The notes under the pieces: model-generated
What the model saw: the letters and a program-made list of their open reading frames with translations, nothing else
Told to the model about the DNA's origin: nothing
Databases searched by the model: none
Part shown: piece by piece, positions 1 through 64,000 of the stretch
Layout: each line of letters opens with the position of its first letter
How positions within the stretch are numbered: the stretch's first letter is position 1
Assembly (NCBI GenBank): GCA_016839705.1
Contig: JAEOTR010000048.1
Coordinates: forward strand, 1 to 64,000
Direction of reading: 5' to 3'
DNA: 64,000 bases
DNA from: Promethearchaeota archaeon
GTDB taxonomy: Archaea > Asgardarchaeota > Lokiarchaeia > Sigyniarchaeales > SOKP01
Position numbers and translations under genes: made by a program

Positions 1-406
1 ATATTTAGGATTTTATTTTGTTCAAAATGCGTTTATGTCAGAATTTGCATCAACTTTCCTATTACCCCTTCATCTTGGATTTCAGAGAGCCAAAGAGATT
101 ATATATTACGGTAAAAAAATCGAGGCAAAGGAGGCGTTAGAACTTGGGTTGGTAAATAAAGTGCTTCCACTTAATGAGCTTATACCTTATGCGAGAGAAC
201 AGGCATTAAAATTAATCGCTCCAAAAGCACCAAGTTTATCAATCAGATTAATGAGGAAAGCTTTGCACGATATGTTCAAGGATCAAATATACAAAATCCT
301 AGATATAGAAAATGAAGGTTATACAACATTACTTAGTAAACCAGACGTAGGTATCGCAATGTCTGCTAGACGCAACAAAACTGAACCGGTATTCAAGGGA
401 GAATAA
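1..406 (+). CDS. Enoyl-CoA hydratase/isomerase (crotonase) family protein, 5'-partial
   Basis: Frame is open from base 2 (YLGFYFVQNAFMSEFAST...). Crotonase C-terminal motifs RAKEIIYYGKKIEAKEALELGLVNKV and a terminal PVFKGE. Confidence 0.85.
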   Translation, partial: YLGFYFVQNAFMSEFASTFLLPLHLGFQRAKEIIYYGKKIEAKEALELGLVNKVLPLNELIPYAREQALKLIAPKAPSLSIRLMRKALHDMFKDQIYKILDIENEGYTTLLSKPDVGIAMSARRNKTEPVFKGE

Positions 407-496
407 AATTTCTGTTAGCTTTTTTTAATTTCCTTATATGTCTTATATTTTGAGGATAAGCCTAAATTTCATCTTTTTTAAACCTCGTTTTATAAC

Positions 497-898
497 TTAA
501 TTTTGAGTAGAGTTTGGGCTACCTATTGATCTCATAAATAAGGGAACACTAGGCCATTCTGCCATAGTGGTGCAAATTGATTTTGGGCTATGCTTATTTA
601 TTACCTCACCTAACCGATCAGCAGCTATTTCAATTGCTTCTTCCCAAGATATCTCGTTAAATCCGGTTGATATCCTTAAAAGGGGTTTTGTGAAGCGATC
701 AGGATGATATATAACACGCCAATCATTAAGCCCTTTTGGACAAGCATATCCCTTACTCTGTGGATGATCCTTATCCCCTTCCATTTTAATTATTTTATTA
801 TTTTTCACATCAACAGTAGCAACAAGTCCATCATAGGAAGGGCATGGCCACCAGGGACAAATTGTACTAATTTTTTGAATATTTTCATCGTTTATCAT
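497..898 (-). pseudogene. N-terminal fragment of a DMSO-reductase-family molybdopterin oxidoreductase
   Basis: Fe-S domain motifs EGDKDHPQSKGYACPKG, YHPDRFTKPL and ISWEEAI. Stops at 133 aa, and only about 90 bp remain before the convergent gene. Confidence 0.75.
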
Positions 899-1160
899 AA
901 TTATTACTCCTCATTCTATTTATTTAATTCTTGCATAAATTTGATTGTGATTAATGTCACTCTAATTGTGTATATGACATGCTACCCTAAGCTCTTACTA
1001 AATTTTTAATAATGTAGAGAAGTAATTTTCATGGTATATTTACTACTATAGTTGAAGTTTTACTACTACTTTTTAATTTTTACTGGTTAGTTTAGGTATG
1101 AATGTTTAAATAGTCTTGGAAACAAAGAATAATTACCTAAATTTAACGGGAAACATAATT

Positions 1161-2696
1161 ATGTCAAAAATGTATAAAAAAGGAATAATTTTTTTATCTT
1201 TTGGACTTTTACTCGCTTTTTCAGCAAGTCTTTTTGTACCTATTGCTATACACGAGGATTCTATTAATAATGGGGATTTAACTCCAAAAACAAATGCGCA
1301 ATGGTTAACTCCAAAATTGGTGGGCAAGATTGGTGATAGTTACAATCAAACACGAGGTGTTTTTGTCTCGGGTGATATTGCTTACGTAGGTGGGATGGGA
1401 GATGGATTAGAAATATATAGTGTAAGTGATCCGACCACACCTGTTTTGCTTGGGAGATATGGAGATGATTTAAATATGTCATTCCGTTTGTCTGTTATAG
1501 GGAATATTGCTTATGTACCTGATGTTAAAGATGGATTTGAAATAATCAATGTAAGTGACCCTTCCTCACCTACACTTCTAGGAAAATATGAGGAAGTTTT
1601 TATAGATTATGATGTTATTTCAAATTTCACTTATGACGTAGAAGTTTCTGGTAATATTGCATATGTAGCGGACTTATTTGATGGCTTAGAAATAATCAAC
1701 GTAAGTAATCCATCAAATCCTGTTTTACTTGGTAAATATGGTAATCCGGGTAATTTTTCAGTAGATTTAGACATCGCTGGTGATATTGTCTACTTAGCAG
1801 ATGCGAATTGGGGATTAGATATTGTCAATGTGAGTGATCCCACTAATCCTTCTTTCCTTGGGAGATATAGTGATGGTTCTAATAACATGTATGGTGTGAG
1901 TGTTTCAAACAATATTGCATATGTGGCTGATTTCGATAATGGATTAGAAATAATAAATGTAAGTGATCCAACCACTCCTGTGTTACTTAGTCGGTATGGA
2001 GATGGTATAAACGAAACAGACAATGTATTCATTTCTGGAAACATTGCTTATATAGCAGACGGAACTGATGGTCTAGAGATCGTTGATGTGGGTGACCCGA
2101 AAAACCCAATAAAACTTGGTTCTTTTAACGATGGTGGAACCGCATCTGATACGCATTTTTCTGGAAATCTTGTTTATGTAGCGGATGTAGATCAGGGTTT
2201 AGAAATTATCGATCCAGGGTATGATGCTGATGAAGACGGTCTTTCTAATTACGAAGAGGATGAAATTTATGGCACTGGTCCTAATGATGCAGACTCTGAC
2301 GATGATGGAATTGGAGATGGAGAAGAAGTAATTGCTGGTACAGATGGATATATTACAGATCCCAACGATGATGATAGCGATAATGATGGGTTGACTGATG
2401 GAGAAGAAGTAGTTACAGGTGTCGATGGATATATTACAGATCCCACCGATGATGATAGTGATGATGATGGATTGAATGATGGTAATGAAAATACTAATAG
2501 TACGGATCCAACTGATCCCGATACTGATGATGATGGATATGCAGATGGATGGGAAGTAGATAATGGACATGATCCCTTAGATCCTAACGATCCTCCTAAA
2601 CAGGGTATTCCCGGTTTTGATATCTTTATTTTATTGACAACGATTGGTGTAGGTTTCGCAATTCTACTGTATCTAAGAAGAAAAAAATTAGAGTAA
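1161..2696 (+). CDS. Cell-surface protein: signal/TM segment, LVIVD repeats, Asp-rich Ca-binding (TSP3-like) repeats, C-terminal IPGF-TM-basic sorting tail
   Basis: About 7 repeats of [31 protein letters not shown], then DxDxDGLxDGEE repeats, ending [33 protein letters not shown] at 1161 preferred over TTG at 1116. Confidence 0.85.
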
Positions 2697-2719
2697 AGTA
2701 ATAATAAATAAATTTTTTT

Positions 2720-3688
2720 TTATTTTTTAAGGTTAACAAGTATAATTCCTAGAATTACCATTAATAAGGAAAGTGGATATATTAAAACATCAAATTGTTC
2801 TAATAAGAATATAGCAGAAAGGATCACCCCAAATAAAGGCACTAATGTTTGGAAAATAGCCGCCCGACTGGCACTTAAACGTTTAACACCCTCTAAATAG
2901 AATGTATATGCTCCTATCGTAGAAATAAATGCTAAGTATGAAATTCCAATCCATATTCGAGGTGGAACAGTTAGATAAACGATTGGATTAAGATATTCTG
3001 GATTAATAATTAAAGCAAGAGGTGTTGTTGTTAAAAATCCAAAAAAAGAAACCCAAGTTATAATCCATAGTGATGATGGTTGATAGGATTCGGGATTTTT
3101 CTGAGATTTATTAAGAAAAAATCTCGAGATTACTGTATACACAGCATATGCAAATGCGGCTAATAATATTAATATATCTCCAAGAATCCGATTTAAGACA
3201 TTTACATTTGGGGAAAAACCAACAACAATGATGACTGCCATGAATGCTAAAATTGTACCAATTCCTTTCTTCCACGAAAAAGACTCTGTCTTCAAGAATA
3301 TACTGGAAAGGATCACAACCCAGACTGCATTTGTAGCAACCATTATACTGGCATCGCTTGCTGAAGTGAAGATTTCACCTAGGAGATAACCTACTTGATA
3401 TATCGTTACAGATAATAAACCCATTAAAACCAGAATTTTCCAATTTTTCTTTGCAAATCGCCAATTGAGGGTTCCTTCTTTAAATTTTAGGATGGGGAAA
3501 AAGCATATTAATGCGAGAAAATATCTTATAACAGCAATCATAAGTGTTGGAATCGTTGCTCCCCCAACCTCTTCAGATACTAACCATCGACCTAATGGCC
3601 AGGTGCCTCCCCAGATAACCATTGTTATGATTAATAATAGATAAGCGATAATTTCCTGTTTTCTTTTTGGAGAAGAGGTTGCTCTCAA
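2720..3688 (-). CDS. DMT/EamA family transporter
   Basis: About 10 TM segments; IWGGTW start, EamA duplication, GVKRLSASRAAIF...PLFGVILSAIFLLE. Confidence 0.9.
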   Translation of the reverse strand: MRATSSPKRKQEIIAYLLLIITMVIWGGTWPLGRWLVSEEVGGATIPTLMIAVIRYFLALICFFPILKFKEGTLNWRFAKKNWKILVLMGLLSVTIYQVGYLLGEIFTSASDASIMVATNAVWVVILSSIFLKTESFSWKKGIGTILAFMAVIIVVGFSPNVNVLNRILGDILILLAAFAYAVYTVISRFFLNKSQKNPESYQPSSLWIITWVSFFGFLTTTPLALIINPEYLNPIVYLTVPPRIWIGISYLAFISTIGAYTFYLEGVKRLSASRAAIFQTLVPLFGVILSAIFLLEQFDVLIYPLSLLMVILGIILVNLKK

Positions 3689-3934
3689 TATCAGTTAACC
3701 TTGATAAATTTCATCTTATTATATTATGATTTGAACTATTTACAGAATAAAATGTATAATAAAATATGTTAATTAAATTATTCTCCTAAATCTGTAGATA
3801 TGTTTAGTTAAGAAAATCCAAACGATTATAGAAAACAACAAACCAGAGACATATTTTGTTAACCTATTTAAACATCAAAGTTTATAAAATTAACAAACGA
3901 TCTTAAAACTAAGAGTACATACTTCTTTATTGAT

Positions 3935-4936
3935 TTGAAACGTTTACAATTAACAAGAAAAAAAGGTTATATTCTTGGCTTCGCCATAATTCTCATTCTT
4001 GGAGTCGGACTAATTATTGGAATTAATTTCTTGTTTTCTGACAGTCCGGGTGATAGTAATTATCCAGATTTCATAACCAAAAATGAGGATTATTTCGTAA
4101 CAAGGATTGGAACTGTTCCTACGATCGATTCGAATACCTACAGACTTAAAGTATGGGGTCAAATAGATAATCCTAAAAATTTTACTCTTTCTGAACTTCA
4201 AGCCTTAAATTTATCCGAACGAACGCTAACCACGGAATGCATTGGCAATCGGCCCAAAGGTCCCCTTTTATCTACAACCGTATGGCGTGGATTCTTAATA
4301 TATGAATTATTAGAATCTCTTGGATTAAAGGGGAATGCTACCGGTGTAAGGTATAAGGCTGCAGATGGGTATTATGCCTCGCATACACTTGATCAGATAA
4401 AAGACAATGGAACTCTTGGAGCCCTTTATATGAATGGGAGATCGTTACCTCCTGTCCAAGGTTTCCCTCTCCGAGTTGTAAGTCCCGGATCATTTGGAGC
4501 AAAACAACCGGCATGGGTAACTGAAATTGAGGTTATAGACAGACCACTTGAAGATTTTTGGGATGATAGGGGCTGGGACACCTCCCCACCCATGGATGTT
4601 GATTCTACAATATTTTTTCCTAATGATCATGTTGAAATTAACATTGGGATTCCGCTTGAAATAGGTGGAGCCGGGTTCGGGGGTACCAGAATCTCTAAAA
4701 TTGAGTTTACGATTAATGAAGGTTTAAATTGGGATCAAGTAAATATTACTGAATCTATTGACGCCGATCATGTATGGGTATTTTGGAAAGTGACCATCAC
4801 CTTCAATACTTCAGGTGAATTCAATTTTTATTCTAAAGCAACTGATATCTACAATAATACTCAACCAATGAATGATCCAGTTACAAACGATGGCTCAAAT
4901 AGTTGGCCAAAGCTAATCATTAATGTAATTAATTAG
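3935..4936 (+). CDS. Membrane-anchored sulfite-oxidase-family molybdopterin oxidoreductase
   Basis: N-terminal TM; TECIGN (Moco Cys), AADGY, MNGRSLPPVQGFPLRVVSPG...AKQPAWVTEI; C-terminal Ig-like dimerisation domain. Confidence 0.88.
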   Translation: MKRLQLTRKKGYILGFAIILILGVGLIIGINFLFSDSPGDSNYPDFITKNEDYFVTRIGTVPTIDSNTYRLKVWGQIDNPKNFTLSELQALNLSERTLTTECIGNRPKGPLLSTTVWRGFLIYELLESLGLKGNATGVRYKAADGYYASHTLDQIKDNGTLGALYMNGRSLPPVQGFPLRVVSPGSFGAKQPAWVTEIEVIDRPLEDFWDDRGWDTSPPMDVDSTIFFPNDHVEINIGIPLEIGGAGFGGTRISKIEFTINEGLNWDQVNITESIDADHVWVFWKVTITFNTSGEFNFYSKATDIYNNTQPMNDPVTNDGSNSWPKLIINVIN

Positions 4937-4955
4937 ATTTATTAGGTAAATTCAA

Positions 4956-5768
4956 TTATGACTTAATTTTAACAACTTTGGTCGTTCCTTGATAATAGAA
5001 TAGAAGGACGAATAAATTGGTTGCTAGGTGGAATATCCATGCGGATAATAAACCCAATTCAATTAAAGCAACAAAATAAATCATAGAAGATATTACCAAT
5101 GATAATGTATAACCAGAATCATTAGATGACGAATAATGAACTAAAGCAAATAAGAACGAGGCAACCATTATCCCGAAAAATAGGTTAAAATTAAAATAAT
5201 AGACCAAAAAACTCAAGGAGAGGCCTCTATAAATTACTTCTTCGATGAATGCGCTTAATGGGAAGAGAACTAACAAATATATCTTTTTTTTTTTATTGAG
5301 ATCATTCGTAAAATATTGGAAAAAGGCATCTCCCCTCCCTCTTTTTAAAATTTCTGGATTTAGTTTAACGTAAATATATATAATTATAATTTTTATAAAG
5401 ACAATTAAGGAGAGAAAAAAAAATAAAGTAAAATTAACACTATGTTTTAAACCAATTAAATTGTAAAAGGAGAATAAAATTGGTTGGGTATTTGGAGCTA
5501 AATAAAAGACTACATCCATTAGAAAGAAAAATAACACCGCAATTAATATTCCTAAAATTGCTAGATTACTTGTTTCAAGACCAGCTTTATAAATAGATAC
5601 AATTAAACTTATTCCAATGGTAATTATTGAGATACAAATAATTATTAAATTAAATACCATATCGATTGTTGAATAGATAACCCAATAAAAAATGATCAAA
5701 AGAATTGTTAAATTAGTTATGATTATACTTTTGATTGTAGACTGAATTCGATTGTCGGTACTTTGCAT
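4956..5768 (-). CDS. CPBP family (Rce1/Abi-like) intramembrane glutamic protease
   Basis: EEVIYRG, FALVH and HLATN motifs in a multi-TM protein. Confidence 0.85.
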   Translation of the reverse strand: MQSTDNRIQSTIKSIIITNLTILLIIFYWVIYSTIDMVFNLIIICISIITIGISLIVSIYKAGLETSNLAILGILIAVLFFFLMDVVFYLAPNTQPILFSFYNLIGLKHSVNFTLFFFLSLIVFIKIIIIYIYVKLNPEILKRGRGDAFFQYFTNDLNKKKKIYLLVLFPLSAFIEEVIYRGLSLSFLVYYFNFNLFFGIMVASFLFALVHYSSSNDSGYTLSLVISSMIYFVALIELGLLSAWIFHLATNLFVLLFYYQGTTKVVKIKS

Positions 5769-5899
5769 CTATACAGTACTATTTTGTAGTATTTGGAAAA
5801 AATAAACATCATTCAAAAATCTTAGCGAAACTATTAATTTCTGTTTTGATTTGCAATCATGATAAAATAGACTTTAATAGATCATTACCAACGTATTGC

Positions 5900-6352
5900 A
5901 TGAAAATTCCAGAGAGAATAGAGACAAATAGGTTAGTTTTAAGACCTTATTCTGAGGAGGATGTCAATGAGTTTTTGGATTCCTATAAAACTGCAAATCC
6001 TGGATTTAGTTTGGTAATTTCTAATAAAATAAAAGAAACTTATTTGGGAACTTGTGGGTTAAATCCAATTAAAGGCAGTAGGAGTGTAAGTTGCATTTAC
6101 GCTCTCTTACCAGAATTCAGAAGTAATGGATATGCAATCGAGGCCATGCTAAAACTAATAGAGTATGCTTTTTTAAAGTTAAAAATCCCGAAAATTATTG
6201 CATATATACAACCAGACAATACACGTGGTTGGAAAGTAGCAGAGAGAATAGGAATGAAATATATGGGGCATCTACAACATAATCATTTCACCCAAAAAAC
6301 CATGTTATTCACCATAAAAAAGGAAGAATACATAATGCAACGTTCATACTAA
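5900..6352 (+). CDS. GNAT N-acetyltransferase, RimJ/RimL-like
   Basis: IETNRLVLRP, FRSNGYAIEA, PDNTRGWKVAERIGM. ATG at 5900 is the likely start. Confidence 0.85.
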   Translation: MKIPERIETNRLVLRPYSEEDVNEFLDSYKTANPGFSLVISNKIKETYLGTCGLNPIKGSRSVSCIYALLPEFRSNGYAIEAMLKLIEYAFLKLKIPKIIAYIQPDNTRGWKVAERIGMKYMGHLQHNHFTQKTMLFTIKKEEYIMQRSY

Positions 6353-6356
6353 ATTT

Positions 6357-6575
6357 TCATAGAAAAGCCTCTTTTATGAATCTATTTTTTTTTTCTTGAG
6401 GTGGAGAGGTATTTTGAACTAGCAATATCTCTTGATTTTTCACTGAACCATTTATCTTAAGATAAGTCTCCCCATCGTTAAAATATTTAAATTTAAGATC
6501 TAATAATGGAATCCCATGAATGGAGGCTAAATTGACTCTTAATTCTGTTGATGAAGTGCCTGGTAATATTTTCAT
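6357..6575 (-). pseudogene. prs: N-terminal fragment of ribose-phosphate pyrophosphokinase
   Basis: GTSSTEL...FNDGETYLKINGSVKNQEILLVQ...PPQ matches the PRPP synthase N-terminus. Ends at 72 aa against a convergent gene. Confidence 0.75.
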
Positions 6576-6596
6576 CTTTTATTGTCATCCGTTTTA

Positions 6597-7169
6597 TCAA
6601 GGATATCCTATTGGAATAATATATAGAGGGACAAGATTAGTAGGGAGTCTCATCACTTTTTTTACTCCATCGTCTTGAAAAGCACCAATAGGTACAGAGA
6701 CTAAATCTAAAGCAATTGCTTCCAAATGGATATTTTGAGCACAGTGCCCTACTTCCATATACACATATCTTATCCCTCTTTCCCCGTATCTTTGGGTTGT
6801 CCTTGAGTAGTTCGCACAAATTAATATATTTAGATATGCTTCCTCAATAAATTTTTGATCCCAAGACTCTTTAGCTAATTTCTTACCTATATTTTCTTCA
6901 GTGATTAGTTTTAAAATATGTTTTTTGAAATCATAATGAAAATATCCTTTATCCTTTAGTGTAACATAAATCTCTAAAGGATATGTAGCACCAGCTGAAG
7001 GTACCATCCTTTTGTGACCTTTTTTCCCTTGAGCCGCCCACAAAATCTGGGAAATTTTTTCAATCTCAATTGCTTTATCTTGATACCTTCTAACACTTTC
7101 ACGTTCATAAATACATTCTTCAAGACTTTTCCTTCCTTCTAATATAGGTTTTGGGAGCTTTAATTCCAT
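6597..7169 (-). CDS. SagB/ThcOx-family nitroreductase-like protein
   Basis: SLEECIYERESVR, PSAGATYPLEIY, RYGERGIRYVYMEVGHCAQNIHL, IGAFQD. Confidence 0.9.
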   Translation of the reverse strand: MELKLPKPILEGRKSLEECIYERESVRRYQDKAIEIEKISQILWAAQGKKGHKRMVPSAGATYPLEIYVTLKDKGYFHYDFKKHILKLITEENIGKKLAKESWDQKFIEEAYLNILICANYSRTTQRYGERGIRYVYMEVGHCAQNIHLEAIALDLVSVPIGAFQDDGVKKVMRLPTNLVPLYIIPIGYP

Positions 7170-7261
7170 TTTAGCACCTATTTTCTTGAATAATACTATC
7201 AATTAATATTTATTTCCTTAGTAATAAGAAGTTTTATTTTGTTCAAAAGAAATGATATCAT

Positions 7262-7618
7262 ATGGCATCAAAACCTAATATAAAAGATTTATTTAATGAA
7301 TGGAACGAATTAAATCTTAAAGCTCAAGAATCTCTCGGTCAATTTGATTTTAAAAACATCAAAGAAATAAGAGCAAAACAAAAAATTGCTGAAGATTCTA
7401 TTTATGAAATTCTTAAAGAAAATGCAGGAGAAGATATAATCAAACTATTGCAAGATGATTGCGGTGAAATGGAAGTAGGCTACGAAATGGAAGAAAATCG
7501 ATTCTATTTTGTTATGTTTGACCCAAAATATGAAGAGGAAGAGGAACCTAAATTTCTTGCAATAACCATTGATCTTAATAAAACTGTAAAACTAATTGAG
7601 GATTTTAAGATGGAATAG
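7262..7618 (+). CDS. Hypothetical acidic protein
   Basis: 118-aa ORF with ATG and host-like composition; no motif recognised. Confidence 0.65.
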   Translation: MASKPNIKDLFNEWNELNLKAQESLGQFDFKNIKEIRAKQKIAEDSIYEILKENAGEDIIKLLQDDCGEMEVGYEMEENRFYFVMFDPKYEEEEEPKFLAITIDLNKTVKLIEDFKME

Positions 7619-7765
7619 CAATATGCCAATAATTAAAATTTTTATACAAATTCTTTTTTACACTTATAAAATCCTTAAATCAGAGAATCTAAAATGTAAA
7701 GAGATATATATTAAGTTTTAAAATATTCAAATAATGCGACAAATATTATATAAAATTGATATAAA

Positions 7766-8512
7766 ATGTATAAACTAGTTCTTTTAAGGCATGGGGAAAG
7801 TATATGGAATAAGGAAAATAGATTCACCGGTTGGACTGATGTTGATCTTTCAGAGAAAGGTGTTCAGGAGGCAGAAGATGGAGCTAAGCAATTAAAAAAA
7901 GAAGGATTTACATTCGAAATTGCTTTCACGTCGGTTCTAAAAAGAGGGATAAGAACATTATGGATTGTATTAGATGAGATGGATTTAATGTGGATACCCG
8001 TACATCGTTCTTGGAGATTAAATGAAAGACATTATGGCGCTCTTCAAGGTTTATTTAAGGCAAAATTAGCTTCAGAAGTGGGAGAGGAACAAGTGCTTAT
8101 ATGGAGAAGAAGCTATGATATCCCTCCCCCTGCACTGAAAACAAGCGATCCAAGATATCCTGGTAATGATAATAGATATAAAGGTTTAACCGCAGATGAA
8201 ACTCCTCTTTCAGAATGTCTGAAAGACACTGTTGAAAGAGTATTACCTTATTGGCATGAAACTATTGTCCCTACTATAAAATCTGGAAAAAAAGTGCTCA
8301 TCTCTGCTCATGGGAATAGTTTACGTGCTCTTGTGAAATATCTTGACAATGTCCCTGAAGAAGAAATAATCAAATTAAACATCCCAACAGGAATACCGCT
8401 TATCTACGAGTTAGATGATGACATGAAACCACTTAATCATTATTACCTTGCCGATAGTGAAAAAGTGGAGGAGGCTATTAAAGCTGTGGCCGATCAAGGA
8501 AAAATAAAATAA
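7766..8512 (+). CDS. gpmA: 2,3-bisphosphoglycerate-dependent phosphoglycerate mutase
   Basis: [49 protein letters not shown]. Confidence 0.97.
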
Positions 8513-8614
8513 AGCTAATAAACTTCCTTATTACCTTAATGTTAGTGTATTTCAAAAAGAAAAGAACAATCCAAATTTAAACGAAAAAAAAAAAGATTTG
8601 AAAAATAAAGATTA

Positions 8615-8920
8615 CTACCATTTCATTCCTATCATTTCAAAGGAATCTTGAACTCCAATAAGTCCTTCTCCCTTCATAAAAACATTTTCGATTTGACTAA
8701 CGGGTAAAAAATATTTGTTAATTTCAATCTGTGCTTCTTCTAATTTTCCTCTTTCAGTATAAATTAGATGATATTGTTTCATACCATTTCTCCCATCTGG
8801 TGTATTAAAAACTCGCCATTTTGTCACATATGGGATTTCTCTAGGTTGCTGTAAATATAGTTTCGCAATATCTACTGATTTATGGGGAGGATACCATATA
8901 GTTATCATTAAAATTCCCAT
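8615..8920 (-). CDS. Hypothetical protein
   Basis: 101-aa ORF with GAGGTG upstream on the minus strand (RBS-like). Confidence 0.7.
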   Translation of the reverse strand: MGILMITIWYPPHKSVDIAKLYLQQPREIPYVTKWRVFNTPDGRNGMKQYHLIYTERGKLEEAQIEINKYFLPVSQIENVFMKGEGLIGVQDSFEMIGMKW

Positions 8921-9062
8921 GTTGATTTACACCTCTTATATTTATTTAAAATGGATTTAAAGGTAAGTTAATCCTTTAGTCAATTCTATTTAAAATTTTA
9001 CTTTTTTATCAAAAAAATCTCAGAAAATAATAAAAACAACAAAGATAATTTTTTAAGTCTGA

Positions 9063-9869
9063 ATGGTAAGGTTTTATACTATGGTAAAAAAATTATTAAT
9101 CGACAATCCTGTAGTTTCTAGAATTGTTTTTTATCCACGAAAAATTCCAGTCCCTGAAGAAACAGAACCAAATATTAAAGTTTTGAAGTTTCAAATTAAT
9201 AAAAACATCCTCATTGGAGGTTTATTCTATTTAAATAATCCAAATTATCCCACAATTCTATTATTCCATGGAAATGGAGAAATTGCCACCGATTATCAAT
9301 ATTTTATAGATTTTTTCTTTAAATGTGGCGTAAATTTAGCCGTTGTGGATTTTCGTGGATATGGATTTAGTTCAGGTGAACCCTATTACACAAGTTTAAT
9401 TATAGATGCCCTTCCTACATATAATGAATTTACTAAATGGATGAATCAGAATAGTATTAGTGATTCTGTATTTATTCTGGGGCGCTCACTGGGAAGTATC
9501 TGCGTATCTGAAATTGGTTCACACAATCCTGAGAGTTTACGTGGAATAATCTTTGAAAGTGGGTTTGCAAGTATATACGATTTGATGTCAAGGTTATTTA
9601 GAGTAACAGGTTCTCAAATAACGCCAGAATTATTAAGCGAATATTCTAACGATACAAGGATAAGAAAATTCAAAAAACCTACTTTAGTTATTCACGGAAC
9701 TAATGATTTCATTATTCCCTATCATCAAGGAGAATTAATATTTGAAAATATACCTGAGGAAGTTGAGAAGAAACTAGTCTTAATCGAAGGTGCAGGTCAT
9801 AATAATATATTCTCTTTCGAAGAAGAATATACAACTCCGCTGAAAGATTTCATTAATCTATATAAATAG
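9063..9869 (+). CDS. Alpha/beta hydrolase (ABHD13/ABHD17-like)
   Basis: LLFHGNGE, DFRGYGFSSG, GRSLG nucleophile, VIHGTNDFII, GAGHNN. Confidence 0.9.
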   Translation: MVRFYTMVKKLLIDNPVVSRIVFYPRKIPVPEETEPNIKVLKFQINKNILIGGLFYLNNPNYPTILLFHGNGEIATDYQYFIDFFFKCGVNLAVVDFRGYGFSSGEPYYTSLIIDALPTYNEFTKWMNQNSISDSVFILGRSLGSICVSEIGSHNPESLRGIIFESGFASIYDLMSRLFRVTGSQITPELLSEYSNDTRIRKFKKPTLVIHGTNDFIIPYHQGELIFENIPEEVEKKLVLIEGAGHNNIFSFEEEYTTPLKDFINLYK

Positions 9870-9982
9870 AAAGAGTTCTTTTCCCAAGTTCAATTTTCTT
9901 TTTGAATTTTATAAATGAAAAGCGAACTGTGTAAAAGGTCAAAGAACCTATTAATAAAATATCTATAAGATACAAATAAAAA

Positions 9983-10378
9983 GTGCGAATAGTAATGGGA
10001 AAAGAACTTTTAAAAGGTCTTGAAATTGTACTTCTTGTACATTTTATTGTTGGACTCATCTTGGGGATTATATTTTTATTTATTCCAGAAACTTATTGTA
10101 CTTTAGTCGGAGTGACTATGACAGATCACGGGGTATTAAGGTTAATAGGTGCTGCGTCTCTTGCTTTAGGAGGTAGTTCATTCCTTGCATACAGAAGTAA
10201 GGATTGGGAGAAGGCAAAACTTTTAGTTCAAATGGATTTTATCTGGTTAGCATCCGCTATCTTAGGATTGATTTGGTGGTTAATAGAATCTGGACCCGTT
10301 GCGGCTTGGTGGGTATTTGGGATGTTTATAGCATTTTTAATTGCGTTTGTTTATTTCTATATTCTCCAAGAAAAATGA
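9983..10378 (+). CDS. Four-TM membrane protein
   Basis: Four hydrophobic segments; the start may be the ATG at 9996. Confidence 0.7.
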   Translation: MRIVMGKELLKGLEIVLLVHFIVGLILGIIFLFIPETYCTLVGVTMTDHGVLRLIGAASLALGGSSFLAYRSKDWEKAKLLVQMDFIWLASAILGLIWWLIESGPVAAWWVFGMFIAFLIAFVYFYILQEK

Positions 10379-10496
10379 TTTGAAGAAAAATTCAAAACTC
10401 TTTACAAATTTTTTCTTATTTTTAATTAAAAATTGGACTCGAATAATCTCTTTTATAACTTCTTATAAGAGATAATTAAGAGTTTAAAATTAAAAA

Positions 10497-10817
10497 GTGA
10501 ATCATGTGAGTCTCTCTAAATTTAATTATTGTCCTTTTTGTGGGAAAAAACTATTAGGATTGAATCAATCTAAATTGAATTATTGTTGTTTTTGTGGTGC
10601 TTTTCTGAAAAAAAATGAGAAATCTAAGAATGTAAAGATTCAATGCGCCATATGTCATAAACATATGATCCCGACTAAACACAAAACAATAGAATGCTCA
10701 TTCTGTGGGAGCTTATATCACCCTACATGCATAGAATCTTGGCTAATGAAATATAACTCCTGCCCATTTTGTCTTAATGTATTTCTAAATCCTATAAAAA
10801 TACAAAATAATACATGA
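10497..10817 (+). CDS. Zinc-ribbon + RING-finger protein (putative E3 ubiquitin ligase)
   Basis: N-terminal CPFCG...CCFCG; C-terminal C-x2-C-x13-C-x2-C-x4-H-x2-C-x3-W-x6-CPxC. Confidence 0.8.
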   Translation: MNHVSLSKFNYCPFCGKKLLGLNQSKLNYCCFCGAFLKKNEKSKNVKIQCAICHKHMIPTKHKTIECSFCGSLYHPTCIESWLMKYNSCPFCLNVFLNPIKIQNNT

Positions 10818-10826
10818 AAAAAATAT

Positions 10827-11051
10827 TTAATAGTCTAAAAATTCATTAATTAAAATTTCTTTAAAAATTAGGTCTTTTTTTTTAAAAGGTATTAGTTCCT
10901 CTCCATTATATATGTCTGGAGAGTCATCTTTGCCGAAGGCAACTGAGAACGGAATGACTAAACGTGACAAATCAGGAAAAAATTCAAACTTCTCAACTTC
11001 TTGGTCTTGATCCAAATCACCAATTTTTTTATATTCAACCTTTAAGCTCAA
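10827..11051 (-). CDS. Small hypothetical protein, paralogue of 15527-15763
   Basis: Shares D[LI]SR[LI][VI]IPFS..F......DIY.G.E.IPF...DL.[FY]K.IL..EF..Y with 15527-15763. Confidence 0.75.
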   Translation of the reverse strand: MSLKVEYKKIGDLDQDQEVEKFEFFPDLSRLVIPFSVAFGKDDSPDIYNGEELIPFKKKDLIFKEILINEFLDY

Positions 11052-11167
11052 TTTTAATCCCTTACTTATTTCTTTTTAGTTTCAATATGCTGTTAATACT
11101 ATTTAAACAAAAACACCTGACGAATTTAGTGATATCTCCGGATTAAACGAAAGGAACCATTCGATTT

Positions 11168-11305
11168 CTAAAGTAATTTCTCTTTTCAAATGCGTTTTAA
11201 GCTAATTTTGTTTTTCTTAATCAAGTTTCTTTCCCCATTAGAATACATGTCTACTGGAAACTTTTCATTATAGATGTTCAAAATAAGGATTATTAAATTG
11301 GAAAT
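11168..11305 (-). pseudogene. Decayed third copy of the 10827/15527 small-protein family
   Basis: Manual translation ISNLIILILNIYNEKFPVDMYSNGERNLIKKNKISLKRI*KEKLL* aligns ungapped to the 15527 paralogue. Internal TGA at 11188-11186; N-terminus missing. Confidence 0.6.
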
Positions 11306-12520
11306 TTAGAAAAAATCGTGAAGATAATTGTTAGTCAGAGGAAATAAATCTTGTAGAAGGTCAATCTTTTCCGGTTTTACTGAGATAAAACCAATTTCTA
11401 ATAAATCTTTGACAGTTCTAAAACCCGCAAGCAATTGTGCTAAATAGCTTATATCTATCTTAATATCTACCGCTTTATCTAAGGATTCAAAAAACTCTAC
11501 ATGGATTTCTTTTTCTTTCGATGTTAATGTGAAAATACCATTATTCCAAGAGCAAAATTCATCTGAAACGTGAAATTTTATTGAAAAAGTATCAAGTGGA
11601 TATTCCAAATTCTCTAAAACAGTTTTTACATCTAATATTCTTAGAAGAGAGTTATCTAAAACACGTCGTGATTTTATCCGGGGTGTCTTCAGAAGATCGA
11701 TTATGTTTTCATTTTTTGAAAAAATCCCTGCTATATATTTTCGTTGATCTCGATGACTCCACAGGAAATTGAAGATTGTTTGTTTAGCTGTTTGATCAAG
11801 CCAGAAAGCTTCTTGGATTACTATTGTTTTTTCGGGGTGTTTTAACCACCTTTCCTCACCTCTTTTAGTAAAGATTATTATTACATAACCTACGGGTTGA
11901 TTTCCGTTATAGCAAATGAATTTGTAATTATTTTTATATAAACCTCTAAAATATTGAATCTCAGGCCTTTTCGCAATATAGTCAAAATTTGAAATTGCTT
12001 GATCGTATACGCTTCTAATATCATCATTTATCCTTTCTACTTCTTTCATGTGATAATCTGTTTTTTTGAATATAATATCCGAGATCTTAAATTCATAGCC
12101 AAAATGTTCATCAACAAGTTTATATCCTAGCATCTCATAGAAAGAAAGCTTAAATGGATATAGTACAGATAGTGGGATATGATTATCATACATATCTTTA
12201 TACATTTTTACCATTATCTCTCTAATGATACCACGATTACGATATTCAGGTTTTGAGGCAACTCCTGCTACACCATACATTTTAAATTCTTGAGAACGCA
12301 TCCTGATTTCAAATGGGATTATTCCTGCACCAGCTACCATCATATCGCCATCAAACGCGGCAAAATACTTAGGATATATAGGAATTTTATCAGAAGGATC
12401 GCTTATATCTGCATAACTATTTTTTGAAGTTTGAAATGCATAGCGCATTAGTTTTAAAAATGCCTCACGATCCTCTTCAGTTATTTTACGAATCTCAAGG
12501 TTTCCTTTCATTTTGATCAC
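11306..12520 (-). CDS. Eis-like GNAT acetyltransferase with C-terminal SCP2-like domain
   Basis: GVAGVASKPEYRNRG, SVLYPFKLSFYEMLGY, LRILDVKTVLE, DEFCSWNNG. Confidence 0.9.
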   Translation of the reverse strand: MIKMKGNLEIRKITEEDREAFLKLMRYAFQTSKNSYADISDPSDKIPIYPKYFAAFDGDMMVAGAGIIPFEIRMRSQEFKMYGVAGVASKPEYRNRGIIREIMVKMYKDMYDNHIPLSVLYPFKLSFYEMLGYKLVDEHFGYEFKISDIIFKKTDYHMKEVERINDDIRSVYDQAISNFDYIAKRPEIQYFRGLYKNNYKFICYNGNQPVGYVIIIFTKRGEERWLKHPEKTIVIQEAFWLDQTAKQTIFNFLWSHRDQRKYIAGIFSKNENIIDLLKTPRIKSRRVLDNSLLRILDVKTVLENLEYPLDTFSIKFHVSDEFCSWNNGIFTLTSKEKEIHVEFFESLDKAVDIKIDISYLAQLLAGFRTVKDLLEIGFISVKPEKIDLLQDLFPLTNNYLHDFF

Positions 12521-12653
12521 AATGTTTATTTCAGCAATATATCAAAACGAAATACTCAATAGATTATAAGATTTATTCCAAATTTTTCTATATGATAAAA
12601 AAACACCTAAATAAATATAAAAAAAAAAGAGGGGGAGGAAGATTAGAGAGTTG

Positions 12654-13487
12654 TTAGTCTTTTATGTAATATTTTTCTAAGAATTCAATATTTTGTTGAA
12701 GTTCTTTCTTTGTACAAAGATTTCCATGCCCAGGAACAAAAATTTCGATGTCTTTCTTTAAATATTCTTGAAGAAAATCACGAAGTCGTATTGGATTCAC
12801 AACAAATGGCATTCCCCCTGGTCTGGAAACCCAACTTGGATCTGTTTTTTCGAATAATAGATCCCCTGTGAAACAAATCTTTTCTTTTTTAAAGTAGCCA
12901 ATAAGATCACCTTTTGTATGTGCTTCCCCTATATGAATTAGTTCAATTTCACTAGATGTTCCTTTGATTACTACTGAATCGTTAATGATGAAATCAGGTG
13001 GGCGTAATGTAAAACTAGGTTTTCTAATTTCATTCCAAGAATTAATATCATTCTTCATCTCGAGGATTTTATTTTGATCTGTTTCTTTTTTTAATTCTTC
13101 ATCAATCCTTTTAAGCTCCGCTTCACCCTGATCTCTAAATTGATTGAGTCTTTCTTCTGAGGATCTATTGTATTCAAATAATGTCTCAGCATTACTGATG
13201 ATTGGAACTTCACTACTAAACTTCTTATTTCCAAATAGATGATCCATATGATAATGGCTATTTATGACAAATGTAGGATCTTTCTTCGTAAATTGCTTGG
13301 AGGCTTTAAGGAGATCATCAGTAGAATACGGATCCATTAATGTGTCGAAAATGATTAATTGGTTTCCGAGATCAAAGAAGCCTGCATTTGATGAAACATG
13401 TGAAATTGCTGCAAATATCCCAGAATGTAACTCATAGAGATCAAAATATATCGATTCAAAATCTACTTTCTTGATTTTCATAAGCAT
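12654..13487 (-). CDS. MBL-fold metallo-hydrolase
   Basis: INSHYHMDHLFGN, AHTKGD, FTGDL, VPGHG. Confidence 0.92.
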   Translation of the reverse strand: MLMKIKKVDFESIYFDLYELHSGIFAAISHVSSNAGFFDLGNQLIIFDTLMDPYSTDDLLKASKQFTKKDPTFVINSHYHMDHLFGNKKFSSEVPIISNAETLFEYNRSSEERLNQFRDQGEAELKRIDEELKKETDQNKILEMKNDINSWNEIRKPSFTLRPPDFIINDSVVIKGTSSEIELIHIGEAHTKGDLIGYFKKEKICFTGDLLFEKTDPSWVSRPGGMPFVVNPIRLRDFLQEYLKKDIEIFVPGHGNLCTKKELQQNIEFLEKYYIKD

Positions 13488-13503
13488 CTCTGCGAATATG
13501 ATT

Positions 13504-13815
13504 TTAATCTGTAAGTCTTTCTAATTTAAAACATACAGGTCTAACTCCATCAGAACAAGCATTGTAGATTGTCCCATCTACGGCCCATCCAGTATAATTT
13601 CCTCCGAATTGTAGAACATGCAGGCTACGTGCTAAATCAGTCCATGCCCATCCACAAAAACCTTCCGGCATCTCTCCATTTTCACTTATCCATTCTTGAC
13701 CTTCTTCAAAAATAGAACATTTTTCAACCTTTTTACCAGTCGGTGTTTTATACTCGTGTCCAAATACATCTTCTGGACTAAAACGTTTTACTACTGAAAT
13801 TTTAATTTTTTCCAT
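13504..13815 (-). CDS. TIGR04076-family Cys-containing protein
   Basis: C..FEEGQEW, PEGFCGWAW.DL, CSDGVRPVCFKLER. Confidence 0.8.
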   Translation of the reverse strand: MEKIKISVVKRFSPEDVFGHEYKTPTGKKVEKCSIFEEGQEWISENGEMPEGFCGWAWTDLARSLHVLQFGGNYTGWAVDGTIYNACSDGVRPVCFKLERLTD

Positions 13816-13997
13816 TAAACTTCTTTCCTTTAGGTTTAATTGATTTAAATAAAATTGGAATGTTTAGTGTTTATTATTATAATGATATTTAATAATATAT
13901 AGTTTAAAATAATGAACTTCTATTGAACTAAGGATAAATTCCAAATCTTATATCAAATTACTAAAAAAATAATAAAAAAAAATTGTTAATTTGTAGA

Positions 13998-15395
13998 TTA
14001 ATCCCTTTTTACTAAGGATATAATAAATATTCCGATTCCCATTATAATACCAACAGATATCATTGCCCAACCATATGCAGCTTTACCAATTACATCGTAA
14101 GTTAACATAACAGAGCCCCAAATAAATGGACCCAATGCTGAAGAAAGTTTTCCGCTTAGTTTAGAAAATCCAAAGAATTCTCCAAATTTTTCTTTAGGAG
14201 CAAGTTCTATTACCATGATTCGTTGTGCTACCCATGTTCCCCCTAGAGCCGGACCTGCTACAATACCCATTAAAAGACTAAGTATAAAGGGGAGATTTAA
14301 TCCAATATCGATATATGGTGTTACAAACACTAATAAAACTCCTATAGTTAATGCGATACCCCATAAAGCACCTACAAGAAAGAATGTATTTTTAGCACCA
14401 TATTTATCACCAAATTTCCCCATAAAATAAGTAAAAGCAACTGCTGACATTGTAGCGATTATTATAAAAAGTATGGCAAATAAAGTTGAACCCCCTCCTA
14501 TAATTAATCCATCAGTCACTATTGGTGTCATGTAGAGAACGATAACATTAGCAATGTCAGCGACAAAGAAATAACCAATAATAAAAATGAACAATGATTT
14601 ATGTTTTCTAATATCTTTAAATGTACTTCCCAACTGTTTAAAAGTATTTTTCATTAACCTTCCTATAGGTGGTCTTTTACTTTTTTTCTGTTTTTCACGA
14701 ACATAAAGAAATGGAATAGTAAAAACCAAGAAAAGAACCATAGGAATCACAAATGTAAACCAGTATCCAGAAAATCCATAATCTGGTGTAGGTGGAGTTG
14801 ATACGGTATCACCTAATATTAATATTAATGGATACATAATAACAAGAGCAATAATAGTACCTAAGTAGCCCCAGGCAACACCAAATCCCGCAACTTTTCC
14901 AATGTCTTCTCTTTTAGCGATAAATGGAAGCATAGAATCATAGAAAGTTAAACTAAATTGGAACGCAACATTTGCAATGACATATAATATTAGTACTGTG
15001 GTAAGATCATGGAAGAATCCAAGTAAACTGGCAAAAAGGAGGATAATACCTGTTAAACTTATAACAAATGGTTTACGCTTTCCTACGTTATCACTCAAAG
15101 CTCCTAATATAGGTACACAAATAGCCACTCCGAATTGCATTAAAAAACTAACTGTACCATAAAGAAAGCTGATACTACCATACGACATTGAATTTTCTAA
15201 CTGACCAATCACCAGAATATAACGATTAATTATTAAACTCACAATTACCATAGAATAAATAGTGTTAGCTAAGTCATACATAGCCCAAAGAAACACATTT
15301 TTTCTCGAAGTTGTGGTTTCATATTCAACTTCTTCACCTGATATAATTTCAGAAGGAGTTTTTACATCGTTTTCTTCTTTTGACATATTATTCAC
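13998..15395 (-). CDS. MFS transporter, UMF1/Atg22-like
   Basis: WAMYDLAN, PILGALSD..GKRK, FYDSMLP, GEFFGF..LSGKLSSALGP; about 12 TM segments. Confidence 0.88.
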   Translation of the reverse strand: MNNMSKEENDVKTPSEIISGEEVEYETTTSRKNVFLWAMYDLANTIYSMVIVSLIINRYILVIGQLENSMSYGSISFLYGTVSFLMQFGVAICVPILGALSDNVGKRKPFVISLTGIILLFASLLGFFHDLTTVLILYVIANVAFQFSLTFYDSMLPFIAKREDIGKVAGFGVAWGYLGTIIALVIMYPLILILGDTVSTPPTPDYGFSGYWFTFVIPMVLFLVFTIPFLYVREKQKKSKRPPIGRLMKNTFKQLGSTFKDIRKHKSLFIFIIGYFFVADIANVIVLYMTPIVTDGLIIGGGSTLFAILFIIIATMSAVAFTYFMGKFGDKYGAKNTFFLVGALWGIALTIGVLLVFVTPYIDIGLNLPFILSLLMGIVAGPALGGTWVAQRIMVIELAPKEKFGEFFGFSKLSGKLSSALGPFIWGSVMLTYDVIGKAAYGWAMISVGIIMGIGIFIISLVKRD

Positions 15396-15526
15396 TTTTT
15401 ATTAGATTCAATTTATGAATAATAGTGAAATTTGATTATCTTAAAAATTTTTTGTTAAATAGTTGAATTTACTAGATTTCAGTGGATGCTATAAGAATAG
15501 AATTTAAATCGAAATGATTTTTTGGT

Positions 15527-15763
15527 TTAGAGTTCTTTAAGGTAACTCGCAAACTCTTGCTTTAAGATTAGTTTATATTCAAGATCTCTTTCTCTAAACG
15601 GAATTTTTTCAGTTCCAGAATAAATGTCAATAGGTTTGTAAGATTTAAATACTGTAGAAAAGGGGATGATAATCCGTGAAATATCAGATTTCTGTTGAAA
15701 ATCATTTTCTTGCTCATTATCCAAAATTTTTTGAAAATATCCTTCTGATTTTCCTGTAGTCAT
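15527..15763 (-). CDS. Small hypothetical protein, paralogue of 10827-11051
   Basis: DISRIIIPFS...DIYSG.E.IPF...DL; lies 12 bp downstream of the RHH gene, with GAGGT upstream. Confidence 0.78.
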   Translation of the reverse strand: MTTGKSEGYFQKILDNEQENDFQQKSDISRIIIPFSTVFKSYKPIDIYSGTEKIPFRERDLEYKLILKQEFASYLKEL

Positions 15764-15775
15764 GAATATTTTACC

Positions 15776-16204
15776 TCATTCCTCTTTAATGATTAATTTT
15801 CCTCTAATTCGGAGCCTTACTCCAAGTTTTTCTAATTTGTTTTTATAATCAAATATGATATCTCTTAGGATTTTTTTACTCACTTTGAGTTGTTCAGCAA
15901 ATATATCAAACTCAATTTCATTGAATAACTCTGAGTACGTTAATATCTTTTGAATAGTGCTCTGTATCACTTGGTCGTAATCTGTTATTTCGATATCTCT
16001 TGTAATGTCATTCAAATCTATATCATAATTACTCTTTAGAGTGTTCGTGTTGCTTTCGATCCAATTATGTATAAGATTTCGAACCGTTTCAGACCGAGAT
16101 TGTTTTCTCTTTTCTGCCATCATGGTTATTACTCGCTCATCAAACGCATCTAAACTGAAAGTGATTCTAGATAAGTCCGATGATTTTTTTGATTCTGATG
16201 GCAT
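15776..16204 (-). CDS. Ribbon-helix-helix (CopG-like) domain protein with C-terminal helical/wHTH-like region
   Basis: RITFSLDAFDERVITMMAEKRKQSRSETVRNLI fits the RHH pattern. Confidence 0.75.
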   Translation of the reverse strand: MPSESKKSSDLSRITFSLDAFDERVITMMAEKRKQSRSETVRNLIHNWIESNTNTLKSNYDIDLNDITRDIEITDYDQVIQSTIQKILTYSELFNEIEFDIFAEQLKVSKKILRDIIFDYKNKLEKLGVRLRIRGKLIIKEE

Positions 16205-16389
16205 TATTCAATGTACCCGACAAAATTTTCTGCTTATTATTATCAAAAATTTTCGAATATTTAAATGTTCGTCTTTGACGATCATTTAATGCATCACTGA
16301 AGATGCATAGATTTATAAATGAAGAGGATCATATAATATTCGTATATTATTTGTATGTCATATCAATATTATACGGTCGTGTGTGTGAA

Positions 16390-17031
16390 ATGTTAGAACT
16401 TTATACCGCCGAATATGAAGTTATAAACACCAAAGAACGTGTTACCATTGATTTACTTAAAGATGGTCAAGATTTTTTGGAGCAATTTGAAATTAAATCG
16501 GAATTTTTACTTGATACGGTTTCACTAGTTTACAAATATCTGAGAATCAACCGAAAAATCCCGCATAATTTATATAAATTCTTTATAGCCGCGTATTATA
16601 TGATTTTAAGACACCCTTTTAGCTTCCCTGCTCATGAATCCAAGAAAGATTTTTGTTACAAATTTGGAATTCAAGTCAGTGCACTAGAGTATTGTGTCGA
16701 AAAGATGACTGACTCATTAAACTACATCAAAATTCTTGACGATATGAATTTTCCCTATTTCGTCGATCCTAAAAGAGATATTAGTTTGAATATCATTAAA
16801 AAGCTCATCAAATCTAAAGTAGATAAAGCCATGATGAATTTTCTACTCAGCCATCAATCAATAAATTCTCAAATTCTTACTGAAGAATTAGTTTATGAGG
16901 TTGTTTTCGAGCAAAAAGCTTTTCCTGAGGAATTATTTAGGCAATTATATAAAATTGTTTTTGAATACGTTGAAAAAGAATTTCTCGATTATAATCAGTA
17001 TGTAAAATTGCAGCAAAAATTTTTTATTTAA
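16390..17031 (+). CDS. Hypothetical protein with a TFIIB/cyclin-like helical repeat
   Basis: FFIAAYYMILRH...SKKDFCYKFGIQVSALEYCVEKM resembles a TFB cyclin repeat. ATG at 16390 is the likely start. Confidence 0.55.
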   Translation: MLELYTAEYEVINTKERVTIDLLKDGQDFLEQFEIKSEFLLDTVSLVYKYLRINRKIPHNLYKFFIAAYYMILRHPFSFPAHESKKDFCYKFGIQVSALEYCVEKMTDSLNYIKILDDMNFPYFVDPKRDISLNIIKKLIKSKVDKAMMNFLLSHQSINSQILTEELVYEVVFEQKAFPEELFRQLYKIVFEYVEKEFLDYNQYVKLQQKFFI

Positions 17032-17040
17032 ATTCTAATT

Positions 17041-17643
17041 CTATTTAATTTCATTTCTATGATTATTTTTTAGCATTATATAATGAGTTTCAATTAATAA
17101 TGTTCCATCTTCAAGTTTTATATTATCGCGATAGAATCCTTCTTTAATGAAGCCATATCTCTCAGCTATATTTTTACTTTTTATATTATAAAGTCCTATC
17201 TCTCTAATTCTCGCTATAACTTTATCCACATGGAGATATTTAAAAACAAATTCTAAAGCTTTTTTACTAGCCTCAGTTACATAGCCTTTACCTTGGTAAT
17301 TTTTGTCAATAAACCAACCAATTTCAAAAGAAGGTATTTTCCAATCAATGGGCTCAATCCAAATATGACCTAAGAATTTTAGAGTAGTTTTTTGCCAATA
17401 ACATAGGACAAAACGAATATTTTTATCCCAATCTGAAGCCAATTCTCGTATCCAGCTTTCAATTTTATTGACGTCTTCAGTATCAGTAATATATTCTAAG
17501 ATTTCTCTTAAATACTGCCTATTATCATTTTCAACCATATTGAAAAAGGATTGACCATCACCCTTTCTATACGGTCTTAGGATTAGTCTTTCTGTTTCAA
17601 AGCGGGAAGGAATTTTTAAAGAAATGTTTTCTGTATTATCTAA
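17041..17643 (-). CDS. GNAT N-acetyltransferase, RimJ/RimL-like (start codon unclear)
   Basis: FETERLILRP, FEIGWFIDKNYQGKGYVTEA, AERYGFIKEG. The track start at 17865 overlaps the ABC gene. Confidence 0.8.
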   Translation of the reverse strand, partial: LDNTENISLKIPSRFETERLILRPYRKGDGQSFFNMVENDNRQYLREILEYITDTEDVNKIESWIRELASDWDKNIRFVLCYWQKTTLKFLGHIWIEPIDWKIPSFEIGWFIDKNYQGKGYVTEASKKALEFVFKYLHVDKVIARIREIGLYNIKSKNIAERYGFIKEGFYRDNIKLEDGTLLIETHYIMLKNNHRNEIK

Positions 17644-17752
17644 TATTCTTATTCTTATAAATGGTAAAATATCGTAGAGAATAATTTTTGAAAATAGGTA
17701 GGAATAATGATTAAGAAAAAGAAAGTGATAAAAGTAATTAATTGAATATGCC

Positions 17753-19540
17753 TTAATTCTTCTCGTGTCGGAATTGTAGTTTGTATAAGCTGTAAAACTC
17801 TCCCTTTTGTGCGAGGAGTTCATCAAAGGTTCCCTCTTCAATGATCTTTCCTTTATCGAGTACAATGATCCTATCCGCAGCTCGGACAGTACTTAATCGG
17901 TGAGCAATGATTATGGAAGTTCGATTTTCAAGCATTTTGGAAAGTGCACGCTGTATCCGCAGCTCAGCTTGGGGATCGATTGAAGAGGTTGCCTCATCTA
18001 GTAAAATAATTTTAGGATTTGTAATGAGAGCACGGGCAAAAGAAATTAATTGACGTTGTCCCAAAGAAAGCCAGCCACCTCTCTCCCCTACTTTCGTGTC
18101 AAGTCCATCAGATAAATTGTAAACAAACTCAGCGCTTATTAAATTCAGAACATTTTCTATTTCCTCATTAGAGGCCTCTTTTCCATAGCATAAATTGTAC
18201 CGAACGGATTCTGAGAACAGGAAAGGATCCTGTAAGACAACTCCAATAGATTTTCGGAGTGAAGAAAGTGTCACGTTCCTAATATCCTGCCCATCAATTT
18301 TGATGGAACCTACCTGAATATCATATAACCTCGAGATGAGGCTTATAATGGTCGTTTTTCCTGAACCAGTTTCTCCAACAATCGCTATAAGTTCATTGGG
18401 TTGAATAGAGAGGTCGAAATCATCCAACACCATTGATTCACCTTCACCATAAGAAAATGTAACATTATTAAGGTCTATTTTTCCAGAATGACAATTTAAT
18501 GGTTGAGCGTCAAGATCTTCTGTTATCATTAAAGGGGTATCAAGTAAAATAATAATACGCTCAAATGCCGAAAAAGAAGTTTGGATTAGTGCATATAATC
18601 CTGCGATAATCATTAGTGGCTCGAGAAATGAATTGAGGTAAAGGATAAACAGAACAAGGCTTCCTACTGTCACAGCTCCTTGTGTTTGTAGCGTCATGCT
18701 ACCCCCAACAAATAAAACCAAAACAATTGTCAGTTTAGTGTAGGTTTCATAGAATGGACTAAAAATGCTACTCCAACGGAAAGCACTTAACCCTTTTTTG
18801 TAATACTTTTCATTCAGTTTATCGAAGTCTAAACGATCATGCTCATATCGTGCAAAAGATTGTGAAACTCGTGCTCCAGATATGGACTCTGCCATTGAGG
18901 CTATATATTTTGCATTGTAATCTCTATAATCATCCCATTTAGTCCGAACAAAACGTCGTTGAAAAATTGCGAATATTATAATAACAGGGAAGAGTGATAT
19001 TGTAAGAAGTGTTAATGGAAGAGAAATTGACAAGCAGACTATTAGTCCTCCTACTACCATAAAAAGCGATGAGAATGCCATCATAAACTCCCCAGAAAGT
19101 ATAGGTTGAATGGAAGCAATGTCACTTGTCATTCGAGCTATTGAATCTCCCGAAGGTGTTTTATCAAAATATTCCATGCTAATATCTTGTAGTTTCTCAT
19201 AGGTATCTCTTCTTAAGTTATGAATTGTTTTTTCACCAACTATTAATAAAAGCCACCTTTGAACATACATCGGGATAATCCGTAGAACTACCACAACAAG
19301 ATATAGAAAACCGATTATTAAAAACTCCGATCTTCTTCCTTGAGTGACATAATTGTCGAGAATTATCTTTATCATGTAAGGTCCTAACGAAAAAAATATA
19401 GTTTGGATAATCATCATTAATAACGCAATTAACATCAGTTTCTTGTGAACAAAGAGATATTTCAACATCTGTTTTATCAAAATTTTGTCAGAGATAGTTC
19501 TTTTGGAATTTTTTTCATCAGATCCCATTCTAGGTTTCAT
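17753..19540 (-). CDS. ABC exporter half-transporter (TMD+NBD), heterodimer subunit
   Basis: GETGSGKTT, degenerate signature LSLGQ, LLDEATSS, IAHRLST. Confidence 0.95.
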   Translation of the reverse strand: MKPRMGSDEKNSKRTISDKILIKQMLKYLFVHKKLMLIALLMMIIQTIFFSLGPYMIKIILDNYVTQGRRSEFLIIGFLYLVVVVLRIIPMYVQRWLLLIVGEKTIHNLRRDTYEKLQDISMEYFDKTPSGDSIARMTSDIASIQPILSGEFMMAFSSLFMVVGGLIVCLSISLPLTLLTISLFPVIIIFAIFQRRFVRTKWDDYRDYNAKYIASMAESISGARVSQSFARYEHDRLDFDKLNEKYYKKGLSAFRWSSIFSPFYETYTKLTIVLVLFVGGSMTLQTQGAVTVGSLVLFILYLNSFLEPLMIIAGLYALIQTSFSAFERIIILLDTPLMITEDLDAQPLNCHSGKIDLNNVTFSYGEGESMVLDDFDLSIQPNELIAIVGETGSGKTTIISLISRLYDIQVGSIKIDGQDIRNVTLSSLRKSIGVVLQDPFLFSESVRYNLCYGKEASNEEIENVLNLISAEFVYNLSDGLDTKVGERGGWLSLGQRQLISFARALITNPKIILLDEATSSIDPQAELRIQRALSKMLENRTSIIIAHRLSTVRAADRIIVLDKGKIIEEGTFDELLAQKGEFYSLYKLQFRHEKN

Positions 19541-21338
19541 CCTCCATACTTTCTAACATTTCAAGATCTAAAACGCCATCAATTTGTGTTTCATAGAGAC
19601 GTTTATATATACCATTCTTAGAGAGCAGGTTATTATGTGTTCCTTGCTCTGCAATAGTTCCTTTATCCATTATTACAATCCAATCTGTAAATTTTATTGT
19701 TGAGAGACGTTGAGTAATAAAAATCGTAGTTCGGTTCTCCAACAAAGCTTCTAAAGCACCTTGGATTTTCCTCTCTGTTTTGACATCGACTGAAGAAAGC
19801 GCGTCATCAAAGATTACAATTAATGGATCCGCGAGAAGGGCACGTGCAATGGAAAGGCGTTGTCTTTGACCTCCACTTAGAGTTATTCCTCGTTCTCCAA
19901 TTATCGTATTGTATCCGTTAGGAAGACTTTCAATGAACTCGTGAATTTGAGATACTTTTGCCACTTGAATGATCTCTTTTTTTGTCGCCAGCGGATTTCC
20001 AAATGCAATATTTTCTCCGATACTCCTTGAGAAAAGAAATGTTTCTTGATCACAAAAACCTATTTTTTTTCGTATTGATTCTAATTTCAAATTCCGAACA
20101 TCTAACCCATCTATTTTTACTACCCCTTCCGTAACATCGTAGAACCTCGGGATCAAATTGATCAATGAACTCTTCCCAGAACCAGTACCACCCAAGAGGG
20201 CTATAGTGCTTCCCGCGGGTATTAATAATGTAATCTCTTCTAATACAGGCTCTTCCTTATAACCAAAACTCACATCTTCAAATTTAATTTCACCTTTTCC
20301 ATCATCTGGAAGGTTGATCGCACTTGGATCGTCCATTATTACGGGAATGCTTTCAATTACCTGAAAAATCCTTGCTCCAAGTGCCTGGCCTTGTCCTAAC
20401 ACAACACCAAGGCGGGTTATATGATTAATTGGCACAAAGAGACGTCCGGAGAGCATAATAGATGCGATAAGAAGCCCTGCTGTCATCTCGTTATTCATGA
20501 CTAAGGTTCCTCCTAACAATATTACGATTGAAACTAAAATTCCTCCAATTAAAAGCATTTGAGGCCAAATTGCTGCCTCATACTTATGTGCTTTAATCAT
20601 ATAATCTCGGTATTGAGAATTATCTCTATCAAATCTTATAAGATCTTTTTTTCTCGCGTCAAATACTCGTGAAACAATGGCTCCTGCGATATTTTCTTGA
20701 AGTACTTTGTTAAGCATGCCAATTTGTTTTCGAGCATCAAAATATAATGGCCAGAACTTTTTCTTAAAATTCCTTGTCGTAAACCACATTATCGGTAGAA
20801 AAAGTACACAGATGATTCCTATTAATAAATTAATACTAAATAACAGTGATAATAGTACAGTAAATTCGGATATCATTAACGTACCATTAATGGGTATTGC
20901 AAAGAAGAAATCTGCAACTATCCCTATGTCAGAGGTTGACCTGGAAATGATTTCGCCTGTACTATGCTCTCCAAAATATTTATGAGATTGTCTTTGAAGT
21001 GAGTCAAATACTTCTTCCCGGAGTTTTTTAAATATACCTTGATGTAAATTCCCTACAAAAAAAAACGCAAAACCTTGGGCAAGGAATCCAGATAATGCTA
21101 TAAAGATGAGAAGTAATAAGTATAACAAAACCTTTGTGCTAGCCATTTCAAGATTTTCCAGGCTAGCGTATATGACATCGAATGCGAGACCTGTAATATA
21201 TGGTGTAATTGACCATACAAGCCCCCAAATAGCTGTACATGATATTGTTAAAAGTAGGGTGCGCTTATTTAATGAAAAATGTCCGAATAATTTTCGAATA
21301 GTACTTTTTTCTCTACTATTATTTTTTACTTTTCTCAC
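19530..21338 (-). CDS. ABC exporter half-transporter (TMD+NBD), heterodimer subunit with degenerate site
   Basis: GGTGSGKSS and LSGGQ; Walker B FDDALS (E to D) and switch ITQRL (H to Q), as in TM287/288-type heterodimers. Overlaps the partner gene. Confidence 0.95.
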   Translation of the reverse strand: MRKVKNNSREKSTIRKLFGHFSLNKRTLLLTISCTAIWGLVWSITPYITGLAFDVIYASLENLEMASTKVLLYLLLLIFIALSGFLAQGFAFFFVGNLHQGIFKKLREEVFDSLQRQSHKYFGEHSTGEIISRSTSDIGIVADFFFAIPINGTLMISEFTVLLSLLFSINLLIGIICVLFLPIMWFTTRNFKKKFWPLYFDARKQIGMLNKVLQENIAGAIVSRVFDARKKDLIRFDRDNSQYRDYMIKAHKYEAAIWPQMLLIGGILVSIVILLGGTLVMNNEMTAGLLIASIMLSGRLFVPINHITRLGVVLGQGQALGARIFQVIESIPVIMDDPSAINLPDDGKGEIKFEDVSFGYKEEPVLEEITLLIPAGSTIALLGGTGSGKSSLINLIPRFYDVTEGVVKIDGLDVRNLKLESIRKKIGFCDQETFLFSRSIGENIAFGNPLATKKEIIQVAKVSQIHEFIESLPNGYNTIIGERGITLSGGQRQRLSIARALLADPLIVIFDDALSSVDVKTERKIQGALEALLENRTTIFITQRLSTIKFTDWIVIMDKGTIAEQGTHNNLLSKNGIYKRLYETQIDGVLDLEMLESMEDET

Positions 21339-21779
21339 CCTCTGTAAAGTTCAATTCTGAAGTGTACTATTTTTATTGCAGTGAAAGTAAGGTAAAATTT
21401 GGAAGTATTTTACATTTTATAATGGATCTATTAAGTAATATACTAGAACTACCAAATATTTAAATTTTTACATTTTTCCTTCGAGAGTGCATAGTTCCTT
21501 TATCATAGAACCGAAAACTTTAAATATTATTCGTCCCTATATTAAATTAAGGAAGTAATTTTATGTTTTATAACTAGCTGTTCTTATTCTCTTACCTTTT
21601 TAATCTCATTTGTTTCGTTTAAATTTCTTATTTAATTTAGATCTCAACTCTTAGGGAGTGTTCTATCAACGACATTATAAATTTCACGAATAGTATCATT
21701 TAAAAGGATGACACCAATCACCTAAGAAATAATAGAAAAATAAAAAATTAATAAAATAATATTTATAATTAGGTTTTCT

Positions 21780-22238
21780 TCAAACCTTGAGTTTCTCGCC
21801 CAGTTCTAAAGCCCACGCTTTAACTTTTTCAGTATTAGTATAATCAAAATTAGAATATCTACCACCAAAGGCTTCGGTTGCTACGGGATGAATATGGGGA
21901 TGTTTCGCTAGTTTCTTGTTGATAAACTTTGAAATAGCCTCATCATAACTCTCAGGAACTCCTGCCATTCCGGAGGATAGGAAAATAGCCACTTTTTTGT
22001 TATCAAAGTTTTTTTTTAAAAATTTCTTAGCTTTCCCATACCACATTCCCATTCTAATTCCGCTACCAATGATTATATTATCATACTGAGAAAGATCGGG
22101 TTTAGAATTCTTTTTAAGATTAACCAAATCTACGTCAAATCCATGTTGTTCTTGTAAAATTTGTTTTATAATCTCAGCGTTCTCTTCTGTTACACCTGAT
22201 TTGGTTACGTAGGCTATAAGAGTTTTATTCCCATTCAA
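21780..22238 (-). CDS. Flavodoxin-domain protein (HemG-like)
   Basis: LIAYVTKSGVTEENA, YDNIIIGSGIRMG, AFGGR. Confidence 0.85.
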   Translation of the reverse strand: MNGNKTLIAYVTKSGVTEENAEIIKQILQEQHGFDVDLVNLKKNSKPDLSQYDNIIIGSGIRMGMWYGKAKKFLKKNFDNKKVAIFLSSGMAGVPESYDEAISKFINKKLAKHPHIHPVATEAFGGRYSNFDYTNTEKVKAWALELGEKLKV

Positions 22239-22422
22239 ATAATATCACCAATTTTGTTAAATTAAAAAATCAATATTAATCAATAGGAGTCCAATTTCCC
22301 ATAACTCAACATTTTACAATATTTAAGAATATTTGCTAAATTGGGATCGAAATTATATACAAAAGTATCAAAATACATTTTGAATCATCATAAAATCAAA
22401 ATTTCAATAGGAGGTATTGTAA

Positions 22423-23406
22423 ATGGAAAAAGAGAGAATGTTTAAAATTTTAATCGGTTTGAAGATTACTATAATAGTAATAGCCTTAATTTTAGTAATA
22501 TTAAATATTAATGTCATTTCTGTTATTCATGCTCGGGAGAGTGAATCCTTACCTGTCATAAAGTATGAAACATATACCTCAATGGAGTTATCATTATTCT
22601 ATTTTATAATAATATTGGCAGCAATTAATATTATCTTAATAATTTTTAAACGCTTTGAACAGATAAGACCTTATTTTTTTGCGTTAACACCAATAATCTT
22701 GATTATTTTACTTATTTTCTTAAACCTAAATCCTCATTCAATAATAATTAATCCTACAGGATGGCCACCAACCCAATTAGATGTTTTAGAAATTGGGGCA
22801 ATCTTTGCAATTATTCTACAAATCTTTCTAGCGATTGATTCGATTGTAATGCTTTATAGAGAAGGCTTCTTGAAAAAATATTTTTATTTCATAGTAATAT
22901 TGATTGCAGCATTTTTATTGAGTGATCTTATACATGAGGGTGGTCATGCTTTTTTTATTTTAATTTCTGGTGGGAATATAACTCAATTTTATCCATTTCC
23001 TGTTATAATGGGCGGAGAGTTCAATGCAGGTTTTGTTAGTTATAGTAATGTCCCTTCAAGTTTTGTACCTTTAGTTTTGCTAGGAGGTGAAATTTTTCAA
23101 TGGCTTACATTGGGGATTGTTACAGGGATTCTATATTTACGCAAACCAAAAAAACCCCTGAAGTTCTTATTAGCAATTTTACTAATTCTATCAATATTGG
23201 ATTTTCCGTTATATGCTATAAATAATTCTATGGGCTTTCCACATTGGTTTTTAATCGGTAGCACAAATGGAGATATAATCATGTTTTCAGCTTTAACTGA
23301 ATTTCCATTATTGATATTATTAATTGTAGCTGTTATTCAATTGATTTTAGGAGTATTACTTCTTTATTATTTAATATATAAACAAAGGAATCACTTTTTT
23401 GATTAA
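22423..23406 (+). CDS. Membrane protein with M50-like zinc metallopeptidase motif
   Basis: IHEGGH in TM context; downstream LGG and NGDI. Confidence 0.7.
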   Translation: MEKERMFKILIGLKITIIVIALILVILNINVISVIHARESESLPVIKYETYTSMELSLFYFIIILAAINIILIIFKRFEQIRPYFFALTPIILIILLIFLNLNPHSIIINPTGWPPTQLDVLEIGAIFAIILQIFLAIDSIVMLYREGFLKKYFYFIVILIAAFLLSDLIHEGGHAFFILISGGNITQFYPFPVIMGGEFNAGFVSYSNVPSSFVPLVLLGGEIFQWLTLGIVTGILYLRKPKKPLKFLLAILLILSILDFPLYAINNSMGFPHWFLIGSTNGDIIMFSALTEFPLLILLIVAVIQLILGVLLLYYLIYKQRNHFFD

Positions 23407-23450
23407 ATTACTCTACTCTTCTATAAAATTCAGTTTAATCATCAAAAATT

Positions 23451-24296
23451 TTATTCTTCATAGAGCTTTATATCTTCCAAGATATTTCCTATCTTAGAAA
23501 AAACACCTGTTATTAAGCTTAATTCTTTTCTCGACATAATTGCTCGTTCAAAAACATTTCTAAATGCAAAATATACGTTTTCTTTCTTATGGTTTCTAAT
23601 TTTTAATTTCTCAATTAGTTTTTCAACAATTTTTAAAAGAATCTGGCGATTTTCTCGGTTTGCTAACAAGACTGGATTTTTTCCTCTTCCTATGTTTACC
23701 ATATTTACTTTCTTAAATATTTCATATAAAATAATACCACAAGCATGAGATATATTTAGTGTTGGGTATGAAGATCCAGTGGGTATCCTTAGAATTATAT
23801 CGGCAAGACTGATCTCCTCGTTATCCAACCCCCGAGATTCTCTTCCAAATAAAATAGCAACTTGTAAAGGTCTTGTGGAAGATGGAAAAGTAAAGTTTTC
23901 AGGAAAAATAGCTAATCTTTGGATATTAGAAAATCTCTTTCCTTTAGAAGTTGTAGCAAGAATTATGTCAAAATCTTTAAGGTAGTTCTTAAGTTTATTA
24001 ACATGATTGTTCTGTTCCTTTAGTTCTATTACATCTGCATTCAACAGAATATCTTTTCCATGCATCGCAAATCCATGAGTTCTATGAATGAATATATTCT
24101 CTGATCTCTCAATAGGATTGAAGATCACAAGCTTTTCAAAATCAAAATTAGCCATAACCCGGGCTATGGATCCTATATTGGCAGCATGTTCAGGACGAAT
24201 CAAAATAACTGTGAAATCTAAGTTTTTAAACTCATCAGCTCTTTGCGTTTCTTGATATAATTCCAAATCTCGTTTAAATTTCTTTTTGTTCGACAT
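23451..24296 (-). CDS. trmJ: SPOUT RNA methyltransferase, TrmJ/LasT family
   Basis: PEHAANIGSIARVMANF, LFGRESRGL, IPTGSSYPTLNISHA. Confidence 0.9.
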   Translation of the reverse strand: MSNKKKFKRDLELYQETQRADEFKNLDFTVILIRPEHAANIGSIARVMANFDFEKLVIFNPIERSENIFIHRTHGFAMHGKDILLNADVIELKEQNNHVNKLKNYLKDFDIILATTSKGKRFSNIQRLAIFPENFTFPSSTRPLQVAILFGRESRGLDNEEISLADIILRIPTGSSYPTLNISHACGIILYEIFKKVNMVNIGRGKNPVLLANRENRQILLKIVEKLIEKLKIRNHKKENVYFAFRNVFERAIMSRKELSLITGVFSKIGNILEDIKLYEE

Positions 24297-24432
24297 AGTT
24301 TTACCCTTTTTCCATTATATAGATAGAATTTCAATTTAAATAAATAAAGATATAGGTAAAATATTTATTTAAGTTTAAAGTTTTAAATGAAAGAAAAAAT
24401 AAAAAAGGAAGTTATGAAGTGTATTGAAAAAC

Positions 24433-25086
24433 TTACTTAAGCGGGGAATATGGGAGTGTATAAATAGCAACTATTCTTTCTTTAATAGCATTATCTCGAA
24501 GGTCTCGAACCCATTGTGAAGCTTGAGTAAAAGGTCTATAAGCCATATTTTCAGTCTTCCAAAGTATATCACCCTTCCATAAATCGATTACTTCATTTGG
24601 ATTTCCTGCAATTGGGCGCCAACAGGCGATAATCGGAATCGTTTTATATCCTGAAGCTACCCCTTCAAGAAAGATAGGCATTCTACCTGGATTCACGTTA
24701 AGAATCGCCATGCTATAAGCTTTAAGAGGGTTTTTCTGACTATCCTCAATTGCTTTATGTAAGATCTCTGGAGGTACTGCACCTGTTGGCTCAAGTAGGC
24801 GAGTTCGACGTTCAGGAGCAAAAACCTCCAATTGAGCCATATACTCACCCCATCTTTTATCTTGACTAGCATTAATCCGAAAATTCTTCAAGGCTTGCAT
24901 ATCATCAAATTCAATAATTTGGATTGTTTGAAATGCCCATTCATAATACCCATTCCAAGCAGCTACTAAACGTGCTCCAAGATCCTTACATGTAGGCACC
25001 AGCAATTCTTGAGCGATCTTAATATACTCGTCCCGAATATCAGGACTCGCCGGTGTAATATTTAAAGTTTGTTCTAAATAAATCAT
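24433..25086 (-). CDS. Two-domain NIPSNAP family protein
   Basis: MIYLEQTL..., GARLVAAW, C-terminal LPYSPLK; tandem paralogue of 25240-25884. Confidence 0.75.
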   Translation of the reverse strand: MIYLEQTLNITPASPDIRDEYIKIAQELLVPTCKDLGARLVAAWNGYYEWAFQTIQIIEFDDMQALKNFRINASQDKRWGEYMAQLEVFAPERRTRLLEPTGAVPPEILHKAIEDSQKNPLKAYSMAILNVNPGRMPIFLEGVASGYKTIPIIACWRPIAGNPNEVIDLWKGDILWKTENMAYRPFTQASQWVRDLRDNAIKERIVAIYTLPYSPLK

Positions 25087-25239
25087 CTTTCAAATCTACC
25101 TTTACTTTAAGAAATTAAAAAGTATATAATTATATCTGATTCAAAGAAAGGTGATTATTAAAGTTTCTATAGATTTCATTTTTAAAAAATTAAAGGATAA
25201 TCTTAAATAAAGAACAATTGAGATATTAGTTAAATAAAA

Positions 25240-25884
25240 CTATTTTAATGCAGAATATGGGAGAGGGAATATTTGTACTAAACGCTCTTTTGGTGCCAAT
25301 TCTCGAAGCCTTCGAAACCATTCTTTCAACCCTTCAATAGCAGGTTCATATTCTTTTGGTATTAAAGATCCTTTCCATAAATCATTTACTTCATTTGGAT
25401 TTCCAGCAATTGGACGCCAACTGGCAATAACAGGTTCATTTTTTGACAAATTTTTAACAAATTCAACAAATTCAGGCATTTTATTTGGAGTAACCTCAAG
25501 GGTTGCGAAACTATAAACCTTTAATGCTGTCTCCTGACTTTCCTCGATTGCTTTGTGGAGTGTTGCAGGCGGAATTGCCCCTATTGGCTCAAATAATCGA
25601 GAGCGACGTTCCGGAGCGAATATTTCTAATTGTGTGATATATTCACCCCATTGCTGATCTTTATTAGATTTAATTCGGAATTCTTTTAAGGCTTCGAAAT
25701 CACTAAATTCAAAAACATGATTAACCTGATAGTACCATTCATAAGTACTAAACCAGGCAACTACCATTCGTACTCCTAAACGCTCACATACAGGTATTAA
25801 TAGATTTTGACCAACCTCTACAAAAAAATCGAGAGTTTCTGGAGTAGCCGGTGTCAAATTCAAAATTTCTTGTAGGTAAATCAT
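25240..25884 (-). CDS. Two-domain NIPSNAP family protein
   Basis: Shares WGEY..QLE.FAPERR, WRPIAGNPNEV.DLWKG and LPYS.LK with its neighbour. Confidence 0.75.
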   Translation of the reverse strand: MIYLQEILNLTPATPETLDFFVEVGQNLLIPVCERLGVRMVVAWFSTYEWYYQVNHVFEFSDFEALKEFRIKSNKDQQWGEYITQLEIFAPERRSRLFEPIGAIPPATLHKAIEESQETALKVYSFATLEVTPNKMPEFVEFVKNLSKNEPVIASWRPIAGNPNEVNDLWKGSLIPKEYEPAIEGLKEWFRRLRELAPKERLVQIFPLPYSALK

Positions 25885-26015
25885 AATTCAAATCACGTTC
25901 TATTTTAATAGTCTAATTCTTTACAGCCATTTTAATATTAAGGATTTTATAGTAATTGAAAGATATAAATATCTTTAGTATCATTAAATAGTTAAATCAA
26001 ATGGGAATTAATTAA

Positions 26016-26609
26016 ATGCCAGTATATAGAAATATCGGCGAATTTCTCGAGTTTATTAATATTAGTAATGATGAGTTCACTATATTCGAATGGAAACCAC
26101 CCAAATCTTTTAGAAGATTTGATCTAGATTTAAATATTGTTAAAGAAAATCCTCTTAGTGATATTTTTTTCCATAAAGACAAGGGTAATATGAAGATTGT
26201 TCACATTAGGAATAATAACCTTATATATACTGTTGGAGCTAGTATAAAAGTACAATTCCAATTATTAGAAGCTTTATTGGAGCATGTAAGTTTTAAATTC
26301 CACGAAACTTACGATATAGATGTTATTTTATCCTACAGCAACTTTAATCCTAATATTTTTAATAATTTTAAAGAAATGATTGAAGATATTATAAAAAATT
26401 TTGCCGATTTAGATCTAGTCAAGAGAATCCAAGTTGAGTGTAGGGTTTGTCGAACTGTTCTTCCATTATTTGTAAAAAGGAGTTTTATTCAAAACGCAGA
26501 ATCTTATCCCGTTCCTATTGTATATGTTCATGAGGGTCACGCTATACTATGTTTTATCGATCAAAATTTTCAACACCGTGGCGTAGAGCTTGTGAATATA
26601 ACAGGATAA
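26016..26609 (+). CDS. Hypothetical protein: longin-like N-terminal region and C-terminal CxxC/HxxH zinc-binding domain
   Basis: MKIVHIRNNNLIYTVGAS...LLEALLEHVSFKFHETY; ECRVC...HEGHAILCFIDQNF. Confidence 0.6.
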   Translation: MPVYRNIGEFLEFINISNDEFTIFEWKPPKSFRRFDLDLNIVKENPLSDIFFHKDKGNMKIVHIRNNNLIYTVGASIKVQFQLLEALLEHVSFKFHETYDIDVILSYSNFNPNIFNNFKEMIEDIIKNFADLDLVKRIQVECRVCRTVLPLFVKRSFIQNAESYPVPIVYVHEGHAILCFIDQNFQHRGVELVNITG

Positions 26610-26757
26610 TAATAAACTAGATAATTTCCGGAGAAAATTGGCCTAAATCTAGCTTAAATGTCAAACACTTTGTAGTTTTATTATTTTAATTATAAAAAAG
26701 TAGAATCTATCATAAAGATAAGAAACAAATATAAAATTCATACTCTTTTTAATTATT

Positions 26758-27801
26758 ATGGAAGAAGATCAGAAATCTGAGGATGGCCCTTTTTTTGAAG
26801 ATATTATAAAAAAAACCAAAACAGGAATAACTTTTCCAAGAAATCTCAGAGAATTATTATTTGAGGAAGACTCGGAAGTCTTTTTTAAAATTGTTGTTCC
26901 TCCCGAAAAAGATAGAATAATTTTAGAATTTTTAAGCGAAGAACAAGTAAAAGAGCTTTCTAAAGAATTAAAAACTAGAAAACCAAAGACTGAAAAAGTC
27001 CCAAGAGCACAAAAAGAAGCTAAGCAAAAAAAACCTGCCCAAGTTAGTCCTGCATGGGGGGAGTATTTTATATATGATTTTGAGGCTAAGAATAAGATTT
27101 TACCTATATTAGAATCAGCATTTTACAAATTTGCTGAAACTCCTGTCAATTTAGAGGATGCTATGGGAAGAGTCAAATATGCTCTAGTTTCTTTTCTTAG
27201 TTCAACAAAAACTGAAAACGCAAAATTATATTTTTCTGTAGAAAAGTTCTTGATTGATGTAATTGATAAATTTAACCAGCCCAATTTATTAGATTGGATT
27301 TTTGAGAAGATTATTCCCAACATTGATAGTAAGTTTCTTTATGAACAAGCTTTATTAGCACTGGTGGAAGCTAGCTTGAAATTTAGGAGATGGGAAAAAG
27401 CAGAATTATATATTTTCTATGTCTTAAAAAATATTGATAATTATTCGAAATCAGAAATGTATAATATTATGAATTCTTTTAAAATGCTTGTTAAAAGTGT
27501 AAAATGGTCTGAAAGAACAGATAAAATCGATGTTCTACTTAAGGAGAAATTGATGGAGTATGAAGCAGGACTGGAAGAAATTAGTTATAAGATTCAAATT
27601 ATTGAATTTTTTGAAGATTTGCAATACATAGAATTAGCATATGAACGAGCAAAAAATATCCAATTGAACTTACCTCCAGATAGTATAAAACTTGAGGATG
27701 TCCGAAAGTTAGTTAGAAGGCTACACACAACACCCATAGGAGAGAATAAACCACAGTCAAGTATTGATTTCGATTTAGAAGATGAAAGTAAGGAAAATTA
27801 A
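26758..27801 (+). CDS. Hypothetical protein: AbrB/SpoVT-like N-terminus and helical solenoid
   Basis: KTGITFPRNLRELL...VFFKIVV..DRIILE resembles an AbrB swapped hairpin; the remainder is alpha-helical. Confidence 0.55.
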   Translation: MEEDQKSEDGPFFEDIIKKTKTGITFPRNLRELLFEEDSEVFFKIVVPPEKDRIILEFLSEEQVKELSKELKTRKPKTEKVPRAQKEAKQKKPAQVSPAWGEYFIYDFEAKNKILPILESAFYKFAETPVNLEDAMGRVKYALVSFLSSTKTENAKLYFSVEKFLIDVIDKFNQPNLLDWIFEKIIPNIDSKFLYEQALLALVEASLKFRRWEKAELYIFYVLKNIDNYSKSEMYNIMNSFKMLVKSVKWSERTDKIDVLLKEKLMEYEAGLEEISYKIQIIEFFEDLQYIELAYERAKNIQLNLPPDSIKLEDVRKLVRRLHTTPIGENKPQSSIDFDLEDESKEN

Positions 27802-29058
27802 TTATTCATCACTTTCTTTATCCTTCTTCTTATCGTTTAATTCTCTTAATTCATCATCGACTCTTTTAGCTTCCTCTTCTAAAATTTTTTGTTCCTTCTG
27901 TTTAATAACCTTTTGTTTTATTTCTAGTTCTACTTGAGATAATTCTTTTTCCTTTTCAATTAACTCTTCTTTAATTTTTAGTGTCTTTTCTTTTTCTATA
28001 ATTTCTCTTTCTTCCAGTTCTTTTTCTTTCTCTTCTAATTCGAGTTTTTTCTTTTTAATTTCCAAATCTTTTTTCTGTAATTCTAATTCTTTATCTAAAA
28101 TTTCAGAAGCTTCTTTCTTTAACTTCTTTGGTACTTTTTTCTTTGGGACCTTCTCTATTAATATTTCCTCTTCGGTTAGTTTTGTCTCCTCTTCAAGAAG
28201 TTCCTCCTTTAATTTTAATACTTTTTCTTTCTCCAAGATAGTTTTTTCCTCTAATTTCTTTTCTTTTTCTTCCAGCTCCAACTTTTTCTTTTTGATCTCT
28301 AACTCTTTTTTTTTTAATTCTAATTCTTTATCTGTAAGTTCAGATTCTTCTTTCTCTAAATCAGATTCCTTTTTCTCTTCTGTAGCTTCTACAATTTCCT
28401 CAATTTTATCAATCGTTACAAAAGATTTTATAATATCATCCACAGAATTCTTTAGTTCATCAATTTCTAAATATTGCGAATTCTCTTTAACAAAATCAGT
28501 CAAAATTTTTGTCACTATTGAGTGAGATTTATTTCCTATTGCTTTTAAAGTCTGGATTGCCTTTTCTACAACAAAATCTTTCTCATCTATCAATTTTTGT
28601 GCGATACTCCTAATTAAAGACTCATTATCAATAGCAATATCTCCTCCGGCCATATAGATTAAAAGTTGTAAATCTGCTTCTCGTACATTTGGGTCATCCG
28701 AGTTTAGTAAATCCTCACTATACGGGAGAAATAGATCATACTCATTTTCACACATTGTTTTTAATAATAACAGAAAAGTATATCTCAATACTGAATCTTT
28801 TTTCGAAAGGTTTTCCAAGAGTGACGGAATATCGATCACAAGATTTTCAATTAAAAACCTCAATACAATTCTTCCACCATGAAGCGATAATAGCAGTTCA
28901 ATTATATTTTCTAGCCGGTCTATATAATTTTCATCAGTAGAGTCGCCAAGATAGAGGGCTATTAATTTAACGGCATCATCAATTCTACTATCTTTTACAA
29001 ATTCTTTTATTGAATTAATTTCTATAAGTTCTTTTTCATTTTCTTCCATTTTCATCAC
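27802..29058 (-). CDS. HEAT-repeat protein with long E/K-rich coiled-coil tail
   Basis: LLNSDDPNVREA, KLIDEKDFVVEKAIQTLKAI; C-terminal half consists of ELELKKK-type repeats. Confidence 0.8.
   Translation of the reverse strand: MMKMEENEKELIEINSIKEFVKDSRIDDAVKLIALYLGDSTDENYIDRLENIIELLLSLHGGRIVLRFLIENLVIDIPSLLENLSKKDSVLRYTFLLLLKTMCENEYDLFLPYSEDLLNSDDPNVREADLQLLIYMAGGDIAIDNESLIRSIAQKLIDEKDFVVEKAIQTLKAIGNKSHSIVTKILTDFVKENSQYLEIDELKNSVDDIIKSFVTIDKIEEIVEATEEKKESDLEKEESELTDKELELKKKELEIKKKKLELEEKEKKLEEKTILEKEKVLKLKEELLEEETKLTEEEILIEKVPKKKVPKKLKKEASEILDKELELQKKDLEIKKKKLELEEKEKELEEREIIEKEKTLKIKEELIEKEKELSQVELEIKQKVIKQKEQKILEEEAKRVDDELRELNDKKKDKESDE
27945..28341 (-). repeat. Internal ~52-aa duplication within the coiled coil (79-aa spacing)
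   Basis: ELTDKELELKKKELEIKKKKLELEEKEKKLEEKTILEKEK vs EILDKELELQKKDLEIKKKKLELEEKEKELEEREIIEKEK. Confidence 0.8.
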
Positions 29059-29070
29059 ATTTTTTCCAAA

Positions 29071-30051
29071 TCATTCAACCCAAATTATATAAAAGTCACT
29101 ATAAATCCGGATTATAAAATCTAATATTCGTCTTAAATCCCTAAACCTAAGGGGTACTCTTTTCTCATCTTCAGAATAGTTACTTGTTAGAAGTGAGATA
29201 GATAAAGCAATTTCCAAATTTTGATTTTTATCCATTTGGAGATGAATTTCATCGCAGTACTGAGTTAATGCATTTAAATCTTCCCAAAATGTATTCCAAA
29301 AATAGACATCTGCTTTAGAGTCGTTGATTTCAGCTGCCTCACTTTTTACATTTGTTAGAACATCAAAAGGGATTTTTACAGTTATTTCTATATGTTTAGA
29401 TCCATGTAACCTTAAATTTACTTCGGGAAAATAGATACCTGCATAAAGCTTACATAGACTATACAACATCTCAAGACTAACAATATTTTCGCGATTAGCA
29501 TTACAAAGAACATAACCTTCATTTAAAAAGATAACATGGATTTTATCTTCGAATTTAAAGAAGAAATAATTTTCGGTTAAAAGATATTTAAAATTTTCAT
29601 TTCGATTGTTAATTCTATCATCAAAAATCTTCTTAGCTTCTGCCCAATTTTGAAAGGAAATAAACTTGTTTAATTTTCGATAATCTCCATGAAAAAAAAT
29701 ATCTAAAAAATCAACTAAATATAAATAAGCATCATATGGTCTATATACAACTGTTTTACTTCTAAAATGTCTCTCAACTACGCCTTTATGAACACTGTAA
29801 CAGAATTGTGGTAAATCTTCTATCGTTAAATTATTTTTAATTCTCAATCTAAGTAAGAATCTTCTTGAACACATAGGAGTTAAGGTACACACTATTCTAT
29901 CGCGCTCACATTCGTCAAAACATAAATTTTTGATTCTTTTATCAAGCAAATCAAGTAATTCTGATTTATCTTTTACCTCAGCTTCACTTTCCAGAAATTT
30001 TAAATAGTGTTTTGGTTCTAGGGGCATATTAATGAATTTCTTAATTTCCAT
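29071..30051 (-). CDS. Hypothetical protein with N-terminal Cys cluster
   Basis: CFDECERDRIVCTLTPMC...FCYSVH; 12 bp from the downstream gene, so probably co-transcribed. Confidence 0.75.
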   Translation of the reverse strand: MEIKKFINMPLEPKHYLKFLESEAEVKDKSELLDLLDKRIKNLCFDECERDRIVCTLTPMCSRRFLLRLRIKNNLTIEDLPQFCYSVHKGVVERHFRSKTVVYRPYDAYLYLVDFLDIFFHGDYRKLNKFISFQNWAEAKKIFDDRINNRNENFKYLLTENYFFFKFEDKIHVIFLNEGYVLCNANRENIVSLEMLYSLCKLYAGIYFPEVNLRLHGSKHIEITVKIPFDVLTNVKSEAAEINDSKADVYFWNTFWEDLNALTQYCDEIHLQMDKNQNLEIALSISLLTSNYSEDEKRVPLRFRDLRRILDFIIRIYSDFYIIWVE

Positions 30052-30164
30052 TTAGTCTATCTAAATCTAAGAAGAAAAAAATTTGTAATCTAATATTTTT
30101 TGTGATTTTTTTAATTAGATAAATTCTAAAGAATTATTAATTAGTATTTCTTCTTCTTTTATTA

Positions 30165-31727
30165 ATGCTAAGGCAAATTCATATCTTTTATAATCGCGAA
30201 CATATCTTTGTTAAAGATTATGCAAAAGCTTTTGGACAAATGGAATTGAGAAATGTACAAGACACCATAGATAAATATATGGAAATGCCCCAACCCGGCA
30301 AAACTATTAACCGGAAAATTTCTTCATTTCAAATTTTCCATAAAGGGATAGGTGAGCTCTATTTTTTAATTGTTACTGACTTAATTGATTCTCTTCAATA
30401 CATAGAAGAATTAATGGATAAAACTATTGCTATATTTCAAAAATTATTCCCAAATCCTTTAAAGATTAAAGAAACAAGTTCTGAAAAGGATGAATTCTCA
30501 AGCTTTCTTAACCAAATTCAAAGAGATTTACATTCCAAAATTTCAATAATTGGTCCTTCTTATGCGGGAAAAACTACACTTTATAATCTATTGAAAAGTG
30601 ATGATGAAAAAATCTTTATGGATTTTGCAGCCTCAACTACTGTTCAGATTGACGGTTTAGGTTTTGAGCTTTGGAATTTTCGGGTAAAGGATAATTTCTC
30701 CACCCTTTGGTCTAAATTTGTCAGAGGTTCAGATCTAATAATTTTACTGTTTAATTTAGCAAATTACAATCTGAAAATAATCAATCATTTTCTAAGTATA
30801 CATAAACTAGAAAGTAACTATGCTAAATTATTAATAATCGGAAATAAGCGAGAACTAGTAAATGATGGGGATATAAAAAGAATTAAAAATGAAATAAATA
30901 TCAATGATTTTAAAGAGATTTCCTTAAACTCTCCTGATGCTAAAACTCAGATACTAGAATTTATAAAGGAGGCATTAGGCTTAAAGGAAGGATTACCCCC
31001 TAGTTTTGAAGATTCCGTAAAAGAGGCAGAAGGTTTATATAGTATGGGAAACTCCCTTCAAGCTTTAGCAAAATACCGAGAATTAGTTAAATTATGTATC
31101 GAATACCAAGATTTTGAACATATCAAACTTTTTGAACAAAAAGTTCTTGATTTAACTGCAAAATTGAAAGAGCAGAAGCAGTTAAGAAAAGAAATTGAGA
31201 AAGAAAGAGCTTTTGAAATCCCAAAAGAACTAAAATTTAAAAAGAAAATTAAAGTTAAACCATTACCTACTTCTGCGCTTCCAACGGAAATCTTTAATAA
31301 AGAGGCGGTTGAGGAAGAATTACCACCTCCATCCAAGAGATTGACTAGTGAAATGATATCGTTTCAAAAGTTAGAAAGTAAGCCAGCTGGACTACAACTT
31401 TTAAAAACTTCAGAAACATCAGCTCTTCTTAAAAAACCGTCTATACCAATAAAAACTGTCAAGGAAAAATCAAAACAATCAGGAGTAAAAATGCCTTTAG
31501 AGCTGTTCCCCCCCCATGAAGAACTTAGTAAAGAGATTAAAAAACCTCAAACTGCAGATTTCACTCAAGAATTACAGAAAATGATCTCAGAAAAAGGAAG
31601 CTCTCTTAGTTTAGCGTTATGTGAACATTTAATTACTGAATTGGCACAATCTTTAGGAAGAGCAGTTACAATTGATGATGTTAAATTAGCTGCAGAATTT
31701 TTTGTAAAGCAAGAACAAATGGCCTAA
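30165..31727 (+). CDS. Longin-domain + Ras-superfamily small GTPase (degenerate) + helical/coiled-coil fusion
   Basis: Longin-like N-terminus (MLRQIHIFYN...LYFLIVTD...TIAIFQKLF), G1 GPSYAGKTT, G4 GNKRE, followed by helical and low-complexity regions. Confidence 0.8.
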   Translation: MLRQIHIFYNREHIFVKDYAKAFGQMELRNVQDTIDKYMEMPQPGKTINRKISSFQIFHKGIGELYFLIVTDLIDSLQYIEELMDKTIAIFQKLFPNPLKIKETSSEKDEFSSFLNQIQRDLHSKISIIGPSYAGKTTLYNLLKSDDEKIFMDFAASTTVQIDGLGFELWNFRVKDNFSTLWSKFVRGSDLIILLFNLANYNLKIINHFLSIHKLESNYAKLLIIGNKRELVNDGDIKRIKNEININDFKEISLNSPDAKTQILEFIKEALGLKEGLPPSFEDSVKEAEGLYSMGNSLQALAKYRELVKLCIEYQDFEHIKLFEQKVLDLTAKLKEQKQLRKEIEKERAFEIPKELKFKKKIKVKPLPTSALPTEIFNKEAVEEELPPPSKRLTSEMISFQKLESKPAGLQLLKTSETSALLKKPSIPIKTVKEKSKQSGVKMPLELFPPHEELSKEIKKPQTADFTQELQKMISEKGSSLSLALCEHLITELAQSLGRAVTIDDVKLAAEFFVKQEQMA

Positions 31728-31882
31728 TATCACTATTTATTATTATTGTTTAGTTCAGTAAAAGTTCACAATATAGTTCTTTTAAAAGTATTGAATATTG
31801 ACTTAATCAATAACAAAACTTTTTTGTTTACAATTAACTAATTTTCTTAAATCTACATTAAACGTTAAAAGAGGTTTTAAAA

Positions 31883-33373
31883 ATGAGTGAAATTAATGAA
31901 CTTCGAGAGTATTTTGCTGAAATAATGAGATTGAATTATATCTCATCGCTATTGAACTGGGATCAGGAAGTCAACATGATGAATTACAAATCTGTTGATG
32001 GGAGATCAAAACAACTATCCTTAATACGTAAGTTAATTCATCGAAGAATTACATCCGAAAAAGTAGGAAAATTAATCAAAGAAGCTGAAAAACTTTCCCT
32101 TAACGAAATCGAAAGCGCTATGTTACGCGAAATCACAAGAGAATATAACCTAGAAACTAAATTACCCGAAAAATTAGTTACTGAAATTGCAGAAACTAGT
32201 GTATTGGCTGCGAAGGATTGGCAAGAAGCCAGAGCAAAAAGCGATTTTTCTATTTTTGAAAAAATATTAGAAAAAACCGTAGATTTGCAGAAAGAAAGAG
32301 CCGAGAGACTTGGTACTCATCCTGATTTATATTCGACTCTAATAGATCTCTATGAACCGGGGGTTACTTATAATTGGATCGCTAATATTTTTAATCCCCT
32401 TAGACCAAAACTAATTGATTTTGTTAAAAAGCTAAATTCTTCTTCAGATAAACCTGATGGTTCTATATTCAAAAAGCACTATGATGAAGATAAACAATTT
32501 GAACTAAGTAGAAAAATTATTGAAAAATTAAATTTTGATTTTGGTTATGGAAGACAGGATAAGGTAACACATCCATTCACAACTTCGCTTGCTGCTCTGG
32601 ATGTTAGAATTACAACGAGAACGACCGAACCTTTTCCAGATTGCATTACAAGCACGATCCATGAGTATGGTCACGCTATCTATGAGATGGGAATTAAAAA
32701 AGAGCTTCACGATACGATTTTATGTACAGGTACCTCCATGGGAATTCATGAATCTCAATCAAGGATGTGGGAAAATACTGTTGGACGAAGTAAAGAATTT
32801 TGGATGTATTGGTATCCAACTTTTCAAGAATACTTCCCCGAAAATTTAAAAAATGTCCCTATGGAAGAATTTCATCGAGCCATTAATATTGTTGAGCCAT
32901 CTTTTATTAGAGTAAATGCAGATGAAGTAACATACGGTTTGCATATTATCTTAAGATTTGAAATCGAAAAAGATCTTATTGAGGGGAAGATTCAAGTAAA
33001 TGAACTACCCGAGATATGGAATTCCAAATTTGAGGATTTATTAGGAATAGTTCCTCCAAATTATGCACAAGGAGTCTTACAGGATGTGCACTGGTCCTCT
33101 GGATATTTAGGATACTTCCCCACGTATTTTCTTGGAAATTTATATAGCGCACAAATCTATGCAAATGCCTCAGAGAAAATGCCAAATTTACCTGATGATT
33201 ACAAAAAAGGTGAATTCTCAAATTTATTATCATATTTGAAAGAAAATATTCATCAGCATGGGGCGATCTACAGAGCTAATAATTTAATCAAAAGGGTTAC
33301 TGGAGAAGACCTGAATTCAAATTACTTTTTAAAATATATTGAAGAGAAATTTACCCCAATTTATAGATTATAA
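31883..33373 (+). CDS. Carboxypeptidase, M32 (Taq) family
   Basis: HPF, HEYGHA, HESQSRMWEN, IRVNADE, QDVHW, GYFPTY. Confidence 0.96.
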   Translation: MSEINELREYFAEIMRLNYISSLLNWDQEVNMMNYKSVDGRSKQLSLIRKLIHRRITSEKVGKLIKEAEKLSLNEIESAMLREITREYNLETKLPEKLVTEIAETSVLAAKDWQEARAKSDFSIFEKILEKTVDLQKERAERLGTHPDLYSTLIDLYEPGVTYNWIANIFNPLRPKLIDFVKKLNSSSDKPDGSIFKKHYDEDKQFELSRKIIEKLNFDFGYGRQDKVTHPFTTSLAALDVRITTRTTEPFPDCITSTIHEYGHAIYEMGIKKELHDTILCTGTSMGIHESQSRMWENTVGRSKEFWMYWYPTFQEYFPENLKNVPMEEFHRAINIVEPSFIRVNADEVTYGLHIILRFEIEKDLIEGKIQVNELPEIWNSKFEDLLGIVPPNYAQGVLQDVHWSSGYLGYFPTYFLGNLYSAQIYANASEKMPNLPDDYKKGEFSNLLSYLKENIHQHGAIYRANNLIKRVTGEDLNSNYFLKYIEEKFTPIYRL

Positions 33374-33437
33374 TTCATTCCTTTTTTTTCTTTTGTGAAA
33401 TATTTATTGTATATAGTATTAATAAAAGTAATTTCGC

Positions 33438-34034
33438 ATGTTATTACAAGTAAAAAAGTTCTCAGAAAAACTGTTATTACCATTAGCTCGTAAAATTAAA
33501 AGAATCCCTGCTAATTTTTTTACCTCATTAGGATTATTCTTTGCTTTATTAACTTTTTTTGCGTTCCTTTTTCACAATTTAATTTTAATTACGATTTTTT
33601 TATTTATTACTGAATTTTTCGATCAACTTGATGGTGTTGTTGCTCGACTTCAAGGACCAACACAATTGGGAGCTTTTTTAGATTCAACATTGGATAGAAT
33701 CGGAGATTTCTTTATTTTCGCAGGGATTATCCTTGGTGCTTATACTACAATTGAAATAGGCCTTTTAGTTTTGATTGGTGCTTTTTTAACATCCTATAGT
33801 AGAGCAAAGATCGAAGCTTTGGGAATTGACAATCTCTATGGGATTGGGTTGATTGAAAGAACAGACCGGGTACCTATCTTATTTTTGGGATCAATTTTTC
33901 AATTTTGGTTTCCATCAGCAATTTGGTGGACGATGATAGTTTTGGCTGTAGGAACCATTTTAACCGCAATTCAGAGAATAGTATTTGCATTTAGAAAATT
34001 TTCTAATGTTAGGCAAATAGAAGAATCAGACTAA
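33438..34034 (+). CDS. CDP-alcohol phosphatidyltransferase (archaetidylinositol-phosphate synthase-like)
   Basis: DQLDGVVARL...GAFLDSTLDRIGD, SYSRAKIE, GLIERTDR. Confidence 0.9.
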   Translation: MLLQVKKFSEKLLLPLARKIKRIPANFFTSLGLFFALLTFFAFLFHNLILITIFLFITEFFDQLDGVVARLQGPTQLGAFLDSTLDRIGDFFIFAGIILGAYTTIEIGLLVLIGAFLTSYSRAKIEALGIDNLYGIGLIERTDRVPILFLGSIFQFWFPSAIWWTMIVLAVGTILTAIQRIVFAFRKFSNVRQIEESD

Positions 34035-34204
34035 TAGCGGGATCAAAATAGAAATTAGGAGAACAAATTTTTCCTAAATCAAAATTTAATTTTTCAAATT
34101 CTTATCAGTAATTACTTGGTTAATAATTAATGTTAAAATTATTTGTAAACCTTATTAGTAAATATAATTAATTAAAATTGATATATTTTCGGGGTAATGA
34201 AATT

Positions 34205-35521
34205 ATGGTAAATTGTTTAATAGTTGGTCATGGTGCGAGGGAACATGTTATTGGTGAGACTCTTGTTAGAGGAGGCGCTAATTTATTTGCTTTTATGAGT
34301 TTCAAAAATGCAGGATTAGAGGATTTGAGCAAAAATATTAAAATTCACTCAGAGACAGACTTTCAAGAAATCCTTAACTTTTCAAGAAAAAATAAGATAG
34401 ATTTTGCTGTTATTGGACCAGAAGCGCCATTAGTCGTAGGTATTGTAGATGCTTTAGAAAAGGGCGGTATTCCTTGTGTAGGACCTAAAATTGAAGCAGC
34501 ACAATTAGAAGGCTCAAAGGTATTCATGAGAAGTCTCCTTGAAAAATACAAAATCCCCTCAAACTTGAAAAATAAAATGTTTGATTCTATGGAGGGTGTT
34601 GAAAGCTATTTGAAGGATGTGGGTCAAGAAAATATTGTTGTCAAACCAGAAGGCTTAACTGGGGGAAAAGGAGTTAAAGTTTTCGGAGATCACCTTTTTT
34701 CAAAAGAGGATATCCTAGAGTATTGCAAAGAGTTATTAGATAACAAAAATAGATTTCTCTTAGAGGAAAGATGTGAGGGAGAAGAATTTACGCTCCAAGC
34801 ATTTGTTGATGGAAAAGATGTAATTGGGTCACCCTTAGTTCAAGACCATAAAAGAGCATATGAAGATGATAAAGGTCCAAATACAGGCGGAATGGGTTCA
34901 TACAGTATAGAAGATCACCTTATGCCCTTTATAACGCAAAATGATGTGAATGAGGCTCTTGCAGATATGAAAAAATCAGTAGCTGCAGTAAAAGCTGAAA
35001 CGGGGACTGAGTATAAAGGATTTTTATATGGACAATTCATGAAAACTGCGGATGGCTTAAAATTGATAGAATTCAATTCTCGTTGGGGCGATCCCGAGGC
35101 TATGAATGTGTTACCTCTCCTTAAGGGTAATTTTGTTGAAATTTGTTGGGCAATTATTAATGGAAATTTATCTAAGAATTTTGAATTTGAAAAAAAAGCA
35201 ACGGTATGTAAATATCTCGCTCCCGAAGGATATCCTGTGAATCCAAAAAGAGACGAACTAATTACTATTGACAAAAAGAAATTAGAAAAGATTGGTGCAA
35301 ATCACTATTACGCCTCAGTTTATCGAGAAGGAAATAACATATATACTACATCTTCAAGAGCAATAGGGATATTAGGGATTGCTAATTCTCTTGAAGAGGC
35401 TGAAAAAATTGCCGAAAAGGGAGTGGGTTGCGTTGAAGGTAAATTATTTCATAGAAAAGATGTTGGAACACGAGAGATTCTACAGAAACGAATAGATCAT
35501 ATGAAAACTCTTCTTAAGTGA
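34205..35521 (+). CDS. purD: Phosphoribosylamine--glycine ligase
   Basis: GHGAREH, GPEAPL, AAQLEGSK, QDHKRAYEDDKGPNTGGMG, EFNSRWGDPE. Confidence 0.96.
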   Translation: MVNCLIVGHGAREHVIGETLVRGGANLFAFMSFKNAGLEDLSKNIKIHSETDFQEILNFSRKNKIDFAVIGPEAPLVVGIVDALEKGGIPCVGPKIEAAQLEGSKVFMRSLLEKYKIPSNLKNKMFDSMEGVESYLKDVGQENIVVKPEGLTGGKGVKVFGDHLFSKEDILEYCKELLDNKNRFLLEERCEGEEFTLQAFVDGKDVIGSPLVQDHKRAYEDDKGPNTGGMGSYSIEDHLMPFITQNDVNEALADMKKSVAAVKAETGTEYKGFLYGQFMKTADGLKLIEFNSRWGDPEAMNVLPLLKGNFVEICWAIINGNLSKNFEFEKKATVCKYLAPEGYPVNPKRDELITIDKKKLEKIGANHYYASVYREGNNIYTTSSRAIGILGIANSLEEAEKIAEKGVGCVEGKLFHRKDVGTREILQKRIDHMKTLLK

Positions 35522-35622
35522 GATATAGAACGTATTAGATTTACTTTTCTTTCACAATTACTAATTTTATATTTTATAATAATCAAATTATAATAATGTT
35601 GAAATTAAGCTTTACATGAACA

Positions 35623-36108
35623 ATGACTTGGCATGAACAGAATTTTAAATATAATGCTTTAGTAAAAAAACTTTTCCACGATGAAAATTGGCAGCAACGG
35701 GCTGAAGCTGCAAGAGAATTAGGAATCATGCAAGAGGGAAGAGTTGTTAATTTACTCTGTCGTGCTTTGAGATCTGAAAAGGATTATCTAGTTGTCAACA
35801 AAATTATTGAAGCCCTTGGAAAAATTGGAGATGGTCGAGCAACTTTAAGGATTGTAGAAAAGCTGATTGAAGAATTGGATAAGCCTGAAACAGATAAATT
35901 CAGAGTTATTTCCATTTTAGAAGCTTTGAAAGAAATTAAAGATAAACGAGCTTTAGTATATATAGGATTGTTTCTAGAATCGTCCGACGAAACTTTGAAG
36001 AATCTTGCAGAAGATATTTTTGATGCCATAGAGCCAGATTGGCGGAACATTGTAAAGAAAGAAAGAAAAGAGAAATCCATCCAAGAAATTTTCAGAACTA
36101 AAATCTAA
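35623..36108 (+). CDS. HEAT/PBS-lyase repeat protein
   Basis: WQQRAEAARELG, IIEALGKIGDGRA, ILEALKEIKDKRA. Confidence 0.85.
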   Translation: MTWHEQNFKYNALVKKLFHDENWQQRAEAARELGIMQEGRVVNLLCRALRSEKDYLVVNKIIEALGKIGDGRATLRIVEKLIEELDKPETDKFRVISILEALKEIKDKRALVYIGLFLESSDETLKNLAEDIFDAIEPDWRNIVKKERKEKSIQEIFRTKI

Positions 36109-36218
36109 ATTAATTTAGATAAGTTAGTCAGTGACTCTGTTTAACAAGCTCTTAATAACATTGTTATAATAGATTTTTAATTTAATTATTGTTAAAGATT
36201 TCAATTCAAATCTAATTA

Positions 36219-37340
36219 TTGGTGAATTTAGTGTCAAGGAAGTTGGTATGTTGTTGGGATTTAGAAGGGCCAATAAGTATAATAGATTTTGCTGCGGAGA
36301 TTGGGAAGCTATTGAGCAATAGGTCCAAATTAAATCTACAAAAATACAACATGGGTGAATTTTTTCAAATGATATCCAACTATGACGATTATCTTATTGA
36401 GGTTCCTGGCGTCAAAGAGCAATTGAATATTCCAGAATATCAACCCGGAGATACTCTTAGATTAATGGCACCATTGTATGCAACTACCTATACCGATAAA
36501 GAATTAATTGATTTAGCTAAAAATAATCGTGGGTTATTGCCAGGATGCAAGGAATTAATGAGGAGATTACATGATGAATGGGATATTTTTGTTATATCAA
36601 CGAGTTACACACATTTTGCTAATATTGTCACAGCCGCATTAGGGATCTTTAAAGACCATGTTTATTGTACTGAATTAAATATTCAAGAAATGAAAATGGG
36701 ACTTTCTAATATTGAAAAAGATGTAGAAATTCTTCTAAAACAAATATTTCAAAAATATCTGAAAAATAATAAAGAATTGAGTATTGTGATTGAAGATCTA
36801 AATAACTTTTTCTGGAAAGAAGAACAATCAGATTATATAAAAGTTATGAACCAGGTGAAGGTTAGAGGTGGAAGAAGGAAAGAAATTGCGGTAGAGGATA
36901 TATCAGAAAGAACAGGAGTATCGATTTCACAAATGATTGCTATAGGTGATTCAATCACGGATATAGATATGCTTCAAAGATTAAGTAATGAAAAAGGAAT
37001 TGCCATTTCATTCAACGGAAATAGATTTAGCTTAAAAAGAGCAAATCTTGCAGCAACCACTCCTAATAGTCTAGGTATATTACCAATATTTCAATCACAC
37101 TACGACATCACCAATTTTTTAGAGGAATGGGAATCAAATTTTGAAAGTTTTCGAAATAATCCAAAGAACATACCTAAAGGTCTGATTTCACGGGAAAGCA
37201 AAGAATTTTGCGTTAAATATAATTTTCTACCTGAATTTGATAATCTAACCAATAAAGATGAAAAACAATTAGCTGAAATTATTTCAAAGCAAGAGACGAT
37301 GAGAAAAAAAGTACGAGGATGGGCAGGGACTTTCGGATAA
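36219..37340 (+). CDS. HAD-superfamily hydrolase (EhaR/COG4030-like)
   Basis: WDLEGPIS..DFA.E, YDDYL, GDTLRL, ISTSY, IGDSITDIDML, SFNGN. Confidence 0.8.
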   Translation: MVNLVSRKLVCCWDLEGPISIIDFAAEIGKLLSNRSKLNLQKYNMGEFFQMISNYDDYLIEVPGVKEQLNIPEYQPGDTLRLMAPLYATTYTDKELIDLAKNNRGLLPGCKELMRRLHDEWDIFVISTSYTHFANIVTAALGIFKDHVYCTELNIQEMKMGLSNIEKDVEILLKQIFQKYLKNNKELSIVIEDLNNFFWKEEQSDYIKVMNQVKVRGGRRKEIAVEDISERTGVSISQMIAIGDSITDIDMLQRLSNEKGIAISFNGNRFSLKRANLAATTPNSLGILPIFQSHYDITNFLEEWESNFESFRNNPKNIPKGLISRESKEFCVKYNFLPEFDNLTNKDEKQLAEIISKQETMRKKVRGWAGTFG

Positions 37341-37471
37341 ATTGATTGAGTTGATCAATTAAGGAAAAAATTCTAAAATTATTCATTTATAGGAACAAAT
37401 ATATTTTTTATTCCTCTAATTTTACATAAAGATAGAATTATTTTACACCCTTTTATGAGGTAATCTTCAAA

Positions 37472-40264
37472 ATGGCAAGTATTGTTAAGAATATCAATAA
37501 AATAAATCAACTTATTTCCGAAAATATCGAAGATATGATTTTCATATGTAATGAAAATATTGAATGTGAATACCACAATAATAAAGAATTGCAATATAGA
37601 AAGCATTTAATTGATTTTCTACATCCCAGTGACTCGAAACTAGTAGGTAACTTTATAAGAAATGTCTTTAAAATTGGATATGACAGAGAAGAATTTAGGA
37701 TAGCAGGTGATAATAACCTTTTCAAATGGTATGATATTAAGGGGAAAAGATTTGTTGACGATCAAAACAATAAAAAAGTTATTCTGATTTGTAGAGAAAT
37801 CAGCAAGTTAAAAAAACTAGAAAAAGATATTAAAGATAGTCAAATCAGATACGCTCAATTAGCAGATACTTTACCTGAAATTAATTATTGGAAACTTCTT
37901 CAATCTAAGGATAGTTTTACTGCTGTTCAAAAAGCTAGGGAAATGTTAGAAGTAATAATTAACAATATTCCTCAATTAATTTATTGGAAAGACATAAAGT
38001 TGAAATATTTAGGGTGTAATGCCAATTTTGCAGGAATAAATGGCTTGATTAATTCTTCTTCAATAATAGGTCGATCTGACGATGATTTAAAATGGGAAAT
38101 AGACAAGATCGCTTATATCCAAGAATGTGAACACAATGTAATAAAGAATAATGAGCCGGAATATAATGTCATTGAGCTTTTAAAAACAGTTGATGGAAAA
38201 CAAGCTTGGTATGAGATAAACAGAGTACCTCTACATAATATGAGTGGAAAGGTAGTAGGAATTCTTGTCACTTATGAGGATATCACAATTAGGAAGTTTT
38301 CTGAGCAAAAATTAAAAGAATCTGAAGAAAAATATAGAACTATATTCAACTCAAGTCCCGACTACATCTTCATAACCGATGTTGAGGGAAATATATTAGA
38401 CATGAACTTAGCATTATTAGATAGAATTGGGATGACATTAGAGGAGGTTCATGGAACGAATTTTGCGCAATTTTATGCTGGTGACAATCTTGACGAATTA
38501 TTATTGGCCCGGGATGAAATTGGAGCAGGAAAAGAAATTAAGGGATCTGAAGTTAAAGCCAGAGCCAAAACAGGAGAGATTTTTGAATATGAAGTAAATT
38601 CCGTACCAATTAAGGAAAATGGAAGAGTAGTAAAAGTTATTAATTTAGCCAGAGACGTTACCGATAAAAAAATTGCTGAAAAAAAATTGCAGAAATCGCA
38701 AGAAGATTTACGAGTTTTGAATAAGGAATTAGAACAAAAAATTAAAGAAAGAACTAAAGATTTAATAGAATCTGAAAGACAATATCGCACAACCATTGAT
38801 TTCTTGGGAGATCCTTTACATGTTGTAGACAGAGATCTAAGAATAATTTTGGTAAATCAACCATTCAAGAGATGGCTAAATGAACTAAATATTGAAGCCG
38901 AAATACTTAGAAAGAAAATTCCTGAGATTTTTCCATTTTTACCCCCTAAAATATATGATGAATACGCGAAAGTATTTGATACTGGTAGTCCTCTTATTAC
39001 AATGGAATCTACTTCGGTACAAGAACGTAATTTGATCACAGAAACTCGAAAAATTCCGATTTTTAGTGAAGGAAGGGTTGAACAGGTAATTACAATAATT
39101 AGAGATGTCACTGAGAGTAGGGAAATGGAACATCAATTAAAAGAATCTGAGGAAAAGTATAGAAACATGGTAAATTACTTAGATCTAGGATTTTATAAAG
39201 GGGAATACAGAGGTAAGCTTCTAATGCATAATCAAGCATTTAATGAAATGTTAGGACTTAGACCAAATGAGAGTATCGTTGGTTTAGAATCATCTCAATT
39301 TTTTGTTAATCCAGAAGTGCAAAATAAATATTATTCAGAATTAGATGAAAAAGGAATTGTGAAACACTTCATTGCCCAAATTAAGAACTTTAATGAGGAA
39401 ATTATCGTTGTAGATTTGAATGCTCATGTAATATATGATTCAGATGGAAAACCTATGGAAATTGAGGGTACATTTGCAGATATTACTGAAAAATTCAAAT
39501 TGCAGCAAGATCTATTGGAATCTGAGAAAAAATTAAGAGAAAAAAATATTGAATTAATGAAGTTGGATGAAATTAAAAATGATTTTATAACAATGGCTGC
39601 ACATGAATTAAAAACACCATTAATCTCAATCTCAGGATATACTGATTATATATTAATAAAACATCGGAGTTATTTAACCCCTGAAATTACAGAAGATTTG
39701 AAGACTGTTCAAAGAAATGTCACTAGACTTGAGGTTTTAATGGACCAGTTATTAGAGGTCATGAAGATTGATGAAAATAAATTAAAACTCCAGAAACAAA
39801 AAGTTAACATCACAAAGATAATTAATGATTGTCTAGATGAATTAAGCTATTTGATTAATGAAAAAAATCTTGAGGTAATATTAAATATCAATCATGAAAT
39901 AATACTAAGCGTTGACCCAACTCGAATTTTCACTGTTTTTACAAATTTAATCTCTAACGCTATTAAATTTACACCAGATTATGGATGGATTGAAATTTCG
40001 AGTAAAAAAGCTGATAAGGAGTATGTCTTTGAAGTAAAAGATAATGGAATAGGATTGGCTGAAGATGAAATATCTCGATTATTTATAAAATTCGAAAGGA
40101 TTAAACAACCAAATCTTAATGAAAGCGTTACTATAAATGATAGCGGAACGGGTTTAGGTTTATATATCACTAAAGGAATTGTTAATTTACATAAGGGGGA
40201 GATTCGAGCAAGTTCTGATGGATTAGATAAAGGAGCTACATTTACCTTTACTTTGCCAATTTAA
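37472..40264 (+). CDS. Multi-PAS sensor histidine kinase
   Basis: Several PAS/PAC repeats (ESEEKYR); H-box AHELKTPL, N-box NLISNAIKFT, DNGIG, GTGLGL. Confidence 0.95.
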   Translation: MASIVKNINKINQLISENIEDMIFICNENIECEYHNNKELQYRKHLIDFLHPSDSKLVGNFIRNVFKIGYDREEFRIAGDNNLFKWYDIKGKRFVDDQNNKKVILICREISKLKKLEKDIKDSQIRYAQLADTLPEINYWKLLQSKDSFTAVQKAREMLEVIINNIPQLIYWKDIKLKYLGCNANFAGINGLINSSSIIGRSDDDLKWEIDKIAYIQECEHNVIKNNEPEYNVIELLKTVDGKQAWYEINRVPLHNMSGKVVGILVTYEDITIRKFSEQKLKESEEKYRTIFNSSPDYIFITDVEGNILDMNLALLDRIGMTLEEVHGTNFAQFYAGDNLDELLLARDEIGAGKEIKGSEVKARAKTGEIFEYEVNSVPIKENGRVVKVINLARDVTDKKIAEKKLQKSQEDLRVLNKELEQKIKERTKDLIESERQYRTTIDFLGDPLHVVDRDLRIILVNQPFKRWLNELNIEAEILRKKIPEIFPFLPPKIYDEYAKVFDTGSPLITMESTSVQERNLITETRKIPIFSEGRVEQVITIIRDVTESREMEHQLKESEEKYRNMVNYLDLGFYKGEYRGKLLMHNQAFNEMLGLRPNESIVGLESSQFFVNPEVQNKYYSELDEKGIVKHFIAQIKNFNEEIIVVDLNAHVIYDSDGKPMEIEGTFADITEKFKLQQDLLESEKKLREKNIELMKLDEIKNDFITMAAHELKTPLISISGYTDYILIKHRSYLTPEITEDLKTVQRNVTRLEVLMDQLLEVMKIDENKLKLQKQKVNITKIINDCLDELSYLINEKNLEVILNINHEIILSVDPTRIFTVFTNLISNAIKFTPDYGWIEISSKKADKEYVFEVKDNGIGLAEDEISRLFIKFERIKQPNLNESVTINDSGTGLGLYITKGIVNLHKGEIRASSDGLDKGATFTFTLPI

Positions 40265-40392
40265 AAATATTTCATTCGAGCGAATAATATACCAATATAG
40301 TAATTTGGATATTTTTTCTTTAATAACAAACAGAAATTTATTTATCTGTTATAATTTATTATTTGAATTTCGGAACATATCATACAGTCATT

Positions 40393-42543
40393 ATGTCAAC
40401 ATTAATAATAGCTGAGAAAAATAAAGCAGCAGAGGCTATAGCAAAAGCAATTGGGACAGTTAAAGTAATAAATAAAACCAAATCGTTAAAGATCTACTCA
40501 ATTCCATCAAAAAATATATATGTAGTTCCGTTACGTGGTCATCTTCTCGAATATAGAAATACGGATGCGTATAAAAGTTGGACAAAATCAAATCCTAGAG
40601 AAATTATCACTAATTCTAATGCAATTGAAAAAGTCCCTGTAAGTTATGCACCTCCCTATATTAGTGCTTTAAAAGAATATTCTAAAATTTCGGATCATTG
40701 CATTATTGGAACTGATGCTGACATTGAAGGATGTAACATTGGGTTTTTTGACGCTCTCCCTTATGTTAAGAACATAAACCCAAATATAAAAATCTCACAA
40801 ATGTGGCTTAGTTCACTCCAACCTAACGAAATTAACACTAAATTCAAAAATTTAATAACCCCAAAATACAGTTGGGGTGAATCAGGTGAGGCAAGAGCAA
40901 TTATTGATGCGATTATTGGTTTTTCTGCTACTAGAGAAGTCACCAATACTCTTCGTCTTTTATTAAATAAATTTGGCGTTAAGTTTACTTCAATTGGTAG
41001 AGTTCAGACCAGTCTTCTCTATTTAATCTATTTGAAAGAAAAAGATACCGAGAACTTTGTCCCAGAACTCTATTTTTTAATAGATGCGGTTTTACATCAT
41101 CAAAATGGGACATTTAAAGCACATCATTTATCAAATCCTTTTAAACATAATTTTGAATCCAAGGCACGACAAATTTTTCAAAAAATTCAAAAGGAAAAAA
41201 TTGCTAAAGTTGTGGATATATCTAAAAAACCTAGAAAAAGAAAACCACCGAGTCCTTTAAATACGTCAAAAGCACTAATCCTTCTGACTAAAAATTTAAA
41301 AATTCCCGCAAATTTTGCCTTGAAAACTATGAATGCGTTATACCTTAATAAAATAATATCCTACCCTCGGACAGATAGTGATGTCTACACACCAGAATTC
41401 AATCATACAGATATTTTAGATAAATTCACATCTCATTCTCAATTTGGCTCATATAGTATTAGTTTAATTAGAAATAAGAGAAAAACACCCACTAAGGGAA
41501 AAAAAGATGCAGGGGACCATCCACCAATTACTCCTCTTGAGAGTGTAGAAGAAAATAGTACAAAATTTGAAAATGAATTACAGAAAAAAGTATATAATCT
41601 ACTTGCACGACATTACTTAGCCTTATTTGGTGAAGACGCAACTGAGTCTACTCAAGTTTTAAATCTTCTTATTAAGGATGAAGCTTTTAAAGCTCAGCGA
41701 GTTTCATTAATCATAAAAGGATTTTTAGAAATTGCTCCGTTTCTCACACCCAAATATGAAGAAGAAATACAAATTTCGAGAAATGAATTACCAATAGAAG
41801 AAATTACCTTCAACCAAAAAGAAACCACACCACCCCCAAGATTCAATGATACATCCTTACTAAAATTGATGGAAAAAAATCATCTTGGAACAAAATCCAC
41901 ACGACCTCAAATAATTTACCTATTACAAAAGCGACAAGTGATAAAAAGAGTTAAATATCAATATTTAATAACAGATTTGGGTAAATTTATTATCGAAAGT
42001 TTGATTTCAATATGGTTACCCTTCCTTAAACCTGATTTTACAAAAATGATTGAAGAAAAGCTCGAAGATATTAAAGAAATGAGAGAAAAAATGCACAACG
42101 TTGTGGATGAAATAAGAATAGAGTTTTTGAAACTATTCGACAAGTTTCTAGCCAAAAAACAAGAGTTAACTTCGAAAGCTAATAATTATAAAATGAACTT
42201 CACGATACCTCTGACATCAACCAATTGTCCATTTTGCCATACTAACCCTATGAAATTTATTAATTTAAAAGCTAAAAGATTTCTAGTGTGCTCAGATGAA
42301 AGTTGTAAAAAATTTTTATCATTACCCAAGAAAGGAAAATTAGAATTATTAGATTCTGTTTGCTCGATTTGTAATTTCAATATTTTTAAAATATCCCTTC
42401 AGAAAAATCAAAAATTTTATACCTATTATCTGTGCCCTAAATGTTGGAATGATGGGTTTCAAGATAATCCTGAAAAAGGAAAAGGTTTCTGTTCTAACTG
42501 TAAAGACTTCAAAATTTCTAAAGATCAATGTATAAAAAAGTAA
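40393..42543 (+). CDS. topA: Type IA DNA topoisomerase (Topo III-like) with C-terminal zinc fingers
   Basis: IIAEK, TDADIEG, SIGRVQT, catalytic SYPRTDS, DHPPITP, and a Cys-rich tail. Confidence 0.93.
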   Translation: MSTLIIAEKNKAAEAIAKAIGTVKVINKTKSLKIYSIPSKNIYVVPLRGHLLEYRNTDAYKSWTKSNPREIITNSNAIEKVPVSYAPPYISALKEYSKISDHCIIGTDADIEGCNIGFFDALPYVKNINPNIKISQMWLSSLQPNEINTKFKNLITPKYSWGESGEARAIIDAIIGFSATREVTNTLRLLLNKFGVKFTSIGRVQTSLLYLIYLKEKDTENFVPELYFLIDAVLHHQNGTFKAHHLSNPFKHNFESKARQIFQKIQKEKIAKVVDISKKPRKRKPPSPLNTSKALILLTKNLKIPANFALKTMNALYLNKIISYPRTDSDVYTPEFNHTDILDKFTSHSQFGSYSISLIRNKRKTPTKGKKDAGDHPPITPLESVEENSTKFENELQKKVYNLLARHYLALFGEDATESTQVLNLLIKDEAFKAQRVSLIIKGFLEIAPFLTPKYEEEIQISRNELPIEEITFNQKETTPPPRFNDTSLLKLMEKNHLGTKSTRPQIIYLLQKRQVIKRVKYQYLITDLGKFIIESLISIWLPFLKPDFTKMIEEKLEDIKEMREKMHNVVDEIRIEFLKLFDKFLAKKQELTSKANNYKMNFTIPLTSTNCPFCHTNPMKFINLKAKRFLVCSDESCKKFLSLPKKGKLELLDSVCSICNFNIFKISLQKNQKFYTYYLCPKCWNDGFQDNPEKGKGFCSNCKDFKISKDQCIKK

Positions 42544-42589
42544 TAATTAGTATAGAATAACCTTTTGATTTCTTTACGATTTCATTCTC

Positions 42590-42928
42590 CTAAAAGAATT
42601 TCTTAACATCAAACCGATAAGCTGCTCTTGTTAAGCCAACATAATTGTCCGTAATCTTGTAAAACAGTTTTTCATTAACAAGTTTTTTCTGTAAATAGTT
42701 ATTTTTAATCAAATGATTTAAAGAATTAATCATGGTTCCTAACGTAACCGCGCCAACAAATCCATGTTGTTTCTTGGTAACCCTAATTAATTCAAGTTCA
42801 GAATGCCATTGTCCATCAAGAAGAGCCCTTAAAATATCATTCTTAATAGGGGTTTTTATATCTTTAATTTTATTGAACAAAACTGAATATATAGGATTAT
42901 AATATCTTTCCTGCTCTTTTTCTTCCAT
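42590..42928 (-). CDS. Winged-helix DNA-binding-like protein
   Basis: ILRALLDGQWHSELELIR...GAVTLGTMINSL...LQKKLVNEKLFYKI. Confidence 0.65.
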   Translation of the reverse strand: MEEKEQERYYNPIYSVLFNKIKDIKTPIKNDILRALLDGQWHSELELIRVTKKQHGFVGAVTLGTMINSLNHLIKNNYLQKKLVNEKLFYKITDNYVGLTRAAYRFDVKKFF

Positions 42929-42996
42929 TCTTCAATATCACTTTGCAAAACGCTTCTAATGTGATTTTATACTTAACCTTATTATTTAACTAAATG

Positions 42997-43104
42997 TAAT
43001 ATCGCTGTAATACCTAATTTTTGTCTTAATATTGTAATAATGTTTTTTTATCTTGTATGTTATGATTAACTCATAACATTTTGTACATAATATCGCTGTA
43101 ATAC
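42997..43104. promoter_or_regulatory. Operator-like region: two identical 17-bp direct repeats flanking a 9-5-9 palindrome
   Basis: TAATATCGCTGTAATAC at 42997-43013 and 43088-43104; ATGTTATGA-ttaac-TCATAACAT at 43057-43079. Confidence 0.65.
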
Positions 43105-43119
43105 TGATGAATGTGGTAT

Positions 43120-44241
43120 CTAAAGTAAATTAGGTGGAATCCCCTCATCAAAATATTTTACACGGGATATCCAGTTTTCTGAAAATTCCGGGATCTTTGC
43201 TAATATAGAACCTCCAATCCATACAGAAAAAGTTCTCTCTTGAGGAGCAATAATTCTTACGCTCTGGTTTTTTTTCTTCCTCCTGGCTAATTCAAGTTCT
43301 AATTCCTGATACATTCTTGATTTTAAATTAGGAAACATTGAAGAACCACCACTTAAAAAAATATTATTTAATAATTCTGGTCGAATATCCAAATCACAAG
43401 CTTCTATTACATCCAAAATTGCCACCGGTAGGGAATCCTCCTCTAATTCAGGAGATGGATTAAATAAAAGCTCTGGAACTATAAACCGTTCATTATGCAA
43501 TGAGATTGTTGAACCATCTGGTAAAGAATAGTCTTTATTATACTGTTCACTTCTTTTCAAATCCTCTTTATAATCTAAAGAAACAAAACAAGCTTTTTCT
43601 TTTAAAACTCTTACTAATTCTCTTCGAATAGAAGAATCAACCGACCAGCCAATAGATTCCAAGATTTTTTCCATATAATGAGTCAGTACCCTACCCCCAA
43701 TTTCTAGAATTCTTACCGCATGATTTAATTTATATCCTTCATAAATGGGTACAATTCTGGTATTGCTATCTCCAATTTCAATAATTAAACCTGTTTGAAA
43801 TCCCCCTGAATATAAAGTAAGCATCGAATCTAAAACAGGATAAAAATTCATACACTGAAGTCTTCCTAAAAAAAGTTCAAAAATTTTTTCCAAATCCTTA
43901 CGGGGGAATAAGGGATGGACGGCTAGTAGGACATTAACTAGAGAGGGATCAACTCTTAAATTATAGAAAATATAATCCACAATGTTTTCAAAATGCTTCC
44001 AATCAATAATAATCCCTTTTTCTATTGGATGAAAAATCTTATAAAGGCCAATAGATTGGATTTCATCTCCTACATAAAGTTCATCTTCTCGACTTTTAGC
44101 AGTTGAATAATCAATGCTTACACTTTGATATTTCGGTTTCCCAACCATCGTTAAGAAAACTTGAGCTGGAGAATCCTCTCCTGCAAATCCTATTTTAGTA
44201 GAAAATTGGCCAATATCAATAACAACAGTAAGATTTACCAT
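43120..44241 (-). CDS. Actin-related protein (divergent Asgard actin paralogue)
   Basis: VVIDIG..STKIGFAGEDSP, YVGDE, IVPIYEGY, LKEKACFV, YSLPDG, ERFIVPELLF, LSGGSSMFP, SVWIGGSILA. Confidence 0.93.
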   Translation of the reverse strand: MVNLTVVIDIGQFSTKIGFAGEDSPAQVFLTMVGKPKYQSVSIDYSTAKSREDELYVGDEIQSIGLYKIFHPIEKGIIIDWKHFENIVDYIFYNLRVDPSLVNVLLAVHPLFPRKDLEKIFELFLGRLQCMNFYPVLDSMLTLYSGGFQTGLIIEIGDSNTRIVPIYEGYKLNHAVRILEIGGRVLTHYMEKILESIGWSVDSSIRRELVRVLKEKACFVSLDYKEDLKRSEQYNKDYSLPDGSTISLHNERFIVPELLFNPSPELEEDSLPVAILDVIEACDLDIRPELLNNIFLSGGSSMFPNLKSRMYQELELELARRKKKNQSVRIIAPQERTFSVWIGGSILAKIPEFSENWISRVKYFDEGIPPNLL

Positions 44242-44571
44242 TCTTCCCTTCGAAAATTGCTTATTATTTAATTTCTAATTAATATTATAATCCTAATTAT
44301 TTTAATTAGTATTACACTACCAAAACTTTCTAGAAGACCTTTAATATAAAACTCTTTTTTTTCCTATAAAAAATCTTATACTATCAATACGATAAATTTA
44401 TCTAAAAGTACATTAAAATAATTGATATTTTTCCTTCAAAGGTTTCCCCTCAACTAAATCATAAATAACAAGCGTACTATAATACATGTCCAAAAATGTT
44501 AAGATATATATTAAAAGGAGTTTTAAATGATATTACAACAAATGAAATTCTAATTCAAATGAATTAAATAA

Positions 44572-45132
44572 GTGATTTTAAGTATGGAAAAAAGATACAT
44601 ACCTCTTTTTATAATGCTGGGATTTATTATCATTCTGATTATAACCGCATTTGTCGCTGCTGTTTTTGGCGTTCCGATCATAGCATTAGATCAGTCAGAA
44701 ATCTCGATCGCATCATTTGATTATTGGTCATTAGGACATTTCCTATGGGGAGTTGGACTTTTCGTTATATTCTTCACATTTGGTTGGATTATCAAAAATT
44801 TAACGGATAGCCCAAAAGATCCTATTAATGAACCAGAGGTTAGAAGCTTCATCATATATTGGATAATTATTCTTATTATTGCGGGTCTTTGGGAAGTTGT
44901 TGAAAATACAATTCTTCATATGGTTAGTATCAAAGTTAAATTCGACAGTGCGGCAAATATAATAACTGATATAATTACATGGGGCATTGGTGGATGTGTG
45001 AGTTGGTATATGACAGATCTAATGTTTTTAAGCGACAAATATCTCAGAGCTTATTACCTCTATGGATTTATGTGCCTCGCAATGGGTATAATCATATTCG
45101 TATTCTTTGGTTTTGTTACAACTAATTACTAA
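44572..45132 (+). CDS. Membrane protein, DUF2585-like putative metal-binding
   Basis: DYWSLGHF, WEVVEN and DSAANIITD in TM context. Confidence 0.6.
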   Translation: MILSMEKRYIPLFIMLGFIIILIITAFVAAVFGVPIIALDQSEISIASFDYWSLGHFLWGVGLFVIFFTFGWIIKNLTDSPKDPINEPEVRSFIIYWIIILIIAGLWEVVENTILHMVSIKVKFDSAANIITDIITWGIGGCVSWYMTDLMFLSDKYLRAYYLYGFMCLAMGIIIFVFFGFVTTNY

Positions 45133-45333
45133 CCTCATTTTTTTTTCTTTCGTGGTGGATTTCATTTAAAATAGGAAAATTTATTCTTTAGTTACAAGAA
45201 TGCAATTTTCAGTTTTTTCGAATAAAAAGAATAAGATTTGAAAAGCTTTTCTAATGAGTATGTTATATTTCTGTTGATTTTATTGCTTTGGAAATATAAT
45301 AGGTTGAACTAGACAGCCCATTCGATGGATTGA

Positions 45334-46065
45334 TTATTCTCCGCGCATAATCTTTTTCAAACGGTTAAGCTCATCGAGCATCTCATCACGAAGAGAGCTT
45401 AAACCACCCCCCGTTTGAGGGGCTGCTGCTGCCGGAGGTGCTCCAGGTGTTTGAGGTGGACTAGCTGGAGGTGTGGCTCGTGGACCACTTGGAGGTGCGG
45501 CTGGTGGACCACTTGGTCTTTTCGCGAACGCAGGAGTTGCTGTTGGAGGTATAGGTGGTGCACCAGAGCTTGGAGCTTTAGGTGGTGCACCAGAGCTTGG
45601 AGCTTTAGGTGGTCCCGATGGAGGTAATTTTGGAGCAGGTGGTAGACTGCCGGCTTTCGGTGGGCCGCTAGGCGGTGCACTCGGTGGCGCACTAGGAGGC
45701 CCTGCAGGAGCCTTAGGCGGGCCACCACTAGTAGGAGGTACTGGTGCTGCGGTTAGTGATGCTGGTGCTGTTGTTGGTGCTGCTTGGCTTTCAGCACCCC
45801 CACTTAAAAGAGAAAACAAAGTACTAGCTGCTGCAGTTTTGGCGGTCCCCGATGATGAGGCAACAATCTTTTTCGAGGAAGTACTAACAGTTTGGACGTC
45901 TTCTCCAACAGTAATTTCCTTTAAGTCTTTTTGGGCTTTTGATAATGACTTGATAAAATCATTAATTCCTTTAACTGTTTCTCCTAAGTCATCAGCGAGG
46001 CTAGTTAAGCCTTTTTTCATAAAATTAATAACACGTTCGATCTTTTTTTGTTCTTTTGAAACCAC
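45334..46065 (-). CDS. Proline-rich protein with N-terminal coiled coil and C-terminal WH2/EVH2-like amphipathic helix
   Basis: GTG start; heptad-like aa 5-52; P/A/S/G-rich aa ~97-216; ends GGGLSSLRDEMLDELNRLKKIMRGE. Confidence 0.75.
   Translation of the reverse strand: MVSKEQKKIERVINFMKKGLTSLADDLGETVKGINDFIKSLSKAQKDLKEITVGEDVQTVSTSSKKIVASSSGTAKTAAASTLFSLLSGGAESQAAPTTAPASLTAAPVPPTSGGPPKAPAGPPSAPPSAPPSGPPKAGSLPPAPKLPPSGPPKAPSSGAPPKAPSSGAPPIPPTATPAFAKRPSGPPAAPPSGPRATPPASPPQTPGAPPAAAAPQTGGGLSSLRDEMLDELNRLKKIMRGE
45554..45613. repeat. Perfect 27-bp tandem duplication (encodes KAPSSGAPP twice)
   Basis: GGTGGTGCACCAGAGCTTGGAGCTTTA at 45554-45580 and 45581-45607, followed by GGTGGT. Confidence 0.95.
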
Positions 46066-46488
46066 GTCTCACTCAATTCCTCTGATTATGTTGTAATTAT
46101 GATTATAATTTTTATTATTAGTATTTTAATTATATTAATATCTATATATATAATAGACTTTTTCGTAATTTACTTATTGATATTTTTTTTTAAAATTTTT
46201 TTTTATAATTGCATTATAATTGTTTGATTATAAAAAATTATGTAGGTTTCGTATTGAACGTGTGATATTCATAGATAAAAAGAGAAAAAGCGATATTATT
46301 CGTAAATGATTTTTTAATCCCTCCTTAAATGATTCTTGAAACTACACAGTTTCCCAATCGTAAAAAAACGTTAATTATTAAAAAACCTAAACTAATAATA
46401 TTATATAACATATTTCATTAGTAAGTTTAAAAATTTTAAAAAATTCAATCCTCCAAAAATTCTTCAGAATTGAATAAATATAAAATAG

Positions 46489-46764
46489 GTGTTCAAAATA
46501 CCAAAACGAGAACTTTTTATTAAGCGGGTCTATGAGATCGTCAATGAGCTTAAAATCCCATTAATTGATGAGAGAGTATATGACAAAGTAAATTTCAATA
46601 CGGGAGCTTCAATCGCTAACGTAATTTTTAGATTCGAGGAAGATGAGTCAGTAATCCGAGGGTTTCTTGGTCTTGCGGAATATTTTCACACTGTGGTGAT
46701 CAAGAAAAAAGACGAGTTCTATATTCCGCATGCTTCAATTTTATTTCGTTTGCTGAGCGCATGA
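46489..46764 (+). CDS. Hypothetical protein
   Basis: 91-aa ORF with globular composition, followed by a T-tract. Confidence 0.7.
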   Translation: MFKIPKRELFIKRVYEIVNELKIPLIDERVYDKVNFNTGASIANVIFRFEEDESVIRGFLGLAEYFHTVVIKKKDEFYIPHASILFRLLSA

Positions 46765-46814
46765 GCGCACAAATCATTTTTTTTTTACTTTATTTTATGT
46801 TATAGCTCTTTATA

Positions 46815-47525
46815 TTATTTCATTGAAGAAATGTAGAATTTTGATTTGTTAATAATTTCTATTACTTCTGATTCTGGAACATCATACCAATTCTTGTAGG
46901 CGTCAGCAACTGCGAACCACATTACATCTCTAATATTTGGGCAAAAAATTTCGTTTACTTTAGTCTTAATATTGTTTATAGTTCTCAAGGGTGCTGTCGG
47001 AACCGCAATAAATATCTTAGCAGGATAATATTTTTTAATCATATTAATTGCTGCTAGCATCGTAAAACCTGAAGCTAACCCGTCATCTAGTATAAATATA
47101 TTTTTGTCCTTAATGTTCTGTATATAGAAATCTTCCAAATTATCCTTCTTTCCATAATATTTTAATCTTTCCTTAATTTCCTTCTTAGTTAACTCGATAG
47201 AATTTTGTACTGCTTGCTCTGATAAATTTAGACGCGACAGAAGTTGTTTATTAATTAAAATAGTTCCATCTGTGGTTACTGATCCAAAGCCCGCTTCAGT
47301 ATTATAAGGGATCTTTATTTTTCGAACAATAAGTATGTCATAATTCAAGTTATAACGAGAACAAAAACCTTCGCTAACTGGTACACCACCATTTGGAATT
47401 GAGAAACAAAAACATTTATCTCTATTTTCAACAATAAAGGTATGTAATTGCTTATTTTCTTGTAAAATGAATTCTGCTAGTAATTCCCCCGCTTTAATAC
47501 GCGACGAGTATTTAACAAATTTCAT
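46815..47525 (-). CDS. Phosphoribosyltransferase-like protein (COG1926-type)
   Basis: IPNGGVPV, VRKIKIPYNTEAGFGSV, ILDDGLASGFTM, AVPTAP. Confidence 0.9.
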   Translation of the reverse strand: MKFVKYSSRIKAGELLAEFILQENKQLHTFIVENRDKCFCFSIPNGGVPVSEGFCSRYNLNYDILIVRKIKIPYNTEAGFGSVTTDGTILINKQLLSRLNLSEQAVQNSIELTKKEIKERLKYYGKKDNLEDFYIQNIKDKNIFILDDGLASGFTMLAAINMIKKYYPAKIFIAVPTAPLRTINNIKTKVNEIFCPNIRDVMWFAVADAYKNWYDVPESEVIEIINKSKFYISSMK

Positions 47526-47716
47526 TCTTGCTCTTACTATAAAATATCAAAAGATCTCATATAAAAATTACAGTTTGAAGACTGTATAAAATTAGATTAT
47601 CATCTTTATTAATTATTGAATCAATTGTTCAACGTAACTTTAAATATCCGAATTTGAATAATATTTATAACATTATAATTTAATAAAATAAATCCAAAAC
47701 CTTAATTGAAGGAATT

Positions 47717-49384
47717 ATGAGGAAAAATAAACGTTTAGTTGTTTTATTATTGCCTTTATTTCTATTGCTTCCTTTTAGTAATTATGCCAATGCGCAGACT
47801 CCTAGTTATGTTGGTGTTGCCGCAGGAGAACAATATACTTGGAAAGCTAGAATAAATTTTGGGAATGTTGATGAGTTATTAACTAATGCTAGAGACGTTT
47901 TAGTTGATTGGAAAGCTAATCTGCCCTCAATTGATTTAGGTGGATTAGAATCAATGACAGTTGAGGATATATATCAAGAAATAGCAGAAGTGTATTTATC
48001 TTATGTACTTCCTACTGGTTGGGAAAGTATGAATATAACCGATTTAATTACAGCAACATTTGTGGATTACATTGAGCAATTTAATGCAACCTTTCTTTCA
48101 GGGATGATACCCTCTAATTGGCTAACCCTAAACTTTACAGATTTTTACAATCTAGCAGTAGAAGGAATTAATGCTACATTATATACGCCTGGTTGGCATG
48201 ATAATCCGCTCCCAGAATTATATAAGTTGGCTATTAACGAACTTAACTCTACTATTTTATATGGGCTAATTCCTGCTGGTTGGGAGGCTATGACTATAGA
48301 GGACCTTATCGGAACCCTTTTGAAGGCGAATGCTCCTCCATTAGCGGAAAGTTTTGTAGTTAATATGATGATTGATGCAATGTTGTCTTTAGGCATTCCC
48401 GCTGACATGTTAGATGATACAATAAGCGATTTGATAGATCAATTAATGGCGATGTTACCTCCTATAAATGCTACTGATTTATTTGATGGAATCTTTTTTG
48501 GAATAAATCAAACTATACCTGGTATTGAATCAGAAAATATGACATATGTTCTCGATATGCTTGGTGAAACGGTTAATATGACAATGCCCACCGGATATGG
48601 TGCACTTAATATATCCACCTTACTCGAAACAGTAATCGAAAATGATCTTATTGAGATACTTTATCCCCCAGAATTGGCGGGTATGACATATGTAGAATTA
48701 TTAAATATGTCTTATACCCAAGCTATAGATGCACTTAATACCGTTATAATACCAGAATGGATCAATATGTATACAGGGCTTCAAGGGATGGGGATGACAA
48801 GTTATGAAGTAGGATTAAGAGTAAAAATAAATACTATAGGAACGGAGATTGAGGCATACCCTGGTGGTCCAAAAGGTGTCCCTATTACCATGAATTATTC
48901 CATTTCCATGGATTTTGAAGAATGGATAGATTTATCGACATTCATCGGTTTACCTGGTGGTTTTAGCCCACTGACGATTTTTTTCGGTTATACAATGTTT
49001 TTTCCAGGAACAATTACTTTAAATCCTTATATTGTTGATCCATCTACATATTCATTAACCCAGACAGCATTAACGGATCAAGCAGTCTTTACTGGAGCTT
49101 TAATCGTAGCAAATAATTATGATTGGGGGACTGTTCAAACTGATATTATAATGCCAACAACTGGAAATGCTGATGCTATTACAATGTCATCAGCTTGGAA
49201 TACTAAGGGTGTTCTAAGCAGTGCTTCTGTAAAAGCAGACGGACTGGTAGTCGCATCAATTACATTAGTTGGTGCAGGGGGAGAAATCCCGGGATATGAA
49301 ACTCTGATTGTTCTGGGTGTCGCCAGCATTGGATTAATCGCAATAATTTACAACATGAAAAGGAAAAAAAAATTAATTAAATAA
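47717..49384 (+). CDS. Surface protein with signal peptide, internal PxGW repeats and IPGY-TM-basic tail
   Basis: Signal peptide ...ANA/QTPSYVGV; C-terminus EIPGYETLIVLGVASIGLIAIIYNMKRKKK. Confidence 0.8.
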   Translation: MRKNKRLVVLLLPLFLLLPFSNYANAQTPSYVGVAAGEQYTWKARINFGNVDELLTNARDVLVDWKANLPSIDLGGLESMTVEDIYQEIAEVYLSYVLPTGWESMNITDLITATFVDYIEQFNATFLSGMIPSNWLTLNFTDFYNLAVEGINATLYTPGWHDNPLPELYKLAINELNSTILYGLIPAGWEAMTIEDLIGTLLKANAPPLAESFVVNMMIDAMLSLGIPADMLDDTISDLIDQLMAMLPPINATDLFDGIFFGINQTIPGIESENMTYVLDMLGETVNMTMPTGYGALNISTLLETVIENDLIEILYPPELAGMTYVELLNMSYTQAIDALNTVIIPEWINMYTGLQGMGMTSYEVGLRVKINTIGTEIEAYPGGPKGVPITMNYSISMDFEEWIDLSTFIGLPGGFSPLTIFFGYTMFFPGTITLNPYIVDPSTYSLTQTALTDQAVFTGALIVANNYDWGTVQTDIIMPTTGNADAITMSSAWNTKGVLSSASVKADGLVVASITLVGAGGEIPGYETLIVLGVASIGLIAIIYNMKRKKKLIK

Positions 49385-49451
49385 TCCTTTTTTTTTTATA
49401 TTTTGTTTTATTTTTTTATGTCATTTAAAGATTTAAATTATCAGAATTCTT

Positions 49452-49724
49452 TTGTACATTATGGAGTTAGAAATAGCAGTATTGTTTATTTTTTTCATTA
49501 TTCTAATTCTCTGGGAAATCAAGGCTGATTTTGTATTACTAATATTTGGATTTGCTGCCTATTTATTCCTTTTATTCTATATCGGATCATCCGATCCTTT
49601 AGGAAGTATTATTTCAATAATAGACTTTCTTATCTTTAATCCATTGGGATTATTATTATTGATAGTTCCCTTAGGATTATTCGGTGTATACAAATATAGT
49701 AAAAGAAAAAATAATAATGTCTGA
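49452..49724 (+). CDS. Small membrane protein
   Basis: Three hydrophobic segments and a basic tail. Confidence 0.6.
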   Translation: MYIMELEIAVLFIFFIILILWEIKADFVLLIFGFAAYLFLLFYIGSSDPLGSIISIIDFLIFNPLGLLLLIVPLGLFGVYKYSKRKNNNV

Positions 49725-49765
49725 GAATATAATCTCTCCTTAAATTTCAGCTATTTTGTGTAAAA

Positions 49766-51397
49766 TTATTCTAGTTTTTGTATTTTCCTTAAGCCAAGAA
49801 GTATTATTAAGAATGAGAATCCTGATGTAATGGCTAAATTAATTAGGAGAATATACATTAGTCCTAAGGAATTATTCATTGTTTCTGGAGCAAATGGTAT
49901 AAAAATAATAAGTGCTAGAAAAAAAGACACTACCTGTAAAAGAATTACAAAATAGCTGATTAAATAGGCATGTTTACCCCGTTCTTCGAATAAGGGATTA
50001 AAGCATTGTACTCCAATTGCTTGTAATTGAATTACAAAACAATATACCATAAAGGTAATAAAAAAGATTAGTGAATAGATTATTTCTAAATGAAATAGTA
50101 ACGTGAAAATGAATGTAAGGAGGATATTTAAAATCAATATCAAATAAAAAACTTCATAGATATAAGAATAGACAAGTGCTTTTACTCCTCTTGGAGTACT
50201 TTTGTATTGGAATACTATTTGTTTGGAATCAATAAAAATATGTAACCCCATTAATACACCAAATAATAACCCCCCAACCCATGATACAATAATTACGACT
50301 AATAGTTTAAGGTTTAGAATATCATAACCTGCTAAAGTAGGATTTTCAAGAGAGAAAATTATTATTACGCCAATAACAGAAATTAGTGCCCCGATATAAA
50401 TTATTTTAAAAAGATTCTCTTTTTTCCTTAAAAATTGCTTAAACTGTGTAGTTATTAATCCTCTCCACTTCTGAGGAGTAATTTTTCTTATTAATTTATA
50501 GAATCTTCCTTCTTTTTTATTAATAAAAACCTCATTTTCAGTGTATCCTTCAAGAGTGTAAAACGTATCTGCCTTTTTATACGAAAGATATAGGATTAAA
50601 AAAGGAATAATGATGCCTAAAGAAATATTCGCTATAACAAACACATAATTGGATAAAGCATTAAAAAGATTTAAGGATGGGTCAATTCCAAACAAGATTA
50701 CATTTGAATACCAAAAAGAAGGATATAACATTAACCACATTCTATATACTGGATTAGATAAAATAATATCAAAAAAAAACCGTAACATGTAAAACAACGC
50801 AATTACGATAATTGACAATAGGAGCAAGAAAGTCTTACCTAGATCTTTAGCAACTGTACTTTTGGTCATCTTATTTTCAAGCAAATTAGCTAGAATCAAC
50901 CCAATTAAGAAACTAAAAGCCAGTAGCATAAATAAACTTAAATAAATAACAATATATTGGAAAAAATTCAAAGTTTGTATTTGGTTCAATAAACTGATAA
51001 TAACAGGTCCAAATCCTAAAATAAGTAAAAAATAAAATATTAACTTTCCTAGAAATTCACCAAGAAAAATATCTCCAGGTTTGATGGGAGACGCTAATAA
51101 CATCTCGCTATGCCCTATTTCTGCCTTTCTATAAAGGTTATAAAGGGGATATATCAGAATAATTAAAAAAAAGGATGTAAAAAAATATTCTATAAATTTA
51201 ACTGAAATAGAGACATACTCACTTGGGATATCTTGGGCAATATTAGATATTATTATATCAAATGTACTTGGCCCTAAGTAAAATCCCCAATATAGAAAAA
51301 TGGCATATATTACTACCATAAATAATGCCCGATTTTTTCGATACCGATACGTCTTTAAACGAATTTCATGTTTTACAATTTTTTTCCAAAGGCTCAT
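49766..51397 (-). CDS. ABC-2-type permease-like multi-pass membrane protein
   Basis: EMLLASPIKPGDIFLGEFLGK; about 12-13 TM segments with duplicated architecture. Confidence 0.7.
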   Translation of the reverse strand: MSLWKKIVKHEIRLKTYRYRKNRALFMVVIYAIFLYWGFYLGPSTFDIIISNIAQDIPSEYVSISVKFIEYFFTSFFLIILIYPLYNLYRKAEIGHSEMLLASPIKPGDIFLGEFLGKLIFYFLLILGFGPVIISLLNQIQTLNFFQYIVIYLSLFMLLAFSFLIGLILANLLENKMTKSTVAKDLGKTFLLLLSIIVIALFYMLRFFFDIILSNPVYRMWLMLYPSFWYSNVILFGIDPSLNLFNALSNYVFVIANISLGIIIPFLILYLSYKKADTFYTLEGYTENEVFINKKEGRFYKLIRKITPQKWRGLITTQFKQFLRKKENLFKIIYIGALISVIGVIIIFSLENPTLAGYDILNLKLLVVIIVSWVGGLLFGVLMGLHIFIDSKQIVFQYKSTPRGVKALVYSYIYEVFYLILILNILLTFIFTLLFHLEIIYSLIFFITFMVYCFVIQLQAIGVQCFNPLFEERGKHAYLISYFVILLQVVSFFLALIIFIPFAPETMNNSLGLMYILLINLAITSGFSFLIILLGLRKIQKLE

Positions 51398-52758
51398 TGT
51401 GCTTTTTTAAATTTACCGATATGATCTCTTGAATCATAAAAACCTAATATACATATGGATATCAAACCTATTATCGTAAAAACAAAAATTATAAGAAATT
51501 CAATATCCCATCCTCTTACTGAAGTAATTAATATTTCTTTTATTACCTCTCCTGAGCCACCTTTAATTTTAACTTTTAATATATGTTCTCCATAAAGCTG
51601 ACTATCGATATCCCTTTCCCATAATGGATCACTAGCATTAATGTTTATTAATGGTGCCCATTTCGTAATTTGAGTTTCATTATTACTACTATAGAGAGAA
51701 AATTCAACGGAATTTATCCCGTTGGGATCCCAAGCTAAAACTCGTATTTTATTTTTACTTTGAATTATGGGAATTTCACTTGAAGGATATGTAATTATCC
51801 CTTGTGGCCATTTCCCCACATTTTCTATTGACATTGAGAGCTGGTTGTGATCTAAAGAAATTATTCTATAGGTGCCACCATTTAGGATAAAATTACTTGT
51901 AGTAATTGTGAGAAAGTTGTCTTCTTTATGAAAAGAATTAAAGTGTACGTGCCCAGATAAATAGTACGATACATCAAATTCTTCATTTAAATCAAAGAAG
52001 GTTTTACCGCTAGAGCTTAAGTTAGAGTTAATTAAGAAGGGTGGAGGATATTTATGAGGATGATGTCCAAAAACAAAAATTCTATTAAAATTTCGATATT
52101 TTTCTAATTCCTTCTCATACCAATCTAATTCCGTGGTGTTTAAAAACCCAAATAAAGCAAACTCGTACAGGTTATATAAATTTTTAGCAGTATTAATTCC
52201 TATGAATGCATAATTCCCAAATGAAAAAGACTTGTTAAATGAGTATTGTAAAGTATTGTAACTGCTCCCAATCATTGAATAGTTAAGATAATGATTATAT
52301 CCGGGATCATTTGCGGCATCATGATTCCCAACGAGATCAATGTATATTGATGAATTCATATTATTATCTTTTAAAGCCTTCTCATATAATTTCCATTCTT
52401 CTACGTCTTGTTGGGCGCCATTATTAGCATCAACTAAATCTCCAGTATTGTAGATGAAAAGAGGATCAATTGCTTGAAATGTTTCATTCAATAATTGATA
52501 AAAAAGAGCGATACTTTCATTCGCAGACCAGATAAACTGAGTGTCTGTGATATGTATAAACCAAAATAGTTCCTGCTCACTATAATCTATACTACCTTGA
52601 TTTGATGTTTTATATTTGTCAAAACTTGAATTATGGGAATTTTGTGAAATAAAATTAATATCTGAAACAAGATACGGAGATAATATCAAAAATAAATCTA
52701 TTCCGTTAAATATTAAGATGAAAATTATGATAAATCTTAAATTCTTTTTCTTTTTCAT
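51394..52758 (-). CDS. Membrane-anchored metallophosphoesterase, TMEM62-like
   Basis: HITDTQ, TGDLVD, GNHD, FGHHP, SGHVH; then YRIISLDH...GKWP..IITYP...IRVLA; TM segments at both termini. Confidence 0.85.
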   Translation of the reverse strand: MKKKKNLRFIIIFILIFNGIDLFLILSPYLVSDINFISQNSHNSSFDKYKTSNQGSIDYSEQELFWFIHITDTQFIWSANESIALFYQLLNETFQAIDPLFIYNTGDLVDANNGAQQDVEEWKLYEKALKDNNMNSSIYIDLVGNHDAANDPGYNHYLNYSMIGSSYNTLQYSFNKSFSFGNYAFIGINTAKNLYNLYEFALFGFLNTTELDWYEKELEKYRNFNRIFVFGHHPHKYPPPFLINSNLSSSGKTFFDLNEEFDVSYYLSGHVHFNSFHKEDNFLTITTSNFILNGGTYRIISLDHNQLSMSIENVGKWPQGIITYPSSEIPIIQSKNKIRVLAWDPNGINSVEFSLYSSNNETQITKWAPLININASDPLWERDIDSQLYGEHILKVKIKGGSGEVIKEILITSVRGWDIEFLIIFVFTIIGLISICILGFYDSRDHIGKFKKAQ

Positions 52759-53168
52759 TTTGTGGATTTATTTATATTAAGCAACTTATATCTTAAAGGC
52801 TTAATTTGAATTTTGGTATAAATAGTTAATTAATTTTTAAAAATTCTTTGTAGGCTATGTTACAAATAAAAAATTTGGTTGATGAAGAATAATAAAATGA
52901 ATAAAAAGATATAGTATACATTTTAATCAAAGAAATTACCATAATATAATCCAAAATAGCTTCAATATAATTTTATTAATAATCATCTATGCTTAGAAAC
53001 TTTATTTATTGAATAAACTTATGTTCCAATTCTAATAAAAAATTTTATAAATTAGGTTTACCTAAATAAATATGTATAATAAATTTTTAATGCATTTCAC
53101 CATACAATATTATTAAAAATGTTAGAAATGAGTATTTTAAATTCAACAGAATCTGATGAGGATGGCAT

Positions 53169-53723
53169 ATGGAGTCTCAAGATTCTAAAGGAAAAATTAT
53201 CAAGGAAACCTTTCCTTCAGAAATTATTTCTATCGTTGGCGATATCCTCGCAGGAATAATCCTATCCTTTTTAATAATACGTTTTGCTAGTTTTTTAGTT
53301 TTAATACTAATGATTCCGGCTCTATTGTCCCTAAGAGGTAATTTGAGTGGTCCGTTCATAGCTCGTACCTCTCGGGACTTAGTTATTGGTGCATTTTCTA
53401 AAAGGACTTGGTTCGAAAATGTTCTTGCTACCTATACCCTCGCTCTAATCACCGCAGTTTTTATAGGTATTTTCTCTATTATCTTTAATTTAACGATTTT
53501 TAAGTTAACTATTCTCCCCATTCAGTATTTCATTCTTATCCCGATAATATCAATTATTTTAACATTATCTATTTCAATTCCTTGTTCCGTAGGATTAAAT
53601 TATTTAGCTTTTAAAAAAGGATTAAATCCAAATAATGTCGTAAATCCCGTGATGACGGCTATTGACGATTTTTCTACAGTGTTATGCTTTTTTTTAACGA
53701 TTATAATGTTGGGGGTGCCATGA
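53169..53723 (+). CDS. MgtE/SLC41-type integral membrane domain protein (half 1)
   Basis: PALLSLRGN and NPNNVVNPVMTAIDD. Confidence 0.85.
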   Translation: MESQDSKGKIIKETFPSEIISIVGDILAGIILSFLIIRFASFLVLILMIPALLSLRGNLSGPFIARTSRDLVIGAFSKRTWFENVLATYTLALITAVFIGIFSIIFNLTIFKLTILPIQYFILIPIISIILTLSISIPCSVGLNYLAFKKGLNPNNVVNPVMTAIDDFSTVLCFFLTIIMLGVP

Positions 53724-54275
53724 TTGAAATACTTCTTAAAAATTTTCAAGGAATCGATAATAATTGTTATTATATCATCTTTAATGGGTTTAATCTCGGG
53801 AACATTACTATCTTTTAATGAAAATCTACTTTATACAGTTCCTATAATGCTCTTGATATTGCCTGCATTGAATTCTTTAATTGGGGATATTTCTACAGTT
53901 TTAGTTTCACGGTTAACAACTCATTTATACTTAGGAACCCTTCAACCTAAAGTTCAACGATCCGAAAGATTGAAAGAAGATTTTTATGGTTTGCTAATAA
54001 CTCTTTTGCTAAGCACAATAGTTTTAATTATTTTAGGATTTGTAGTCAGTCTGTCTTCAGGAATTCAAATTGTGAGCCCTTTTATAATTATCTTTATATT
54101 ATGTTTTACTATACTCTTAATTTTTGCTATAATGTTTATATTATCATTTGTTAGTGCGATAGTTTTATTCAAGCGAGGGATGGATCCAAATAATTTTCTT
54201 ATACCCTTTATTACATCGTTAGCTGATTTCCTTACTCCCCTTTTCTTAATTATATTCATATTAATATTTATCTAA
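53724..54275 (+). CDS. MgtE/SLC41-type integral membrane domain protein (half 2)
   Basis: PALNSLIGD, SRLTTHLYLG, DPNNFLIPFITSLAD; abuts the upstream stop codon. Confidence 0.85.
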   Translation: MKYFLKIFKESIIIVIISSLMGLISGTLLSFNENLLYTVPIMLLILPALNSLIGDISTVLVSRLTTHLYLGTLQPKVQRSERLKEDFYGLLITLLLSTIVLIILGFVVSLSSGIQIVSPFIIIFILCFTILLIFAIMFILSFVSAIVLFKRGMDPNNFLIPFITSLADFLTPLFLIIFILIFI

Positions 54276-54306
54276 AATTTTATATAAAATCAAATTTATA
54301 TGAAAC

Positions 54307-55572
54307 GTGAGTGAAGATTACAACATGACCAAGCAAAGTAAAAAATTCAAATATAAACCGCTTTCTCTAAAAGATATTATTAGAGAAATGAAACAAAATA
54401 TTGATTTAATGATTGATTTGGCATATAGCGCAATTAAATTCGGCAGCAAAGAATTAGCTGATGAAGCCTATAAAATGGAACAAAGAATTCATGAACTTAC
54501 TTTTTTGTTGAATTTTCAAATAATTCAAGCACATCCAGGAGGACTAAAAGATGCTAAACAGTTGGAACCTGTAGTCGTAATGGGTTATTCTATTGATAGA
54601 ATCTCTGATGCATTATCCGACATTGCAAGAACAGTTTATATCAATAGTGATATCTCATATTTTATTCAATTATTAACTGATATAAGTTATGTACCTGAAC
54701 CTATAGTTAATATTGTTGTAAATAAAAACTGCGACCTTATAGATCAATCGAGGAAAGAGATACATTTCAGATCAAAACATGGAGTTGATTTAATAGCAAT
54801 TAGAAGGAGAAATAACTGGCTTTTTGATAAAAATGAAAAAGTATTACTAAATGATATTTTAATTGTAAAAGGTGAAATTCAACCTATCATTGATTTGAAA
54901 AGACAATGTAATGATCAAGATCCCTTCTCCTTTGATATTGGATTACAGAAAAAAGAACCGATGTTTGATCTTGACAATCCTGATATCTGTGAAAAATTCG
55001 AAGAACTTCAGAAAAATTATGTTTTAATGACAGATATCTCAGAGACAATGATAGAATTAGCATTAGCAGCACTTTTCTTTAATAATGAAGAATTGGCAGA
55101 AGATATTTTAGAAATGGAAGAATTAATGGACGGACTAAACATAGCTTTTGAAAAAGATGTTCTAGATTTAGCGCAACTAGTTAAAATCCCTCGAAATCTT
55201 ACAGGGATTATGAGGATTATTTTTTCCTGCGAATTAATCGCGGATGCAGCAGCTCATATAGCAGAAAACATAATTAGGGGATTTGAACCTCATAGTATTT
55301 TACAGCAAGCTATCCGAGAAACTGCGGAGGTTGTAGTAAGAGAAACTCTTTCTGAAGACTCATATTTTAAAGATAAAACTTATAATGAATTACAAGATAG
55401 CCGATATAAACGAGGATTTCACATTATAGCCTTAAAAAGAGAAGATAAATGGATCTACAGTTTCAAACCAGAATTTGTACTTGAGGAAGGAGATCTTTTA
55501 ATCGGTTTAGGTCCCGAGGAAACTCTTTTAGAATGGAGAAGATGTGTCAATCCTGAGAAGTTTAAAGAATAA
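54307..55572 (+). CDS. Tandem PhoU + TrkA-C (RCK_C) domain protein
   Basis: Two copies of MIDLAYSA/MIELALAA helical bundles, each followed by IAIRR/IALKR...GD.L...G. Confidence 0.85.
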   Translation: MSEDYNMTKQSKKFKYKPLSLKDIIREMKQNIDLMIDLAYSAIKFGSKELADEAYKMEQRIHELTFLLNFQIIQAHPGGLKDAKQLEPVVVMGYSIDRISDALSDIARTVYINSDISYFIQLLTDISYVPEPIVNIVVNKNCDLIDQSRKEIHFRSKHGVDLIAIRRRNNWLFDKNEKVLLNDILIVKGEIQPIIDLKRQCNDQDPFSFDIGLQKKEPMFDLDNPDICEKFEELQKNYVLMTDISETMIELALAALFFNNEELAEDILEMEELMDGLNIAFEKDVLDLAQLVKIPRNLTGIMRIIFSCELIADAAAHIAENIIRGFEPHSILQQAIRETAEVVVRETLSEDSYFKDKTYNELQDSRYKRGFHIIALKREDKWIYSFKPEFVLEEGDLLIGLGPEETLLEWRRCVNPEKFKE

Positions 55573-55593
55573 GGCTTCTCTTGAATGTAATGA

Positions 55594-56001
55594 GTGATAG
55601 TATTTATGAATGATTTAATAGAAGTAAGGTTTATTTCTCCTAAAAAGGGAAAGGGAGTTTTTGCTAAAGAAGAAATTAAGAAAGGAGCTATTATTGATGT
55701 AGCACACGTCATTCCTTTACCAAATAAAGATTGGAAGAAAATAAGTAAAACCATTTTGTATAACTATTGCTATATCTGGGAGGATCCTAAACATAAATCA
55801 GAATTTACTAATGCGATTTCATTAAGTATTAGTCAATTTATCAACCATTCCTATAATCCAAATATTAAATATATTTATGATTATGATAATAACTGTATTG
55901 AATTTGAAGCATTACGTGATATTTTAGTGGGAGAAGAAATCCTTGTTAATTATAATGGGTTTGTTGATGATAAAAGTCCTGTCTGGTTTGATATAGAATG
56001 A
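55594..56001 (+). CDS. SET domain protein-lysine methyltransferase
   Basis: KGKGVFAKEEIKKG, FINHSYNPN, ALRDILVGEEILVNY. Confidence 0.92.
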   Translation: MIVFMNDLIEVRFISPKKGKGVFAKEEIKKGAIIDVAHVIPLPNKDWKKISKTILYNYCYIWEDPKHKSEFTNAISLSISQFINHSYNPNIKYIYDYDNNCIEFEALRDILVGEEILVNYNGFVDDKSPVWFDIE

Positions 56002-56005
56002 TATT

Positions 56006-56878
56006 TTAATTTTTCTTTCTTAAACTTTTTAGGGTTTTCAGATTCATTATATCTAGTTTATTATCATTTCCCTTAGGTGTTTCAAGTATACCTGGCATAT
56101 TTTGAAATCTTTCGTCATTAATGAAGAAGCCAAAAGGTTCCTTCCCTATTTTCCCTTGACCAATATGGGTATGTCTATCGACCCTAGAACCACAATCCTT
56201 ATCGGTATCATTTAAATGAAAAGCAAATAGATATTTTAAACCGATTAGATCATCAAACTCATTCCACATATCCTCAAATTTTTTCTTTGTTGTAAAATCA
56301 TAACCCGCTGCAAAGGAATGGGCTGTGTCAAAACAAATTCCAATTCTATTCTTATTTTGTATTCTACCAATTAATGTTTTAAGATGATGGAATTTATTAC
56401 CTAAACCTTTCCCTTGCCCTGCCGTGGTTTCAAGTAGTATAATTGCTTTTGAGGATTTAGTTGCATCCATTAATCGATTCAATTGATCAGCAATTTGACT
56501 TAATGCTTCTTCCTTGGTGATTTCCTTCTTATTAATGATGGGAATAACTCCAAGGTGCATGTTCTCGTATTCTATATTTAATTGATCAACTTTGGTGAGT
56601 TCATCAATCATGGCATTATAGGATTTTTCCAACTTTTCTTTATCTAAGGTAGCCAAATTGACTAAATATGAATTATGACTTATTACGGGCCAAATTTCAT
56701 CCTTAAATGCTTCCTTTGTATTAATAAAATCCTCAACCTCTTTCTGTTTTAAAGGTCCCGACGACCAACCACGTACGTTTCTAACAAAAACTTGAAATGT
56801 TTCGCATCTTAATTCTCTCGCCCTCCCAAAAGCCTTATATTTACCTCCTGAAACACTCATATGTGCGCCAATTCTCAC
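56006..56878 (-). CDS. nfo: Endonuclease IV
   Basis: IGAHMSVSGG, HNSYLVNLA, LLETTAGQG, CFDTAHSFAAGYD, HLND, DRHTHIGQG, ILETP. Confidence 0.96.
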   Translation of the reverse strand: MRIGAHMSVSGGKYKAFGRARELRCETFQVFVRNVRGWSSGPLKQKEVEDFINTKEAFKDEIWPVISHNSYLVNLATLDKEKLEKSYNAMIDELTKVDQLNIEYENMHLGVIPIINKKEITKEEALSQIADQLNRLMDATKSSKAIILLETTAGQGKGLGNKFHHLKTLIGRIQNKNRIGICFDTAHSFAAGYDFTTKKKFEDMWNEFDDLIGLKYLFAFHLNDTDKDCGSRVDRHTHIGQGKIGKEPFGFFINDERFQNMPGILETPKGNDNKLDIMNLKTLKSLRKKN

Positions 56879-57017
56879 TTTAATCTCCGAAGCAATTTTT
56901 ATTTTTTTAGATCTTATATATATTATACTTTATTTTCTTTTGTATCAATTAATCATATTAAACAGTTTTAGTTTTAACTATAGGATATATAAATGAGAAA
57001 AGAGTTATGTATGAAAT

Positions 57018-57542
57018 ATGAAAGACTTCTTAAATTATTGGAATGCATTATCTTTTGCATTTAATAAATACGGTAGTTTAAAACGAAAATCAAAAGATAT
57101 TCCTTATATCATCCATCCAATTCGAATTATCACGATGTTACGTGCAGTGGGATTCAATGAATTTGACCATGAAGATCTAATGATTGCTGCCTTGTTTCAT
57201 GATCTTCTTGAGGATACTGATACAGATTTAAAAGAAATTGAAGACAATTTTGGGAAAAAGGTTGGGGAAATTATTGTTGAACTCACAAAACCTGAAGGTG
57301 CAAAAGATCGCAAAAAAGATAATTGGATAAAAAATTTCGTAAATAAATCAATAGAAGCAAAAACCATCAAACTTGCTGATAGGATTGACAATCTTATGGA
57401 TATGAGAGATATTTGGGATGTAGAAAAACAGAGATCTTACATCGATCAAGCAAGAATTATACTAAAATCTTGTGGGGATGCTAATGAACAATTAGCGCAT
57501 AAATTAACTGAATTTATCAATGAAATATTAAGTAAATTGTAA
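57018..57542 (+). CDS. HD-domain hydrolase, Mesh1/SpoT-hydrolase-like
   Basis: RKSKDIPYIIHP, AALFHDLLEDT, IKLADRIDNL. Confidence 0.88.
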   Translation: MKDFLNYWNALSFAFNKYGSLKRKSKDIPYIIHPIRIITMLRAVGFNEFDHEDLMIAALFHDLLEDTDTDLKEIEDNFGKKVGEIIVELTKPEGAKDRKKDNWIKNFVNKSIEAKTIKLADRIDNLMDMRDIWDVEKQRSYIDQARIILKSCGDANEQLAHKLTEFINEILSKL

Positions 57543-57547
57543 AATAT

Positions 57548-59263
57548 TTACTCTAACTTATTCCAGAACTGGCTTAATTCTTCTTTTGTAAATGTAAATT
57601 TCAAACCTGTAGGTATGGAGGGTTCGGTTCTTAAGAATTCTGGTATATAATTTATTTCATGTGGTATTCCTGCTTTTTCATTAAATTCTAATTCAGTCTT
57701 TATAATTCTCTTCCCAATGTTAATCACATCTTCTCTGGTTAATTTTAAATTATACATTGCGTTTAATGCTCCTTTCACAATTTCCATATTCTCAAAACTC
57801 GGTCCTATGAAATAACAGCAGCCTAAAGAATCTAAAATAACTGTGTAAAGCTGCAATTCATATGATAAGTCTAGTTTTCCTTTATTCTCTGTGAGTTCAC
57901 CATAATCTTTTGTTTGGCTTGCAACTCTCCCAGCGATAGCAGCACCTGCAGTGTGATCTGCGCCCATAGGAGTTGTAGCATATGTTATACTCATAGCTTT
58001 AAAGACTCTTGGGTCATATCCGGAAATTCCTTGCCCTTTTACATGAGGAATTCTTTTGACATTGAGATCTTCTCCTAAGTGACATACACCATTTCCATAT
58101 TGCTTTCCTAGTTCAGATCCCTGTTTTATTTCTCCTAATGTTTCAAAAACTCTTTTCGCATCACCCCAGGGAACCTCACCAGCATCCATCGCAACTCCCA
58201 TAGTAACCCCCAATTCTATTGTATCAATACCTATATCATCGCATAAATGATCAATTTTTGCTATATCATCCAGATTATTAATGAGGAGGTTAGAACCATT
58301 AGCAAAAATTGTTTCATATTCAAGACTAGACGTTAAATGAACCCCATCCTCATCAACAAATATATTAGAACATTTAATAACACAGGTAGGACTACATGGA
58401 ACGCGTTTTTTCCCACCTCTAGCAGATACAAGCTCATGAAGTCTCTCTCCGGATATATCAATAGCATCATCAAAGGAACCCCTCTTAAAATTTTTGGTTG
58501 GCAAACCCCCATAAGCACTCATCCCCCTAACCATATTTGGAGTACCATAGATTGAAAAATTCTTCTTGGATTCTGCCAGTTCTTTGGCAAATGGTTTTGA
58601 GACTTCTCGAAATTTTTTTAAATCAAATATTCGGACTTCTGAATTTCTCCTAGGGAAAATAATGATTGCTTTAATCCTCTTTGATCCCATAACCGCACCT
58701 AGGCCCCCTCGAGCTGCATGACGACTTGGGTACCCTTCTAAATCGTTCACGGCAACACTGGCAGTCTTCATTAGATGCTCTCCAGCAGGACCAATTGAAT
58801 AAATTCCTATCCTATTTCCGTATTTTCTATATAACTCCTCATGAAGCTTGTAGTTGCCTAATTTTTCATACTCTTCAGCAGAATCAAATTTAATACCATC
58901 TTCATCAACAAATATCAATTTTATTGCTGATGATTTCCCTTCTAACACCAATGCTCTTATCCCATAAGAAGCCAGCATTATAGAAGCTCTACCACCTACG
59001 TTTGCTTCCTTTATTCCATTAGTTAACGGACTTTTTGCCCCAACTGAAGTACGACCAGAACAAGGAAAAGGACTCCCTGTTAGTAAACCATTAGCAAAAA
59101 TTAATTTGTTTTTTTCACCCAAGGGATCACATAATGGGGGAACTTCATCAGCAATAATTTTAGAGGATAAACCTCGCCCACCTAATAAAAAATATTTTGA
59201 ATCTTCTGAAATTTCTTCATAGATTGTTTCTTCTGTCTGTACATTAACTCGTGCGATTTTCAT
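57548..59263 (-). CDS. aor: Aldehyde:ferredoxin oxidoreductase family (tungstopterin)
   Basis: GAKSPLTNGIKEANVGG, IGPAGE, RGGLGAVMGSKRIKA, EYET, CDDIGIDTI, GADH. Confidence 0.93.
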   Translation of the reverse strand: MKIARVNVQTEETIYEEISEDSKYFLLGGRGLSSKIIADEVPPLCDPLGEKNKLIFANGLLTGSPFPCSGRTSVGAKSPLTNGIKEANVGGRASIMLASYGIRALVLEGKSSAIKLIFVDEDGIKFDSAEEYEKLGNYKLHEELYRKYGNRIGIYSIGPAGEHLMKTASVAVNDLEGYPSRHAARGGLGAVMGSKRIKAIIIFPRRNSEVRIFDLKKFREVSKPFAKELAESKKNFSIYGTPNMVRGMSAYGGLPTKNFKRGSFDDAIDISGERLHELVSARGGKKRVPCSPTCVIKCSNIFVDEDGVHLTSSLEYETIFANGSNLLINNLDDIAKIDHLCDDIGIDTIELGVTMGVAMDAGEVPWGDAKRVFETLGEIKQGSELGKQYGNGVCHLGEDLNVKRIPHVKGQGISGYDPRVFKAMSITYATTPMGADHTAGAAIAGRVASQTKDYGELTENKGKLDLSYELQLYTVILDSLGCCYFIGPSFENMEIVKGALNAMYNLKLTREDVINIGKRIIKTELEFNEKAGIPHEINYIPEFLRTEPSIPTGLKFTFTKEELSQFWNKLE

Positions 59264-59538
59264 GAAAATCCCTTTTAGAGAATTGATTAATTAAAAATTA
59301 TTTAGAAACCTTAAAACCATTAATGAAATTATTTTACTATCATTTAATTTTGTATAGTACTGTAAAAACAAATTAATAAAATTATATTTATTCTCTGAAA
59401 ATCATTATACCCAAGACATAGATTTAAATATACAACTAGACCATATATTCATATCACATCTTTTTATTAAAATCATAATAATGTGTAATTTTTCTAAGTT
59501 GCCCTATTCTTTTGTAATTTAATATTTTGTGAACAAAT

Positions 59539-60456
59539 ATGAATCGAAACTTTGTAAGAAGTAATAACAAGAGTGAAACAGATTTTTCTCAATCTCATTG
59601 TTGCGACAATCCCTTCATTGAATCTCGAGATGGTAATGAAATTTGTATAAATTGTGGTTTAATCTTTGAAAGGACATTCGTGGGAAATGAACGGCGCGCA
59701 TATACTGTAGAGGAGATACAGACGCGCCGAAGGACTGAGCCGCGATGGAGAGATTTCGGCCCCCGAACAATGTTGCCAAACACTAAGACAGATAGCAAAG
59801 GGAAGAGTATCGGAGCTAAAGAACAAGCATTATTCTCGCGATTATCCAAAATTCAGAACTCATTAATTTCAAGTATTGAACGTAATTTCTGGGAAGCAAA
59901 GCCGAAATTAAAGATGTTAACGAGTAAATTAAATGTACCCGAATACATCTCAGAAACCGCATGGAAAATATATAGTATTGTAGCAAAGAAAAAATTAACG
60001 ATGGGGCGTTCAATTAACGGATTCATCGCAGGATCCTTATATGCAGCGATTCGCGTTCATGATTTTCCTCGTTTACTGGATGAAGTATGTGAAGCTTCTT
60101 TAACCCCAAGAAGAACCGTTCATAGAAGTCTAGCAATGATAATTAGGGAAGTATTACCTGAACTAAAACTTCGATATCAGCCAATTACTGCTGAATGTTT
60201 AGTATTTAGATTTGGTAATGAATTAAACTTACCAATTCAGATACAAAAAATTGCTATTAATATGCTAAAAGATGCTTCAAAAAATGGCTTACAGAGAACT
60301 GGAAAAGATCCTAAAGGATTAGCAGCTGCTTGTATTTACATTGCAGCAAAAAATGGATCGATTAGAAAAACTCAATCCAAGGTCGCTGACATTGCTAAGA
60401 TCACAGAAGTAACTCTCCGAAGTCGTGCTAAGCAGATTAAGAATAAGCTTAGATAG
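59539..60456 (+). CDS. tfb: Transcription initiation factor IIB
   Basis: Zn ribbon (CC...CINCG), ERRAY B-reader-like segment, two cyclin repeats, GKDPKGLAAACIYIA, TQSKVADIAKITEVTLRSR. Confidence 0.92.
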   Translation: MNRNFVRSNNKSETDFSQSHCCDNPFIESRDGNEICINCGLIFERTFVGNERRAYTVEEIQTRRRTEPRWRDFGPRTMLPNTKTDSKGKSIGAKEQALFSRLSKIQNSLISSIERNFWEAKPKLKMLTSKLNVPEYISETAWKIYSIVAKKKLTMGRSINGFIAGSLYAAIRVHDFPRLLDEVCEASLTPRRTVHRSLAMIIREVLPELKLRYQPITAECLVFRFGNELNLPIQIQKIAINMLKDASKNGLQRTGKDPKGLAAACIYIAAKNGSIRKTQSKVADIAKITEVTLRSRAKQIKNKLR

Positions 60457-60585
60457 AGAAATGCATTAATCTGGGTTAAATATTTAAATCTTTTTTATTT
60501 TTCTATGTTCCCCCAAAATAGATAACCCATTAAATTTAGAGCAAATTATTAGGTTCTTTTTAAGTTAACTTCCCACTTAGTTTCT

Positions 60586-61170
60586 TTATTCTTTTTTAGT
60601 TTCTAATTCTTCAATATCTAGCGTCCATTTAACGCCAAAAGCAGTAATTATTAGTGAAATAATCATTAAAAAACAATTCACAGCAATAAAGTATGTCCAA
60701 AATATCGCAGGCATGAGAGGTGTTATATCTGAACGATATAACGCAGTTTGGAATGCTACTGATCCACTACCTGTTGACAAAGGTGTTTTTCCTAATAGAA
60801 CAAGATAATTCATTTTTATAAACGCTCCTAAAAGTATTACCATTCCAATAACAATCATTAATTTAGCTAGTGATTTACTTTCAATCTTGTTAGTTTTAGC
60901 TGTCTTGAATATAAAGAATCCTAAAATTAAGAATAAGATCATAGAAATGATAAAAAAGAGCCATAAGACGGTTCCTGTTAATGAAATATAACTTGATCCA
61001 TACATAAATTCTGATAACAGAATTAGACTACCATTAAGATTAAATTCAGTAAAATTTAATGTAATAAAAAAAGCAATTTCTATAATAGAAAGACACATAA
61101 AGATAAGGCCATTAATTTTAAGAAATTTTGTTAATTTTTTATGGTCCATATTTATCAACACAAGTAGCAA
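60586..61170 (-). CDS. Four-TM membrane protein
   Basis: Four hydrophobic segments and an acidic tail. Confidence 0.7.
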   Translation of the reverse strand: MLLVLINMDHKKLTKFLKINGLIFMCLSIIEIAFFITLNFTEFNLNGSLILLSEFMYGSSYISLTGTVLWLFFIISMILFLILGFFIFKTAKTNKIESKSLAKLMIVIGMVILLGAFIKMNYLVLLGKTPLSTGSGSVAFQTALYRSDITPLMPAIFWTYFIAVNCFLMIISLIITAFGVKWTLDIEELETKKE

Positions 61171-61271
61171 GAAAAATTTTTTATTCTATTATATTTTTAC
61201 TTATTATTGTTTTTGAAATTTTTAACAATTTTTAATATTATTGTTTTTTTCTGCAAGTCTAATTTATTCAT

Positions 61272-62300
61272 TTGAACAAGATCGTTGATTTTTTGAAAGA
61301 AAAAAGAAACAATACAAAGGAGCAGTCGTTATGTCTTCATAAAAATATGAAGAAAGTTAAGGGACATTATCACTGTCAAGATTGTGGGAAACGATTATCT
61401 CTTAAAGAATATTACAAATTAAAAAAAACAAAAGAATCCCTTCCTGAACAAAACCTTACATTTGAAGAACCTACTAGTGATTTCTATTCAGAGTCCCAGA
61501 TTGATTATGAAAGAAAGATAAAAATGAGTGATTCAAAAGCTTTACAAGACCCGGTAATTAAGGAAAAGTATGAGCGTCTGAAAACATTAGAAAAATGGTT
61601 TCGGGATTATGAAACTGATTTCACAGAACAAAAAAAAACGATCGAACTTCTAAAAAACCATGGAATAGGATTAACTATTGATAATGTAAAATATCGAGAA
61701 ATTCGAGATCTTTACCTACGCTATAATAAATATCATCGTCATAGCTACCAAAATATGGTCATTATTTTTCTCGCAATAATATGGATGGAAATAAAGGACA
61801 CCACCAATATTCGGATTGATGAATTCATTAAAGTGTCGAAAGAATTAGGTCATAAAATTAATAAGAAAATGATTACAAATGCAATGTTAAAAGTGAAGAG
61901 AACTGAAAATTTGATACAACAGAAAAAAAGCATTCCTGAATTAGAAAAAGAAATCAAAGAAAAAATAAAATTGGTCTTTCAAAAAGACATAAATACCATT
62001 CCGTTTGAGGAAGTCAAAGAATTCTTCCAGAGCACTTCTGAATTTGAAAAGATGAAAATTACTATGCAGTTAAACGCAGATAAGATACTACAACAGATTA
62101 CCTATGAAGCAATCCATAGCTTAAATTATAAAGCCTTTGTGGCAGGTTTAATTTATTATATTGGTCAAATGTTTGAAAACCGCAAGATTTTTACGCAGAA
62201 TTTAATCGAAAAATACACCAAATTCTCAAGCACAACAATAAGAAAAAAATTTCACACCCTTATAGATCTCTTAGGGGAACCTCAAAAATTTCAACTCTAA
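61272..62300 (+). CDS. Highly divergent TFIIB-like protein
   Basis: Zn ribbon CLH...HCQDCG; C-terminal KAFVAGLIYYIG...FTQNLIEKYTKFSSTTIRKKF matches the TFB cyclin-2/HTH. Confidence 0.7.
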   Translation: MNKIVDFLKEKRNNTKEQSLCLHKNMKKVKGHYHCQDCGKRLSLKEYYKLKKTKESLPEQNLTFEEPTSDFYSESQIDYERKIKMSDSKALQDPVIKEKYERLKTLEKWFRDYETDFTEQKKTIELLKNHGIGLTIDNVKYREIRDLYLRYNKYHRHSYQNMVIIFLAIIWMEIKDTTNIRIDEFIKVSKELGHKINKKMITNAMLKVKRTENLIQQKKSIPELEKEIKEKIKLVFQKDINTIPFEEVKEFFQSTSEFEKMKITMQLNADKILQQITYEAIHSLNYKAFVAGLIYYIGQMFENRKIFTQNLIEKYTKFSSTTIRKKFHTLIDLLGEPQKFQL

Positions 62301-62405
62301 TTTTTTTAAAATAATAATTTTAAATGAATTCCATACCATTAAAAACCTTTAAATCTATACTATTTATTATTCTAACTATATTTACCAGAACTAGTACCAA
62401 TCAAT

Positions 62406-64000
62406 ATGTCAGAGGTAAAAACATCTAAAGGGACTTATTATCATCAACCCCTCAATGAATTACTGAGAGAATTTAAGACTGATTTTGATCGTGGATTAAA
62501 ATCGTCTGAGTTAGAGGATAGATATCTAAACTATGGTCATAATGAATTGCCAAAGATCAAGAAATCTATATGGAAAATATATTTTGCCCCAATTTTTAAT
62601 TTCCTAATCTTAATTCTCCTTGTAACAGGAATAATCGTAGTTATCTTAGGTTCGCCCGGAGAAACCGTCATAACTTTTACTGTTGTGTTTATAAATTCTG
62701 CAACCGTGATCATCCAGCAGTATAGAGCCCAAAAGGCGCTTGAATCTTTACGACAAATCTCCGCTTTGAAAGCGACAGTTCTGAGAGATGGAAAACAATT
62801 TGAAATACCGAACAGGGAATTAGTTCCAGGAGATATTGTAATCTTAAATCAAGGAGACAAGATTCCCGCAGATGGGAGAATTGTCGACCAAGTCAATTTA
62901 ACAATAGATGAAGCTCCTTTAACTGGAGAAAGTGAACCTGTAGAAAAGAATAACAATATCCTCAGTAAAGATGATGTATCCATCCAAAAACAGTCAAATA
63001 TGATGTTTATGGGTACATATGTGCATACTGGAAGGGCAAAAGCTTTAATAACTGGTACTGCCGCAAATACTGAAATAGGAAAAATCTCTGTTACTTTGAA
63101 TGAGATGGGAAGTATTGAAGAGATTCCCCTAACCCGAAAATTAAATAGATTAGGACATATTTTGGGAATAATAGTAATAATCAATTTATTTGTATTAATA
63201 ACTTATAAATTCATTCTCTTAGCTGACAATAATAATTTAATTCAATCAGAAATTACACACGCTTTAGTAAGTTCTATTATTAGGGCAACAAATGTACTTC
63301 CAATAAATTTGCCTCTATTAAGCACTCTTGTTCTCATAACAGGCGTTTTAAGTATGGCTCAACACGGAGTAATTATTAAAAATTTATCCGCAATTGAATC
63401 ACTGGGACGCGTATCCGTAATCTGTTCGGATAAAACTGGTACAATTACCAAAAACGAGATGACCGTTGAAAAGTTTTGGATAGGTGAGAAAGAGTATGAT
63501 GTTAGTGGCTCCGGGTATGATGCAGAAGGTGAGATATTATTCAATGGGCAAAAATTTAATCTTAACGATAATTCTACATTCCAAAAATTCATCGATTCAA
63601 TTGTTTTGAATAATAATGCACAACTTATTTTTGAAGATGTAAAAATTCGGGTAGCTGAACGAAAAGAAATGGCAGTAAGACGTGCTTTAGGATCTCCTAC
63701 CGAAGCAGCATTGCTAGTTTTAGCAGAAAAGGCAGGATATATCCCATATGATGTGAAAAAAAAGTATACTCTTTTGACTGAATTTTCTTTTAGCTCCGAA
63801 TTAAAACGTATGAGTTCGATCTATGAATTAAAGGAGAATAATAAACAGAAATTTGTATTCTCTAAAGGAGCTCCTGAAAAAATTCTAACAATCTGCTCCC
63901 AGATTGAAATAGATGGAAGTATTGAAAATCTAGATAATAACCATAAAGAAAAAGTTTTAGAAAAAATAAGAGATCGAGCAAATCAAGGTTTTAGAACATT
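62406..64000 (+). CDS. P-type ATPase (P2-like scaffold, atypical M4), 3'-partial; absent from the ORF track
   Basis: Manual translation from ATG 62406: YGHNEL, LVPGDIV, IPADGR, LTGES (TGES at 62922-62933), CSDKTGT (DKTGT at 63429-63443), KRMS, KGAPE. Open to the window end. Confidence 0.95.
   Translation, partial: MSEVKTSKGTYYHQPLNELLREFKTDFDRGLKSSELEDRYLNYGHNELPKIKKSIWKIYFAPIFNFLILILLVTGIIVVILGSPGETVITFTVVFINSATVIIQQYRAQKALESLRQISALKATVLRDGKQFEIPNRELVPGDIVILNQGDKIPADGRIVDQVNLTIDEAPLTGESEPVEKNNNILSKDDVSIQKQSNMMFMGTYVHTGRAKALITGTAANTEIGKISVTLNEMGSIEEIPLTRKLNRLGHILGIIVIINLFVLITYKFILLADNNNLIQSEITHALVSSIIRATNVLPINLPLLSTLVLITGVLSMAQHGVIIKNLSAIESLGRVSVICSDKTGTITKNEMTVEKFWIGEKEYDVSGSGYDAEGEILFNGQKFNLNDNSTFQKFIDSIVLNNNAQLIFEDVKIRVAERKEMAVRRALGSPTEAALLVLAEKAGYIPYDVKKKYTLLTEFSFSSELKRMSSIYELKENNKQKFVFSKGAPEKILTICSQIEIDGSIENLDNNHKEKVLEKIRDRANQGFRT

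Follow-up and report, generated by a model that had tools for sequence, protein, structure and literature searches.

To our knowledge, profilins and gelsolins are the only established actin regulators of Asgard archaea, and the tethering of Lokiactin filaments to membranes as well as their nucleation is a question for models of eukaryogenesis. The closest described systems are arcadin-2 of Pyrobaculum (PDB 5LY3) and the ParR/ParM pair. In arcadin-2 and ParR, a folded or oligomeric body is followed by an unstructured linker that is not conserved, and a short, conserved helix at the C-terminus alone contacts the partner. The arcadin-2 helix occupies the hydrophobic groove of the actin-fold protein crenactin, and ParR binds ParM likewise (PMC5173319).

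The window, a stretch of 64,000 nucleotides from a Lokiarchaeial genome, contains a divergent actin paralogue (ARP) and, close to it, a proline-rich protein (PRO). All open reading frames on which the first-pass annotation was built were found exactly at the coordinates and on the strands it had given. The minus strand carries the gene for a winged-helix protein (wHTH; 42590-42928, 112 aa), the ARP gene (43120-44241, 373 aa) and the PRO gene (45334-46065, 243 aa), whereas a multi-TM membrane ORF of 186 aa (44572-45132) lies between the last two on the plus strand. A spacer of 191 bp (42929-43119, minus strand) separates ARP from wHTH, and a divergent intergenic region of 423 bp (46066-46488) separates PRO from orf91 (46489-46764, plus strand), which encodes a highly conserved alpha/beta protein of 91 aa whose fold matches no recognised one. 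In the annotation this locus was read as a possible actin-regulation module: PRO, as an NPF or Ena/VASP-like protein, would deliver actin to a non-polymerising ARP or activate it by means of a WH2-like tail, and the wHTH protein would regulate the set.

Gene order bears on this reading in both directions. In the Lokiarchaeial family of the window (f1), PRT is followed at some distance by orf91, which is divergent from PRO, then by PRO, in many cases a PIG-L gene, ARP and wHTH, and further on by a topoisomerase and a histidine kinase. PRO lies upstream of ARP on the same strand in 9/9 sampled f1 genera, across which ARP identity ranges from 62% to 93%. The linkage is therefore non-random, which favours a module and contradicts the chance association that had been allowed for. 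However, conserved linkage, proposed as a check, held in f1 and was lost in the sister family f2, where PRO and ARP are 44-270 kb apart and a Ras-family GTPase gene precedes ARP instead of PRO (UYP44127.1/UYP44126.1). Furthermore, an unrelated PIG-L deacetylase gene separates PRO from ARP in most f1 genera, as well as in several genomes of the window's own genus. The remark that the genes do not form one operon was confirmed: alignment of ~25 genomes of the genus revealed that the 130 nt 5' of the ARP start (44242-44371, minus strand), a promoter-like block with a TATA-like AT-rich box, are conserved whether PRO or PIG-L lies upstream, and this promoter of its own also argues against a joint module. 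Co-occurrence, the second proposed check, turned out negative. PRO-like proteins, counted as full-length or arm-plus-tail profile matches, were present in 179 of 301 sampled Asgard genomes, compared with 72 for the ARP clade, which is confined to one order, and many Asgard lineages with PRO are without this clade.

The 186-aa membrane ORF gave no Pfam match and was detected by tblastn at this locus in the window's genome only; relatives have the PIG-L deacetylase gene, or nothing, in its place, and two paralogues (28% identical) are encoded elsewhere in the same genome. This ORF is lineage-specific and lies outside any conserved unit. Gene order here has been passed down as a block within a single Lokiarchaeial family, and the locus is not a dedicated actin-nucleation module. 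We consider it rather probable that all of its parts are best explained jointly as an inherited block in which PRO acts as a docking tether, ARP is a separate paralogue and wHTH an ordinary regulator; the interpretation given in the first-pass annotation is supported in part.

The ARP protein matched the actin HMM PF00022 over residues 5-367 (E 9.4e-89, 298 bits, cut-off 27), its best matches in the PDB are actins (E ~1e-86), and it is 42-43% identical to the Lokiactin of the same genome. It is the orthologue of UYP44126.1 from L. ossiferum (51% identity, same clade), from which it is distinguished by sequence divergence alone. This orthologue is one of three non-Lokiactin actin homologues of L. 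ossiferum, which were reported to be transcribed below the Lokiactin level, and the published tree places it among the 'ARPs' with no class given (PMC9834061). Comparison of the catalytic residues bore out that they are altered. The P1 loop reads DIGQFSTK in ARP and DNGTGISK in Lokiactin. Lokiactin has the complete catalytic set for ATP hydrolysis (a P1-loop G-[ST]-G together with Q137 and H161), which ARP lacks. The Q137 position is occupied by D in f1 and by G in f2, H161 is replaced by R in all orthologues, and the substituted residues are retained throughout the orthologue clade. The adenine motif SGGSSMFP as well as K18 and D11 are retained, which makes nucleotide binding likely. As judged from these residues, ARP has probably kept nucleotide binding; the water-activating pair Q137/H161 is gone, and hydrolysis is probably impaired.

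Mean column identity in the same seven genomes is 0.56 for ARP versus 0.88 for Lokiactin. The D-loop of ARP is variable and carries indels, the segment LYSGGFxTG is invariant, and the motifs of the barbed-end cleft are conserved while the D-loop drifts. This is the pattern that would be expected of a pointed-end template and thus speaks for the proposed ARP–NPF relationship. No match to ARPC4 (PF05856) was obtained in the window's genome (93% complete), a search that likewise gave none in the control genomes. ARP is a separate actin paralogue restricted to one order, and we know of no published function for its clade.

The wHTH protein (112 aa, with a C-terminal helix) gave no Pfam match, and its family profile matched AspA (E 0.003). 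Its AF2 model (pLDDT 80) has the secondary structure H-H-H-H-E-E-H, including the three-helix bundle and the beta-hairpin wing of winged-helix proteins, and Foldseek aligned it with probability 1.0 and a TM of about 0.55-0.60 to the DNA binders RosR, Sso10a-2, TubR and AspA; HlyU and MarR were also retrieved with probability 1.0. The original assignment as a wHTH gene was thus confirmed. In every f1 genus sampled, the gene lies downstream of ARP, and some of these genera carry it in duplicate. We read the protein as an ordinary dimeric regulator of the winged-helix type whose gene has a promoter of its own.

The operator-like repeats reported for the spacer are real: a 17-mer direct repeat (42997-43013 and 43088-43104) encloses a 9-5-9 palindrome (43057-43079), and three matches at up to 3 mismatches were observed versus 0.27 expected by chance. 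However, the repeats are missing from the corresponding spacer in 28 further genomes of this genus. The copy nearer to wHTH overlaps a promoter-like element that is conserved in the genus (GATATTACATTT...TAAATAA), and the distal copy together with the palindrome forms an insert of about 80-90 bp that occurs in this genome only, so that a conserved operator made of these repeats was ruled out. A wHTH-type promoter box was lacking upstream of PRO in 26/27 genomes of the genus, which rules out an operator common to the wHTH and PRO promoters and argues against regulation of the set by wHTH.

PRO belongs to no Pfam family, and its ESM Atlas cluster is labelled 'hypothetical', Promethearchaeota. 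The protein begins with a helical head with heptad-like spacing (residues about 1-55), followed by a short motif AASTLFSLLSGG (about 78-90), a Pro-rich arm of GPPxA/GPPS type (about 95-220) and the terminal helix GGGLSSLRDEMLDELNRLKKIMRGE (residues 219-243, 45337-45411). It contains 19% Pro with a longest proline run of 2 (runs in the class are <=4), has the C-terminal sequence LRDEMLDELNRLKKIMRGE and ends in ...KKIMRGE; Trp is found nowhere in 11 family members. The description as a coiled-coil and Pro-rich protein therefore stood for the head, the flexible arm and the amphipathic tail, whereas the WH2 label did not survive the comparisons given below.

The window's PRO is the founding row of the family alignments (A1 and A3) and shares with the other members the consensus C-terminal helix behind a Pro-rich arm. 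This helix, [GS]L[RKQ]xEMLxE[LMI]x[RK]LKx[ILFY][MF], is amphipathic, spans 16-18 residues and is near-invariant. The same tail occurs in more than 15 GTDB families on two kinds of anchor, namely a soluble helical head, usually encoded beside orf91 (Lokiarchaeia and several other families), and an N-terminal transmembrane helix with a coiled coil (other Asgard classes). As indicated by these alignments, the PRO family is Asgard-wide and so far undescribed. Genes for the TM-anchored forms adjoin housekeeping genes (RpiA, PIN-ATPase-KH, tRNA endonuclease), which provide no functional hint. In the window's genome one protein carries the tail (E 5e-13; next match 0.024); a second carrier was rejected, since the weak match at C1:51624-52085 lies in the interior of a zinc-ribbon protein.

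A WH2 motif comprises a three-turn helix, a linker and an extended LKK[TV], with a spacing of ~5 residues. PRO resembles WH2 proteins and the WASP/WAVE NPFs in that a Pro-rich region is followed by an amphipathic helix containing an LKK triplet, a likeness that favours the ARP–NPF reading. However, 16 tails drawn from more than 12 families have just two residues between the ML..L element and LKK, and the [ILFY][MF] that comes next extends the hydrophobic stripe of the helix. In every family member I/L and M/F come after LKK, and in PRO itself LKK is embedded in a hydrophobic periodicity that runs on, with I-M directly behind it, unlike the helix-linker-LKK[TV] arrangement of WH2. The WH2 HMM (PF02205) matched neither the whole of PRO nor its last 28 aa at E<=10, a search in which the HMMER filters drop very weak matches. 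The connector helix and the acidic tail with a conserved Trp, which together define WCA, are missing from PRO, as are GBD, WH1 and SCAR domains. Like Ena/VASP, PRO combines a coiled coil for oligomerisation with a Pro-rich central part and a short helix of actin-binding type, in permuted order; it differs in lacking an EVH1 Pfam match, the VASP tetramerisation domain and poly-L-proline (runs <=2), and its sole coil is N-terminal. By sequence, a WH2, WCA or Ena/VASP identity of PRO was rejected, as none of the defining features examined is present. Together with the loss of linkage in f2, the intervening PIG-L gene and the wider distribution of PRO, these differences render the reading of PRO as an activator of ARP very improbable. 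Such a module would have been the more striking result, but it is not borne out by the genomic data.

The tail of PRO is invariant across Lokiarchaeia, in which the heads are 33-45% identical. Near-invariance of this kind points to a conserved partner without telling which protein that is; considering the alignments, the end helix probably docks onto such a partner. In the mechanism that we propose, the anchor would attach PRO to a scaffold or membrane, the Pro-rich arm would serve as a spacer, and the terminal helix would insert into a groove on a cytoplasmic protein that evolves slowly. This organization corresponds to that of arcadin-2 and ParR, each a body with a non-conserved linker and a short conserved C-terminal helix. 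PRO and arcadin-2 differ in that no sequence similarity is detectable, the arcadin-2 helix needs a Trp that PRO does not have, and the context of an actin gene cluster is found for PRO in one family only, its docking to actin being putative.

Two other roles for the tail were weighed against docking to an actin-family protein. In the first, the terminal helix would pair with the head or with other tails to give a coiled-coil or brush-like scaffold that needs no external partner. The tail profile retrieved from the PDB only generic coiled coils, the best matches being designed and GCN4 coiled coils that share E-x-x-RLKK[LI] (GCN4 E 0.035), so that the tail could equally be a self-association element, and the head is also helical with heptad-like spacing. 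However, conservation is far stronger in the tail than in the head, and the presence of the tail on unrelated anchors, a TM helix or a soluble head, argues against co-evolution of tail and head. We regard self-assembly as unlikely.

In the second, to which we assign a similarly low probability, the tail would be MIM1-like and recruit Vps4 or another MIT-domain protein to the scaffold or membrane, and the arm might add MIM2-like contacts. The MIM1 tails of Vps2/24/46 (CHMP1/2/3), read by the MIT domain of Vps4, are likewise C-terminal Leu-rich amphipathic helices that end in L-[KR]-K and lie behind an acidic or Pro-rich flexible segment, a pattern-level resemblance within the same genomes. The Vps2/24/46-type ESCRT-III protein of the window's genome (G000:C88:53715-54362) ends in ...KEKLQDEIDKLRKELES and the ESCRT-III homologues of family f17 in ...RELERLKKEVKE; in register, the very C-terminal ends of these tails and of PRO have in common the pattern hydrophobic-x-x-E-hydrophobic-x-[KR]-L-[KR]-K-x-hydrophobic. 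Published work further supports this possibility by describing the tails of Asgard Vps2/24/46 as Leu/Ile-rich MIM1-like helices and those of Vps20/32/60 as Pro-rich MIM2-like motifs (PMC7240154). Nevertheless, the canonical (D/E)xxLxxRLxxL(K/R) is violated in PRO at the R position (invariant E232) and at the acidic -3 position (R226), the best register being M229-x-x-E232-L233-x-x-L236-K237. Moreover, an ESCRT-III core is lacking from PRO, which gave no Snf7 match, and in none of 23 compared loci does PRO have an ESCRT gene beside it. Scored with a PSSM built from the PRO tail, the genome's ESCRT-III tail came only 332nd of 3615 C-terminal tails; it shares the pattern but does not stand out statistically, and was rejected as a close look-alike.

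Binding of the PRO tail to an actin-family protein is possible, and the barbed-end hydrophobic cleft is the docking site that we tentatively prefer. As the candidate partner we favour Lokiactin over this ARP specifically, by analogy with arcadin-2/crenactin and ParR/ParM. In its full form, the idea that the pan-Asgard helix docks in the barbed-end cleft of Lokiactin, with the neighbouring ARP as a possible extra client in one family, is a tentative one. The main text of a Co-IP study of Lokiactin in L. ossiferum names no PRO-like protein (bioRxiv 10.1101/2025.11.30.690169). The gene model on record at the PRO locus of L. ossiferum B-35 is the antisense ORF UYP44328.1, and proteomic or Co-IP searches on that annotation therefore cannot detect PRO, so that the Co-IP was probably blind to it. 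The sense ORF of PRO is open in 25/25 loci, while the open stretch on the antisense strand spans 27-86% of the gene. A published study reported that VASP polyproline is not bound by the profilins of Loki and Odin (PMC8410842). A polyproline tract is also missing from PRO, which was counted, beside the profilin result, against an actin partner.

If actin docking were true, the TM-anchored forms would be the first known archaeal membrane-actin tethers, the soluble forms together with orf91 would be scaffold-actin tethers, and the family would represent Asgard-wide cleft-binding actin regulators that predate or parallel the eukaryotic WH2 proteins. The family is a concrete candidate for filament tethering or nucleation because most of the Asgard lineages sampled have it, because both soluble and membrane-anchored forms exist, and because the putative docking helix is more strongly conserved than the greater part of the protein. 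If the partner were Vps4 or another protein, the PRO family would still define a new Asgard-wide adaptor.

Among the genomic neighbours of the soluble-head PRO genes, orf91 is the most constant; in the ESM Atlas it matched only 'hypothetical' Promethearchaeota clusters. Its AF2 model (pLDDT 87) gave no Foldseek match at E<=0.001, and in a wide VIA-align search the best hits were histidine-kinase CA domains with a Z of 4.2, which is below the stated noise level of the tool. orf91 was not found in the TM-anchored lineages f10, f21, f27 and f32, and in f12 just 3/76 genomes had it. It adjoins PRO in f1, f5, f6, f7, f8, f17, f24 and f26, and the two genes are arranged in divergent, convergent or tandem orientation.

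The genome to which the window belongs (Promethearchaeota, Asgard; class Lokiarchaeia; 3.36 Mb, roughly 30% G+C) carries all four ORFs which the first-pass annotation had described at 42590-46065, with exact coordinates: a wHTH gene (112 aa, 42590-42928, minus strand), an actin-family gene (ARP, 373 aa, 43120-44241, minus strand), a multi-TM ORF (186 aa, 44572-45132, plus strand) and a gene for a Pro-rich protein (PRO, 243 aa, 45334-46065, minus strand). Just beyond this span and divergent from PRO lies a fifth ORF, orf91 (91 aa, 46489-46764, plus strand). The block is flanked by genes for a type IA topoisomerase-like protein (726 aa, 40363-42543, plus strand) and a multi-PAS histidine kinase (930 aa, 37472-40264, plus strand), both syntenic with it across f1, the family of the window's genome. 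The profilin and gelsolin genes of this genome are located away from the PRO/ARP locus. The comparison genomes were drawn as samples, in which related members do not count as independent of one another.

The PRO family profile matched in 179 of the 301 sampled Asgard genomes, and no published description of the family was found in the literature searched. The sense frame of PRO was open in 25 of 25 loci, while the open antisense stretch covered 27% to 86% of the gene. At the PRO locus of L. ossiferum B-35 (L069:6381-7073:+, G055:C1 about 729-730 kb) the deposited gene model is the antisense ORF UYP44328.1 (NEF87_000613), named "collagen-like" in UniRef, and the sense protein is absent from a 15-billion-protein collection. 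Throughout Lokiarchaeia the PRO heads are 33-45% identical, but practically no variation is seen in the final 18 residues. The C-terminal 25 residues of the window's PRO are encoded at 45337-45411 (minus strand). Inspection of 20 loci revealed two architectures sharing this one tail. In the first, the head is soluble, helical and about 60 aa long, and comes with a short motif of the [FWI]xx[LF] type. The second has an N-terminal TM helix with a coiled coil, and its proteins are 300-350 aa long (570 aa for one form in family f27). Since basic residues follow the TM helix in the anchored forms, the positive-inside rule suggests that their arm and tail should be cytoplasmic.

The proposed identity of PRO as a WH2-like nucleation-promoting protein was not upheld. 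PRO gave no match to the WH2 HMM and lacks Trp, an acidic tail, an EVH1 domain and polyproline tracts; its tail helix is continuous through LKK and does not show the WH2 spacing. PDB matches of the tail were generic coiled coils only. Because no sequence test named the partner of the tail, and the closest working analogues are arcadin-2/crenactin and ParR/ParM (PMC5173319), we favor a reading in which PRO would be a tether, fixed by its anchor, that uses the terminal helix to dock onto a cytoplasmic protein of slow evolution. By analogy with these two systems, that protein could tentatively be an actin-family member offering its cleft. The ESCRT-III tails of the window's genome (...KEKLQDEIDKLRKELES) and of family f17 (...RELERLKKEVKE) have a pattern in common with the PRO tail, as would be expected if the latter docked on the MIT domain of Vps4, but the ESCRT-III tail of the window's genome ranks just 332nd of 3615 tails under a PSSM of the PRO tail, and such docking appears unlikely. 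It is similarly improbable that the tail is a self-association element.

ARP matched PF00022 with an E-value of 9e-89, and its best PDB matches are actins (about 290 bits). It is one of three actin-family genes of the window's genome, the others being a Lokiactin (G000:C32:98134-99246; 441 bits, against 294 bits for ARP), with which it shares 42-43% identity, and a third gene within a 508-aa ORF. The ARP orthologue clade was found in 72 of the 301 sampled Asgard genomes, including three borderline matches in family f20; apart from these it was found only in f1 and its sister family f2 within one order. Its L. ossiferum member, UYP44126.1, is one of three "ARPs" of that organism reported to be transcribed below Lokiactin (Rodrigues-Oliveira et al., PMC9834061). 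The catalytic residues had been described as altered, and the comparison confirmed this clade-wide: the P1 loop reads D-x-G-[QE]-[FY]-S-x-K instead of the DNGTGISK of Lokiactin, Q137 is replaced by D or G, and H161 by R. K18, D11 and the adenine motif SGGSSMFP are retained. In the same seven genomes the mean column identity was 0.56 for ARP versus 0.88 for Lokiactin; the D-loop of ARP contains indels and its cleft motif LYSGGFxTG is invariant. Judged from these residues, we infer that ARP would be a nucleotide-binding, hydrolysis-impaired paralogue using its barbed-end face. The third actin-family gene (G000:C27:18036-18977, minus strand) matched PF00022 with 206 bits over profile positions 6-354, and most relatives have an orthologue of it that is about 500-560 aa long; given these lengths, its product is an actin fold that carries a long extension at the C terminus.

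PRO and ARP had been taken, together with the wHTH gene, as a candidate actin-regulation module. All sampled f1 genera (g1 and g18 to g25; ARP identity 62% to 93%) have PRO upstream of ARP and on its strand, with a gap that is short (130-480 bp) or long (0.9-2 kb). Where the gap is long, in other f1 genera as well as in members of the window's genus, a PIG-L deacetylase gene (PF02585, 248-250 aa) on the same strand separates them; it is absent from the window's genome, where a private membrane ORF on the opposite strand fills its place. The promoter-like block of ARP is conserved regardless of the upstream gene, and synteny across f1 covers the entire stretch, with a phosphoribosyltransferase gene at one end and the genes for the topoisomerase and the histidine kinase at the other. 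Conserved linkage thus held within f1 but not in f2, where PRO and ARP are 44-270 kb apart (G042, G044, G050, G055) and the gene before ARP encodes a Ras-family GTPase (PIG-L in G042). The PIG-L insert, ARP's own promoter-like block, the shared syntenic stretch and the separation in f2 argue that the linkage is inherited synteny of f1, and it is weak evidence for shared function. The f2 GTPase gene lies directly 5' of ARP on the same strand (PF00071, E 1e-40; UYP44127.1; L072:4791-5381:+, L073:6726-7295:-, L074:7280-7864:-), a pair conserved across three genera (Ca. Harpocratesius repetitus, L. ossiferum and G050).

The wHTH gene had no Pfam match and its family profile matched AspA weakly (E 0.003); its AF2 model (pLDDT 80) matched winged-helix DNA binders with a Foldseek probability of 1.0, in agreement with its original designation. 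The operator-like 17-mer repeat and palindrome in the ARP-wHTH spacer are real in the window's genome, but 28 further members of the genus have a spacer of 90-140 bp at this place, in which no such repeat occurs. Spacer alignment placed the proximal copy alone within a promoter-like element that is conserved (GATATTACATTT...TAAATAA); the palindrome and the distal copy form an insert private to the window's genome. In 26 of 27 genomes of the genus the region upstream of PRO yielded no GATATTACATTT box of the wHTH type, so nothing ties the wHTH regulator to PRO.

Homologues of orf91 were found in 97 of 301 genomes, with 56-95% identity across the class. Their distance from PRO is about 0.1-3 kb, in varying orientation, in families f1, f5, f6, f7, f8, f17, f24 and f26 (for example G072:C2, G102:C21, G120:C29 and L091), and none were found in lineages with TM-anchored PRO, one genus of f12 excepted. 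This distribution suggests that orf91 goes with the soluble PRO head rather than with the tail, and the two are expected to form a complex with each other: head and orf91. Structure comparison gave no clear match for its fold. The motif that follows the PRO head (residues 78-90; 45796-45834, minus strand) reads TLFSLL in the window's protein and EDLWSVL (f8), DSLFDFL (f17), TVFDMF (f13) or DVFGMF (f24) elsewhere. Its [FWI]xx[LF] core, often preceded by acidic residues, resembles short linear docking motifs and may be a putative contact for orf91. In G023 the orf91 homologue is interrupted, at a fixed codon boundary (..LF|IK..), by an insert of 30 nt (L029:2523-2552) that contains an in-frame TAG, and similar homologues of 294-300 bp with one TAG/TGA occur in G245, G266, G291, G227, G142 and G299. 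With its flanks the insert folds into an exon helix, an internal loop and an 11-bp hairpin (dG -17.5, z -2.75); it is a candidate mini-intron within a gene that codes for protein, distinct from the canonical bulge-helix-bulge.

Follow-up and report, generated by a model that had tools for sequence, protein, structure and literature searches.

An order-restricted actin-related protein of a Lokiarchaeial genome with a replaced catalytic site, a candidate non-polymerising scaffold

Introduction

Does the actin-family gene at positions 43,120 to 44,241 of this 64,000-nucleotide stretch of Promethearchaeota DNA (here called the window) encode a filament-forming actin, or an actin-related protein (ARP) with some other role? 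An earlier note, made from the sequence alone, read it as an ARP-like protein (capping, nucleating or scaffolding) and not as the filament-forming Lokiactin, on the strength of substitutions in the ATPase site and the hydrophobic plug. The functions of Asgard ARPs were stated to be unknown in 2020 (PMC7444086), and our literature searches turned up no functional or residue-level study of the clade to which this protein belongs. We describe here its relatives, its residue-level profile, its gene neighbourhood and a cross-check against published proteomic data; the profile and the cross-check appear to be new for this clade.

Results and Discussion

A further member of a catalogued ARP clade

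43120..44241, (-) strand: actin-related protein, 373 aa, intact open reading frame; orthologue of UYP44126.1 and QEE17026.1

The 373-aa protein belongs to the actin family (PF00022; 298 bits against a Pfam cut-off of 27, E 9e-89), and among PDB sequences it is matched best by an Asgard actin and by yeast actin. AlphaFold2, run on an alignment of 120 rows, gives a model with a pLDDT of 93 that matches actin with a Foldseek TM of about 0.9. The genome carries three actin-family genes, the other two being a canonical Lokiactin (contig C32) and an ARP of 506 aa that carries a zinc-ribbon insert (contig C27). Crenactin and syringactin were considered as identities for the 373-aa protein and lie far below the cut-offs, and no actin match was found among phage records.

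Full-length orthologues are present in 33 of the 36 genomes of the genus at 82-93% identity, in other genera of the same family (f1) at 62-80%, and in a second family (f2) at 47-58%, with one partial copy in a third (f3). Among the genomes sampled the ARP is thus confined to three families of a single order. No orthologue was found in four f4 genomes, all incomplete, or in five genomes representing other orders within the class. Nor did any turn up among 123 genomes sampled from other classes, in which the best matches score at the Lokiactin level. Pairwise dN/dS within the genus has a median of 0.057 (28 orthologues), showing that the gene is maintained under purifying selection; this, together with the full-length orthologues, rules out a pseudogene or a sequencing artefact.

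One f2 orthologue contains both of the published RT-qPCR primers for UYP44126.1; exact look-up identifies it as UYP44126.1 of Ca. Lokiarchaeum ossiferum, and another orthologue as QEE17026.1 of Promethearchaeum syntrophicum. The former is one of three L. ossiferum ARPs in PMC9834061, and QEE17026 serves as a representative of an 'asgardactin' clade in 10.1101/2020.06.16.150565. The 373-aa gene is a further member of this already catalogued Asgard ARP clade.

Position outside the Lokiactins

The trees covered Asgard actins and ARPs and, among the ARPs of eukaryotes, Arp1 and Arp2. The ARP clade, with UYP44126.1 and QEE17026.1, is monophyletic with an SH-aLRT of 100 and lies outside Lokiactin in three trees, on a long stem; with a separate canonical Lokiactin on contig C32, the claim that this gene is not Lokiactin is borne out. 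The phylogenetic check that the earlier note had called for gives a less decisive answer on origin: the maximum-likelihood tree places the clade outside Lokiactin, but forcing it together with the actins of its own order costs 7.5 log-likelihood units and is not rejected (AU p 0.095). Given the narrow range of the ARP, a Lokiactin duplication inside the order followed by fast change is a plausible origin, and the clade suggests that specialisation of an actin into an ARP occurred more than once. Orthology with Arp2 (AU p 0.015, with one Arp2 sequence) and with Arp1 (AU p 0.006) is rejected. The zinc-ribbon ARP appears as sister to the clade with 82% support, which is weak and may reflect long-branch attraction.

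Several genomes of the genus carry extra actin paralogues (loci L078, L079 and L089; L080 and L081), comprising a recent Lokiactin duplicate with its catalytic residues intact and a divergent 371-aa copy. Actin duplication is recurrent in this order.

Replacement of the catalytic residues

44194..44217, (-) strand: P1 loop, residues 9-16; N12I, S14Q and G15F, with D11, G13 and K18 retained
44074..44136, (-) strand: D-loop region (actin 38-53), 21 residues; Lokiactin M44 and V47 lost, length and sequence variable in the clade
44017..44019, (-) strand: K75, corresponding to the sensor residue H73; most orthologues have K or N here
43903..43923, (-) strand: active-site Pro-rich loop (actin 106-112); E107V, A108H and N111F
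43828..43830, (-) strand: D138, at catalytic position Q137; D in f1, mostly G in f2, never Q
43798..43800, (-) strand: F148, at position R147; fixed in the clade, an extra hydrophobic residue in the barbed-end cleft
43756..43779, (-) strand: P2 loop to R162; D154E, G158S and H161R
43435..43464, (-) strand: hydrophobic-plug region; one residue short and acidic, a trait of f1 only
43264..43287, (-) strand: alphaK-beta15 loop, enlarged by a 4-residue insert that the whole clade shares and that is basic in f1

Substitutions were called by alignment to yeast actin and one conventional eukaryotic actin. The active-site replacements that had been read by eye are all present: DNGSG becomes DIGQF (S14Q and G15F, with N12I), DSGDG becomes EIGDS (D154E, S155I and G158S), and H73K, Q137D and H161R are as described. 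Further changes are E107V, A108H, N111F, R147F, V159N, R177I and K336T, all but R147F located in the active site, and the protein is without the C-terminal residues 372-375 of actin.

A residue table of 135 ARP orthologues and 26 Lokiactins extends this pattern to the clade. H161R and R147F are invariant in the 135 orthologues, Q137 and E107 are replaced in every one, nearly all have Q or E in place of S14 and F or Y in place of G15, and N12 and G158 are replaced across the clade. Position A108 is conserved as H or N, and D157 is A in f2. Residues D11, G13, K18, G156, G182, R210, K213, E214, G301 and G302 are kept. The median dN/dS and the presence of H161R in all of the aligned orthologues indicate that the substitutions are products of neither chance nor decay. 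The shared derived features by which we defined the clade in this analysis (H161R, R147F and the 4-residue insert) are all present in the window's protein.

Several features in the earlier note describe this protein better than they describe its clade. The aspartate at position 137 is a trait of this protein and of f1, the position being G in two thirds of the f2 orthologues. The D-loop region is indeed lengthened here (21 residues, where Lokiactin has 18 and eukaryotic actin 16), but it ranges from 15 to 22 residues among the orthologues and so is not long throughout, whereas its length is fixed in Lokiactin. The basic insert corresponds to four extra residues in the alphaK-beta15 loop, on subdomain 3 (SD3), which are common to the whole clade but basic only in f1. 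The plug, read as FIGM changed to PELE, is altered, although it properly reads P-E-L, with one residue deleted, and the final E is E270; it is short and acidic in f1, but full length (11 residues) and hydrophobic in f2. Both the plug change and S155I are real with respect to conventional actin, but Lokiactin is the proper baseline, and its plug is already V/A-I-G-K/L and residue 155 is I in the Lokiactin copy of this same genome.

Conserved and drifting surfaces

For the adenine pocket, barbed-end cleft, lateral contacts, plug and D-loop we used lists of sites taken to represent these surfaces in actin structures. The ARP consensus agrees with Lokiactin at nine of 11 adenine-pocket sites, at seven of 18 phosphate and catalytic sites, and at eight of 16 cleft residues. 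In a balanced sample of the clade, the whole protein has a mean pair identity of 0.57; the adenine pocket (0.76), the barbed-end cleft (0.75) and the remodelled phosphate and active-site residues (0.69) exceed this value, and the lateral contacts (0.42), the plug (0.33) and the D-loop (0.21) fall below it. Residues 61-64 of SD2 (0.77) and the SD4 face (0.60) are at or above the clade average, and the contact motifs P243-D244, D286-D288-R290 and 61-64 are retained.

Gene neighbourhood

45334..46065, (-) strand: proline-rich protein, 243 aa; upstream of the ARP and within 2 kb of it in f1 only, a candidate partner
44572-45132, (+) strand: multi-pass membrane protein, between the proline-rich gene and the ARP; absent there in the other loci examined
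42590..42928, (-) strand: winged-helix (ArsR-like) protein, 112 aa; directly downstream of the ARP in nearly all f1 loci

The proline-rich protein has helices at its N-terminus, tracts of proline and, at its C-terminus, an almost invariant amphipathic helix that ends in LKKI; its gene is single-copy across the order (f1-f4). In all 50 f1 genomes with both genes on one contig, it lies upstream of the ARP on the same strand and less than 2 kb away; the gap is below 500 bp in 22 of these, and in many others a PIG-L deacetylase gene lies between. In four of four f2 genomes a distance of 43-272 kb separates the two genes, and the proline-rich protein is present in f4, where the ARP was not found, so the f1 linkage may be inherited gene order, related genomes not being independent observations. 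The C-terminal helix exceeds the ARP in conservation and is present even where no ARP was found, and its target may therefore be Lokiactin or the proline-rich protein itself.

No family match to the proline-rich protein was found in Pfam, NCBIfam or PDB. In 28 members there was no Pfam match to WH2 at E 10, and no WH2 structure was matched; the linker preceding LKK is also shorter than in the WH2 consensus. The winged-helix gene is convergent with a type IA topoisomerase gene (40363-42543). In most f2 genomes the ARP gene is immediately preceded, in the same orientation, by a gene for a Ras-family small GTPase (6109-6702 of locus L036, 7226-7795 of locus L041). A sigma-70 promoter scan, with a motif model unsuited to archaea, gave hits at chance level only, and RNA runs, which offered small-share contigs only and are uninformative, placed a few short pieces on the proline-rich gene but not on that of the ARP.

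In the L. ossiferum genome (G055), loci L114-L115 (contig C1, from about 752843 to beyond 780000) hold a single open reading frame that exceeds 9,000 codons.

Abundance and interaction data

Transcripts of Lokiactin are severalfold the highest of the four homologues in L. ossiferum (PMC9834061). The supplement of 10.1101/2025.11.30.690169 gives tag 00420 a mass of 50.83 kDa and tag 00421 one of 10.01 kDa, matching the open reading frames two and three places from the L. ossiferum ARP (50.86 and 10.02 kDa), and this match of two neighbours identifies the ARP as GNAMCCOK_00418. This tag is not among the proteome entries listed, of which the lowest has a mean log2 intensity of 14.41 and Lokiactin 21.69; by these listed entries the ARP is at least about 150-fold below Lokiactin, or undetected. 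Nor is it among the Lokiactin co-immunoprecipitation (co-IP) entries listed, which extend from the top ratio to -1.06, a negative that is weakened by low abundance. The L. ossiferum proline-rich protein has tag 00649 or 00650, neither of which is among the co-IP entries listed. That motility study (10.1101/2025.11.30.690169; 2026) reports a profilin, five gelsolins and an ARF GTPase enriched with Lokiactin, and as Lokiactin partners it names only gelsolins, profilins and an ARF GTPase, and no ARP.

GNAMCCOK_00420 (8071-9429 of locus L041), a 452-aa protein of no known family encoded divergently from the GTPase-ARP pair in f2, shows a weak enrichment with Lokiactin in the co-IP data (log2 1.01, adjusted P 0.047). 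Two tandem homologues of it are present on contig C1 of the window's genome.

Predicted function and its alternatives

The ARP-like, non-filament reading of the gene fits both the residue pattern and the low abundance. From the sequence comparisons we lean, with some reserve, towards the view that the ARP is a lineage-specific, nucleotide-binding, hydrolysis-impaired and non-polymerising low-copy scaffold that holds a helical partner in its barbed-end cleft. Because the adenine and ribose pocket and D11, G13 and K18 are kept, it would still hold an adenine nucleotide as a structural cofactor. With Q137, H161, E107, S14, G15, H73 and G158 all replaced, it is unlikely to run the polymerisation-triggered ATPase of actin, in which Q137, H161 and the 108-109 loop set up hydrolysis on filament flattening (PMC10062479) and S14 and H73 pass the nucleotide state to the D-loop (PMC3510490). 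Since there is free drift in the D-loop, the plug and the lateral contacts, and the insert lies on the SD3 contact face, it presumably does not build filaments of the Lokiactin type. Its working surface would be the remodelled cleft between SD1 and SD3, most likely holding the amphipathic helix of a partner, for which the candidates are the neighbouring proline-rich protein and the order's zinc-ribbon ARP. A dedicated helical partner is likelier than the Lokiactin D-loop, because the cleft is the best-kept outer surface and yet shares only half of its sites with Lokiactin.

Arp4 binds ATP and does not hydrolyse it, and neither Arp4 nor Arp8 polymerises, owing to insertions at filament contacts (PMC3510490). 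Residue replacement may nonetheless fall short of proof of a dead site, judging by Arp8, which retains low ATPase with Q137E, H161S and H73R (PMC3510490), and by filaments of Q137A actin, which retain low activity (PMC10062479). The conserved new residues of the active site could likewise mark a rewired one, and the conservation of SD2 61-64 and SD4 may mean that some oligomer contact persists.

Taken further, the first of these points gives an active ATPase switch, triggered by a partner, with R161 as an arginine finger and an acidic residue 137 or some other residue activating water. The invariance of H161R, the conservation of S14Q/E, A108H/N, D11 and K18, and the precedent of Arp8 favour such a switch, but G15F/Y puts a bulky side chain in the phosphate loop, and with G at 137 in much of f2, D157A in f2 and E107 lost the clade has no shared catalytic base; we think it quite improbable. 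Persisting contacts would instead allow a short or static polymer of the ARP itself, or a minor subunit co-polymerising into Lokiactin filaments. That is very unlikely in our estimation given the variable D-loop length, the clade-wide SD3 insert, the absence of the ARP from the co-IP entries listed and its very low level, even though the actin-like fold, the retained contact motifs and the full-length f2 plug speak for it.

A pointed-end cap or nucleation seed for Lokiactin is unlikely too, although likelier than a polymer or a rewired ATPase. The cleft of the ARP would take the D-loop of Lokiactin and its own degenerate D-loop would stop further growth, possibly with the zinc-ribbon ARP and the proline-rich protein in a separately evolved Arp2/3-and-NPF-like system. 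This would account for a conserved cleft beside a free D-loop, a low abundance would suit a seed, and the consistent f1 linkage to the proline-rich gene, the almost invariant helix of its product across the order, and the P1 change and insertion site common to both ARPs all point the same way. Set against these are the missing co-IP enrichment among the entries listed, a cleft that departs from Lokiactin at half of its sites, the loss of the F375 region and an insert on the docking face. The linkage is lost in f2 and the proline-rich gene occurs in f4 where no ARP was found; neither Pfam nor PDB matches the helix of its product to WH2, and the tree tests reject a grouping of the ARP with Arp2 or Arp1. 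That all three proteins form a filament-end module nucleating or capping Lokiactin independently of Arp2/3 and WASP is a long shot; if true, this would give Asgard archaea their first actin nucleator and provide the first polyproline-plus-helix activator from beyond the eukaryotes.

The scaffold reading turns a catalogued gene into testable predictions in two cultured hosts: a bound nucleotide, little or no hydrolysis, no filaments, and a partner in the barbed-end cleft.

Comparison with known systems

The closest known relatives, UYP44126.1 and QEE17026.1, are 50-51% identical to the ARP and share the same P1 and P2 remodelling, H161R, R147F and the 4-residue insert. The f1 proteins differ from them by Q137D, by a plug that is acidic and shorter, by a longer D-loop and by the basic character of the insert. 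Gene context differs too, the f1 genes lying beside the proline-rich and winged-helix genes and the f2 copies beside a small GTPase. Lokiactin shares with the ARP the actin fold, Asgard-type motifs and an intact adenine pocket, at 41-46% identity (41% for the copy in the same genome). However, a Lokiactin would be expected to sit on a short branch of the pan-Asgard Lokiactin clade and to be more than 70% identical to other Lokiactins, and the ARP shows neither trait; G15, H73, E107, Q137, G158 and H161 are present in 100% of the 26 Lokiactins and all replaced in the ARP. Lokiactin is also highly abundant with a fixed D-loop, whereas the ARP is low or undetected in L. ossiferum by the entries listed and has a D-loop that varies across its clade.

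Among actin paralogues of eukaryotes, Arp2 and Arp1 act at filament ends or in short filaments, and Arp2 keeps Q137, H161 and G15, all three of which are replaced in the ARP. Within the order, the zinc-ribbon ARP (946-2466 of locus L003, contig C27, 506 aa; UYP44711-like by genome position) has N12I and, in most copies, E or Q at S14; Q137 and H161 are also replaced, and its insert lies in the same alphaK-beta15 loop. This insert carries zinc ribbons and spans 99-166 residues across copies from f1-f4, that of the present genome being a double zinc ribbon of 129 residues; the zinc-ribbon ARP is likewise confined to the order in the genomes sampled and adjacent in the tree. As functional analogues we would point to Arp4 and Arp8, in which the nucleotide is kept, catalytic residues are replaced, filament contacts are changed and a target-binding cleft is conserved (PMC3510490). 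The ARP is without their large insertions, and the proposed likeness is one of function; by analogy, the ARP would hold the helix of its partner much as Arp4 and Arp8 hold the HSA helix.

Follow-up and report, generated by a model that had tools for sequence, protein, structure and literature searches.

Asgard archaea crawl by means of Lokiactin-filled protrusions, and the regulators of their actin that are on record so far are mainly profilins and gelsolins (PMC13716822). The two-domain gelsolins of these archaea contain a WH2-like linker, LKDV (bioRxiv 10.1101/2025.11.30.690169). Among the closest described systems, Ena/VASP proteins have an EVH1 domain, GPPPPP runs and the three elements of EVH2. 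In WASP, WAVE and WIP, the amphipathic WH2 helix comes after a proline stretch, breaks and is accompanied by a conserved LKK[TV]. In Pyrobaculum, arcadin-2 (PDB 5LY3), which is encoded near an actin gene, uses a C-terminal helix to occupy the hydrophobic groove of an actin homologue (PMC5173319).

Here we describe a family of Asgard proteins that, by the tests run, works at most like Ena/VASP or arcadin-2 and is a member of neither. The explanation that we tentatively put first is that these proteins are multivalent, membrane-near adaptors of the Asgard actin cytoskeleton, present at low abundance and docking on Lokiactin through a C-terminal helix (hereafter, the end helix). The head of the protein would cluster several copies, by a coiled coil in the member studied here and by transmembrane helices and a hairpin at the membrane in Thor-, Atabeya- and Heimdall-type genomes. 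A proline arm would then serve as a long flexible tether, its short motifs being available to accessory partners, and the end helix would bind the surface of Lokiactin, most plausibly at the hydrophobic groove used by arcadin-2 and by WH2- and WASP-C-type helices. Such a cluster could capture or hold filaments near the membrane, acting as a stripped-down Ena/VASP without being one. The likeness to arcadin-2 is one of layout: both are archaeal and have a C-terminal helix. Arcadin-2, however, is a sequestering depolymeriser, likely dependent on a Trp, whereas proteins of the present family carry a proline arm and are in some lineages anchored in the membrane.

A proline-rich protein family of Asgard archaea

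The gene at 45334-46065 on the reverse strand of the window (the whole stretch of 64,000 nucleotides that was analysed) starts with GTG and encodes 243 aa; its host is an Asgard archaeon of Lokiarchaeia type. It is a true gene and represents the soluble form of a family that has no earlier description and of which most Asgard archaea carry a member. Its GC content of 50% exceeds the roughly 31% of the window, yet third codon positions have only 25% GC, which fits a coding frame rich in Pro, Ala and Gly. The protein has 215 homologues, the nearest being hypothetical proteins named Promethearchaeota or Lokiarchaeota, and as a single query it matches 231 of the 400 genomes of the Asgard phylum. 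Neither Pfam nor the PDB sequences nor the ESM Atlas names the family (the ESM Atlas matches are Promethearchaeota clusters without names). No description of it was found in searches of an open-access library, nor in the passages searched of articles on Asgard actin regulators and ESCRT. An antisense open reading frame overlapping the gene (45473-46096, forward strand) was set aside and is taken to mirror the Pro/Gly-rich strand. In genome G138, taken to be that of Lokiarchaeum ossiferum since its gene masses match the proteomics table of that organism, contigs from RNA libraries (four samples, one study) span two thirds of the orthologue from its 5′ end. Three of the four samples show a gap in this cover between the start of the gene and the adjoining gene, which would agree with transcription, short of proof. 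About 22 kb from that orthologue lies an open reading frame of 9,599 aa (G138:C1:752843-781642, forward strand).

According to an AlphaFold2 model built on a 24-sequence alignment, the protein begins with one long amphipathic helix (residues 4-53, 45907-46056; pLDDT 84-95). The profile of this head matches generic and designed multi-helix coiled coils, and the helix is probably an oligomerising coiled coil. A short middle helix follows, modelled with low confidence (residues 74-87, 45805-45846); it contains the segment STLFSLLSGG with its LFxLLS motif, and distant members have a comparable hydrophobic helix ahead of the arm. The arm itself (residues 97-218, 45412-45777) is disordered and basic: its 122 residues include 46 prolines, 17 PP pairs and neither a PPP triplet nor an acidic residue. 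The end helix (residues 222-240, 45346-45402; pLDDT 79-93) closes the chain. All the elements listed in the original prediction are thus present, from the N-terminal coiled coil and the STLFSLLSGG motif through about 120 aa of xPP repeats, in which prolines never go beyond doublets, to the terminus at 45411-45337.

The arrangement of the arm prolines, singles or pairs throughout, is characteristic of close relatives as well. In the arms of 121 of them, PPP triplets occur 8 times, against 294 expected from shuffles, so PPP is avoided in the arm; the longest proline run is two residues in 113 of the 121, and GPPPPP is not among them. Two short motifs are strongly conserved in the same 121 arms. 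The first, LPPAPKLPP (residues 141-149, 45619-45645), belongs to a pattern, PP[AP]P.LP, found in 113 arms (1.3 expected) and resembles the profilin loading site of Ena/VASP, PPPAPPLP, in the form in which PMC8410842 quotes the VASP peptide. It was seen in Promethearchaeales only and not in distant members. The second, FAKRP (residues 180-184, 45514-45528), represents the pattern F.KR, present in 115 arms (0.2 expected). Profilin-recruiting runs of at least five prolines were not found in the protein. Its prolines come in doublets only, and Loki profilins were reported to lack polyproline binding (PMC8410842), which makes it doubtful that this member loads profilin in the classical way.

The end helix and its comparison with eukaryotic motifs

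The original prediction had named a lack of conservation in the C-terminal helix as a reason for abandoning it; that objection falls away, because the end helix shows strong conservation throughout the Asgard archaea. Residues 219-242 are almost invariant among the 121 close relatives. A profile of the last 36 residues finds matches, nearly always in one copy, in 342 of 400 Asgard genomes, and in 83 of the 90 of high quality. Among 96 distinct variants, L225, M229, E232, R235 and L236 vary little or not at all, a constancy that the search pattern partly imposed, with R226, R235 and K237 loosely or not constrained by it. A hydrophobic stripe (222/225/229/233/236/240) runs unbroken along the helix, and the conserved face is about 220 degrees wide, with E as well as R/K on its flanks. 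From these features we infer that the end helix, the conserved putative docking element of the family, is a binding element. Searches of the PDB and Pfam with its profile returned only generic coiled-coil or OAR-motif noise.

The end helix is also portable. In an exhaustive search of representatives, it occurs two or three times in a row in some proteins, follows Ras/Roc GTPase domains in others, and elsewhere comes ahead of a cysteine-rich zinc domain. The host genome contains a second carrier of the latter kind (G000:C1:51621-52085, reverse strand), in which the helix precedes a CPxC...CCxC zinc domain, and this pair of helix and zinc domain is found after Ras/Roc GTPase domains as well as together with tandem helices. 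In a metagenomic protein, P0176 (549 aa), a shortened version of the entire gene is fused with a transmembrane helix and a TIR domain (PF13676, E 6e-18).

A sister gene in the host genome (G000:C25:35812-36264, forward strand; L111:7813-8265), with homologues in Loki, Thor and Odin genomes, encodes 150 aa comprising a coiled coil, a five-proline run, a near-invariant end helix and a basic tail. The two end helices are related (hhalign 80%, E 1.4e-5), and that of the sister protein looks more like the F-actin site of VASP; its profile, searched against the PDB and Pfam, again gave only generic coiled-coil or OAR-motif noise. With its five-proline runs, the sister protein is the better candidate for classical profilin loading. 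Two further genes of the host genome were noticed: one encodes a protein with a Pro-rich N-terminus, a coiled coil and a zinc ribbon (G000:C49:95781-96773, forward strand) and the other an acidic protein with a ten-proline run (G000:C92:1781-2446, forward strand).

The terminus had been read as fitting WH2 with its LKKT-type motif, on the strength of RDEMLDEL-NR-LKKI, though with a linker shorter than the canonical one. With WH2 proteins the family shares an amphipathic helix after a proline stretch, but LKKI belongs to this one member, and both the helix break and the conserved LKK[TV] are missing. The second K of LKKI, at position 238, is variable (K in 39% and E in 21% of the 96 variants), L-[KR]-[KR]-[TV] occurs in 0 of the 96, and the end helix of the AlphaFold2 model, which represents the unbound chain, continues through LKKI. 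The Pfam WH2 profile (PF02205) matches neither the protein nor 32 end-helix sequences, and in five genomes it does not pick the family locus even at E up to 10. Given also the worst score of the five motifs compared below, we reject a WH2 identity for the end helix.

When five eukaryotic motif peptides, that of the VASP tetramer helix agreeing with 1USE, were scored against the end-helix profile, the VASP tetramer helix reached 21.5, MIM1 15.2, the VASP F-actin site 14.3, the N-WASP C motif 4.1 and WH2 2.3. None of these scores amounts to a claim of homology, because 36 of 911,876 decoy windows from the genome itself reach even the highest; the score of the N-WASP C peptide is equalled by 1.4% of decoy windows. 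The proposed likeness to the F-actin-binding site of VASP survives in part: the peptide of that site aligns in register with the end helix, but 604 decoy windows score as high, so the match is not significant. The profile search suggested for VASP gave no support, as the profile of the Ena/VASP tetramerisation domain (PF08776, VASP_tetra), run on five genomes, failed to select the family locus even at E 10.

The wider idea of a WASP- or Ena/VASP-like architecture holds for the layout of coil, proline arm and amphipathic end helix behind GGG, and not for membership of the WH2 or WASP families. With Ena/VASP the protein shares a proline tether, a Gly-rich lead-in, an amphipathic helix and a probable oligomeric state; the arm motif that resembles the loading site, and the agreement in register of the helix with the F-actin site and with the tetramer helix (1USE), may add to the likeness. 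Unlike Ena/VASP, it has its oligomerising coil at the N-terminus, one end helix in place of the three EVH2 elements, no GPPPPP runs and no significant profile match. EVH1 was not found, the N-terminus being a single long helix in the model and without a Pfam match. Nor was the W-C-A tail of WASP/WAVE: the protein stops three residues past the helix and has no acidic tail and no Trp.

That the best-scoring peptide comes from a tetramerisation domain raises another reading of the end helix, as a self-assembly tag that would form a short homo- or hetero-oligomeric bundle like that of VASP and make no contact with actin; family members, the sister protein and the helix-tagged GTPase, zinc-domain and TIR proteins would then join one scaffold. 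The wide conserved face with its E and R/K flanks and the grafting of the helix onto unrelated signalling proteins would suit such a tag. We nevertheless consider it somewhat unlikely, in view of the decoy windows that score as high as the VASP helix, the failure of the VASP_tetra profile and a helix roughly half as long as the VASP domain in a protein that already has a coiled-coil head.

Membrane-anchored relatives and gene neighbourhoods

The same end helix terminates three architectures. The soluble, coil-headed form is found in Lokiarchaeia, in Odinarchaeum (WEU40329.1) and elsewhere. Proteins of Thorarchaeota (MGD9394989.1), Atabeyarchaeum (WXG45876.1) and some genomes of Heimdall type have a membrane anchor at the N-terminus, and a protein of Heimdallarchaeota (UCG03553.1) has 8-10 transmembrane helices. 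In a genome of one Heimdall-type family (f16), this multi-transmembrane form is present as two tandem paralogues (L051/L056, G060:C169). Common to the membrane forms is a helical hairpin whose profile matches PDB 8WHN, a 'Ribophorin 1 superfamily protein', at E 1e-8, and, less well, the steadiness box of Tsg101 (6VME, E 0.12) and Pfam Vps23_core (E 0.087). The host genome also encodes a Ribophorin-I-like membrane protein (G000:C49:133389-135248, forward strand) with two terminal steadiness-box-like hairpins of the same type.

Many Asgard multidomain proteins carry a steadiness box (PMC11188069), and the combination of hairpin, linker and terminal motif recalls the ESCRT-I steadiness-box proteins (Tsg101/Vps23, Vps37) and CdvA. 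The family might on this basis be an ESCRT-type membrane-remodelling adaptor, its head joining steadiness-box proteins or the membrane and its end helix recruiting a helical-bundle partner such as the MIT domain of Vps4 or ESCRT-III, in the manner of CdvA and of ESCRT-I subunits. The resemblance is confined to the membrane relatives: no steadiness-box-like hairpin was found in the soluble protein, whose head gave an hhalign value of only 1.4% against the membrane-form hairpin, and the hairpin is not specific to ESCRT, since ribophorin carries it as well. The MIM1 motif of ESCRT-III tails has the consensus [DE]xxLxxRLxxL[KR]. The end helix agrees with it in hydrophobic spacing (229/233/236) and in K237, yet R226 and the invariant E232 occupy the D/E and R positions, reversing the charges. 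The motif P[ST]AP occurs 109 times, against 40 expected, an excess that can also stem from repeat expansion. No ESCRT gene was recognised among the neighbours in the loci examined, and one family has ESCRT-III in 7/7 genomes yet no end helix. On balance, we regard an ESCRT adaptor as unlikely.

The neighbourhood of the soluble form points to a different candidate. A conserved gene of 91 aa (46489-46764, forward strand) keeps its place beside it in several Asgard lineages, although the orientation changes; the product is a highly conserved alpha/beta protein (AlphaFold2 pLDDT 91) with no Pfam match and no hit at Z of at least 5 in a fold search. The end helix could dock on this protein or on another conserved Asgard protein, such as a small GTPase or a roadblock or longin domain, and serve in a signalling scaffold that has nothing to do with either actin or ESCRT; its fusion to Ras/Roc domains would also speak for this. 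Such a role seems to us quite improbable, as the loci examined showed no 91-aa gene next to the membrane forms, although these keep the same helix; the loci of the membrane forms mostly adjoin genes for ribose-5-phosphate isomerase, a PIN-ATPase and a tRNA-endonuclease-like protein (named by eye).

On its other side, the family gene is followed downstream by a co-oriented gene for a divergent actin-family protein of 373 aa (43120-44241, reverse strand; PF00022, E 9e-89), with a gene of the opposite strand in between. This is one of three actin-family genes of the host genome, the others being Lokiactin on contig C32 (G000:C32:98128-99273, reverse strand) and a zinc-ribbon-bearing one on contig C27. 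The paralogue is 42% identical to the Lokiactin, its catalytic Gln is replaced by Asp, and its phosphate loops are altered. It lies beside the family gene in 29/33 loci of the host family and in 0/46 loci of other families, as counted with flanks of 1.5-7 kb and with some genomes counted twice. A true nucleation-promoting factor of the WH2/WASP family dedicated to this neighbour, which the layout and the co-orientation in the host family would suit, is very improbable: the WH2 features looked for and an acidic tail are missing, and the paralogue is linked to the gene in one family only, while the helix is phylum-wide.

Lokiactin as the candidate partner

Docking on Lokiactin heads the list of readings. 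In its favour are the distribution of the end helix, its occurrence in membrane-anchored and in tandem forms, the existence of the sister protein, the arm motif resembling a VASP loading site, the actin paralogue next door and the example set by arcadin-2. The near-universal and mostly single-copy occurrence of the helix parallels that of Lokiactin, and its tandem copies recall the nucleators with tandem WH2 motifs. Other observations tell against actin: the helix is not a WH2 motif, it appears in sequence closer to the VASP tetramer helix than to any actin-binding motif, PPP is avoided in the arm, the actin neighbour is missing from the 46 loci outside the host family, and the protein is absent from a Lokiactin co-IP.

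The last point concerns the L. ossiferum orthologue, whose tag, GNAMCCOK_00620, was deduced from gene order and monoisotopic masses with 00612, 00629, 00657 and 00673 as anchors. It is not among the stored co-IP rows, which extend from the most enriched proteins down to a log2 ratio of -1.06 (bioRxiv 10.1101/2025.11.30.690169); all tags from 00614 to 00624 are likewise missing from these rows. The check is a weak one, because the orthologue is also missing from the top ~2,000 rows of the proteome and may be scarce in the cell. The authors of the co-IP moreover note a bias against membrane-associated proteins (bioRxiv 10.1101/2025.11.30.690169). The sister protein (tag about 02220-02223) is not in the stored rows either; it was barely detected, and its absence is hence uninformative. 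Separately, a 330-aa coiled-coil protein encoded about 20 kb from the orthologue, GNAMCCOK_00612 (G138:C1:708410-709402, reverse strand), has a co-IP log2 ratio of 1.9 (P 0.001), as have many proteins to a similar degree, and is missing from that paper's identifier table of named proteins.

A group of genomes in which no end helix was found bears on the choice between actin and ESCRT. It comprises 14 genomes from four families, one identified as Njordarchaeia. Actin is detectable in 12 of the 14 and is 50-55% identical to Lokiactin; the four sequences aligned have Val and Ser at the groove positions matching T148 and G168 of actin. Gelsolin gives only weak single-domain matches in the helix-less genomes, as against matches in 10/10 helix-bearing controls, most of them strong, and profilin is found in 2/14 as against 7/10 controls. 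ESCRT-III is what one of these families retains in all seven of its genomes. The phyletic pattern thus leans to actin over ESCRT, although three genomes that are 93-96% complete and have a typical actin show no detectable end helix, and the pattern in the Njord lineage may reflect a single loss or event in a fast-evolving lineage. In another set of genomes (G292-G296, family f25; 75-83% complete), actin is present and no Snf7/ESCRT-III match was obtained.

Whatever the partner, the phylum-wide conservation of the end helix suggests a core cell-biological interaction, one that was probably present in the Asgard ancestor. A more far-reaching proposal, possible but doubtful, is that the family represents an ancestral, phylum-wide Asgard factor for the tethering or elongation of actin. 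It would be an oligomer, membrane-anchored or held by a coiled coil, with a proline arm and an actin-binding helix that predates WH2; it would be a functional forerunner of Ena/VASP- and WASP-type factors and, in some lineages, would link actin to membrane remodelling through its ESCRT-I-like hairpin. The question on which the family bears is how Asgard actin filaments start or are held at the membrane. A near-universal, mostly single-copy family with a near-invariant helix of 19 residues at the end of an often membrane-anchored arm offers a direct and cheap candidate for testing it.

Follow-up and report, generated by a model that had tools for sequence, protein, structure and literature searches.

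P-type ATPases are divided into subfamilies that are defined by the sets of ligands on membrane helices M4, M5 and M6, and to our knowledge every new ligand set described so far has meant a new cargo. In SERCA, the Asp of M6 contributes to both Ca2+ sites. All Ca2+ efflux pumps are described as having the TM6 Asp, and P-type pumps commonly carry counter-ions of their own, built into the protein (PMC10654040). Among the closest described systems, P3A proton pumps use the M6 Asp as proton acceptor in combination with an M5 Arg (PMC10654040), and I or V is normal at the position of the M4 PEGL Glu in P3 H+-ATPases such as AHA2 (PMC4937031). In the mycobacterial P6 pump CtpE, PEGL is retained and the M6 Asp is replaced by Ile (PMC10654040). 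The P4 flippases are marked by DGET, by PISL in M4 with an upstream Asn, by an M5 Lys (K873) beside a conserved Asn and usually by a CDC50 subunit, and they are described as unique to eukaryotes (PMC4937031, PMC10654040), although P4B pumps need no subunit (PMC10654040). Further prokaryotic P-type families are expected by a recent review (PMC10654040). Meanwhile, the P2 pumps of Asgard archaea, regarded as putative Ca2+-ATPases, have been cited as support for eukaryote-like Ca2+ signalling in these organisms (PMC7997004).

The DNA analysed here (the window, 64,000 nucleotides) is C34:1-64000, i.e. the first part of an 88.8 kb contig from a Promethearchaeota assembly of 3.36 Mb in 97 contigs, with 31% G+C and 93% completeness. 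At its end lies the gene for a P-type pump of 951 aa (pump A, P0001), on the + strand like every other feature located below. The gene begins with an ATG at 62406 and its frame is still open at the window end, so that 62406-64000 holds the first 531 codons; as the initial annotation had recognised, the gene runs off the window, and it ends at C34:65261. Pfam detects Cation_ATPase_N, E1-E2_ATPase, Cation_ATPase, Hydrolase and Cation_ATPase_C, the full P2/P3-type architecture, and the P-type ATPase superfamily model TIGR01494 scores 286 bits against a cut-off of 62.3. All catalytic motifs are present: the A-domain dephosphorylation motif TGES, of P2/P3 type (residues 173-176, 62922-62933), the phosphorylation motif DKTGT with D342 (residues 342-346, 63429-63443), the nucleotide-binding motif KGAPE of the N domain (63864-63878), DPPR, MITGD and TGDGIND, which matches GDGxND. 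Judged by these motifs, pump A should be a catalytically intact P-type ATPase with a complete ATP engine.

An AlphaFold2 model of pump A, built from a 50-sequence alignment (pLDDT 82.5, pTM 0.75), predicts the fold of a 10-helix P2 pump in which M4 and M6 are locally unwound. In M4 the unwound stretch covers residues 296-301 and separates helices 280-295 and 302-319; M6, like that of cation pumps, has its break at H757-S758. A Foldseek comparison with the PDB gives nothing but P2 pumps among the best 50 matches (SPCA1, LMCA1, SERCA, Na,K-ATPase and H,K-ATPase), with TM-scores of up to 0.81 and the best scores for E2P-like states. The P2-type scaffold of the initial annotation is thus upheld by profile models, Pfam and fold alike, and the P2-like TGES and KGAPE that it noted are intact.

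The probable ion-binding site of pump A

The best solved relatives of pump A by HMMER sequence alignment are Listeria LMCA1, followed by SPCA1 and SERCA. M4 reads SIIRATNVLPINLPLL (63273-63320), in which P299-I300-N301-L302-P303 replaces PEGLP. The initial annotation had drawn attention to this motif and to an Ile at the PEGL-Glu position; PINL lies exactly at 63300-63311 (PINLP to 63314), and the HMMER alignment to LMCA1 agrees, placing PINLP over PEALS/PEGLP, so that I300 takes the place of the PEGL Glu and N301 that of the Gly. A search with the M4 segment alone against PDB sequences gave no match. M6 lies beyond the window and reads QHIYIFGIVHSLPSLAL as against QLLFINLVNDSLPAIAL, so that the equivalents of SERCA N796, T799 and D800 are F753, V756 and H757. 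Elsewhere, the pump A residues N724 and E727 in M5, equivalent to SERCA N768 and E771, are kept, as is E852 in M8, equivalent by motif alignment to SERCA E908. The cytoplasmic end of M2 reads QQYRAQ (62715-62732), with Q105 at the position of SERCA E109.

These replacements are properties of a family, not of one sequence. In a MAFFT alignment of representative clusters (50% identity), 31 from the family and 101 from its PEGL relatives, the E309 position in M4 is I, V, F, W or L in 31/31 family clusters and Glu in 100/101 PEGL relatives, and the G310 position is Asn in 28/31 compared with Gly in 88/101 (Gly/Ser/Ala). At the D800 position of M6, His is found in 30/31 family clusters and Asp in 94/101 PEGL relatives; at N796, Tyr or Phe occurs in 18/31, whereas the relatives have Asn in 95/101. 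The change to QQYRAQ that the initial annotation had singled out proved to be a real family signature, with Gln at the E109 position in 26/31 clusters versus Glu in 97/101, and it is joined in M1 by Pro at the Q56 position (27/31, versus Gln in 95/101). Two acidic positions run the other way: the M5 E771 position is Glu in 31/31 family clusters and 94/101 relatives, and the M8 E908 position is Glu in 29/31 and 45/101, respectively. The A-domain motif is conserved throughout (T 30/31, G 31/31, E 31/31, S 27/31). The hydrophobic/Asn motif in M4 is accompanied by the M6 His in 30/31 family clusters, and in most by loss of N796 and T799 and by the change of E109 to Gln; this co-variation counts as one evolutionary event, a linkage inside one clade and not repeated co-evolution.

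Read from the aligned residues, the canonical Ca2+ site II is dismantled in the predicted protein, through replacement of E309 by Ile, N796 by Phe or Tyr and D800 by His. The polar residues retained or gained in pump A are N301 (M4), N724 and E727 (M5), H757 (M6) and E852 (M8). The initial annotation had named M5, M6 and M8 as the helices whose ligands should be inspected, and they give a divided answer: the Asn and Glu of M5 and the Glu of M8 are kept, and M6 has lost N796, T799 and D800 and gained a His. Compared with the P2A pumps LMCA1, SPCA1/PMR1 and SERCA, the Asgard family therefore shares domain order, the predicted 10-helix fold, the catalytic motifs, the N..E of M5 and the E of M8, and differs in having PINLP for PEGLP, [YF]xx-x-H for NxxTD in M6, Q for E109 in M2, P for Q56 in M1, an 'L' rather than a 'P' after GDGxND and an insert in the L7/8 loop.

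Extent and descent of the PxNxP/His family

The closest 120 homologues, which are 68-87% identical to pump A, all carry P-[IF]-N-L-P in M4 and none has PEGL, so that the conservation in Asgard orthologues to which the initial annotation had looked is borne out. In a search of 1.8 billion representatives clustered at 50% identity, P-[IVFWL]-N-[ILF]-[PVI] stands at this position in about 31 clusters, and the switch to PEGLP comes at about 540-560 bits. Retention of the PINLP-type motif across all closest homologues and these clusters indicates that it did not arise by chance.

In a quick IQ-TREE tree rooted on the two P1B pumps of the same genome, all family members fall into a single clade (SH-aLRT 100, stem length 0.33), placed among the PEGL pumps of prokaryotes. 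A second quick tree, to which two archaeal P3A sequences and one P3B-like sequence were added, recovers the family clade with a value of 100 and joins it to the PEGL pumps with 91, leaving the P3 sequences outside; support in both trees is SH-aLRT only. On these trees, the PxNxP/His clade is probably a derived offshoot of prokaryotic P2A (Ca2+-ATPase-like) pumps. Such a position is at odds with the suggestion of the initial annotation that pump A could be an intermediate towards P4 flippases.

All named members of the family are Asgard archaea, i.e. Lokiarchaeota/Promethearchaeota, Thor-, Hod-, Hermod- and Helarchaeota, Candidatus Harpocratesius and Promethearchaeum syntrophicum. A match at E<=1e-180 is present in 66 of the 121 Asgard genomes sampled (~55%). 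Twenty weaker matches that were examined (E 1e-140 to 1e-164) are all canonical, with PEGL in M4 and N..TD in M6, indicating that the threshold separates the PxNxP/His family from PEGL pumps. In two other archaeal phyla, with about 200 genomes searched from each, nothing matched at E<=1e-160, and among 80 loci listed from species-representative genomes PINxP occurred only in the Promethearchaeota locus. Among the sequences named and the archaeal genomes sampled, the subfamily was thus found only in Asgard archaea. Several Asgard genomes, including G046 and G112, hold a family member together with a canonical PEGL pump. The P-type pumps of the genome under study are three family members (pump A, its tandem paralogue pump B and, on contig C95, a partial A') and two P1B heavy-metal pumps. 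At 93% completeness, a PEGL pump was not found in it, and the PxNxP/His pumps appear to be its only P2-like pumps.

The clade is large, strongly conserved and present in about half of the sampled Asgard genomes. No description of the PxNxP/His signature was found in the literature, the FUPA families (Chan et al. 2010) lying outside the comparison, and the pumps apparently represent an undescribed branch of the calcium-pump family with a His-centred site. Like CtpE, they are P2-like pumps lacking the M6 Asp, but the description of CtpE, with its PEGL and M6 Ile, sets it apart from a family with PINLP and His. The cultured Promethearchaeum syntrophicum has an orthologue (P0307) whose M4 reads AAIPFNFP and whose M6 carries the His, which makes expression and ion or lipid assays practical.

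Candidate cargoes

Taken together, the aligned residues and the model suggest that pump A is probably a P2A-derived Asgard pump whose one remodelled site centres on a His and accepts a small cation or a proton. N301, N724, E727, H757 and E852 would make up this site in the cavity between M4, M5, M6 and M8, where it would overlap SERCA site I, with an aromatic residue filling the N796 position of the destroyed site II, and the E1/E2 phosphorylation cycle would load and empty it in the usual way. Retention of two buried Glu residues (M5 and M8) together with the gain of a near-invariant M6 His points to an ion site rather than a lipid groove. Since the family has lost the M6 Asp that is omnipresent in Ca2+ efflux pumps (PMC10654040), the cargo would be some small cation, but not Ca2+. 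Two carboxylates and an imidazole would suit a proton/hydronium or a monovalent ion, with the His as acceptor or built-in counter-charge, an assignment that can be offered tentatively; they would also suit a borderline divalent metal (Mn2+, Fe2+, Zn2+, Co2+ or Ni2+), which is possible and is put forward with somewhat greater reserve. The slight lean towards a proton or monovalent ion comes from the two P1B heavy-metal pumps in the same genome, which weaken the transition-metal option, and from the less acidic M1/M2 entry funnel (E109 to Q, Q56 to P), which also fits a move away from Ca2+. Against the small-cation reading, alkali or alkaline-earth ions are not usually bound by His, and the three lost acidic residues could be equally compatible with a non-cationic cargo. 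If the remodelled site cannot bind Ca2+, the inference of Ca2+ signalling from Asgard P2 pumps needs revisiting.

The same residues bear on whether the pumps might still export Ca2+ (or Mn2+), one ion at a site-I-like position, as databases annotate them. Homologues are named 'cation-translocating' or 'Ca2+-transporting' ATPase, a survey of Asgard transporters files Asgard P2 pumps as putative Ca2+-ATPases under TC 3.A.3.2.21 (PMC7997004), the equivalents of N768, E771 and E908 are kept and no PEGL pump was found beside them in the genome under study. Nevertheless, this reading is unlikely given that the equivalents of E309, N796 and D800, the last being the omnipresent TM6 Asp, are all replaced, that the Ca2+-pump models score far below their curated equivalog cut-offs (TIGR01522, 462 versus 798.3; TIGR01116, 456 versus 703.4; TIGR01517, 416 versus 507) and that the co-occurrence of a family member with a canonical PEGL pump in G046 and G112 argues for different roles. 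A larger organic cation, such as the polyamines moved by P5B pumps, or a different solute that is not a metal would call for an enlarged, less acidic cavity; the substitution of a bulky hydrophobic residue and Asn for the M4 Glu and Gly, the less acidic entry funnel and the wide substrate range of P-type pumps (PMC10654040) are consistent with such a cargo. It is made rather improbable by a P5 model score of 237 bits against a cut-off of 618, by the lack of extra N-terminal membrane helices or domains and by the Phe or Tyr at the N796 position (18/31), which fills the cavity rather than enlarging it. Kinship by descent with the plasma-membrane H+-ATPases (P3A) is the least credible of the alternatives. 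The P-I-x-hydrophobic-P of M4 does resemble P3 pumps with I or V there (PMC4937031), and a P3A pump (AHA2, Pma1 or the archaeal MJ1226-type) would share I, V or A at the PEGL-Glu position and a single, possibly proton-binding, site; yet TIGR01647 scores 344 bits against a cut-off of 615.5, and the archaeal P3A examples, with P-A-A-L and P-V-A-I in M4, keep the M6 Asp and fall outside the group of family and PEGL pumps (SH-aLRT 91, quick tree). Furthermore, the Asgard family has a His in place of the P3A proton-accepting Asp of M6 and no basic residue in M5 corresponding to the P3A Arg.

The initial annotation favoured a non-cation substrate and, as a possibility, a link to P4 flippases. Spelled out as a mechanism, pump A would be a lipid flippase or proto-flippase, ancestral to or convergent with P4, in which a hydrophobic M4 gate like I364 of ATP8A2 helps to move an archaeal lipid headgroup. 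The Ile at the PEGL-Glu position is like that of the P4 PISL motif (PMC4937031), there is no acidic residue at the M6 Asp position, as in ATP8A2 and Drs2, the Ca2+ path has been stripped of three acidic residues and the Asgard hosts are the closest archaeal kin of eukaryotes. As I or V is also normal at this position in P3 pumps, the Ile is no flippase marker, and of PISL only P-I matches, with Asn rather than Ser after the Ile and a second Pro following. The upstream Asn (N296) that had been taken as a further mark is present in only 6/31 clusters, the A domain has TGES and not DGET, and the M5 position of K873 is I, V, L, T, A or C but never Lys. The P4 model TIGR01652 scores 111 bits for pump A and 88 for pump B against a cut-off of 431; the P2A models reach about 460. 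P4 structures are absent from the best 50 fold matches, the clade groups with prokaryotic PEGL pumps and P4 ATPases are described as unique to eukaryotes. A search for CDC50 (PF03381) gave no match in the genome under study, and none in any control genome either. With two buried Glu and a near-invariant M6 His present as well, a flippase is very unlikely, and the specific P4 link is not supported. What stands of the earlier proposal is that replacement of the M4 cation ligands implies a changed substrate; its lipid component found no support, the buried Glu and His residues looking like an ion site. Broader still, the pumps could be an Asgard-specific giant-substrate invention on a Ca-pump scaffold, convergent with P4, that moves an archaeal lipid or another amphipathic or organic molecule, a cargo that no P2-type pump is known to carry, which is improbable; in a milder version, protons or a transition metal would have a dedicated His-centred site, the first among P2 pumps.

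Genomic neighbourhood of the pumps

On the contig, pump A is followed by a 179-aa C_GCAxxG_C_C gene, pump B and two GNAT genes. Pump B (989 aa) is 45% identical to pump A, has PINIP in M4 and the same His/Glu/Glu set, and probably works like pump A. PxNxP/His pumps often occur as a tandem pair. In related loci that reach far enough, the order 342-aa gene, pump A, pump B is kept, with the upstream gene present in 11/13 and pump B downstream in 9. The pumps are separated by about 1 kb in two related genomes and by 70-220 bp in others. The product of the C_GCAxxG_C_C gene was considered as a pump partner and dropped: the spacing suggests that the gene is present in only some related loci, and a tblastn search of these loci gave no match above the filter. 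The neighbourhood gave no clue to the ion, either around pump A with its TFB-like gene or in 12 loci of other Asgard families, where synteny is at family level only (subtilase, panB, MBL hydrolase).

The 342-aa gene (61272-62300) lies directly upstream of pump A and is kept there in related genomes, its link to the pump being one of position only. Contig C95 carries a second copy of the block that comprises a gene for a 194-aa membrane protein, the 342-aa gene and pump A. Pfam gave no match to the 342-aa protein. It has a Cys/His ribbon and a helical body, and the best fold matches of the latter, although weak, are all TFB/TFIIB cores and cyclins, suggesting that it is probably a divergent TFB/TFIIB-like factor.

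A conserved gene upstream of pump A and its duplicate

Directly upstream of pump A, the P-type ATPase that runs past the window end, lies a 342-aa ORF (window 61272-62300, forward strand), which is kept in 11 related loci at 48-66% identity. A Pfam search with the protein gave no match. Its N-terminus carries a C-x-H...C-x2-C ribbon, followed by a helical body, and the best Foldseek matches, which are weak (E 4e-3, TM 0.2-0.35), are all archaeal TFB or eukaryotic TFIIB cores and cyclins. The protein is likely a divergent TFB-like transcription factor.

A second copy of the segment that runs from a 194-aa membrane protein gene through the 342-aa gene to pump A (window 60586-64000) lies on contig C95 (locus L005, G000:C95:1-7738, at 4237-7738). 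Amino acid identity between the copies is 49% for the membrane protein, 66% for the 342-aa protein and 73% for the pump; the C95 pump also has PINLP, and its gene is interrupted by the contig end.

Tandem pumps and a cultured relative

Just past the window, a paralogue of pump A, pump B (989 aa, L004:5956-8925 = C34:65956-68925), has PINIP in M4 and His in M6, and the pump A-pump B tandem is found again in related genomes. Between the two lies a gene for a 179-aa C_GCAxxG_C_C (PF09719) putative redox protein (L004:5310-5849 = C34:65310-65849); to judge by inter-pump spacing, only some of the related genomes seem to have this small gene. Directly 3' of pump B come two neighbouring genes for GNAT acetyltransferases of 179 and 197 aa (L004:8999-10113 = C34:68999-70113). 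P0307 of Promethearchaeum syntrophicum, with AAIPFNFP in M4 and His in M6, belongs to the basal subgroup of the family and, as this Asgard host is cultured, offers an experimentally tractable source of it.

Other P-type ATPases of the genome

Apart from the family, the sole P-type ATPases in the pumps' own genome (93% complete) are a pair of P1B heavy-metal pumps that carry CPC motifs (L023:1837-4734 on G000:C85 and L024:2279-4303 on G000:C29); this genome yielded no Ca2+ pump of the canonical PEGL type. Both P1B pumps have a similar Cys/His-rich C-terminal tail (..HCGQAMHKEGDQLVCW.. and ..HHGRDMVKKGEKLVCW..), and one of the two contains a DPVCGM (YHS/TRASH-like) piece.
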